A stretch of 32,000 nt of DNA, taken from assembly GCF_000175255.2 (NCBI RefSeq), contig NC_017262.1, positions 60,001-92,000 of the forward strand, in the 5' to 3' direction. Both the position numbers and the translations under genes were made by a program. How positions within the stretch are numbered: position 1 is the first letter of the stretch; each line of letters begins with the position of its first letter. This DNA is from Zymomonas mobilis subsp. mobilis ATCC 10988. GTDB lineage: Bacteria; Pseudomonadota; Alphaproteobacteria; Sphingomonadales; Sphingomonadaceae. Shown here piece by piece: positions 1 to 32,000 of the stretch. A model generated the notes under the pieces. That model ran no database searches, was not told the DNA's origin, and was given only the letters and a program-made list of their open reading frames with translations.

Positions 1-293
1 ATCGTACTATCTATCATATGTTGCCAGTCATCTGTCAGGCCAAGGTCAACGAGAGTTTCAAGAAGAGCGTCCCACACACCCTGTTCTGCCCACCTACGAA
101 ACCGAACATAGACCGAATTCCATTTCCCATAACGTTCATGCATATCTCGCCACGGGCAGCCTGTTCGAAGCACATAAAGCATACCATTGAGAAATAACCG
201 ATTACTTTTGGCGGGACGCGCGCAGCGGCCTCGTTCGCTTGGAAGAAGACCCTGTATTATCTCCCACTCCGCGTCCGTCAGATCTCCTCGCAT
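1..293 (-). CDS. IS5-family transposase orfA, N-terminal part (partial, runs off the window)
   Basis: Same sequence as the 25041..25457 ORF (MRGDLTDAEWEIIQGLLPSERGRCARP...GCPWRDM...). The start codon is at 291-293 on the minus strand. Confidence 0.85.
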   Translation of the reverse strand, partial: MRGDLTDAEWEIIQGLLPSERGRCARPAKSNRLFLNGMLYVLRTGCPWRDMHERYGKWNSVYVRFRRWAEQGVWDALLETLVDLGLTDDWQHMIDST

Positions 294-369
294 CCTATCT
301 ACCCTACAAAACTTGTTCTCAAGTTATCTCTAAAAATCTTAAATTATACCCTTTGTCAACAGAACCTAG
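1..369 (-). mobile_element. Partial copy (about 43 percent) of an ~855-bp IS5-family (IS427-group-like) insertion sequence, cut by the window edge
   Basis: nt 1-371 read identical to 25165-25535. It ends in the terminal inverted repeat CCTTTGTCAACAGAACCTAG (350-369). Confidence 0.85.
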
Positions 370-608
370 TAAAAAATGGTGATATCGAATTAAAAGGTAT
401 TACAGATCCAGCAGATCGTGACAGAGCTTTATTTGATAGTATTGTCGTAGCAGGGACAACAGATCTTTCTGAAAAGAATGTTTTACTCGTGGATGATCTA
501 TATAGATCAGGTGCAACCCTTGATGCATGCTGTCGCGCCCTCAAGAAAAGTACACAAGTAAAAAATATCTGTGTTTTGACAATGACAAAAACTAGGAAGA
601 ACAGATGA
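369..608 (+). pseudogene. C-terminal ~79 codons of a ComF/type-I phosphoribosyltransferase-like gene, 5' part cut off by the IS (ShosT-like candidate)
   Basis: The frame is open from the IS junction: VKNGDIELKGITDPADRDRALFDSIVVAGTTDLSEKNVLLVDDLYRSGATLDACCRALKKSTQVKNICVLTMTKTRKNR*. VLLVDDLYRSGATL is a PRPP-binding loop. The stop TGA (606-608) overlaps the next ATG (605-607). Confidence 0.65.
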
Positions 609-1165
609 CGGTTGTATTCTTATCTGGTTCACGTAGAATTAGCCGCTTAAATGATAAAATTCGCTTTCGTTTACAAAATATCATGAAACAAAATTTTCAG
701 ATTTTTATTGGTGATGCTAATGGTGCAGATAAAGCTATGCAGTCATATCTCGCTGATCAGCACTACCCAAATGTATCTATATACTTTGTAGGGAGTATTT
801 GTCGTAACAATATTGGTAATTGGAATACTAAACAAATAGCAGTAGATAAAAATCTGAAAGGAAGAGCATTCTATACCGAAAAAGACAAAGCAATGGCTGC
901 GGAAGCTGACTTTGGCTTCGTTTTATGGGATGGAATAAGTGAAGGATCGATCAATAATATATTTGAGCTTTTGAATAGTCAAAAAAAAGCAGTAGTCTAT
1001 CTTTCTACACATAAAAAATTTTTTAATATCAAGACAGCTAATGATATTGAAAACCTAATAAACTGCACTGACCCTGAAGCATTATCCAAACTGCAAGGAT
1101 TACGAACTATTCGTAGGCAAATGGAGAAACATAATCTCATGGATCAAGGAAGTTTTCCGATTTAA
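605..1165 (+). CDS. DprA/SLOG-like Rossmann-fold protein (ShosA-like candidate antitoxin)
   Basis: 186 aa with the motif series VVFLSGSR ... IFIGDANGADKAMQSYL ... FGFVLWDGISEGSINNI, which parallels the DprA/SLOG pattern. It is ATGA-coupled to the upstream PRTase fragment and lies in low-GC DNA. Confidence 0.55.
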   Translation: MTVVFLSGSRRISRLNDKIRFRLQNIMKQNFQIFIGDANGADKAMQSYLADQHYPNVSIYFVGSICRNNIGNWNTKQIAVDKNLKGRAFYTEKDKAMAAEADFGFVLWDGISEGSINNIFELLNSQKKAVVYLSTHKKFFNIKTANDIENLINCTDPEALSKLQGLRTIRRQMEKHNLMDQGSFPI

Positions 1166-1310
1166 ATCTAACTTAGTACTTTGGAAAATAATTCCAAAAG
1201 TTCTTATCTAAAGTAGAAAGGCAGAGTTTAGCAGGTATAAATAGTTTTATATTATATCTGATAAAGGTTAATCGAATTTCCATGTTGAGAGCCTCAAGAA
1301 AACCGGCTTT

Positions 1311-1346
1311 TAAAAAAGAGGATATCGCCCCTTTAAAAGGGGCGAT
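1311..1346 (-). terminator. Rho-independent terminator downstream of queE
   Basis: The stem ATCGCCCCTT (1324-1333) pairs with AAGGGGCGAT (1337-1346). On the minus strand it is followed by CTTTTTTA. Confidence 0.7.
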
Positions 1347-1352
1347 CATCCG

Positions 1353-2006
1353 CTATTTCACCCCGATCAATTTATGACTTTGAATAGATAACCGCCATAA
1401 AGGCCGCTGCATCACAAAGGCGATAGCCTTTTGGATATTTTCTTTTTGATATTCGTCATCCATTGGCTGGATCAGATAATGATCGAAATCCAGCTTTTCC
1501 AAAGCCTCAATATCAATGCCTTTTTGTGGCCATACCAGTTTTATTTCATTGCCTTTTTCAAGGATAATCTGGCTTCCTGCCTTGGGACTCATGCAAACCC
1601 AATCAATCGCAGACGGGACAGGCTGCGTTCCATTGGTCTCGATAGCGATTTCAAAAGCCTGATTTTTTAAAGCCAGCAGCAAAGCCTCATCTACTTGTAA
1701 TAATGGCTCACCGCCCGTCAAAACGACAAAAGGCCGAACATATTGATATCGGCTTTCAAGCGCCTCTTTCCACAATCGAATGGCCTGTTCTGCCAATTCT
1801 TCTGCGGTAAATCGTCCGCCATTTTCGCCATCAATACCGACAAAATCAGTATCACAAAAACGGCAAGTCGCCTGTTCACGGTCATCTTCGCGACCATTCC
1901 ACAGATTACAACCGGCAAAGCGAATAAAGACAGCCCGTCTTCCAGCTTGGATACCTTCACCCTGTAACGTCAGGAAACTTTCTTTAACGGCGTAATGACG
2001 GCTCAT
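1353..2006 (-). CDS. queE: 7-carboxy-7-deazaguanine synthase (radical SAM)
   Basis: SFLTLQGEGIQAGRRAVFIRFAGCNLWNGRE...CRFCDTDF is the typical QueE N-terminus and Cys cluster. Confidence 0.9.
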   Translation of the reverse strand: MSRHYAVKESFLTLQGEGIQAGRRAVFIRFAGCNLWNGREDDREQATCRFCDTDFVGIDGENGGRFTAEELAEQAIRLWKEALESRYQYVRPFVVLTGGEPLLQVDEALLLALKNQAFEIAIETNGTQPVPSAIDWVCMSPKAGSQIILEKGNEIKLVWPQKGIDIEALEKLDFDHYLIQPMDDEYQKENIQKAIAFVMQRPLWRLSIQSHKLIGVK

Positions 2007-2956
2007 AACAGACCTTTATCCCCAGAAGGCGCAGCTAAAATCTCCATCGCCTGCCGCAAATTACCTCGGCAGTCAGCCAAGGTCTTTTCTGCTTCTGCAA
2101 TGCTCTGACCCATCGCCACCAGAACAGCTTTCCGAATATCATTTTGGGCAATCACAAGGGCTTTTTCTGCTTTATCCTGATCGACTTTTGCTAATCGACA
2201 CAGCATCAAAACGGCACGTTGTTGCAATTTGACATTGGAGACCCGCATATTGACCATCAGACCACGGCAAACCAGGCCCAGACGCAGCATAATCGCCGTC
2301 GAAAGGGTATTCAAAACGACTTTTTGAGCCGTTCCGGCCTTCATACGGGTGGATCCTGCCACGACTTCGCTTCCAGTCGCAGCTAAAACAGGATGCTCAG
2401 CGGCCTCCAACAAAGCACTATCGGCATTATTGGCAATAGCAATGGTCAAAGCACCCGTTTTTCTGGCCGCTTTAATAGCTTCAACCGTATAGGGCGTTCT
2501 GCCACTGGCTGCGACACCGATCACAACATCGCGACGATCAAGATGCAATGCCTCGACTTCCTGAAGGGCGCGTTCAATATTGTCCTCTGCACCTTCGACA
2601 CTAGCGGCCAAGGCCGTCATGCCTCCCGCCATCATAAAAGCCAGTCTTTCGGATGGCCAATTATAAGTCGGGGTTAATTCAACCCCGTCTTGAACGGCAA
2701 TTCGGCCAGAGGTGCCAGCCCCTACATAAACCAGCCGATTACCGTCCAATAATCTTTCAGCCGCCGCGATACTGGCCGCCGCAATGCGAGAGGATTGATC
2801 AGCAACGGCGGCGACAGCCGCCATCTGACCTTCTAACATGGCCTCAACCGCATATTCGCTAGGCCAGCTATCAAGATCAATATAGCGCGGATCGACCGTT
2901 TCAGTGGACATAGAGGATTGCCTTGTCTGGAATATATCAGGAAAAGAAAGCGTCAT
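2003..2956 (-). CDS. murQ: N-acetylmuramic acid 6-phosphate etherase
   Basis: SIS-domain motif VYVGAGTSGRIAVQDGVELTPTYNWP. There is a 4-nt ATGA overlap with queE. An alternative start is at 2911 (MSTETVD...). Confidence 0.85.
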   Translation of the reverse strand: MTLSFPDIFQTRQSSMSTETVDPRYIDLDSWPSEYAVEAMLEGQMAAVAAVADQSSRIAAASIAAAERLLDGNRLVYVGAGTSGRIAVQDGVELTPTYNWPSERLAFMMAGGMTALAASVEGAEDNIERALQEVEALHLDRRDVVIGVAASGRTPYTVEAIKAARKTGALTIAIANNADSALLEAAEHPVLAATGSEVVAGSTRMKAGTAQKVVLNTLSTAIMLRLGLVCRGLMVNMRVSNVKLQQRAVLMLCRLAKVDQDKAEKALVIAQNDIRKAVLVAMGQSIAEAEKTLADCRGNLRQAMEILAAPSGDKGLL

Positions 2957-3012
2957 TCAAAACGCCTGTTTTCATAAACAGGCCATTTGATTTTATGAAG
3001 TCATAATTTGAA

Positions 3013-3035
3013 AATAACGCATCATCGGCGTTATT
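3013..3035. promoter_or_regulatory. Inverted-repeat motif AATAACG-N7-GGCGTTATT, copy 1, upstream of murQ-queE
   Basis: All 16 fixed positions and the spacing are identical to 17130-17152. Confidence 0.4.
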
Positions 3036-3622
3036 CTTTGCAGCAAGAGAGGCCAATAAGCCCCAAAATAAAGGCTAGTCACGGCTTCGATATTATCAAA
3101 AAGGCATCAATTATAGACTTTTTATCTATAATCTTTTTTTGCTTTTTTTAAAACGGGGCTCTCTTTTTAAACTTCTGAAAAATTTTGACACAAATATGTC
3201 ATTTGATATGAAAGATTACAAAAAAGTAATCATAGAACTTATAAAGCAAGCCAAGATTATTATAACTTATAAGAAATAGACATTTAATAAAAACAGCCTC
3301 ATCCTCAAAGCTCACCTTACGACTTACTTTCATCTTCAAGGCCGATCCTTCGATAACAAGAAGTATTTAATTGTAAAATTTTAAAAATTTAAAAGAAAAA
3401 TAAATTATTTACTTTGATATATTATATCATAATTAGTATTTATAAAGAGTTTTTAAAAATTGTAAAATACCGTTTTGTTGACTATTAAATAGGGTAATAT
3501 TATGCTCTCTTGCTGTTTTAAGGGGGAAGGGCAGTTGCATTTCTTTATATCTATCAAAGTTTCTGAAAAACTGACCCTTTATCCAAGTTGAATATAAAAA
3601 CTGCATCAAAGGGGGGCGTTTA

Positions 3623-5233
3623 ATGCGCTTAATTCGGTCGATATTATTAGGTATGACAGCCATGACGACGCTTGGCATGGCAAGCATGGTTTCCGCAGAA
3701 AAAGCAGATAATAAAACAAAAGACAAAGCCGCAGAAACACAGACGGCGACATCCGCAAGTGATGATGTCTTAAAACCCGCCGAAGCTACCAGCGAAGGCA
3801 GCGTGACGGTCAAGGGGCAGACCATCCGTTATCAGGCAGTTTCTGGAACGTTATTGGTTCATCCGAAAGGCTGGGATGAAACCGTCGAGGATAAAGATAA
3901 AACACAACCTCGCGCCACAATGTCCTATACCGCCTATTTTAAAAAAGACGTGCCATCGTCACAAAGACCGGTCGTTTTTTTCTATAATGGCGGGCCGGGT
4001 TCTGCTTCGGTCTGGCTGCATATGGGGTCTTTCGGGCCCAAACGTATTGTTGTTCCCGATCATGAACATAGCGAAGGCGCACCTTACCGTCTGGTCAATA
4101 ACGACTACAGCTTGATGGATGTCGCGGATGTCGTCTTTATTGATGCCCCTGCGACCGGTTTTGGCCGGGTCGCTGGCAAGGATAAGGCCAAAGCCTTCTT
4201 TGGTGTCGATCAGGATGCTTATGCTTTTTGTGAATTCATCAAAAGTTTTCTTGGTAAATTCAATCGCTGGAACAGCCCGAAATATCTATTCGGTGAAAGC
4301 TACGGCACGCCCCGTTCTGCTGTTTTGTCGAATATGCTGGAAAACGACAACTCGATTGATTTTAACGGCGTTATCCTGCTGTCCCAGATATTAAACTTCA
4401 CACTGGATTCCGATTTTCCGAATACCAATCCGGGGGCAGATCAGGCTTTCATCACCAATCTTCCAACCTATGCTGCAACGGCTTGGTATCATAACCGTTT
4501 ACAGGGGCAGAAACCGGCCGATTTGGAAAAATTCCTTCGGGAAGTCGAATATTTCGCTACCACAGAATATGCGATGGCGTTACAGCAAGGCTCTGCACTT
4601 GATCCTTCAAGAAAACAGGCTATTGCCCAGAAATACAGCCAATATACCGGTATTCCGGTGGATTATGTGCTGAAAGCTGATTTGCGGTTAAATGGCGGCC
4701 AATTTACACAAATGCTGCAAGGCGGCGATATCACGACGGGTCGTCTTGATACGCGTTTTTCAGGGCCTTCTCTTGATCCTCTCGATAAAGAATCGGGCTA
4801 TGATCCACAAAGCTCGGCTTTGTCTTCAGCCTATGTCTCGGCCTTTAATGATTATTCTTTGAACCAGCTCCATTTTGGGCAGGGTCGCGAATATAAATCT
4901 ATGGTCAATTTCCCCGGTGGCTGGGATTTCAAACATCGTTCGCCCAGCGGTGGCGTGGTGCCGTGGGTTACCAATATGATGCCTGATCTGGCGGCGGCCA
5001 TGACGACCAATCCTAAATTAAAGGTAATGGTCGCAGGTGGTTATTTCGATCTGGCAACGCCTTACTATCAGGGCTGGTATGAAATGCACCATCTCCCGAT
5101 TAGAAAGAGCCTCGAACAGAATCTTGAATATCACTATTATAAATCAGGCCATATGGTTTACGTGAATGAAGAGTCTTTGAAATTGCTACATGACGATGTT
5201 TCTTCTTTCATCCGTCGTAGCTATCAGCCCTAA
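3623..5233 (+). CDS. Secreted S10-family serine carboxypeptidase-like peptidase
   Basis: N-terminal signal peptide, plus YNGGPGSASVWLHMG and the GESYG catalytic-serine motif. Confidence 0.8.
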   Translation: MRLIRSILLGMTAMTTLGMASMVSAEKADNKTKDKAAETQTATSASDDVLKPAEATSEGSVTVKGQTIRYQAVSGTLLVHPKGWDETVEDKDKTQPRATMSYTAYFKKDVPSSQRPVVFFYNGGPGSASVWLHMGSFGPKRIVVPDHEHSEGAPYRLVNNDYSLMDVADVVFIDAPATGFGRVAGKDKAKAFFGVDQDAYAFCEFIKSFLGKFNRWNSPKYLFGESYGTPRSAVLSNMLENDNSIDFNGVILLSQILNFTLDSDFPNTNPGADQAFITNLPTYAATAWYHNRLQGQKPADLEKFLREVEYFATTEYAMALQQGSALDPSRKQAIAQKYSQYTGIPVDYVLKADLRLNGGQFTQMLQGGDITTGRLDTRFSGPSLDPLDKESGYDPQSSALSSAYVSAFNDYSLNQLHFGQGREYKSMVNFPGGWDFKHRSPSGGVVPWVTNMMPDLAAAMTTNPKLKVMVAGGYFDLATPYYQGWYEMHHLPIRKSLEQNLEYHYYKSGHMVYVNEESLKLLHDDVSSFIRRSYQP

Positions 5234-5256
5234 ATTTTTTATCCCATTTTGAAGTA

Positions 5257-5292
5257 AAAGAAGCGACCTCAACGGGGTCGCTTCTTTTTTTT
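5257..5292 (+). terminator. Rho-independent terminator of the peptidase gene
   Basis: A perfect 12-13 bp stem, AAAAGAAGCGACC / GGTCGCTTCTTTT, with a 7-nt loop and a T-run to 5292. Confidence 0.8.
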
Positions 5293-5355
5293 GAAGAGAA
5301 TCTTTTTACGCTACGATTTTTCATTTTACGATTTTTTGAAAAAATTTCACGTCAG

Positions 5356-5381
5356 GGAACAGATGTTAAAGATTAGGCGTT
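5356..5381 (+). promoter_or_regulatory. Candidate sigma-EcfG (alphaproteobacterial general stress response) promoter
   Basis: GGAAC (5356-5360), then 17 nt, then CGTT (5378-5381). It sits about 45 nt upstream of the ATG of a GlsB/YeaQ-family stress gene. Confidence 0.5.
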
Positions 5382-5425
5382 TTATACACAAATATTGACA
5401 ATTCTTTTTTTAAGGGAGTTTGGTA

Positions 5426-5674
5426 ATGGGGCTCATTTCTTGGCTTATCGTCGGCGGTATTATTGGATGGCTCGCTGGACTTATTATGAAAGGCAGCGGC
5501 AGCGGCGTTTTTCTTAATATTATTATCGGTGTTGTCGGGGCTTCTTTGGGGGGCTTTATCTTCAACCGTGGTGATATTGGCGATGTCGGCCTGACCCTGC
5601 AAAGTTTTCTGGTCTCATTGATCGGTGCCGTTATTTTGTTGGCGGTGATCAATTTCTTTAAATCACGCAACTGA
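5426..5674 (+). CDS. GlsB/YeaQ/YmgE-family stress-response membrane protein
   Basis: MGLISWLIVGGIIGWLAGLIMKG...GVVGASLGGFIF, a Gly-rich protein of about 3 TM segments. The SD AAGGGAG lies 7 nt before the ATG at 5426; the ORF track starts at a TTG at 5420. Confidence 0.8.
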   Translation: MGLISWLIVGGIIGWLAGLIMKGSGSGVFLNIIIGVVGASLGGFIFNRGDIGDVGLTLQSFLVSLIGAVILLAVINFFKSRN

Positions 5675-5782
5675 CCCCATGTGATCTTTCAGGTCAGGAT
5701 GGCTCAAATAGCCTGATATCTGGATGCTTATTTTGGACTTGAAAGGGTGAGGCTGAAAACACGGCCTCACCCTAAAATATAT

Positions 5783-6904
5783 TTATTGCACGGCCATTTT
5801 TTTGGAAAAGACAGCAACACCAGCCAACAAAGCTGCGATCAAGAAAAATGATATTTTTAAACCCACAACATTGGCAATAAAACCAATGGCAATCGGGCCC
5901 GCCAAAACACCCATATAGCCAATGGTGGTCACCGCTGAGATCGCGAGATGGCTCGGCATCACATTTTGCCGTCCGGCAACACTATACACAACCGGAACGA
6001 TATCGGCACATCCCAAACCGATTAAGGCATAACCAATGAAAGTCGCGGGGGTGTAAGGTATAAAAATAACCGCCAAATAACCCGCCATAGCCAAAAGGCT
6101 ACCGAAAAAAACCGTTTTAACATTGCCTAATTTGGCAATAATTTTGTTCCCGAATAACCGTCCCGTTGTCATCATTGTTGCATAACCGGCATAGCCCCAA
6201 CCGGCTTGTTCCGGTGGTAATTTCCTGATCGAAGTGAGGAAAACACCGCCCCAATCAAGCACAGCGCCTTCCGCCAGAAAAGCAATGCAACAGATAATGC
6301 TCAAAATCCAAACCATGCCTTTCGGTATAGCAATACCTGCCGCACTACCGGGTTCGCCTTTATCAGGCAGTAAATCCTTCCAGAAGATCGCTAAAATCAA
6401 AAGAAGCAAGGCCGAAGCCATCATACCAGCCGTAAGCGGACTAAAGGATTTGGAAAAGACCAAGGCCAATCCGGCTGACCCCGCTGCGCCACCAATGCTA
6501 TATAAGGCATGAAAGCCTGAAATAAGGGGACGCTGAGCGCGTTTCTCGACAATAACCGATTGAATATTCATGGCGGCATCAATGGCACCGACCGATGCCC
6601 CAACGATCAATAGACTGCCTCCCAAAAGGATGGCGGAGGATAAAGTCGCCAGAAAAGGGACCGCTATCGCGGTAATAATCACGCCTGTCGTAATAACTGC
6701 ACGACACCCAAAGCGGTTCGCCATACTGCCCGCTAAAGGCAAAGAGAACAGCGCTCCTAATCCCAAACATAAAAGCAGATAACCAAGCTGTCCGTCAGAA
6801 ATAGCCGTATGGATTTTGACAAAAGGAATTAACGCCCCCCATGTCGCAATGGCGCATCCTAAAAGAAAGAATATCGCCGCCGTCCCGTTCCTCGCATTTT
6901 CCAT
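5783..6904 (-). CDS. MFS transporter
   Basis: 373 aa and about 11-12 hydrophobic segments, with typical MFS composition. Confidence 0.7.
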   Translation of the reverse strand: MENARNGTAAIFFLLGCAIATWGALIPFVKIHTAISDGQLGYLLLCLGLGALFSLPLAGSMANRFGCRAVITTGVIITAIAVPFLATLSSAILLGGSLLIVGASVGAIDAAMNIQSVIVEKRAQRPLISGFHALYSIGGAAGSAGLALVFSKSFSPLTAGMMASALLLLILAIFWKDLLPDKGEPGSAAGIAIPKGMVWILSIICCIAFLAEGAVLDWGGVFLTSIRKLPPEQAGWGYAGYATMMTTGRLFGNKIIAKLGNVKTVFFGSLLAMAGYLAVIFIPYTPATFIGYALIGLGCADIVPVVYSVAGRQNVMPSHLAISAVTTIGYMGVLAGPIAIGFIANVVGLKISFFLIAALLAGVAVFSKKMAVQ

Positions 6905-7254
6905 GGCAAATCCTCAAAATATTTTTGTTATTATTTTTTACGCCGTCATTTTTATGAATGGATAGGAAGCCCCGTTAAAAGAATCTCGCTTCTTTTGTCC
7001 CTATCTTCTGAAAGCACGCCTTGAATAAAAAGGCGATAGGGTAACTGCCTTTTGGATATAAAGGCCTCACATCTCCTAAATCGGAAAAAGCTTCATTCCC
7101 GATCATTAGCCTTTTTCAGCCATCGACATTCCAAGCTATAAAAACAAGCCTCAAAAGATAATTTTATAAAATGATAAATAAAAATTCATCTTTGGTGCAA
7201 TGCGATGGAAATATTTCGAAAGATAAACGTTAAAAAGTAAAATATAATAAACAA

Positions 7255-7286
7255 CCTTTGATATCGATCTGCACGATATTCAAAGG
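7255..7286. promoter_or_regulatory. Imperfect inverted repeat immediately upstream of the dehydrogenase operon
   Basis: CCTTTGATATCG (7255-7266), then 7 nt, then CGATATTCAAAGG (7274-7286). The arms are complementary apart from a 1-nt bulge. Confidence 0.3.
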
Positions 7287-7300
7287 GATCAAGCTGTAGG

Positions 7301-7906
7301 GTGTTCTTGATGATGGGCTCTTCTCCTCCGAAAGGCAGGCCGATTTCGGCCTTTTTTTCTTTTCCTTGGTGCCGCCGCCATATTTTGACAACCGGATTAT
7401 CTGTTGTCGCTCTTTCGGTGACGGCGGATATCGCTTCTAACGCCTCATCTTCTCCGCTTTCGTCTGCGGATGTTCTTCATTTTATGAAATTATCGCTTTG
7501 TCTGACAGATCGGAAAACGCTTGATCCGGTGCTTGGCAAAGCGCTTTTTTCTAAATTAACCGACAATAATCCAAAACGCCGGACACAGCTTGATCAGCTT
7601 CTTGCTCTTTTCAATCGGCAGACATGGGATAATGCTAATCACTTCGTCAAAGAAGCGGTCAAAGAAAATCCAGATGCACCACCACTTATCAGGGATATTC
7701 TACACGGATGGTATCGCGGTATCGTCGATAACAAAGTCGTCGTTTACCGTTCGGCCATGATGTTTTCTCTGACCCGTAATATTCTCTATCCCAAAACCTA
7801 TGCCAATGGCGATTTATTCTATTGGACAACGCGCCCGCCAGAAGTGCCCCTTCCCAAAGCACAGCCCGCTATGCAGCCGGACGTTCCCGAAACTCTGGGA
7901 CAATAA
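7301..7906 (+). CDS. Small (gamma) subunit of a membrane-bound FAD sugar dehydrogenase, Tat-signal-like N-terminus
   Basis: It has the position and size of gluconate 2-dehydrogenase subunit-3-family proteins and carries an RRHILTTGLSVVALS twin-arginine-like signal. The start is uncertain (GTG 7301, ATG 7310 or 7313). Confidence 0.6.
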   Translation: MFLMMGSSPPKGRPISAFFSFPWCRRHILTTGLSVVALSVTADIASNASSSPLSSADVLHFMKLSLCLTDRKTLDPVLGKALFSKLTDNNPKRRTQLDQLLALFNRQTWDNANHFVKEAVKENPDAPPLIRDILHGWYRGIVDNKVVVYRSAMMFSLTRNILYPKTYANGDLFYWTTRPPEVPLPKAQPAMQPDVPETLGQ

Positions 7907-7924
7907 AAGCAGAAGGTATAACAG

Positions 7925-9562
7925 ATGACATCCAGCAACGATCTTTCTGCCGATATTGTGATTGTCGGTTCCGGTGTCGCCGGTAGCAGCATCGCCAAAG
8001 AATTGGCGAGTACAGGGGCATCGGTCATCGTCCTTGAGGCAGGGCCCCGTATTGACAGGCAACATATCCTCGATAATTGCCGAAATACGGTCAATAAAAA
8101 CAAATATGACGAGCCTTATCCGCCATCCCCTTGGTCAATGCATCCGCCCGACCAAAGCACCCCTAACGCTTATCTCCATACCACCGGCCCCGATGCACAG
8201 GCCTATCAGCAAAGCTATCTCCGTATTCTTGGCGGCACAACATGGCATTGGTCAGCCTGCGCATGGCGTTATCTGCCCTCTGATTTTGAATTACGGTCAC
8301 GCTATGGGGTAGGGCGCGACTGGGCGTTAAAATATGATGATCTCGAGCCTTTTTACTATCAGGCCGAAAGCATGATGGGCGTTTGCGGGCCTGATCCCAA
8401 GGTTGAAGACCTTGGCTCACCCCGCCGCCAACCTTATCCGATGGAAGCCTTGCCGCTTTCCTATGCGGCAGAACAGTTTAAAAAACTGATTGATAACCGC
8501 ACAGCCTATCGTGTGGTGCATGAACCACAGGCGCGGAATACCCGCCGCTATGACAATCGTCCGGTCTGCGAAGGCAATAATAACTGTATGCCGCTTTGCC
8601 CTATCGGTGCGATGTATAACGGTATTCATACCGTGCTTCATGCCGAAGCCGCAGGGGCGCGCTTTATTGACAATGCCGTGGTTTATAAAATCGAAACCGA
8701 TACCTCTAATAAAAAGGTCACGGCTGTTCACTATTATGACCCTGACAAACACAGTCATAAGGTCACGGGACGTATTTTTGTTATCGCGGCGCATTGCATC
8801 GAATCCGCCAAATTATTGCTCCTTTCTGCCGATGAAAAAAATCCAAACGGCATCGCCAATAGTTCGGATCAAGTAGGCCGGAATATGATGGATCATACCG
8901 GCGTGCAGGTCACTTTCATGAGCGGTCTGGATTCTCTTTGGTGTGGCAGAGGGCCTCTCGAAACCAATGTCATCGACAGCTTCCGAGATGGATCATGGCG
9001 GAATGAAAGGGGTGCTTATCTGGTGCATATGGTGGATGATAACCAGATCGACCTCGCCACGGCTTTAGCCATCGACAAAGGCTATGTCGGTAAAGACCTC
9101 GAAGATGAAATCCGCTATGGGGCATCACATCTGGTGCGTTTGTTCAGCCATAATGAAGGGATGCCGGATCCCGATAACCGTTTAACGCTCAGCAAAACCC
9201 ATAAAGACGTTCTCGGGATTCCCCATCCCGAAGTTTATTATAAATTGCCGGATTATACGGTGAGAAGCTGCGATCACTCCCGCAAGGTATTTAGGGAAAT
9301 CATGGGGCTGATGAAAGGCTCTGATCCACGCTGGACGCCGGGCTATTTTCCCCAAGACCATCCAGCGGGCAGCACCATCATGGGGCATGATCCCAAAGAT
9401 TCTGTCGTTGACGGATATAACCGGACACATGACCACGAAAATCTGTTTATCGCCAGTTCCGGCGTATTCGCTTCTATGGGAACGGGTAACATTACCCTGA
9501 CCGTGGCTGCCTTGGCGTTACGGGTAGCCGATACGCTGAAAAAAGAGATATATCATGGCTAA
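7925..9562 (+). CDS. GMC-family FAD-dependent dehydrogenase large subunit (gluconate 2-/sorbitol-dehydrogenase type)
   Basis: N-terminal ADIVIVGSGVAGSSIAKELASTGASVIVLEAG FAD fold, GMC-type C-terminus, 545 aa. Confidence 0.8.
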   Translation: MTSSNDLSADIVIVGSGVAGSSIAKELASTGASVIVLEAGPRIDRQHILDNCRNTVNKNKYDEPYPPSPWSMHPPDQSTPNAYLHTTGPDAQAYQQSYLRILGGTTWHWSACAWRYLPSDFELRSRYGVGRDWALKYDDLEPFYYQAESMMGVCGPDPKVEDLGSPRRQPYPMEALPLSYAAEQFKKLIDNRTAYRVVHEPQARNTRRYDNRPVCEGNNNCMPLCPIGAMYNGIHTVLHAEAAGARFIDNAVVYKIETDTSNKKVTAVHYYDPDKHSHKVTGRIFVIAAHCIESAKLLLLSADEKNPNGIANSSDQVGRNMMDHTGVQVTFMSGLDSLWCGRGPLETNVIDSFRDGSWRNERGAYLVHMVDDNQIDLATALAIDKGYVGKDLEDEIRYGASHLVRLFSHNEGMPDPDNRLTLSKTHKDVLGIPHPEVYYKLPDYTVRSCDHSRKVFREIMGLMKGSDPRWTPGYFPQDHPAGSTIMGHDPKDSVVDGYNRTHDHENLFIASSGVFASMGTGNITLTVAALALRVADTLKKEIYHG

Positions 9563-10997
9563 AACACGCTCTTTCTTCGCCCAATTCCGGCATATATGGG
9601 CGATAACAACAGGCTTCGGCTTGGTCATGTCGGCGGCGTCCTATGCAGCAACCACGGATACTAGCGACCTTCTTCAAAAAGGCGAATATCTAGCCAAAGC
9701 AGCGGATTGCGTCGCTTGTCATACCGCCCCTAATGGCAAGGCTTTTGCAGGTGGCCTTGCGATCACTTCACCTATGGGGGACATCCTTTCAACCAATATC
9801 ACACCGGATAATGAAACCGGCATAGGTCACTATAGCGAAGATGATTTTGCCCGTGCGTTGCAACGCGGTATCCGAAAAGACGGTGGCCATCTTTATCCGG
9901 CCATGCCCTATACGGCTTATGCTGGCCTTAACAAGGCAGACATCCACGCACTTTATCTCTATTTTATGAAATCGGTTACGCCGGTTTTACAAAAGAACCA
10001 GCCGACAAAACTGGACTTTCCTTTCAATATCCGCGCTTTGATGATGGGCTGGAATCTTCTGTTCTTGAATGACAAGCCTGCCAAAACTGATTTCGAGCAT
10101 TTGTCTGGTTTAGAAAGAGGCCGCTATCTCGCAGATACGCTTGAACATTGCAGCACCTGCCATTCGCCTCGCAATTTTTTGATGGCTGAAAAAAAATCCG
10201 GTTATCTCGGTGGCAGCCCTCTAGGGGGATGGTATGCGCCCAATATCACCTCCAGCCTGAATAGCGGCATCGGTCATTGGAGCGAAGAAGAGCTAGTCAC
10301 TTATTTCAAAACCGGAAAAGTCACTGGAAAAGCACGGGCAGGGGGCGGCATGGCCGAAGCTGTCAGCAACAGCCTAAGTCATCTCAGCGATCAAGATTTG
10401 CACGATCTGGCGCGCTATATCAAACAGGTTCCCGCTATCAATGATCGCCATGATTCACGTCCACGCGATCAATATAGCGCCCCTGTAGTGACAACTGATC
10501 TTAGAAGTGGCGAAACCATTCGGGTTGATCGCCCGATAGCTATGGATGGTGCTGCGGTTTATGACAATAACTGCGCCAGTTGTCATGGCGGTGATGGCAA
10601 TGGCAGCCCCGATCAGCATATTCCTTCTTTATATAACAATAGCGTGATCGGATCAGCTCAAGCCAATAATCTGGTGATGACTATTCTAAACGGCGTGCAG
10701 CGTAAAATAGACGGGCAGGAAGTGTTTATGCCTTCTTTTGGGGATAAATCACTGGTGCAGCACCTCTCCGATAAAGACATCGCCAGCCTTGCCAATTATG
10801 TTACCGGACGTTTTGGACGGGGTGATGCCCATTTAAAAGCGGCCGATATTGCAACCATTCGGCAAGGCGGCGCAAAACCATTTTTGGTTCGCTATATTTC
10901 GGTGCTGATGCTGACAGGCGGCTTGGGCTTCCTGCTTGTTCTTTCGCTCATTTACCGTTTTTTCAAAAAAACAGACAGGAAAAGCGCGCAGAGCTGA
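9555..10997 (+). CDS. Triheme cytochrome c subunit of the dehydrogenase
   Basis: Three CxxCH motifs (CVACH, CSTCH, CASCH), a signal peptide and a C-terminal hydrophobic anchor. It overlaps the large-subunit gene by 8 nt. Confidence 0.85.
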   Translation: MAKTRSFFAQFRHIWAITTGFGLVMSAASYAATTDTSDLLQKGEYLAKAADCVACHTAPNGKAFAGGLAITSPMGDILSTNITPDNETGIGHYSEDDFARALQRGIRKDGGHLYPAMPYTAYAGLNKADIHALYLYFMKSVTPVLQKNQPTKLDFPFNIRALMMGWNLLFLNDKPAKTDFEHLSGLERGRYLADTLEHCSTCHSPRNFLMAEKKSGYLGGSPLGGWYAPNITSSLNSGIGHWSEEELVTYFKTGKVTGKARAGGGMAEAVSNSLSHLSDQDLHDLARYIKQVPAINDRHDSRPRDQYSAPVVTTDLRSGETIRVDRPIAMDGAAVYDNNCASCHGGDGNGSPDQHIPSLYNNSVIGSAQANNLVMTILNGVQRKIDGQEVFMPSFGDKSLVQHLSDKDIASLANYVTGRFGRGDAHLKAADIATIRQGGAKPFLVRYISVLMLTGGLGFLLVLSLIYRFFKKTDRKSAQS

Positions 10998-11010
10998 CAG
11001 GTCGCTGACG

Positions 11011-11032
11011 GGAAGACGCCTAGGCGTCTTCC
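11011..11032. terminator. Perfect 22-nt palindrome between convergent genes, likely terminator of the dehydrogenase operon
   Basis: GGAAGACGCCTAGGCGTCTTCC. It overlaps the last codons and stop of the LacI-family gene, and CTTCTCT follows on the plus strand. Confidence 0.45.
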
Positions 11033-12144
11033 TTCTCTGCCACATTAGCTAGAAAGGGCGGGCCCGCAGAATCTCGAATAATCAAGGCATGATCGAGTTC
11101 GACATTCCTGATTTCTTCGGTATTCCAACCATTTTCCAACAGATTAAGGATAATATCGGTCGCGGTATAAGCCATGGCCGATATCGGCTGGCGCATCGTT
11201 GTAATCCGTGGCCAAACAATAGAAGCCAGCTGACTATCATCGAAACCAACTACCGATAATTGACGCGGCACTGCAATCCCATGCTCATGGGCAGCCTGAA
11301 CAATACCGGCGGCCATGTCGTCATTGGATGAAAAGACGGCAGTTGGTCGTGGGTTCAGGGCAAATATTTTCCGTGCTGCTTCCAAACCACTGGCGAAACG
11401 GAAATCACCCGCAATCACCAGATCGGGATCAATCGGGATACCGGCGCTTTGCAAAGCATAACAATAGCCTTCAAAACGGGCGTTACTGGCCGGATGGACT
11501 GGATTGCCTCGTAAAAAAGCAATCCGTCGATGCCCCAGACCTAACAGATAACGGGTCATCTCTCTGGCGGCGATCATATCCTTGATGGCGACACAAGGCG
11601 AACCGGGGCGTGGCTCGGTGCCTGCCACGCGGACATAGGGAACGCCGCTTTGATCCAATTCATCCATAATTTCGGGATCATTGGACAAAGGCGGGGTTAA
11701 AATCACACCGGCCAGACCAGAACTGCGAATAATGGCAATCATTTTGCCATGAAATTCTTTGAAATTTTCAACCGGAAACATCAACAGACGATAAGGCTCG
11801 CCGCGTAAACGGTCTAAAGCACCGGTCTGGATATTAACGACATAATTCGGACTTGGGTTTTCGTAAAACAGGCCGATCATATAAGATTGGCGACCTGCCA
11901 GACTTCTTGCGGCCATATTGGGATGATAATTCAGTTTATGGGCTGCTTGTAAAACCCGTTCACGCATTTCCGGCCTGACATTGGGTTCGTTATTCAAAAC
12001 GCGTGACACGGTTTTGATCGAAGCCCCCGACATGGCGGCTACATCACGGATAGTAACCATTGGCATCCGTTTACAGGTGCCAGAGGCAGAATCTGTGGTT
12101 TTTGCAGCTTGGTAAACGCTGTCATTTTTAGAGCGGGAAGTCAC
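11020..12144 (-). CDS. LacI-family transcriptional regulator
   Basis: HTH VTIRDVAAMSGASIKTVSRVLNNEPNVRPEMRERVLQAAHKLNYHPN followed by a periplasmic-binding-fold domain. The likely true start is at 12066 or 12060. Confidence 0.85.
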   Translation of the reverse strand: MTSRSKNDSVYQAAKTTDSASGTCKRMPMVTIRDVAAMSGASIKTVSRVLNNEPNVRPEMRERVLQAAHKLNYHPNMAARSLAGRQSYMIGLFYENPSPNYVVNIQTGALDRLRGEPYRLLMFPVENFKEFHGKMIAIIRSSGLAGVILTPPLSNDPEIMDELDQSGVPYVRVAGTEPRPGSPCVAIKDMIAAREMTRYLLGLGHRRIAFLRGNPVHPASNARFEGYCYALQSAGIPIDPDLVIAGDFRFASGLEAARKIFALNPRPTAVFSSNDDMAAGIVQAAHEHGIAVPRQLSVVGFDDSQLASIVWPRITTMRQPISAMAYTATDIILNLLENGWNTEEIRNVELDHALIIRDSAGPPFLANVAEKEDA

Positions 12145-12286
12145 AATAAATTATCCTTCCGCATCACTTTTTGGGTTTCAAGGGCAATATTTTGACAAAA
12201 AAGAGCAAAACTTTTAAGAAACACCTGAATGATGCAGTTGTAAAAGCTAGATTTCAACAATTATCCCGTTATTTTCATTTTATATG

Positions 12287-12302
12287 TGTTAATCGGTTAA
12301 CA
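12287..12302. promoter_or_regulatory. Candidate LacI/GntR-type operator palindrome
   Basis: TGTTAA-TCGG-TTAACA, with perfect 6-bp inverted arms. It lies about 145 nt upstream of the annotated LacI-family start. Confidence 0.4.
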
Positions 12303-12700
12303 AACATTTATATTTAATTTTTAGCTTTTGGCGAGAGAGAAAATCAATAGAAAGAAAATAACACTATTCAACCCTGTTTTTTAATATCATTCCGGTCACG
12401 GATTTCAGACAAAAATATTCATCGAGAATGCCGTCTTGTCTGAATAAAGAAAGCTGAATATAGCCTTCCATGATTTTCAAAAACAGAATAAAGGCAATCT
12501 CCCCTCTTGCCAAGCGCGCCTATGCCCCGCTAGGGGCATGAATGTTATTTATAGATAAGCCCGCCTTCGTTTTTTCCGTCCCGCAAAAACGGACAAAAGA
12601 AACAGCAGACGGTTTTGCTTGTGTTCAGATTTTTTTCGGATTGTCTTACTTTTCAGGAAAATGCAAGACTCCGGTTCTTAGTGAAGTGAAAGGTTAAAAA

Positions 12701-12937
12701 ATGAGCGATACTGCAGAGCGCATCAAGAAGATTGTTGTCGAACATCTCGGCGTTGAACCCGACAAAGTTGTTGAAAATGCCAGCTTCCTTGACGATCTGG
12801 GTGCCGACAGCCTCGACATCATCGAATTGGTTATGGCTTTCGAAGAAGAATTCGGCGTTGAAATTCCTGACGATTCCGTAGAAAAAATCGGTACGGTCAA
12901 AGATGCCGTCAGCTATATCGACGAGCACAAGGCTTAA
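12701..12937 (+). CDS. acpP: Acyl carrier protein
   Basis: 78 aa with the [20 protein letters not shown] phosphopantetheine-serine motif. Confidence 0.95.
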
Positions 12938-12945
12938 TTAATCCT

Positions 12946-12983
12946 AAAAACAGGATCGGCGTTTATCCTCCGATCCTGTTTTT
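12946..12983 (+). terminator. Rho-independent terminator/attenuator after acpP
   Basis: 14-bp stem AAAAACAGGATCGG / CCGATCCTGTTTTT with a 10-nt loop. Confidence 0.7.
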
Positions 12984-13126
12984 ATCTCTGTTTATTCTAT
13001 TATCTTTTGCCTCTACCTTCTATTAAGAATAAAATTGTCTATATTCACGTCTTGTCTTAAGAAATCGAAGGAGGGGTGTCATGCGGCATAATGCTGAAGG
13101 CATTCTGTCAAGGGGAGAAAAGTAAT

Positions 13127-14389
13127 ATGCGTCGTGTAGTCGCTACCGGCTTGGGAATGGTGACTTCGCTGGGTGGCGATGTCGAAACAACATGGTCGAA
13201 TATTCTGGCCTCAAAGTCCGGTGCTGGGCGTATCACGCGTTTCGATCCGGAAGGTTTTGCTTGTACGGTTGCTTGTGAAGTTAAACCGGCCGACCATGAA
13301 TATGGCTTTGATCCGTCCAAACGCGTTGACAGCAAGACGATAAGACAGGTCGAACCCTTCATTATCTATGGCATTGATGCCGCTGGACAGGCTTTGGAAG
13401 ATGCCGGTCTCATGGATATGAGCGAAGAAGAAAAACTCAGAACGGGTCTTTCTATCGGCGCTGGTATCGGTGGTTTACCCCGTATCGAAAAAGAATCCAT
13501 CATCTGCCATGAAAAAGGGCCCCGCCGCGTTTCGCCTCATTTCGTGCATGCCAGCCTTATCAATCTGACGGCTGGACAGGTTTCTATCCGCTATGGCCTG
13601 AAAGGGCCTAACCACGCTGTCGTCACGGCTTGCTCTTCCGGTTGTCATTCCATTGGCGATGCCAGCTGGATGATTCGCATGGGCTATGCCGATGTGATGG
13701 TTGCAGGGGGTTCTGAATCGGCTATTTGCCCTCTCGGTATCGCCGGATTCTCACAGGCACATGCTCTTTCAACGGGGCATAACGACACGCCCGAAAAAGC
13801 TTCCCGTCCATATGACAAAGGCCGCGACGGTTTTGTCATGGGTGATGGTGCCGGTATTATTATTCTCGAAGAATATGAACATGCCAAGGCACGTGGAGCC
13901 AAAATTTACGGCGAAATTATCGGCTATGGCATGACGGGTGATGCGTATCATGTGACCGCTCCCCAGCCAGATGGTGATGGTGCCTATCGCTCCATGAAAA
14001 TGGCGCTTGAGCAGGCCAATCTTACCACCGCTGATATTGATTATATCAATGCACATGGCACCTCGACGCCCATGGGCGATGAAATCGAAGCCAACGCCGT
14101 TCGCCGGTTGTTTGGGGATGACATTAAAAATATGTCAATGAGTTCAACGAAATCTGCCATCGGCCATTTATTGGGCGGTGCAGGGGCTGTTGAAACGATT
14201 TTCTGCCTGTTGGCGATGCGTGATCAGATTGCGCCTCCGACCATCAACCTCGAAAATCCGAGCGATGGCTTAGCTGGCTTTGATCTGGTGCCCAATGTTC
14301 CAAAAAAACGCTCAATCAAGGCCGTTTTGAATAACAGCTTTGGTTTTGGTGGAACCAATGCCAGCTTGATCTTCAAAGCTGTAGACTAA
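13127..14389 (+). CDS. fabF: Beta-ketoacyl-ACP synthase II
   Basis: MRRVVATGLGMVTSLG..., an active-site Cys context (VVTACSSG) and a C-terminal NSFGFGGTNASLIF. The SD AGGGGAG precedes the ATG at 13127; the GTG at 13076 in the ORF track is probably too early. Confidence 0.95.
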   Translation: MRRVVATGLGMVTSLGGDVETTWSNILASKSGAGRITRFDPEGFACTVACEVKPADHEYGFDPSKRVDSKTIRQVEPFIIYGIDAAGQALEDAGLMDMSEEEKLRTGLSIGAGIGGLPRIEKESIICHEKGPRRVSPHFVHASLINLTAGQVSIRYGLKGPNHAVVTACSSGCHSIGDASWMIRMGYADVMVAGGSESAICPLGIAGFSQAHALSTGHNDTPEKASRPYDKGRDGFVMGDGAGIIILEEYEHAKARGAKIYGEIIGYGMTGDAYHVTAPQPDGDGAYRSMKMALEQANLTTADIDYINAHGTSTPMGDEIEANAVRRLFGDDIKNMSMSSTKSAIGHLLGGAGAVETIFCLLAMRDQIAPPTINLENPSDGLAGFDLVPNVPKKRSIKAVLNNSFGFGGTNASLIFKAVD

Positions 14390-14392
14390 ATT

Positions 14393-15394
14393 ATGTGCCG
14401 CCTTTTTCACCGGCAAGACAGAATGAGCGGACAAAAGCCGCCCAGCCGTTGGCTTGGTCGCTTGCTTCTCTTTCTGTTACTTGCTCTGGTGTTTCTAGGC
14501 GGCATTGCTTTTAATCGGGCAATGGTGACCCCCAATAACAAAGAATTGGTCGTCACCATCCCCGAAGGCAGTTCTTTTGGTAAAGCAGCCCGCATCTTAA
14601 AAGAGGCAGGCGTTATCCGCTCTGAGAATGTCTTTTTGTGGCTGCTTCATAGCAAACCTGCTTTTATGTTACGGGCAGGGGATTACCGTATCGGTGCATC
14701 TCGTTCTCTAAGTCAGGTCATAGACCTTCTTTCTCATGGGCCCAATGTGCGGCATATCTTTGTCGTTCCAGAAGGGATGCCTTCTTTGGAAGTGCATGAC
14801 CGACTGATGGCAGAACCCCTTTTGACGGGGGAAATCGCTGTTCCCGAAGAAGGCAGCTTACTACCAGACGGTTATTCTTTTACGCCGGGTGAAAAACGGT
14901 CGCTTGTGATCGCCAGAATGCAGGCTGCAATGCAGAAAATGCTTCATAAATTATGGAGCGAAAAATCACCTTTGGCACAGGTTAAAACGCCTAAGGAAGC
15001 GATTATTCTCGCCTCTATTGTTGAAAAAGAAACGGCGCTTCCTGAAGAACGCCCGATTGTCGCGGCAGTCTATTATAATCGCCTTGCCAAAAATATGCGG
15101 TTACAAGCTGATCCGACTATCATTTATCCGATTACGCACGGCTATCCTTTGGGGCATCCTATCTTGCGTTCGGAATTACAGGCGCATAACGATTACAATA
15201 CCTATCAGATGACTGGCCTTCCTAAGGGAGCCATCACCAATCCGGGGCGGCAGTCTATTGAAGCTGTTTTGCATCCCGCCAAAAGCGAAGCGCTCTATTT
15301 TGTAGCAAATGGCAGAGGCGGCCATATCTTTTCCAATAATTTGGAAGATCAAAACCGTCATGTCCGCGACTATTACGCTTCAAAGAAAAACTGA
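14393..15394 (+). CDS. mltG: Endolytic murein transglycosylase (YceG family)
   Basis: N-terminal TM segment, LASIVEKE and NTYQMTGLPKGAITNPG motifs, and the conserved acpP-fabF-mltG order. An alternative start is at 14423. Confidence 0.85.
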   Translation: MCRLFHRQDRMSGQKPPSRWLGRLLLFLLLALVFLGGIAFNRAMVTPNNKELVVTIPEGSSFGKAARILKEAGVIRSENVFLWLLHSKPAFMLRAGDYRIGASRSLSQVIDLLSHGPNVRHIFVVPEGMPSLEVHDRLMAEPLLTGEIAVPEEGSLLPDGYSFTPGEKRSLVIARMQAAMQKMLHKLWSEKSPLAQVKTPKEAIILASIVEKETALPEERPIVAAVYYNRLAKNMRLQADPTIIYPITHGYPLGHPILRSELQAHNDYNTYQMTGLPKGAITNPGRQSIEAVLHPAKSEALYFVANGRGGHIFSNNLEDQNRHVRDYYASKKN

Positions 15395-15598
15395 TTTCTC
15401 CGATTACTTAATTCTTTCGAAAACCCGAAAAAACAATCTCTTGATTTCGTCTTTTCGCCGCAGATTTTTTGAAAAAATTACCTCAGAAATCTTTTTAAAA
15501 CAGGGTTTTCTTTCGCTATTGCGTAAAAAAGCACAAAAAAAAGACGCTATCGAAATAGCGCCTTTTCTCTACCGAAAACTCTAAAAAAATATTCAGTA

Positions 15599-15838
15599 TT
15601 ATTTCCGAAGGTTTTTCAGCTTTGCCAAACGGCTGGTAATCGGGCGGGTTTCCGCTCCTTTTTTAAGCTGGGCGACAATACCGGAAGATGCCGCTCCCAA
15701 CATCATACCACCCGCTGCCGCCAAGCTCGGCACCAAGGTCGTTGAGACAATGGCCGAGGCCAGACCACGCCGCTGGCGTTTGGCAACACGATGCGCAACG
15801 AAAGAAGCCGCGCTTCCTAAAAGGAGCATTTTACCCAT
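15599..15838 (-). CDS. Small Gly/Ala-rich hypothetical protein
   Basis: 79-aa ORF 32 nt downstream of ilvA on the same strand, with AGGGA about 9 nt before the ATG. I recognise no homology. Confidence 0.35.
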   Translation of the reverse strand: MGKMLLLGSAASFVAHRVAKRQRRGLASAIVSTTLVPSLAAAGGMMLGAASSGIVAQLKKGAETRPITSRLAKLKNLRK

Positions 15839-15870
15839 AAATCTTATCCCTATTTCTAAAATAGCCGATA

Positions 15871-17109
15871 TCAGGCCGGTTCAATCAAGGTCACACCATA
15901 ACCCGCTTCACGTAAAGCATCGATTAAATGCCGCAAATGAGCCTGATCGCGCGTTTCACATTCAATATCGGCACATAATCCCTTAGCGGGCAGGGTTGTA
16001 AAGATGCGCTGATAAGAAATTTCGACAATATTCGCCTGCTGATCATGAAAAACACGCGCTACTTTGTAAAGCTGACCTGCTTGATCTTTCATTCTGACCC
16101 GCAACCGCGCCAAACGACCAGAACGAGCCAAGTCACGCAACAGAACATTGGCTAACAAGCGGGTGTCGATATTACCGCCAGAAAAGATAATGCCTACCTG
16201 TCTGCCTTGGAATCGTTCGGGATGCGATAGCAACGCCCCCAAACCAGCCGCGCCAGCCCCTTCAACAATCGTCTTTTCAATCTGAACAATCAAAGACAAA
16301 GCATGTTCGATATTGCTTTCACTGACCAGCAAAATATCATCGACCAAGGCTTCAACAAAACGGCGAGTTAACTGCCCGGGAACCTGAACCGCGATCCCTT
16401 CTGCCAGAGTATCCCCACCGCAAGGCAGATTTTTCCCTTTGATATAATCATACATCGAAGGATAAAGCTCGGCTTCGGCACCAATAACATCCAAAGGCCG
16501 ATCTGCGTTTTTGGCAACCACAGCACAGCCTGAAATCAGGCCGCCACCACCCACTGGCACAACCAGAGTGTCAATCGCTGGGGCATCTTCCAACATTTCA
16601 AGAGCAACCGTGCCCTGACCGGCAATAATAGCTGGATCATTGAAAGGATGGACAAAGGTCAGATTGTCTTTTTCAGCCAATTCTAACGCATGGGCAAGGG
16701 ATTCATCGAATTGTTCGCCATAAAGGACGATATTCGCACCATGTCCACGGGTCTGCTCGACTTTTACCGTCGGGGTATGGACAGGCATCACGATCGTGAC
16801 CGGAATATCTAAACGATTCCCGTGATAGGCGAGACCTTGGGCATGATTTCCGGCCGAAGCGGCGATAACCCCTCTTTCGCGGGCAACCTTGTCCAGCGAC
16901 AATAATTTATTTAACGCACCCCGTTCTTTATAGGCGGCGGTAAACTGGAAATTTTCAAATTTCAGCCAGACACCGGCACCAATCAGGTCAGACAAAGTCC
17001 GACTGTAAAGGGTCGGGGTTCTAATAATGGCATTCTTAATGCGTTGATGCGCCTGTTTGATATCATCAAGTGAAACGGGAAGAGTCTCTGGATTATCCAA
17101 GCTTACCAT
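15871..17109 (-). CDS. ilvA: Threonine ammonia-lyase (short form, single regulatory domain)
   Basis: PLP-lysine context FQFTAAYKERGALNKL, a GGGGL loop, 412 aa. Confidence 0.85.
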   Translation of the reverse strand: MVSLDNPETLPVSLDDIKQAHQRIKNAIIRTPTLYSRTLSDLIGAGVWLKFENFQFTAAYKERGALNKLLSLDKVARERGVIAASAGNHAQGLAYHGNRLDIPVTIVMPVHTPTVKVEQTRGHGANIVLYGEQFDESLAHALELAEKDNLTFVHPFNDPAIIAGQGTVALEMLEDAPAIDTLVVPVGGGGLISGCAVVAKNADRPLDVIGAEAELYPSMYDYIKGKNLPCGGDTLAEGIAVQVPGQLTRRFVEALVDDILLVSESNIEHALSLIVQIEKTIVEGAGAAGLGALLSHPERFQGRQVGIIFSGGNIDTRLLANVLLRDLARSGRLARLRVRMKDQAGQLYKVARVFHDQQANIVEISYQRIFTTLPAKGLCADIECETRDQAHLRHLIDALREAGYGVTLIEPA

Positions 17110-17129
17110 GCTTTATCCTGCGTCTGGGC

Positions 17130-17152
17130 AATAACGTTTTTCCGGCGTTATT
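17130..17152. promoter_or_regulatory. Inverted-repeat motif AATAACG-N7-GGCGTTATT, copy 2, upstream of ilvA
   Basis: Identical fixed positions and spacing to 3013-3035. Its centre is about 32 nt upstream of the ilvA ATG. Confidence 0.4.
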
Positions 17153-17436
17153 ACTTTTAATCTAAAACAGATAGTATTCTCTACCTCTATACCCCTACCT
17201 CTTAAAAAAATAGGGTAGATTCTTACATAACAGAAGGCAGGCAAGTTACCGACATAATCTTATTTCACGAAAGTGATCGGGAAATTTATCTCACCGGATG
17301 AAAGATTTCTTTCCGCTATCATCGAAATACCACATCTCAACTTTATTCCTTTTGACGGCTTTTTATCCGGCATAAAATAGAAGAATAGTCTTTTTCAAAA
17401 GAGCCGCTCACCCGAGATATTCAGGAGAAATCTGCG

Positions 17437-19047
17437 TTGAAAATAGTAAAAACGCTGGCATTAATGGCAGGTCTGTCCACTTTTTTCGCTTTACCCGCCT
17501 ATGCTGACGGTCTGATAGATCAGGTTAACGGTATAACATTTGATAATAAAGGGCATCCTTATCGCTTTAACGGCCTCCAGATTGACCGCGAAGGCAAGGT
17601 TGTCAAACTACTCAGTAAAAATGACAAAAGGCCATCTTCGCCTGATTTTTATCTCAATGGGCAAAATAAAACGCTTATTCCTGGCTTTGTTGAGGCACAT
17701 AGCCATGTCATGGCTTTAGGAGAGCAGGCTTTAGAACTGGATCTTTCCGACAGCCATTCCTTGGCGGAAGCGCAAGAAAAACTGAAAAAATTTGCGGATG
17801 AGCATCCTTCTGCTCGCTGGATTTTAGGCAGCGGTTGGAATGAACAAATATGGCATAGCCCGACCATGCCACAGGCCAGCGATATTGATAAAATCGTGAA
17901 TGACCGTCCTGTTTGGTTGTTGCGTTCTGATGGCGATATCGGATGGGCGAATAGTCTCGCTTTGGAAAAAGCCCAAATCAAACCGGCTCAAAATGCAGAT
18001 AAAAGCAGCCCCATCGGTATCCTGACAGGGGATTCTATCACGCGGATGAAACAGGCCATTCCACCGTTACAGCCGGTTGATCGCGATGCTGCTTTTCTAA
18101 AAGCGCAAAAGATATTTCTCGAACGCGGCATTACCACAGTCACGGATATGGGAAGCTCGGTTGACGACTGGAATATTATGCGCCGTATGGGGGATATGGG
18201 GAGGCTGCGCCTACGAATAAAATCCTATGCCCAAGGATTGGAACCCTTACTATCCATCGCCGGCAAATATCCGACAGCTTTATTATATAATGGTCACCTC
18301 TCGATGAGCGGCGTGACCTTCTCGATTGATGGGAATATCGTTTCGCGTCATGCGTGGCTGAAACAAGCTTATGCCGATAGTAATCAGCAAGGCAGCGATA
18401 ATCTTAACGATGCCAAATTACGCAATCTAATGAGCCGCGCCGCGATGGATGGTTTTCAGGTTGCGGTTCAGGCCTCCGGCGATGCTGCCAATAACCAGCT
18501 TTTAAATGCGATTGATGAATTATCCGAAAGCTATAAAGGCGATCGGCGTTGGCGGATGGAAGATGCCAGCCTTATCGACAGCGAAGATTTTAAACGACTG
18601 TCGAAATATGATTTAGTCGTCTCGATGCAGCCTTCCAGCTATTTTACGGATAAATCCGTGATCGAACAGCGGATAGGCGCGAACCGACTTTCAGAAATAG
18701 AGGCATGGGATACTCTGATTGATCACTCAGTTCCGGTGACCTTCGGGGCTATTTCAGCTTCACCCTTTGAAACGATGGCTGATATTCTTGATCGCCAAGA
18801 CAGTCATCCCGATCAAAAAGACAAAAAGATCAATCGCGAAAGCCTTTTCGCCTATTATACCATTCAACCGGCCTATGCCTCTTTTTCGGAAAAGCAGGTT
18901 GGGCGACTAATGGCGGGTTATTATGCTGATTTTATCTTTGTCGATCGTGACCCGCTGACGGTTGATAACAACGCTTTACGCCAGACCAAAATCTTGGAAA
19001 CATGGGTTGGCGGCCGACAAGCATGGTCACAAAATTCTAACAAATAA
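17437..19047 (+). CDS. Secreted amidohydrolase-family (amidohydrolase 3 / YtcJ-like) metal-dependent hydrolase
   Basis: TTG start, signal peptide, the GFVEAHSHV HxH motif, 536 aa. Confidence 0.7.
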   Translation: MKIVKTLALMAGLSTFFALPAYADGLIDQVNGITFDNKGHPYRFNGLQIDREGKVVKLLSKNDKRPSSPDFYLNGQNKTLIPGFVEAHSHVMALGEQALELDLSDSHSLAEAQEKLKKFADEHPSARWILGSGWNEQIWHSPTMPQASDIDKIVNDRPVWLLRSDGDIGWANSLALEKAQIKPAQNADKSSPIGILTGDSITRMKQAIPPLQPVDRDAAFLKAQKIFLERGITTVTDMGSSVDDWNIMRRMGDMGRLRLRIKSYAQGLEPLLSIAGKYPTALLYNGHLSMSGVTFSIDGNIVSRHAWLKQAYADSNQQGSDNLNDAKLRNLMSRAAMDGFQVAVQASGDAANNQLLNAIDELSESYKGDRRWRMEDASLIDSEDFKRLSKYDLVVSMQPSSYFTDKSVIEQRIGANRLSEIEAWDTLIDHSVPVTFGAISASPFETMADILDRQDSHPDQKDKKINRESLFAYYTIQPAYASFSEKQVGRLMAGYYADFIFVDRDPLTVDNNALRQTKILETWVGGRQAWSQNSNK

Positions 19048-19056
19048 AAGGCAAGG

Positions 19057-19083
19057 ATGCTGCCAATATCAAATTGGCAGCAT
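19057..19083. terminator. Hairpin between convergent genes (probable bidirectional terminator)
   Basis: 11-bp stem ATGCTGCCAAT / ATTGGCAGCAT with a 5-nt loop. Confidence 0.5.
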
Positions 19084-19096
19084 ATCTTTACAGGCT

Positions 19097-20506
19097 TTAT
19101 TTTAAACCAACCGTGATACGCGTATCAGGCTTCAATGCCTCGGTAGAGGTCACCGGATAAGCACAATAATCCGCAGCAAAATAAGCGCTTGGACGATGGT
19201 TGCCGGATAAACCGACCCCACCAAAGGGAGCCGTTGATGGCGCGCCATTGGTAGGACGGTTCCAGTTAATAACACCCGCCCGCACTTCATCACGGAAGCG
19301 CATAAAATCTTCTGGGGAATCATCGACCAAAGCCGCCGACAATCCAAATCGGGTATTATTGGCTTCTTTAATGGCAGCCTCAAAATCGGATACGCGAATA
19401 ACTTTCAAGACAGGCGCAAAGATTTCTTCATCCACCTTGTCGGCACAATCGGTCATATCTAACAGGGCAGGGGTCAAAAAAGGCTTGTCTTGCTCAAGAC
19501 GCTGTAACGGATGGAGTATTTTGGCACCATTCGCAACCAGATCATTATAGGCTTTTTCAGCATGATCGGCGGCGGCATTGTCAATCACTGATCCCATAAA
19601 AGGCTGGGGATCAGCAAAAGGCTGGTCAATAATCAACCGCCCAATTAACCGCTGAATAGCGTCTAATAAAGGCTGATGTTTGCCATCCTCTACAATCAAC
19701 CGGCGCGCACAGGTGCAACGCTGCCCCGCTGATAAATAAGCGGATTGAACAGCAATAGCCGCTGCGGATTCAATATCCTCGCTATTCCAGATTACCAGCG
19801 GATTGTTCCCGCCCATTTCCAAGGCCAAAATCCGCCCGGGATTTTCGGCAAAAACGCGGCTTAAAGCAACGCCGCCTTGCGAAGATCCGGTAAATAACAA
19901 GCCATCAATACCATTATGGCGGCTCAAGGCTTCACCTTCAGCCCGTCCACCAATCAGTAATTGAACGACCTCTTTTGGCACACCGGCTTCATGATAACAT
20001 TGCACCAGAAATTCGCCGGAGGCAGGCGTTTTTTCCGATGGTTTGAAAATAATGACATTACCGGCAATCAAGGCCGGAACAATATGACCATTTGGCAGAT
20101 GTGCCGGAAAATTAAACGGGCCTAATACCGCCAAAACACCATGCGGCTTATAACTAATTCCGCTTTTAATATTGGGCGCGATATCCGGCAAAGCGACTGG
20201 ATAACTGCGGTCTTTATAGGCGAGAATAGATATATCGACCTTATTGGCAACGATCTGGGCTTCGGTTTTCGCTTCCCAAAAAGGTTTACCGGTTTCTCTC
20301 GCGATAATACTGCCGAAAATATCAGCTTTTTCGCGAATAATCGCGGCAAAACGTTCTAAAATAACAATCCGGTCTTCTAAAGCCGTTTTCGCCCATCCGC
20401 TCAAAACAGAACGGGCGCGGCTGACGGCTTGATCAACATCCCCCACTGAACCTTGCCATAGTATTTGACCCGTCACTGGATCAGTCGAAATAATCATCTC
20501 TGACAT
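19097..20506 (-). CDS. astD: NAD-dependent aldehyde dehydrogenase, succinylglutamate-semialdehyde dehydrogenase (AstD)-like
   Basis: There are long stretches that I recall matching E. coli AstD: ARETGKP.WEA, HGVLAV.GP.NFP.HLPNGHIVPAL.AGN.IIFKPSE, ILALEMGGNNPL, GQRCTCARRL and GNHRPSA. GAGGGGAT precedes the ATG at 20506. Confidence 0.7.
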   Translation of the reverse strand: MSEMIISTDPVTGQILWQGSVGDVDQAVSRARSVLSGWAKTALEDRIVILERFAAIIREKADIFGSIIARETGKPFWEAKTEAQIVANKVDISILAYKDRSYPVALPDIAPNIKSGISYKPHGVLAVLGPFNFPAHLPNGHIVPALIAGNVIIFKPSEKTPASGEFLVQCYHEAGVPKEVVQLLIGGRAEGEALSRHNGIDGLLFTGSSQGGVALSRVFAENPGRILALEMGGNNPLVIWNSEDIESAAAIAVQSAYLSAGQRCTCARRLIVEDGKHQPLLDAIQRLIGRLIIDQPFADPQPFMGSVIDNAAADHAEKAYNDLVANGAKILHPLQRLEQDKPFLTPALLDMTDCADKVDEEIFAPVLKVIRVSDFEAAIKEANNTRFGLSAALVDDSPEDFMRFRDEVRAGVINWNRPTNGAPSTAPFGGVGLSGNHRPSAYFAADYCAYPVTSTEALKPDTRITVGLK

Positions 20507-20738
20507 TTTATATCCCCTCTTCCTCATTTTTTCTTAAAAGCCTTGCTCTTTACTGAAAAGAACGCTCGAATGCTTTTGTTCAGGCTATCGCAAAGCAGAA
20601 AATCAGACAATCAATAAAGCTTTGGATTTATTCCGGAGTAAACAACGATAATAAATTTTAGGAAGGATGATTGTTTTTCGCGACTGGCCACCCCATCATT
20701 CATCTTGCCTGCCCAAGGCGTAAAGTTTCCCTAACGGC

Positions 20739-21605
20739 ATGGAAAGCAAAGATGATTTGCCCAAAGGTCGTGAAAACAGACAAAAAGATAGTGTTATGAC
20801 GAATTTGCTCGATCCAGATGCCCGAGGGCGGGTTATTCTTGTGGGTGCCGGCCCCGGCAACCCCGAACTACTGACCTTGCGTGCTGTTGAGGTGCTTCGG
20901 CAAGCGGATGTTGTAGTCTATGATGCGGAAATAGACGAAGGTATTCTTACCTATATTCCGAAAACGGCACAGGCAATTTCGGTCTGTTCCGAGAGTGAAG
21001 GGGAAAAGAACGAACGGCAACCTTTAACACAGGGCGAAATTAACGCTTTGGTAATCGCGCATGTCCGAACCGGTTCGATTGTGGTTCGCCTGAAAGGGGG
21101 TGACCCTTTTGTTTTCGGTCGGGGCGGGGAAGAGGTTGAGGCTGTTCGGGCAGCCGGTATGCCGGTGGAAGTGGTGCCGGGGGTTTCTGCGGCTTTGGGT
21201 TGTGCGGCTGATGCGATGTTGCCGCTGACTCATCGGGGCTTATCGGATGTCGTCAGCTTTGTTTCCACACCGGAACAGGAAACCGCTTCTTCGGTGAATT
21301 GGAAAGGCCTTGCTGGATCGGGGCATACCTTGGTCGTTTATATGGACATCAAAAAAGCGCGTTTTATCACGCAATGCTTGATCCATGAAGGCATAGACAG
21401 CCATATCCCCGTTGTAATTATCGAGCGCGGGACGTGCAAGGACAGCCGTATTATACGCTCTGTGCTTATCAATCTTGAAAATACGATTCAAAATGAAAAA
21501 GTTGTCGGGCCCGCTATTTTAATCGTCGGGGATGTCGCTTTATTCGCTAAACCCAAAAATACACTGCATCAGGATTACGAAGAACTGGACGCTATGGCCG
21601 ATTAA
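20739..21605 (+). CDS. cobA: Uroporphyrinogen-III C-methyltransferase
   Basis: VILVGAGPGNPELLTLRAVEVLRQADVVVYD and VRLKGGDPFVFGRGGEE motifs. The probable true start is at 20796. Confidence 0.85.
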   Translation: MESKDDLPKGRENRQKDSVMTNLLDPDARGRVILVGAGPGNPELLTLRAVEVLRQADVVVYDAEIDEGILTYIPKTAQAISVCSESEGEKNERQPLTQGEINALVIAHVRTGSIVVRLKGGDPFVFGRGGEEVEAVRAAGMPVEVVPGVSAALGCAADAMLPLTHRGLSDVVSFVSTPEQETASSVNWKGLAGSGHTLVVYMDIKKARFITQCLIHEGIDSHIPVVIIERGTCKDSRIIRSVLINLENTIQNEKVVGPAILIVGDVALFAKPKNTLHQDYEELDAMAD

Positions 21606-21677
21606 CGGCTTTTTCTTTTATCAGAAAATCAGACGTTAACGCCTTTATTTAAAATTCAAAATAACGCTGCAATTGAT

Positions 21678-21718
21678 AAAAAATCTTCCGGCCAAGTCTT
21701 TTGACCGGAAGATTTTTT
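21678..21718. terminator. Bidirectional rho-independent terminator between cobA and spt
   Basis: Perfect 14-bp stem AAAAAATCTTCCGG / CCGGAAGATTTTTT, with A-run and T-run flanks. Confidence 0.8.
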
Positions 21719-21734
21719 AATATCACAAAGGAAC

Positions 21735-22946
21735 TCAGGCCGCCAAAACGCCAGTTGCTTGACCGGCTTTTTTAAACATCGCCAGAATTTCAGTGACATC
21801 ATCGTCGCTATGCTCGGCACAAAGCGAACAACGCAGCAAGAACATACCGGCAGGCGTTGCCGGTGGGCGTGCCAGATTGACATAAAGACCCAGCTCAAGC
21901 AGATTTTGCCACATGGCAACGGCTTGTTCCTGATCCGGCAGGATGACCGCAATAATTGCAGATTGAGCTGTTTCCGTTCCCAGATTGAAACCCATTTCCT
22001 TCAGGCCGCTATGCAAACGACGGGAGTTCTTCCAAAGATGTTCCCGCTTGTCATTGGCCTTTTGAAGTTTGCGGATAGAAGCCTCTGCGGTAGCGACCAC
22101 ACTTGGCGGCAAAGACGCCGTAAAGACATAAGGACGGCATACCAATCGCAGCACTTCAAATTGAGGATGGTTGGAAACACAGAAACCGCCAACAGTGCCA
22201 ACAGATTTTGAAAAAGTGCCGACGATAAAGTCAATCTGACCTTCAAGCCCCAATTCTTCAAAGACACCACGGCCGTTTTTCCCAAAGAATCCCATACCAT
22301 GGGCTTCATCATCAAGAATCAAGGCATCGTGCTTTTTGGCGATGGCAACCATCTCTGCCAAAGGCGCAATATCGCCCAGCATTGAATAAACGCCTTCCAA
22401 AACAACGAGTTTGCCTGCTTCTTTGGGTAAACGGGCAAGACGACGATCAAGATCTTCGGGAGAATTGTGACGAAAACGGATGATTTCCGCATTGCCAAGA
22501 CGGCAGCCATCATAAATCGAAGCATGGCTATCGGCGTCGATAATGACATATTCGCCTTTACCCGCCAAAGTTGAAATCATACCAAGATTGGCCTGATATC
22601 CGGTTGAAAAGACCATGGCATGTTCCATACCGTAATAGTCTTTCAAGGCTTCTTCACAGGCCTTATGCCCCTGATAGGTGCCATTTAAAACGCGAGAACC
22701 GGTGGTGCCTGCGCCGAATTCTTTTAATGCCTTTTCACCGGCAGCAATAACGTCGGGGTCAAAAGTCATCCCCATATAGTTATAGGTGCCAAGCAGGATA
22801 ACCGGCTTCCCTTTAATAATGGCCTTTGTCGGGGATAATACCTTTTCCATCACCACGGCAAAAGGATCACGGCCGCCATGACTTAACATTTCCTTACGGA
22901 TAGCAATCAGCGGGTCAAATTTTGAAAAAAGATCAGTCACCTGCAC
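21735..22946 (-). CDS. spt: Serine palmitoyltransferase (alpha-oxoamine synthase family)
   Basis: It is near-colinear with Sphingomonas SPT as I recall it: LLGTYNYMGMTFDPDVIAAG, GEYVI.DADSHASIYDG, LVVLEGVYSMLGDIAPL, and GTFSKSVGTVGGF with the PLP lysine. Confidence 0.9.
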   Translation of the reverse strand: MQVTDLFSKFDPLIAIRKEMLSHGGRDPFAVVMEKVLSPTKAIIKGKPVILLGTYNYMGMTFDPDVIAAGEKALKEFGAGTTGSRVLNGTYQGHKACEEALKDYYGMEHAMVFSTGYQANLGMISTLAGKGEYVIIDADSHASIYDGCRLGNAEIIRFRHNSPEDLDRRLARLPKEAGKLVVLEGVYSMLGDIAPLAEMVAIAKKHDALILDDEAHGMGFFGKNGRGVFEELGLEGQIDFIVGTFSKSVGTVGGFCVSNHPQFEVLRLVCRPYVFTASLPPSVVATAEASIRKLQKANDKREHLWKNSRRLHSGLKEMGFNLGTETAQSAIIAVILPDQEQAVAMWQNLLELGLYVNLARPPATPAGMFLLRCSLCAEHSDDDVTEILAMFKKAGQATGVLAA

Positions 22947-23007
22947 ATACTTTCAATTCTTATTCTTTTCAGACGGTATCAACCGCCTATCTCTTTGGGA
23001 ATATCGA

Positions 23008-23280
23008 TTATTTTTCGTTTACCAGCTTTTCAATTACCGCCACAAGCTGGCCGACAGTTTCAATTTCAGCCTGTAAATTCATCGAAATCGAAATATCGAA
23101 CTCATCTTCAACGGCAGCAACGAAATCCATAACCGTCAAACTGTCCCATTCAAGGCCAGTCGCAAAGCTGGTCTCTTCGGTCAAAGGAACCGCTTTTTTG
23201 TTGAACGGTTCGATAAGCGCGACAGTCTGCTGCCAAATAGCCTTATTTTCAGTCATAATTGATATCCCTTCACTCAACAA
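23008..23280 (-). CDS. SPT-associated acyl carrier protein
   Basis: 90 aa with GLEWDSLTVMDFVAAVEDEFD (DSL phosphopantetheine site). It lies immediately upstream of spt on the same strand. Confidence 0.75.
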   Translation of the reverse strand: MLSEGISIMTENKAIWQQTVALIEPFNKKAVPLTEETSFATGLEWDSLTVMDFVAAVEDEFDISISMNLQAEIETVGQLVAVIEKLVNEK

Positions 23281-23497
23281 AAGCGCATTTGTTACGTAAT
23301 TAAAGGTATTAAACTAAAATATTTTTTTTTCCTGTCTTTATTCGGGAAAAACAGCACCCCCATGGGTATGCTCCACATATAAGGCGCTAACATGGGCAAA
23401 AATATGTCTCCGTTATGGAGTTGGTTAATCTAGGAATGCTCCGCTTTGACAGAGAAGATAGCCTACAGACATCGACATCACGAGTAATAGCGAGAGC

Positions 23498-24541
23498 ATG
23501 TCTAAACAGGGAGTATACGCGATGGTGGGACTGGAAAAATCCGCAAGCACCAATCCTTCTTTCTATAATCTGGGCAATGTGCAAAAGAGCCAAGGCGCTT
23601 TGCTTTATAAAACGGCGCCCCAGATTTTGGTGATTGCCTCGGATGCCGAGCGGCAAACGGAATTAGAAAATTCCGTTACCCATATGGGTTTTACAACCCG
23701 TATGTTTCCGATGGATGAAGCGGTAGAAGTTTTGCGAAATGGCATGGCGGGGGATGCTATTTTGCTTGATATGACATCGCTTCAAGATGAAAAACTAGCC
23801 GATGAACTGATGGATGCGGTTCTTGCCAGATTGTCTTATGACGTTATCGGGGTGGTTTTGAATATCCCCTTGGCGTTTATCGATATGGCCTATAACCGTT
23901 TCTTTGAAACGGATGTACAGTTACTGGTCGGCGGCGATGAAAAAAGTTGGCTCCCTGCTTTAAAAAAGGCGGTTCGTCCTCTTTCTTTAACTCTGCATGA
24001 TGTGGTTTCCGACACAAGAAGACCACCGTTAAAAACGATCAGCGAAGAAGTCAGCCGCATTGCCAGAATGCTGGAATCATTATCCAGTGAAGAAAATGCC
24101 AAGATGAATTACGCGCTGCCCTCTTCTTTTAACGGGGAAAGCCGTAGCAATGGGGTTGTCACGACCGAAGCACAACCCGAACAAAAGAAGATCAATATCA
24201 ATGCCGCTGTGGTTCGGGCTATCATCCGTTCACGCCGCTTGCGGGATCAGTATTTCTCGGCTTCGCTTTTCGCGGATCCGGCTTGGGATATGCTGCTAGA
24301 CCTGACGGCTGCCCGATTAGAAGGCCGCCAAGTCTCGGTTTCCAGCTTGTGTATCGCTTCCGCCGTGCCGCCAACCACAGCCTTGCGCTGGATCAAATCA
24401 TTGACGGAAGAAAAAATCTTCGTCCGTATCGCCGATCCTCGCGATGGCCGCCGCGTCTTTATCCAGCTGTCAGATATGGCGATGGATGCCATGATTCCTT
24501 ATCTTGCTGCCTCAATCAGCCTTGTCATGCGCGCGCTTTAA
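23498..24541 (+). CDS. Hypothetical regulator with a receiver-like N-terminal region and a MarR-like winged-helix C-terminus
   Basis: N-terminal ILVIASDAERQ...DAILLDM has a CheY-like strand pattern. The C-terminal part is ADPAWDMLLDLTAARLEGRQVSVSSLCIASAVPPTTALRWIKSLTEEKIFVRIADPRDGRRVFIQLS. It is divergent from acp-spt. Confidence 0.5.
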   Translation: MSKQGVYAMVGLEKSASTNPSFYNLGNVQKSQGALLYKTAPQILVIASDAERQTELENSVTHMGFTTRMFPMDEAVEVLRNGMAGDAILLDMTSLQDEKLADELMDAVLARLSYDVIGVVLNIPLAFIDMAYNRFFETDVQLLVGGDEKSWLPALKKAVRPLSLTLHDVVSDTRRPPLKTISEEVSRIARMLESLSSEENAKMNYALPSSFNGESRSNGVVTTEAQPEQKKININAAVVRAIIRSRRLRDQYFSASLFADPAWDMLLDLTAARLEGRQVSVSSLCIASAVPPTTALRWIKSLTEEKIFVRIADPRDGRRVFIQLSDMAMDAMIPYLAASISLVMRAL

Positions 24542-24566
24542 AATAACCTATAAAACTCTACCCACT

Positions 24567-24596
24567 AAAAAAGCCCGCATGATGCGGGCTTTTTTA
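24567..24596. terminator. Bidirectional rho-independent terminator
   Basis: AAAAAAGCCCGCAT-G-ATGCGGGCTTTTTT. It serves the plus-strand regulator gene and the reconstructed minus-strand HEPN-like gene. Confidence 0.8.
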
Positions 24597-24601
24597 TAAA
24601 A

Positions 24602-24679
24602 TCATTGTAGATCTGCATCTCTAATTTCAAAGGGTCTAAGTGCGTCCTTAATATTCTTTATAAGGTGTTGATGGCCCTC
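24602..24679 (-). pseudogene. 3' remnant (25 codons plus stop) of the IS-split HEPN-like gene
   Basis: After removing the IS and one copy of the duplicated TA, the frame continues ...KPEWIL-EGHQHLIKNIKDALRPFEIRDADLQ* to the TGA (24602-24604). The terminator lies directly downstream. Confidence 0.55.
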
Positions 24680-25457
24680 TAGGTTTTGTTGACAAAGGAA
24701 GGTAACCACAATTTTACGGCCGCGAGATGAAGGAAGGCGAGAAAAGATTTTCTGGTTTTGTCATAGCGTGTGGCAATGCGCCTGAACTGCTTTAGCTTAT
24801 TAAACATCCGCTCAATACGATTACGATCTTTGTAGTGCTGGAGATTATAAGGAATAGGCTTTTTTCGATTGGAACGAGGCGGGATAACAGGAAGAATGCC
24901 TCGAAAAAGCAGTTTTTCGCGTAACCTATCGCTATCATATCCTTTATCAGCGAGAAAACAGTGGGGTGTTGTGACAGGGATATCTATCAAGCTATCAGCG
25001 CCAGAATAATCAGAGACCTCACCACCGGTTAGTGCGAAAGCTAGAGGGCGGCCTTGACCATCGGAACGGGCGTGGATCTTGCTCGTAAAGCCTCCGCGAC
25101 TGCGACCAAAGCCTTCCTTATACGTCCCCCTTTTGCGCCAGCCGCTTGGCTGTGGGCGCGAATAATCGTACTATCTATCATATGTTGCCAGTCATCTGTC
25201 AGGCCAAGGTCAACGAGAGTTTCAAGAAGAGCGTCCCACACACCCTGTTCTGCCCACCTACGAAACCGAACATAGACCGAATTCCATTTCCCATAACGTT
25301 CATGCATATCTCGCCACGGGCAGCCTGTTCGAAGCACATAAAGCATACCATTGAGAAATAACCGATTACTTTTGGCGGGACGCGCGCAGCGGCCTCGTTC
25401 GCTTGGAAGAAGACCCTGTATTATCTCCCACTCCGCGTCCGTCAGATCTCCTCGCAT
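24679..25457 (-). CDS. IS5-family DDE transposase, orfA plus orfB joined by a probable programmed -1 frameshift
   Basis: orfA is 25041..25457 (DUF4096-like N-terminus). The -1 frame is open from the GCAAAAGGGGGA run (25125-25136) and reads RKRGTYKEGFGRSRGGFTSKIHARSDGQGRPLAFALTGGEVSDY...ADKGYDSD...YKDRNRIERMFNKLKQFRRIATRYDK. The stop TAG lies in the terminal CTAG. Confidence 0.85.
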
Positions 25458-25533
25458 CCTATCTACCCTACAAAACTTGTTCTCAAGTTATCTCTAAAAA
25501 TCTTAAATTATACCCTTTGTCAACAGAACCTAG
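24679..25533 (-). mobile_element. Complete IS5-family (IS427-group-like) insertion sequence, ~855 bp
   Basis: The terminal inverted repeats CTAGGTTTTGTTGACAAAGG (24679-24698) and CCTTTGTCAACAGAACCTAG (25514-25533) match at 19 of 20 positions. CTAG is present at both junctions, consistent with a TA duplication in a CTAG target. It holds a two-frame transposase. Confidence 0.9.
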
Positions 25534-26163
25534 TATCCACTCTGGTTTAATTCCAATTTTTTGAGCTAATTTTTTGATAGGTTCAGGCATAACTTTATTT
25601 TGGTCAATAGATAGCTTATACTCTTCTTCAGAAGATTTCGTGTCGATATCTGATTCAAATATTCCATTCTTATCCAAAAAAGAAAACATTATACTACAGA
25701 TAGTACTCTCACATTTTCTGATAATATCTAAAAGATACTTTGCAAAACTTTTATAGCTTTTGCTACCCAATCGATTGGGTATTTTTTCTGGTGCTATAAT
25801 TAAAACAAAATTATTTTTAATATGAGCATTTGCGGTGATATCTAATCCGCGATGAACAATAGCATTTCGGATTTCATGTATATATAAATAATTAGATTTT
25901 CCATCTGGAAAATCTTCAAATGAAAACTGAGAGTGCAATGTTTTTTGTAAATCATCATCTTTAAATTTTTTTTGCTCAAAGATAAGATCTACTGCTGAAA
26001 TCAAATTTATAAAATAATTAGAATAGTGAATCCTCATATCTATACAATCACCTGTAGAAAGAGGCGTTCGAAATTTTAAGGCTGTACGAAGTGCTGTCTT
26101 TCTAGCTGTCATATACCATAAGAATGATTGTAATATTTTTTGATCTTCGCTGCTTAAAACCAT
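25534..26163 (-). pseudogene. 5' part (210 codons) of a lone HEPN-like (RNxxxH motif) protein gene, interrupted by the IS
   Basis: The ORF-track protein (226 aa) runs into the IS after ...IGIKPEWI. It contains YIHEIRNAIVHRGLD (R-N-x3-H). The gene is about 30 percent GC by eye and has a strong SD, AGGAGA. Confidence 0.5.
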
Positions 26164-26220
26164 TATGGTCTCCTAGAGAACTAAATAATACATTCTTTTT
26201 TCTATAGAGACCATAATGGT
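26159..26220 (-). promoter_or_regulatory. Long hairpin between guaA and the HEPN-like gene; it covers that gene's SD and ATG and may also act as the guaA terminator
   Basis: The arms are ACCATTATGGTCTCCTAGAGAA (26159-26180) and TTCTATAGAGACCATAATGGT (26200-26220). There are 14 perfect bp plus about 6 more, and a 19-nt loop. Confidence 0.5.
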
Positions 26221-26245
26221 AATTTGTCTGTTCAAAAATTGAATG

Positions 26246-27826
26246 CTATTCCCATTCAATCGTTCCGGGTGGCTTAGAGGTGAAATCATAGGTCACACGG
26301 TTAATGCCTCTGACCTCATTCACAATACGGGTGGCGACATTGGCGAGAAATTCCGGCTGGAAAGGATAGATTTCAGCGGTCATTCCGTCGGTCGAAGTCA
26401 CCGCTCGCAAGGCGCAAACAGAATCGTAAGTTCTGCCGTCACCCATCACACCAACGGTTCTGACGGGTAACAATACCGCAAAAGCCTGCCAAATCGCATT
26501 ATACAAACCAGCATTACGGATTTCTTCAAGATAAACCGCATCCGCCTTACGCAAAATATCGCAGCGTTCCTTGGTCACTTCACCCGGAATACGGATAGCC
26601 AGACCAGGACCTGGGAAGGGATGACGATCGACGAAGATGTCAGGCATTCCCAATTCGCGCCCTAAATCGCGGACTTCATCCTTGAACAATTCACGAAGCG
26701 GCTCGACCAGCTTCATATTCATGCGTTCGGGCAGGCCACCAACATTGTGATGGCTTTTAATCGTTACCGACGGGCCTCCAAGGAAGCTCACGCTTTCGAT
26801 CACATCAGGATAAAGCGTGCCTTGAGCAAGGAAGTCGGCACCACCGATTTTTTTGGCTTCTTCTTCAAAAATTTCGATAAAAGTTTTGCCGATGAATTTT
26901 CGCTTGGTTTCAGGGTCAGTTACGCCCTTTAAACCAGCCAAGAAGCGGTCTTCAGCATTCACGTGAACCAGTTTGATACCATAATGCTCACGGAACAGGG
27001 AAACGACCTGCTCGGCTTCTCCCTGACGCATCAAACCATGATCGACAAAAACACAAGTCAACTGGTCGCCAATAGCTTCATGCACCAAAACGGCAGTCAC
27101 AGAAGAATCAACACCACCAGACAAGCCGCAAATAACACGACCATCGCCGACTTGTTTGCGGATTTCAGCAATTTTTGTCTGACGAAATTCCGCCATCGTC
27201 CAATCACCGGCCAAACCGCAGATGTCATGGACAAAATGAGCGATCAGCTTACCTCCATCAGGGGTATGCACCACTTCAGGATGAAATTGCATGCCATAGA
27301 AACGGCGGTTTTCATCAGCGATCAAAGCGAAAGGCGCACCATCAGAAACCGCAATAGGCTTAAAGCCTTCAGGCAAAGCCTCGACCCGATCGGCATGGCT
27401 CATCCATACTTGATGCTTTTCGCCGACCTTCCACAAATTTTCAAACAGAGGCGAGGGGGCGATTACATCAATAAAGGCACGGCCAAATTCGCCATCAACA
27501 TCATTGGCGGTAACTTTGCCGCCCAATTGATGGCACATAACCTGCTGCCCATAGCAGATGCCGAAAATCGGAATACCTGCCTGAAAGAAGGATTCCGGCG
27601 CTCTCGGGCTGCCTTCTGCGACAACAGAAGCCGGACTACCCGAAAGGATAATACCTTTTGGCTGCAAGCGCTGAAAGGCTTCTTCTGCACGGTTAAAAGG
27701 GACAATTTCGCTATATACACCGGCTTCACGGACACGGCGAGCGATAAGCTGGGTGACTTGGCTTCCGAAATCGACAATGAGAATCGATTCAGAAACAATT
27801 TTATCGGCGATTGAAGAAACGGACAT
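26246..27826 (-). CDS. guaA: GMP synthase (glutamine-hydrolysing)
   Basis: [20 protein letters not shown], the [12 protein letters not shown]-loop and a C-terminal KPPGTIEWE. Confidence 0.95.
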
Positions 27827-28045
27827 AGAGCTTTCGATAAGGGGGGAAAACGCTCCTGTCCAGATGCTTCATGCCAGAAGAACACTTCCTGTCCTTAATC
27901 AGGCCAATTTTTTTAACAGGACTTTCAGATTCAAGCTTTTTTAATGATTGTCTGAAAAGGATGCGCTGATATTCTTGGCTTATCAAGACCTCCTTCTGCC
28001 TCTTCTTTTCAGATGACACAGAAGGAAGCCCGCCACTCTTTGCTA

Positions 28046-28702
28046 TTAAGCTTTTTCTGTTTTCAACAAATGGCTGTAATAGGTCTTTACCCCTTGTAGA
28101 GGGGCTATCGGATTATGTCCTGTTATCCGATCTTTTGTGACCAAGGTTGTTGCTGGTGCTTCGGAATAGCGATAGAATAAACTATCATGTCCAACGCATA
28201 ATCCCATGACAACATTCAGCTCGGTTTTTTGTTTGTTAAGCAATTTTGCTTGCCAGACCGGATTGCATATCCGTTCAAAAGGCTGCCGCAAATATTGCAG
28301 CTCAATATTTATCTTGGTCTTCTCGACGGCACCTACTTTGCAAGCCACTCCAAACGCCTCAAACCCCTTGGCTTTCAAAATACGCGCGAAAATACGACTT
28401 TCTTCTATAAGGCCAATACAAGTCGCAATCCCGATTTTCTTGGCATTAATCCGGCGAGCAAACTCCATAACCTCTTCAACACGGGTATATTTGCCATAGA
28501 ATGCGCCTTCGACTTCTGACCCCGCCACAGCCAGCCTGCGAACCTCTTGGTCATGACTATACAGCTCTATAATATCATCAATTTCTTGATCGGAGAGGCT
28601 GACGGTTGGACAGAATTCGGGATATTTTCCGGCTTCTTTTTTGCAGGTATTAACTGCGCAATTAGTGCAGCTCAAACCATCATTTTCAGCTTTATTCGCC
28701 AT
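28046..28702 (-). CDS. DUF1847-family Cys-rich putative metal-binding protein
   Basis: N-terminal CTNCAVNTCKKEAGKYPEFCPT, plus CNPVWQAKLLN and GLCVGHDSLF...TTLVTKDRITGHNP motifs that I recognise as DUF1847. Confidence 0.6.
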   Translation of the reverse strand: MANKAENDGLSCTNCAVNTCKKEAGKYPEFCPTVSLSDQEIDDIIELYSHDQEVRRLAVAGSEVEGAFYGKYTRVEEVMEFARRINAKKIGIATCIGLIEESRIFARILKAKGFEAFGVACKVGAVEKTKINIELQYLRQPFERICNPVWQAKLLNKQKTELNVVMGLCVGHDSLFYRYSEAPATTLVTKDRITGHNPIAPLQGVKTYYSHLLKTEKA

Positions 28703-28712
28703 TTTCCTGCTC

Positions 28713-29894
28713 CTAGGATGCCTCTATGCTGACATAGTCGGAAATCTGATACAGCTTTTCCGTGATATCCTGTCCGATGCCCGGCAATTCCGGCACTTTA
28801 TAGCGGCCTTTGACCGGCTGATAATTATGCACACAAAGCTCTTCATATTCAGGCAGCAAAGTCTTTTGGTGATGCTCATGAATACAGAAATTCGGGATAG
28901 CAATTTCTGCATGTAAAGAGGCGGCTTCGGCTACACCTGTGCCTGCGACATGTGCCTGTACTGTGACTTCAAAAATATGCGCCATATCGGCAATTTTTTT
29001 AAATTCAGTGAATCCACCACAAGTTCCCAAATCGGGCTGAATAACATCGATTGAGCGGTCTTCAAGGAAAGGCAGGAATCCCCAGCGCGAGTAAATTCTT
29101 TCACCTGATGCCAAAGGAATATCTATCTTCCTCTTGGCCTCTTTCAAAAGACGAGGATTGAGGGGGGTATTAATTTCTTCATAGAAAAAGATATTGAATT
29201 CTTCGATCGCTTTCGCAAATTGAATCGCGCTGACAAGATCGGTATGGCCATGATTTTCGACAATAATATCGACATCAGGTCCCACGGCATTCCGAATAGC
29301 TTCGACGCGCTCTACACCGATTTTAATCGTTTCAGAGGGAAGGGGGCCTTCAAGAAAAACACCTTCTCGGCTACCATTTCGATCATGAGCCAAAACATCG
29401 ACTTTGACGGCATCATAACCTTCTGCGACCGCTTTCAAGGCTTCTTCTGCATATTCTTCTTTACGGCCTTTCGATTTGCGCTCTTTTCCCCATCCAAACT
29501 GTAACTGCGAAGCATATACTCTTAAGTCTTCACGATTTTTACCGCCCAGAAGTTTATAAACCGGCAAATTCAAGGCTTTCCCTTTGATATCCCAAAAAGC
29601 GATATCAAAAGCGGATATGCCAGAGAAAATAACGGTTCCACCCCCTTGTCCCCAAAAGGTTTTTTTGAAGAGCTTTTCCCAAATAGCCTCAGTGTTAAAG
29701 GGATCTTCGCCTATTAAAAGAGCCGCATAATCTTTTAAAATACCAGCCGCCGCACTGCCGCCAACACCATAGGCAATACCGGCTTCACCAAGACCATAGA
29801 TACCTTCATCCGTAGAGACTTTTACGAGAATAGGACGCTGACCGGATTGGGGGCGGGTATGAACATGAAATATTTCAATTTTGGTAATCTTCAT
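28713..29894 (-). CDS. Enolase-superfamily (mandelate racemase/muconate lactonizing enzyme family) acid-sugar dehydratase-like enzyme
   Basis: MKITKIEIFHV..., GISAFDIAFWDIKGKALNLPVYKLLGG, and metal-ligand contexts VKVDV / VENHG / ASGER. 393 aa. Confidence 0.75.
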   Translation of the reverse strand: MKITKIEIFHVHTRPQSGQRPILVKVSTDEGIYGLGEAGIAYGVGGSAAAGILKDYAALLIGEDPFNTEAIWEKLFKKTFWGQGGGTVIFSGISAFDIAFWDIKGKALNLPVYKLLGGKNREDLRVYASQLQFGWGKERKSKGRKEEYAEEALKAVAEGYDAVKVDVLAHDRNGSREGVFLEGPLPSETIKIGVERVEAIRNAVGPDVDIIVENHGHTDLVSAIQFAKAIEEFNIFFYEEINTPLNPRLLKEAKRKIDIPLASGERIYSRWGFLPFLEDRSIDVIQPDLGTCGGFTEFKKIADMAHIFEVTVQAHVAGTGVAEAASLHAEIAIPNFCIHEHHQKTLLPEYEELCVHNYQPVKGRYKVPELPGIGQDITEKLYQISDYVSIEAS

Positions 29895-29931
29895 TTTACA
29901 AGCCTCATTTTGAAATTTTAGTATAAAAAAA

Positions 29932-30654
29932 TTAGATATAATAATTTTTCATTATAAAATTGAGGATTTCATTTTCAAAACAGGCGAAATGTCTGTCTTT
30001 AACTCTTGGCCTTGGAAGGGGAATTTCGCGATCCAGACCAATCTGTCCCTTTTCAAGAGCGATGACACGGTCAGCTAAATAGACGGCTTCACTAACGTCA
30101 TGGGTCACCAATAGAACCGTAAATTTTTGTTCAAGCCATAAGCTTTCAATAAGCTTTTGCATCTGAACACGGGTCAAGGCATCTAACGCACCCAAAGGTT
30201 CATCCAGCAGAAGAATTTTGGGTTTCCCAGCCAAGGCTCTTGCAAGCGAAACGCGTTGACATTGACCGCCAGATAGAATCTCTGGCCACTCGTTTTCTTT
30301 GTCCAGAAGGTTGACCGATTCCAAGGATTCACGGGCGGTCTTTTTATCTCGATCTTTGGCACCCAAACGAACATTGTCGAGAACGCTTCGCCAAGGTAAT
30401 AATCGCGCTTCCTGAAAGAGATAGCGGACAGACGGATTTATTTTTCTTCTTTCTTTTCCATCAATCAGAAGCTGACCGGAAGTTGGGCGTTCCAGATGAG
30501 AAATTAATCGTAAAAGGGTGCTTTTGCCGCAACCGCTTTCTCCGACCAAAGCCACAAATTGCCCTTCTGGAATCGCGATATCGACATCTTTTAAAACTTC
30601 TACCGTTCCAAAATTTTTTCGTAATTTGGAAAGTTGGATAGATATCTTTTCCAT
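29932..30654 (-). CDS. ABC transporter ATP-binding protein (NitT/TauT, SsuB-like family)
   Basis: Walker A GESGCGKST, signature LSGGQCQR, Walker B LLLDEP. Confidence 0.85.
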   Translation of the reverse strand: MEKISIQLSKLRKNFGTVEVLKDVDIAIPEGQFVALVGESGCGKSTLLRLISHLERPTSGQLLIDGKERRKINPSVRYLFQEARLLPWRSVLDNVRLGAKDRDKKTARESLESVNLLDKENEWPEILSGGQCQRVSLARALAGKPKILLLDEPLGALDALTRVQMQKLIESLWLEQKFTVLLVTHDVSEAVYLADRVIALEKGQIGLDREIPLPRPRVKDRHFACFENEILNFIMKNYYI

Positions 30655-31488
30655 CTAGCTTTCCTCCAAAATTTTTCTGTAATTTTGATGCCAGCGTAAA
30701 AGATGCTTTTCGATTTTCGCAGCGGCAAAGTCTGAAAAACTGCCCAAAACCGCATAGATAATGAGAGTTAGAACGATAATATCGATCTGCATGAATTCCC
30801 TGGCATTGGTCGCCATATAGCCAATGCCTGATTTGGCAGCCACGGTCTCAGCAACGATCAAGGTGATCCACATTCTGCCCAAAGACTGGCGAATTCCCAC
30901 CATGATAGAAGGGGTTGCACCGGGGAAAATGATATTTTGAAAGGTCTCTCTATGGGTCAATCCATAGACTTTTCCCATTTCCAGCAATTTTTTGTCGATA
31001 TGGCGAATGCCATAAAAACTATTCAGATAAATCGGGAAAAAGCATCCCAAAGCAATCAATATAATTTTGGAAGTTTCTCCCAAGCCAAACCAGATTAAAA
31101 TAAGCGGCAACAAGGCAAGATGCGGCACGTTGCGGATCATCTGAATAGGCGTATTCAATATTTCTTCAGCTATTTTGAATTGGCCGTTCAAAACCCCCAG
31201 CAAAAATCCGATGCCACCACCGATAATAAATCCAGCGATAGCGCGCAGGCTGCTGACCCATAAATTATTCCAAAGAACGCCATTTTTTGTCAGTCTAACC
31301 GTTACATGCCAGACTGACTGGGGCGTCGGAAAAATACTTTCGCTATTCTGTCCTTGGGTAAGAAAAAACCATGCCAACAAGGCTATGATAGGAATCAGAC
31401 AGGGAAAGAGAAATCTATGCCATAGAATAGTCTCAATAGGGAGTGAATTTACCGATTTCAGCCTTAAATGAATCGTCGAAAATTTCAT
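30655..31488 (-). CDS. ABC transporter permease (SsuC/TauC-like)
   Basis: 6-TM BPD-type permease whose stop directly abuts the ATPase start. The start is uncertain because it overlaps the upstream gene fragment by 56 nt. Confidence 0.8.
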   Translation of the reverse strand: MKFSTIHLRLKSVNSLPIETILWHRFLFPCLIPIIALLAWFFLTQGQNSESIFPTPQSVWHVTVRLTKNGVLWNNLWVSSLRAIAGFIIGGGIGFLLGVLNGQFKIAEEILNTPIQMIRNVPHLALLPLILIWFGLGETSKIILIALGCFFPIYLNSFYGIRHIDKKLLEMGKVYGLTHRETFQNIIFPGATPSIMVGIRQSLGRMWITLIVAETVAAKSGIGYMATNAREFMQIDIIVLTLIIYAVLGSFSDFAAAKIEKHLLRWHQNYRKILEES

Positions 31489-31822
31489 GGATATCCCCCC
31501 GATTATTTAATAATTTTAAATCATGGAAGGTATCCGCTATGTCTTTTTCAGAAGAGATTGTTTTTTCATCTATCGGTGCCACTCTCGAATGGGATTGTTT
31601 GTTTTCTTGATTTAAAATCTGAAGGAAATCTTCTGGGGTCTGATTATTTTCATTGCTGTAAATTTCGGACCATTCTTCAGGATGTTCTCTCGCCCATTCA
31701 TTGGCTTCGTGATAACGGGCAAGATAATCAACAAGAGCGGCGTGTTTTTTGGGATCATTGATGGCGGCTGGTGTGGCATACCAATAATAATCACCAGACA
31801 GAATTTTCTCTGCGGATTCTAG
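31433..31822 (-). pseudogene. C-terminal fragment of the cognate ABC substrate-binding protein, 5' part removed by an IS
   Basis: A start-less open frame, absent from the ORF track: ...AEKILSGDYYWYATPAAINDPKKHAALVDYLARYHEANEWAREHPEEWSEIYSNENNQTPEDF...KAEIGKFTPY*. The upstream boundary is uncertain (about 31790-31830). Confidence 0.5.
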
Positions 31823-32000
31823 GCTCAGGACTCATTCTTTGAGATAGAAGATGAAACTTGCTGCGATATGGATTGCTGACATGAATGTGTGAGCGCACCG
31901 GTCGTATCGTGTTGCGACACGCCGCCAGTCTTTGAGCTTTGCGAACATATTTTCGATGAGGTGACGCTTTTTATACAGATGCCAGTCGTAAGGCGGCTTT
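31823..32000 (-). mobile_element. End of a second, different IS5-family element (partial, runs off the window)
   Basis: It contains a transposase C-terminus. The exact terminus is not determinable and lies somewhere in 31790-31830. Confidence 0.65.
31832..32000 (-). CDS. IS5-family DDE transposase, C-terminal 55 codons (partial)
   Basis: The minus-strand translation is KPPYDWHLYKKRHLIENMFAKLKDWRRVATRYDRCAHTFMSAIHIAASFIFYLKE*, which contains the YK.R..IE..F..LK..RR.ATRYD signature. Confidence 0.75.
   Translation of the reverse strand, partial: KPPYDWHLYKKRHLIENMFAKLKDWRRVATRYDRCAHTFMSAIHIAASFIFYLKE

Follow-up and report, generated by a model that had tools for sequence, protein, structure and literature searches.

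We found that positions 366-1165 of the window (the whole 32,000-nucleotide stretch of Zymomonas mobilis DNA analysed here) are the right-hand remnant of a two-gene cassette, in which a gene for a ComF-like type-I phosphoribosyltransferase (PRTase) is followed by a translationally overlapped gene for a mini-DprA protein. The PRTase gene, which probably encodes a toxin, has been cut in two by an insertion sequence (IS), while the SLOG gene, the probable antitoxin gene, is untouched. We consider it probable that the cassette is a toxin-antitoxin or abortive-infection module that follows the logic of ShosTA and PsyrTA/RqlHI and that represents a distinct, unnamed, minimal PRTase-SLOG family.

Insertion of an IS5-family element into the PRTase gene

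The left end of the window and the second copy of the IS comprise the following features:

1-366, minus strand: right-hand end (366 bp) of an IS5-family element of 849 bp (DUF4096, 2e-29; NF033580 transpos_IS5_3, 117.5 bits for the first 97 transposase residues, cut-off 110)
293 to 2, minus strand: N-terminus of the transposase (first 97 residues), with the rest of the IS left of the window
350-366, minus strand: terminal inverted repeat of the IS, GGTTCTGTTGACAAAGG, with three copies in the window and none expected by chance
366-608, plus strand: pseudogene fragment of the interrupted PRTase gene (orthologue of ZMO2015), comprising the 80 C-terminal codons (residues 112-191) and the stop
24682-25530, minus strand: complete second IS copy, from which the length of 849 bp, the two IS ends and the CTAG target were derived

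The complete IS copy matches window positions 1-365 at 100% identity over 25165-25529. It carries 17-bp inverted repeats (GGTTYTGTTGACAAAGG) and encodes a transposase of 259 aa with DUF4096 and DDE_Tnp_1 domains. With its IS5-type DDE transposase, terminal inverted repeats and short target duplication, the element belongs to the IS5 family. The right end of the IS is position 366, where its last C is at the same time base 1 of codon CTA. The element went into a CTAG site, a sequence present at both ends of the full IS copy and beside both halves of the PRTase gene. The duplication can be read as TA or as CTAG, according to where the IS ends are drawn; the original prediction had taken it as one TA.

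The 366-608 reading frame translates as LVKNGDIELKGITDPADRDRALFDSIVVAGTTDLSEKNVLLVDDLYRSGATLDACCRALKKSTQVKNICVLTMTKTRKNR*, includes the PRPP loop VLLVDDLYRSGATL and has no in-frame start that would give at least 40 aa. Its intact orthologue (ZMO2015 in strain ZM4) is a single-domain PRTase of 191 aa in a family of 189-195 aa, and other Z. mobilis strains carry IS-free alleles of this length. The peptide encoded by the fragment does not differ from residues 112-191 of the intact protein P0123, and an intact allele (L052, cassette at 9429-10561) is 99.3% identical to the window from position 364 on, with only two synonymous differences in the PRTase fragment. The complementary half of the gene survives as an N-terminal remnant of 119 aa (P0124), in which 111 PRTase residues ending in VLINYL are followed by GFVDKGR*, the in-frame translation of the IS left end, CTAGGTTTTGTTGACAAAGGAAGGTAA. 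A single sequencing run (SRR066225) gives both junction contigs, L054 and L151, the first of which is 100% identical to window 342-12006. From these contigs and a shared 2.02-Mb contig, we infer that the N-terminal half adjoins the window's own IS copy. An IS-mediated rearrangement that moved this half within the window was also considered and rejected, since tblastn gave nothing significant outside 264-608. Contigs of Z. mobilis encode the 186-aa protein in 263 cases, the intact PRTase in 259 and the truncated PRTase in 3.

Together, these data show that an 849-bp IS5-family element inserted at CTAG in codon 112 of the PRTase gene. Since codon 112 lies upstream of the PRPP-binding loop, no functional PRTase is left. 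The original prediction, which had read an IS end directly left of the last ~80 codons of a type-I PRTase gene with a PRPP loop and an intact gene downstream, is borne out on each of these points.

Assignment to the type-I PRTases (PF00156) follows from the PRPP loop and the PRTase fold. Pfam Pribosyltran (PF00156) scored the 80-aa fragment at E 6e-6 and 26.1 bits against a cut-off of 26.3, a marginal value for a short piece, and a full-length relative at 27.5 bits; most of the 647 PRTase homologues carry the precomputed PF00156 annotation. The predicted structure (pLDDT 91.0) is a single PRTase domain with 188 PDB matches at E<=1e-3. All 50 of the matches listed are PRTase-fold proteins, the best being Helicobacter pylori ComF (7p0h), followed by generic type-I PRTases. 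Residues D154, D155, S159, G160 and T162 are invariant across 47 PRTase homologues. A search of PDB sequences with the PRTase-family profile returned generic APRT/HPRT proteins at ~4e-3, and ShosT was not found among them.

The 186-aa SLOG-like protein and its predicted fold

Downstream of the PRTase fragment, the window contains three further features of the cassette and its border:

594-599, plus strand: AGGAAG ribosome-binding site read from the sequence, within the PRTase coding sequence and 5 nt before the start codon of the 186-aa gene
605-1165, plus strand: intact 186-aa SLOG/mini-DprA gene ZMO2014, probable antitoxin gene (homologues, conserved motifs, predicted structure)
1324-1346, no strand: ATCGCCCCTTTTAAAGGGGCGAT, a perfect GC-rich palindrome in the interval where queE and the 186-aa gene converge

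The stop and start codons of the two genes overlap by 4 nt (PRTase TGA at 606-608, ATG of the 186-aa ORF at 605), and GC content is 32-36% over 300-1350 compared with 43-53% in queE and beyond. The 186-aa protein contains the motifs SGSR, GDANGAD and WDGISEGS, whose family-wide invariant forms are SGSR, GDAxGAD and WDGxS. The overlap, the AT-rich composition and the motif series had all been noted in the original prediction, and all three stand. The gene is intact and does not differ from its counterpart in strains with the whole cassette. A search at E<=1e-3 gave 859 homologues of the protein, and the SLOG profile retrieves 2243 clusters at 50% identity. Because the two proteins have 859 and 647 homologues and both models reach a pLDDT of ~91, both ORFs are real genes and not chance frames. 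On the minus strand the palindrome is scored as a terminator of queE, and transcription of both genes may end there. A promoter scan of 1-1500 returned 4 sites against 4.5 expected from shuffled sequence, which is not above chance.

The structural model of the 186-aa protein (pLDDT 91.7) consists of a Rossmannoid core (residues 1 to ~143) and three helices (145-180). Its best PDB match is ShosA (8zva; E 2.4e-4, TM 0.54), followed by TRPM MHR domains, the DprA proteins of H. pylori and Streptococcus pneumoniae (4ljl/3uqz) and the SLOG domain of ThsA. Foldseek probability is 1.0 for ShosA, DprA and the TRPM MHR domains and 0.77 for the ThsA SLOG domain, and a viral structure library yielded DprA-like and DUF2493/YAcAr proteins.

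The protein itself matched no Pfam, PADLOC or NCBIfam model. Against the curated DprA thresholds (DNA_processg_A, TIGR00732), the window protein gave no match, and the best of 50 relatives reached E 0.0014. Sub-threshold echoes among these relatives were to DNA_processg_A (32/50), PADLOC ShosA (7/50), YAcAr (8/50) and YpsA (8/50), with the Pfam threshold for YpsA or YAcAr reached by none of the 50. A link of the family to DprA or ShosA by sequence comparison was also tried and failed: the 186-aa profile returned only noise from PDB sequences, and hhalign against Escherichia coli Smf gave a probability of 0.15, which is not significant. Predicted structure and sub-threshold HMM echoes are therefore the basis of the fold assignment, and they place the protein in the SLOG superfamily as a predicted SMF/DprA-LOG Rossmannoid fold with glycine-rich ligand loops. 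The DprA/SLOG kinship suggested earlier is thus upheld by predicted structure, with ShosA as the top PDB match, but not by profile searches.

Comparison with ShosTA and related systems

Pairs of a PRTase toxin and a DprA-like antitoxin have been established by experiment (PMC11961720, PMC12961424, PMC4670107, PMC9122126), and the toxicity of ShosT and RqlH depends on aspartates of the PRPP site. ShosTA, also described as the DprA-PRTase system of P2-like prophages (E. coli APEC O1; PDB 8zva is ShosA), consists of a 424-aa ShosT, with an N-terminal pyrophosphatase-like hydrolase and a C-terminal PRTase, and of ShosA, whose solved construct (residues 1-313) comprises an N-terminal SAM and a DprA Rossmann domain, the C-terminal tail being disordered or unstable; ShosT toxicity requires the PRPP-binding acidic pair D331/D332 (PMC11961720). 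The original prediction had read the Zymomonas pair as ShosTA-like or as a related PRTase/SLOG conflict module, which could be a divergent, undescribed variant.

In its general plan the cassette resembles ShosTA: it has two genes, of which that for the PRTase precedes that for a DprA/SLOG-fold protein, the PRTase carries the DD motif of PRPP binding (D154, D155), the pair is mobile or prophage-borne cargo, and the ShosA Rossmann domain is the closest structure to the 186-aa model. PADLOC ShosT matched the fragment at 3.5e-8 and full-length proteins at 4e-10 to 6e-13. These likenesses could point to a true but divergent ShosTA, in which a pyrophosphatase-PRTase toxin is countered by a DprA-like antitoxin acting via ssDNA and RecA. 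However, the PRTase has 191 rather than 424 aa and lacks the pyrophosphatase domain, its partner of 186 aa has a Rossmannoid core and three short helices but no SAM domain, and each of the two proteins has one domain only and reaches less than half the size of its counterpart. The ShosT match covers only ~128-133 of 237 profile positions and is no better than that of PsyrT on full-length PRTases, and ShosT was not found among the 50 listed PDB fold matches of the PRTase. PADLOC ShosA gave no match to the window protein at E<=1 (best of the 7 matching relatives, 8e-5), and ShosA shares 10% sequence identity with it. We therefore regard a divergent ShosTA as very unlikely; membership in ShosTA proper is not supported, and the evidence favours the divergent, undescribed variant.

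PsyrTA/RqlHI is comparable in that its toxic moiety is a C-terminal PRTase domain, and the PRTase studied here matches PsyrT at 4e-12. However, this match spans only positions 537-686 of the 689-position profile and leaves out the RecQ-like helicase of ~500 aa that precedes the PRTase in PsyrT/RqlH and has no equivalent here. RqlI, at 400 aa, is also much longer than the 186-aa protein; its DprA-like region followed by a C-terminal HTH is the layout found in plasmid variants of the present family (SLOG and TIGR02684 HTH). Comparative genomics has described a YpsA branch of SLOG that pairs with PRTases in nucleotide-centred conflict systems (PMC6459960). The cassette is similar to YpsA/YAcAr (DUF2493) in that a small stand-alone SLOG protein with DUF2493 fold matches is paired with a PRTase gene, but differs from it in the Pfam result for the 50 relatives given above.

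Cassette distribution, one-sided loss and a candidate mechanism

The PRTase and the SLOG gene are the only ones conserved in 50 genome loci that represent at least eight phyla. A third conserved component was considered and rejected, since outside close relatives no further gene recurs. Of 64 loci, 49 have a stop/start overlap of 4 nt. Among the 80 loci examined in the PRTase search, the SLOG gene follows the PRTase in all 78 with room downstream, and every fully assessable SLOG ORF is intact (64/64); as these 80 loci are the closest relatives, unpaired distant PRTases could exist. On the other hand, the SLOG gene occurs without a PRTase at three loci (L003, L031 and L048) and beside an independently broken PRTase in five lineages, the window included. 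In Pararhizobium CP132335, the PRTase carries Y88* and is intact in a sister strain; elsewhere the SLOG gene adjoins a PRTase with a nonsense codon (L071), a nonsense codon inside the PRPP loop (L082/L083) or a frameshift (L018). A PRTase that is never without its partner, and a partner that is found alone or beside a broken PRTase, form the asymmetry predicted for a toxin-antitoxin pair. In metagenome assemblies, sequencing errors could account for some of the disruptions.

The surroundings of the cassette vary. P2-like prophages of E. coli carry it as cargo between gpD and ogr; the E. coli prophage homologue of the PRTase is WP_032083446.1, and the P2-prophage pair of NCTC11121 lies at 2151367-2152514. 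Prophage contigs in IMG/VR carry the homologous pair; tblastn of the 186-aa protein against GenBank phage genomes (INPHARED) found no match. Plasmid records number 101, with Klebsiella, Agrobacterium and Mesorhizobium plasmids among the carriers, and both plasmid loci that were examined encode, as partner, a protein that joins a SLOG domain to a HigA-type HTH of the 'addiction module antidote' family (TIGR02684). One locus lies within a defence island, another in a resolvase/AbiV/IS3 neighbourhood, and some, such as L059, amid housekeeping genes. The cassette thus has the genomic characteristics of a toxin-antitoxin system, namely a compact, mobile two-gene operon in a variable neighbourhood with orphan antitoxins tolerated. 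This two-gene conservation and one-sided loss agree with the PRTase/SLOG conflict module originally proposed.

The same loci bear on whether the two proteins might instead cooperate without toxicity, as a miniature ComF and DprA acting on ssDNA or in nucleotide salvage, in which case the IS would have inactivated a dispensable accessory function. ComF and DprA are indeed among the closest solved folds (7p0h on top for the PRTase, 4ljl/3uqz behind ShosA and TRPM), NCBI names the PRTase 'ComF family protein', some loci have the housekeeping neighbours mentioned above, and P0378 joins PRTase and SLOG in a single chain, although such a fusion fits a fused toxin-antitoxin and a cooperative enzyme pair equally well. 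However, TIGR00201 comF scores the PRTase at 36.4 bits against a cut-off of 233.55, and the ComF N-terminal part is unmatched, since the alignment spans profile positions 45-190 only. Where this part would be, the model has three N-terminal beta-strands (residues 11-39), and the first 40 residues of P0123 hold a single Cys compared with the N-terminal zinc-finger module of H. pylori ComFC. The SLOG protein lacks DprA's flanking domains, and the genomic context is one of mobile elements rather than competence operons. A patchy spread over many phyla, low GC, plasmid, prophage-cargo and defence-island contexts and the HigA-type antidote fusion also speak against cooperation, as does the strictly one-sided loss: an intact PRTase is often missing beside the SLOG gene, but the SLOG gene is never missing beside the PRTase. 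We consider a cooperative pair unlikely.

SLOG domains sense nucleotides, as in ThsA (PMC11204291). The cassette could accordingly be a nucleotide-signalling conflict system, in which the PRTase makes a small phosphoribosyl signal that the SLOG protein senses or regulates, rather than acting as an antitoxin, and the IS removed the signal generator. The pairing of the YpsA branch with PRTases and the long C-terminal extensions of SLOG-clade relatives, which contain Rx4H motifs and look HEPN-like by eye, would be in keeping with signalling. Yet the HEPN reading found no support in a PDB sequence search, the 186-aa protein has no effector domain and only ~40 residues of helices after its core, and orphan sensors, like dead generators, would be functionless but are retained intact. 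Such a system appears quite unlikely. The identity of another N-terminal domain, that of P0306, was also sought, and none was found.

Our preferred reading is that of a toxin-antitoxin module, in which toxicity and phage defence would operate by analogy with the characterised systems. The PRTase would use PRPP to make or attach a phosphoribosyl product, as proposed by analogy with ShosT and RqlH, and this product would disturb nucleotide or DNA metabolism and stop growth. The basic SLOG protein would counter the PRTase, most likely in a ShosA-like manner by binding nucleic acid or a nucleotide ligand, and phage infection or plasmid loss would shift the balance to the toxin. With the toxin gene dead, as here, the surviving SLOG gene would be a harmless orphan antitoxin.

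Instead of a ShosTA-like disturbance of the purine pool with RecA-assisted repair, the minimal pair might carry out reversible phosphoribosylation in the manner of DarT-DarG/NADAR. The ComF-like PRTase would then move phosphoribose from PRPP to a DNA or RNA nucleobase, or make a toxic nucleotide, and the SLOG partner would directly recognise the adduct and remove or sequester it. NADAR reverses guanine ADP-ribosylation, and this reading is suggested by SLOG-clade proteins fused to a NADAR domain (P0302; YbiA 2b3w 7e-20, NADAR 8bau 7e-4), to a PRTase (P0378) and to HTH or other C-terminal modules. We give it only a small chance of being correct.

Z. mobilis is an industrial ethanol producer, and ZMO2015/ZMO2014 would be an unannotated, strain-variable toxin-antitoxin or defence locus in this species. 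We found no literature mentioning ZMO2014 or ZMO2015 and none on a minimal ComF-like PRTase-SLOG toxin-antitoxin, the SLOG classification of Burroughs et al. 2015 being outside this comparison. The cassette is widespread yet unrecognised by the PADLOC models searched. PRTase toxins with DprA-like antitoxins are a recently validated class of phage defence whose killing chemistry is treated in PMC12961424 as still to be settled. The present family consists of two single-domain proteins of ~190 aa, without pyrophosphatase, helicase or SAM domain, and natural toxin knock-outs, by an IS here and by nonsense codons elsewhere, provide ready-made controls. With two such small proteins, it may be the simplest available model for studying the effect of a PRTase on its host and the way in which a SLOG/DprA core by itself would neutralise the PRTase.

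Structure of the split PRTase gene and the IS insertion

The original prediction described a ShosTA-like toxin-antitoxin pair whose phosphoribosyltransferase (PRTase) toxin gene had been knocked out by an insertion sequence (IS), and its account of the sequence proved correct in every particular, from the PRTase fragment and the 186-aa ORF to their ATGA overlap (605-608, the PRTase TGA overlapping the ATG of the ORF) and a GC content of 32-36% vs 43-53% in the neighboring queE and SIS genes. We regard these structural facts as practically certain. The features are as follows:

1-366, minus strand: right end of an IS5-family element, by transposase N-terminus match and identity to a complete copy
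366-608, plus strand: PRTase C-terminal fragment, translating to LVKNGDIELKGITDPADRDRALFDSIVVAGTTDLSEKNVLLVDDLYRSGATLDACCRALKKSTQVKNICVLTMTKTRKNR*
594-599, plus strand: AGGAAG, preceding the 186-aa ORF
605-1165, plus strand: 186-aa ORF, an intact open frame
24682-25530, minus strand: complete second IS copy, 849 bp, with CTAG at both flanks

The PRTase fragment matches Pfam Pribosyltran (6e-6), TIGR00201 comF (4.7e-5), PADLOC ShosT (3.5e-8), and PADLOC PsyrT (7.9e-7). The transposase N-terminus, coded from 293 to 2 on the minus strand, matches DUF4096 (2e-29) and NF033580 (117.5 bits; cut-off, 110), and window 1-365 and 25165-25529, at the right end of the complete copy, are 100% identical; the 17-bp inverted repeats of that copy are GGTTYTGTTGACAAAGG. 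The native PRTase sequence at the insertion site reads ...AAT TAC CTA GTA AAA..., and the IS landed in CTAG at PRTase codon 112, well 5' of the PRPP loop. The gene is thus split here, and its own start cannot yield the PRPP-binding half. Identity between the IS copies and the absence of non-synonymous decay in the PRTase fragment show the insertion to be recent; an IS knock-out of this gene is in itself an ordinary event.

The complete IS copy adjoins a strongly AT-rich stretch (28% GC) and a 226-aa ORF (25483-26163, minus strand) without a Pfam match, the 3' end of which runs into the IS; this ORF probably represents a further foreign gene, cut short where the IS entered a CTAG site. Elsewhere, window 3000-3600, between the SIS-domain and peptidase S10 genes, is intergenic, with 25-29% GC and short ORFs only.

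IS-free alleles, which the original prediction had proposed to look for in related strains, are present. The intact PRTase (ZMO2015, 191 aa, annotated "ComF family protein") occurs on 259 contigs and the 186-aa protein (ZMO2014, annotated "uncharacterized/hypothetical") on 263. One such locus is L052 (GCA_001563365.1), with the complete pair (PRTase, 9429-10004; 186-aa gene, 10001-10561) and 99.3% identity to the window starting at position 364; within 366-1165, the two differ at only 2 synonymous positions, which both fall in the PRTase fragment, with 0 in the 186-aa gene. The PRTase ORF does continue in frame to the left of the IS: the 119-aa protein P0124 (WP_252507286.1/TQL26782.1; 3 contigs) consists of ZMO2015 residues 1-112 followed by GFVDKGR*, which is the translated IS left end (CTA GGT TTT GTT GAC AAA GGA AGG TAA). 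It lies on a 2,024,562-bp contig, and the longest contig with the window's QueE variant is that same 2,024,562 bp. In addition, a single sequencing run, SRR066225, yielded both junction contigs, L054 and L151, the former 100% identical to window 342-12006.

In one further assembly (L147/L150; GCA_006716005.1, VFOI01000001.1), otherwise 100% identical to the window, the N-terminal half of the PRTase gene plus the IS are joined straight to window 10293, at a CTAG inside the cytochrome c gene. In relation to window 367-10292, this junction means that either 9.9 kb next to the IS was deleted or the assembly collapsed. Such a deletion would take with it the C-terminal half of the PRTase gene, the SLOG gene, queE, and seven further genes; if real, the orphan antitoxin would have been lost after the toxin's death. 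Left of the intact pair, L052 has a stretch of 18-23% GC (7500-7950) and, between a TonB-dependent receptor gene and the cassette, a 250-aa ORF (8181-8933) and a 108-aa ORF (7721-8047), neither with a match in Pfam, NCBIfam, or PHROG. The low-GC island around the Z. mobilis cassette may be larger than the two genes.

Conservation and one-sided loss of the gene pair

Using the 186-aa protein as query, we retrieved 50 genome loci from Alpha- and Gammaproteobacteria, Nitrospinota, Nitrospirota, Desulfobacterota, Planctomycetota, Acidobacteriota, and candidate phyla. A PRTase gene lies immediately 5' of the SLOG gene in 45 of the 50, typically ending 4 nt inside its partner, and these 50 loci revealed no further conserved neighbor. 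To guard against ascertainment bias, we also searched metagenome contigs with a PRTase profile and examined the 80 best PRTase loci. The SLOG gene was present downstream in every locus with room for it (78/78), its ORF was complete in all that were fully assessable (64/64; 168-250 aa), and 49 of these 64 showed the 4-nt stop/start overlap.

The reverse arrangement, a SLOG gene without a PRTase, was found at three loci (L003, L031, and L048), the first adjoining ParA/Rep-like genes. Independently inactivated PRTases beside a SLOG gene occur in the window (IS), in Pararhizobium CP132335 (L056 7432-8004; Y88*), and in three further cases: L071 (nonsense codon), L082/L083 (nonsense codon within the PRPP loop, LLIDDL*RSGATL), and L018 (frameshift). 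The sister genome of the Pararhizobium strain, CP132336 (L057 7432-8004), has an intact PRTase, and the 186-aa genes of both encode the same protein. Such one-sided loss is the pattern predicted by a toxin-antitoxin pair, with the provisos that the PRTase side covers just the 80 best loci and that some of the metagenome lesions may be sequencing errors. Both Pararhizobium loci adjoin a serine resolvase gene, one also with HEPN_AbiV and the other with IS3 copies.

Families and predicted folds of the two proteins

The 186-aa protein has no match among Pfam, PADLOC, or NCBIfam models. It has 859 homologues at E<=1e-3, nearly all of 181-187 aa and all unnamed, and when its profile was run against 1.84 billion cluster representatives, 2243 clusters passed E<=1e-3, of which 1461 also passed <=1e-10 and 381 passed <=1e-30. 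Across 50 homologues, mean column identity is 63%, and the 35 invariant residues include S7-G8-S9-R10, G36-D37-A38-x-G40-A41-D42, R67/N69/G71/W73, and W108-D109-G110-x-S112. The family is basic (median pI 9.1). The AlphaFold2 model (pLDDT 91.7, pTM 0.86) predicts a beta-alpha Rossmannoid core at residues 3-143, with residues 145-180 forming three helices after it. In Foldseek searches, its best PDB match is ShosA 8zva (E 2.4e-4, probability 1.0, TM 0.54, 10% identity), followed by TRPM MHR domains, DprA of H. pylori and S. pneumoniae, and the ThsA SLOG domain; among viral models (BFVD), it matches a "DprA-like DNA processing chain A" (3e-7) and many DUF2493/YAcAr SLOG proteins. Judged from this model, the 186-aa protein is a SLOG-fold "mini-DprA."

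We rejected membership in the DprA or ShosA sequence families, where there are only echoes: sub-threshold DNA_processg_A matches in 32/50 members (best, 0.0014), YAcAr and YpsA matches below threshold in 8/50 members each, PADLOC ShosA matches in 7/50 (best, 8e-5), and no significant hhalign match to E. coli Smf, though GDANGAD aligned with SGLARGID. The predicted DprA/SLOG kinship therefore stands for the fold and falls for sequence-family membership.

The PRTase family comprises 647 homologues of a tight 189-195 aa, named "ComF family" or "amidophosphoribosyltransferase" in their sources, with D154, D155, S159, G160, and T162 of the PRPP loop invariant. Its model (pLDDT 91.0) has a type-I PRTase core after three N-terminal beta-strands (residues 11-39), and H. 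pylori ComF 7p0h (3e-6) leads its PDB matches, ahead of PyrR, PurR, APRT, and OPRT; the 50 fold matches listed do not include ShosT. Matches to PADLOC ShosT and PsyrT are equally weak (about 1e-10 to 1e-13) and confined to the PRTase core. We also rejected assignment to ComF: TIGR00201 scores 36 bits (cut-off, 233) and aligns at profile positions 45-190 only, leaving the model's N-terminal part unmatched. The first 40 residues hold a single Cys.

Genomic contexts and a candidate toxin-antitoxin role

In E. coli, a P2-like prophage carries a homologous pair (36% and 34% identity over the full length) in the interval from gpD to ogr; it turned up in 8 of 5426 complete genomes and on two IMG/VR contigs, under the annotation "ComF family protein | hypothetical protein." The pair occupies L143 7001-8148 (NCTC11121) and L061/L062 4980-6127. 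PADLOC did not recognize this pair. A Hok/Gef gene sits just past ogr in the prophage that carries it. In PLSDB, 101 plasmid records have SLOG homologues (among them Klebsiella 22, Mesorhizobium 19, Agrobacterium 12), and 55 of these plasmids are conjugative. In the two plasmid loci examined, A. tumefaciens pAt1 (L144 3414-4867) and X. phaseoli pXAM48 (L145 3414-4846), the gene of a 196-aa PRTase (38% identical; labeled "ComF family") overlaps that of a 281-288-aa partner, in which the SLOG core (42% identical, residues 1-155) is followed by a C-terminal, HigA-type TIGR02684 HTH (83-91 bits; cut-off, 53.7); because of this fusion, PGAP names the partner "addiction module antidote protein."

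Among other loci, one lies in an island that also holds genes for HEPN/MNT, HigB, ImmA/IrrE-type, ubiquitin-like E1/E2, and transposase proteins, another adjoins resolvase, HEPN_AbiV, and IS3 copies, and a third lies amid housekeeping genes. The SLOG clade also appears in other architectures (proteins P0378, P0302, P0306, P0255, P0336, P0361, and P0377): fused in one chain to the PRTase (P0378), fused to NADAR (P0302; YbiA 2b3w, 7e-20), fused to a further N-terminal domain (P0306), and extended at the C-terminus by 200-500 aa with Rx4H motifs, which, judged by eye, are possibly HEPN-like.

ShosT toxicity needs the PRPP-site aspartates and disturbs purine metabolism and DNA replication, and ShosA neutralizes ShosT without binding it, through ssDNA binding, dimerization, and RecA (PMC11961720, PMC12961424). 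A DprA-PRTase pair of P2-like prophages protects against T7 and lambda. By analogy with ShosTA and PsyrTA, which the pair would resemble in how it works, and given the genomic asymmetry, the 191-aa PRTase would be a toxic, PRPP-dependent effector, the basic 186-aa SLOG protein its putative antitoxin, and the cassette may serve plasmid/prophage addiction and/or abortive infection. We consider this toxin-antitoxin/defense reading likely, the direct data being anatomy, folds, conservation, and the loss pattern. In this strain, the candidate toxin gene is split and the SLOG gene is unchanged.

The module type and the toxin knock-out of the original prediction hold, whereas the ShosTA label does not: unlike in ShosTA, the candidate toxin of the Z. 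mobilis pair carries no pyrophosphatase domain, and its putative antitoxin lacks a SAM domain and does not match the ShosA model. Unlike PsyrTA, its PRTase lacks a helicase domain. The layout of RqlI (DprA-like plus HTH) is mirrored by the SLOG-TIGR02684 partners of pAt1 and pXAM48. PRTase-YpsA gene pairs have been noted by comparative genomics (PMC6459960). We found no paper on ZMO2014 or ZMO2015 and none on a minimal ComF-like PRTase plus SLOG toxin-antitoxin system, although an earlier in silico mention of the clade is possible. Altogether, the PRTase-SLOG family is common, compact, and missed by the PADLOC models searched, and its E. coli prophage member makes it tractable by experiment.
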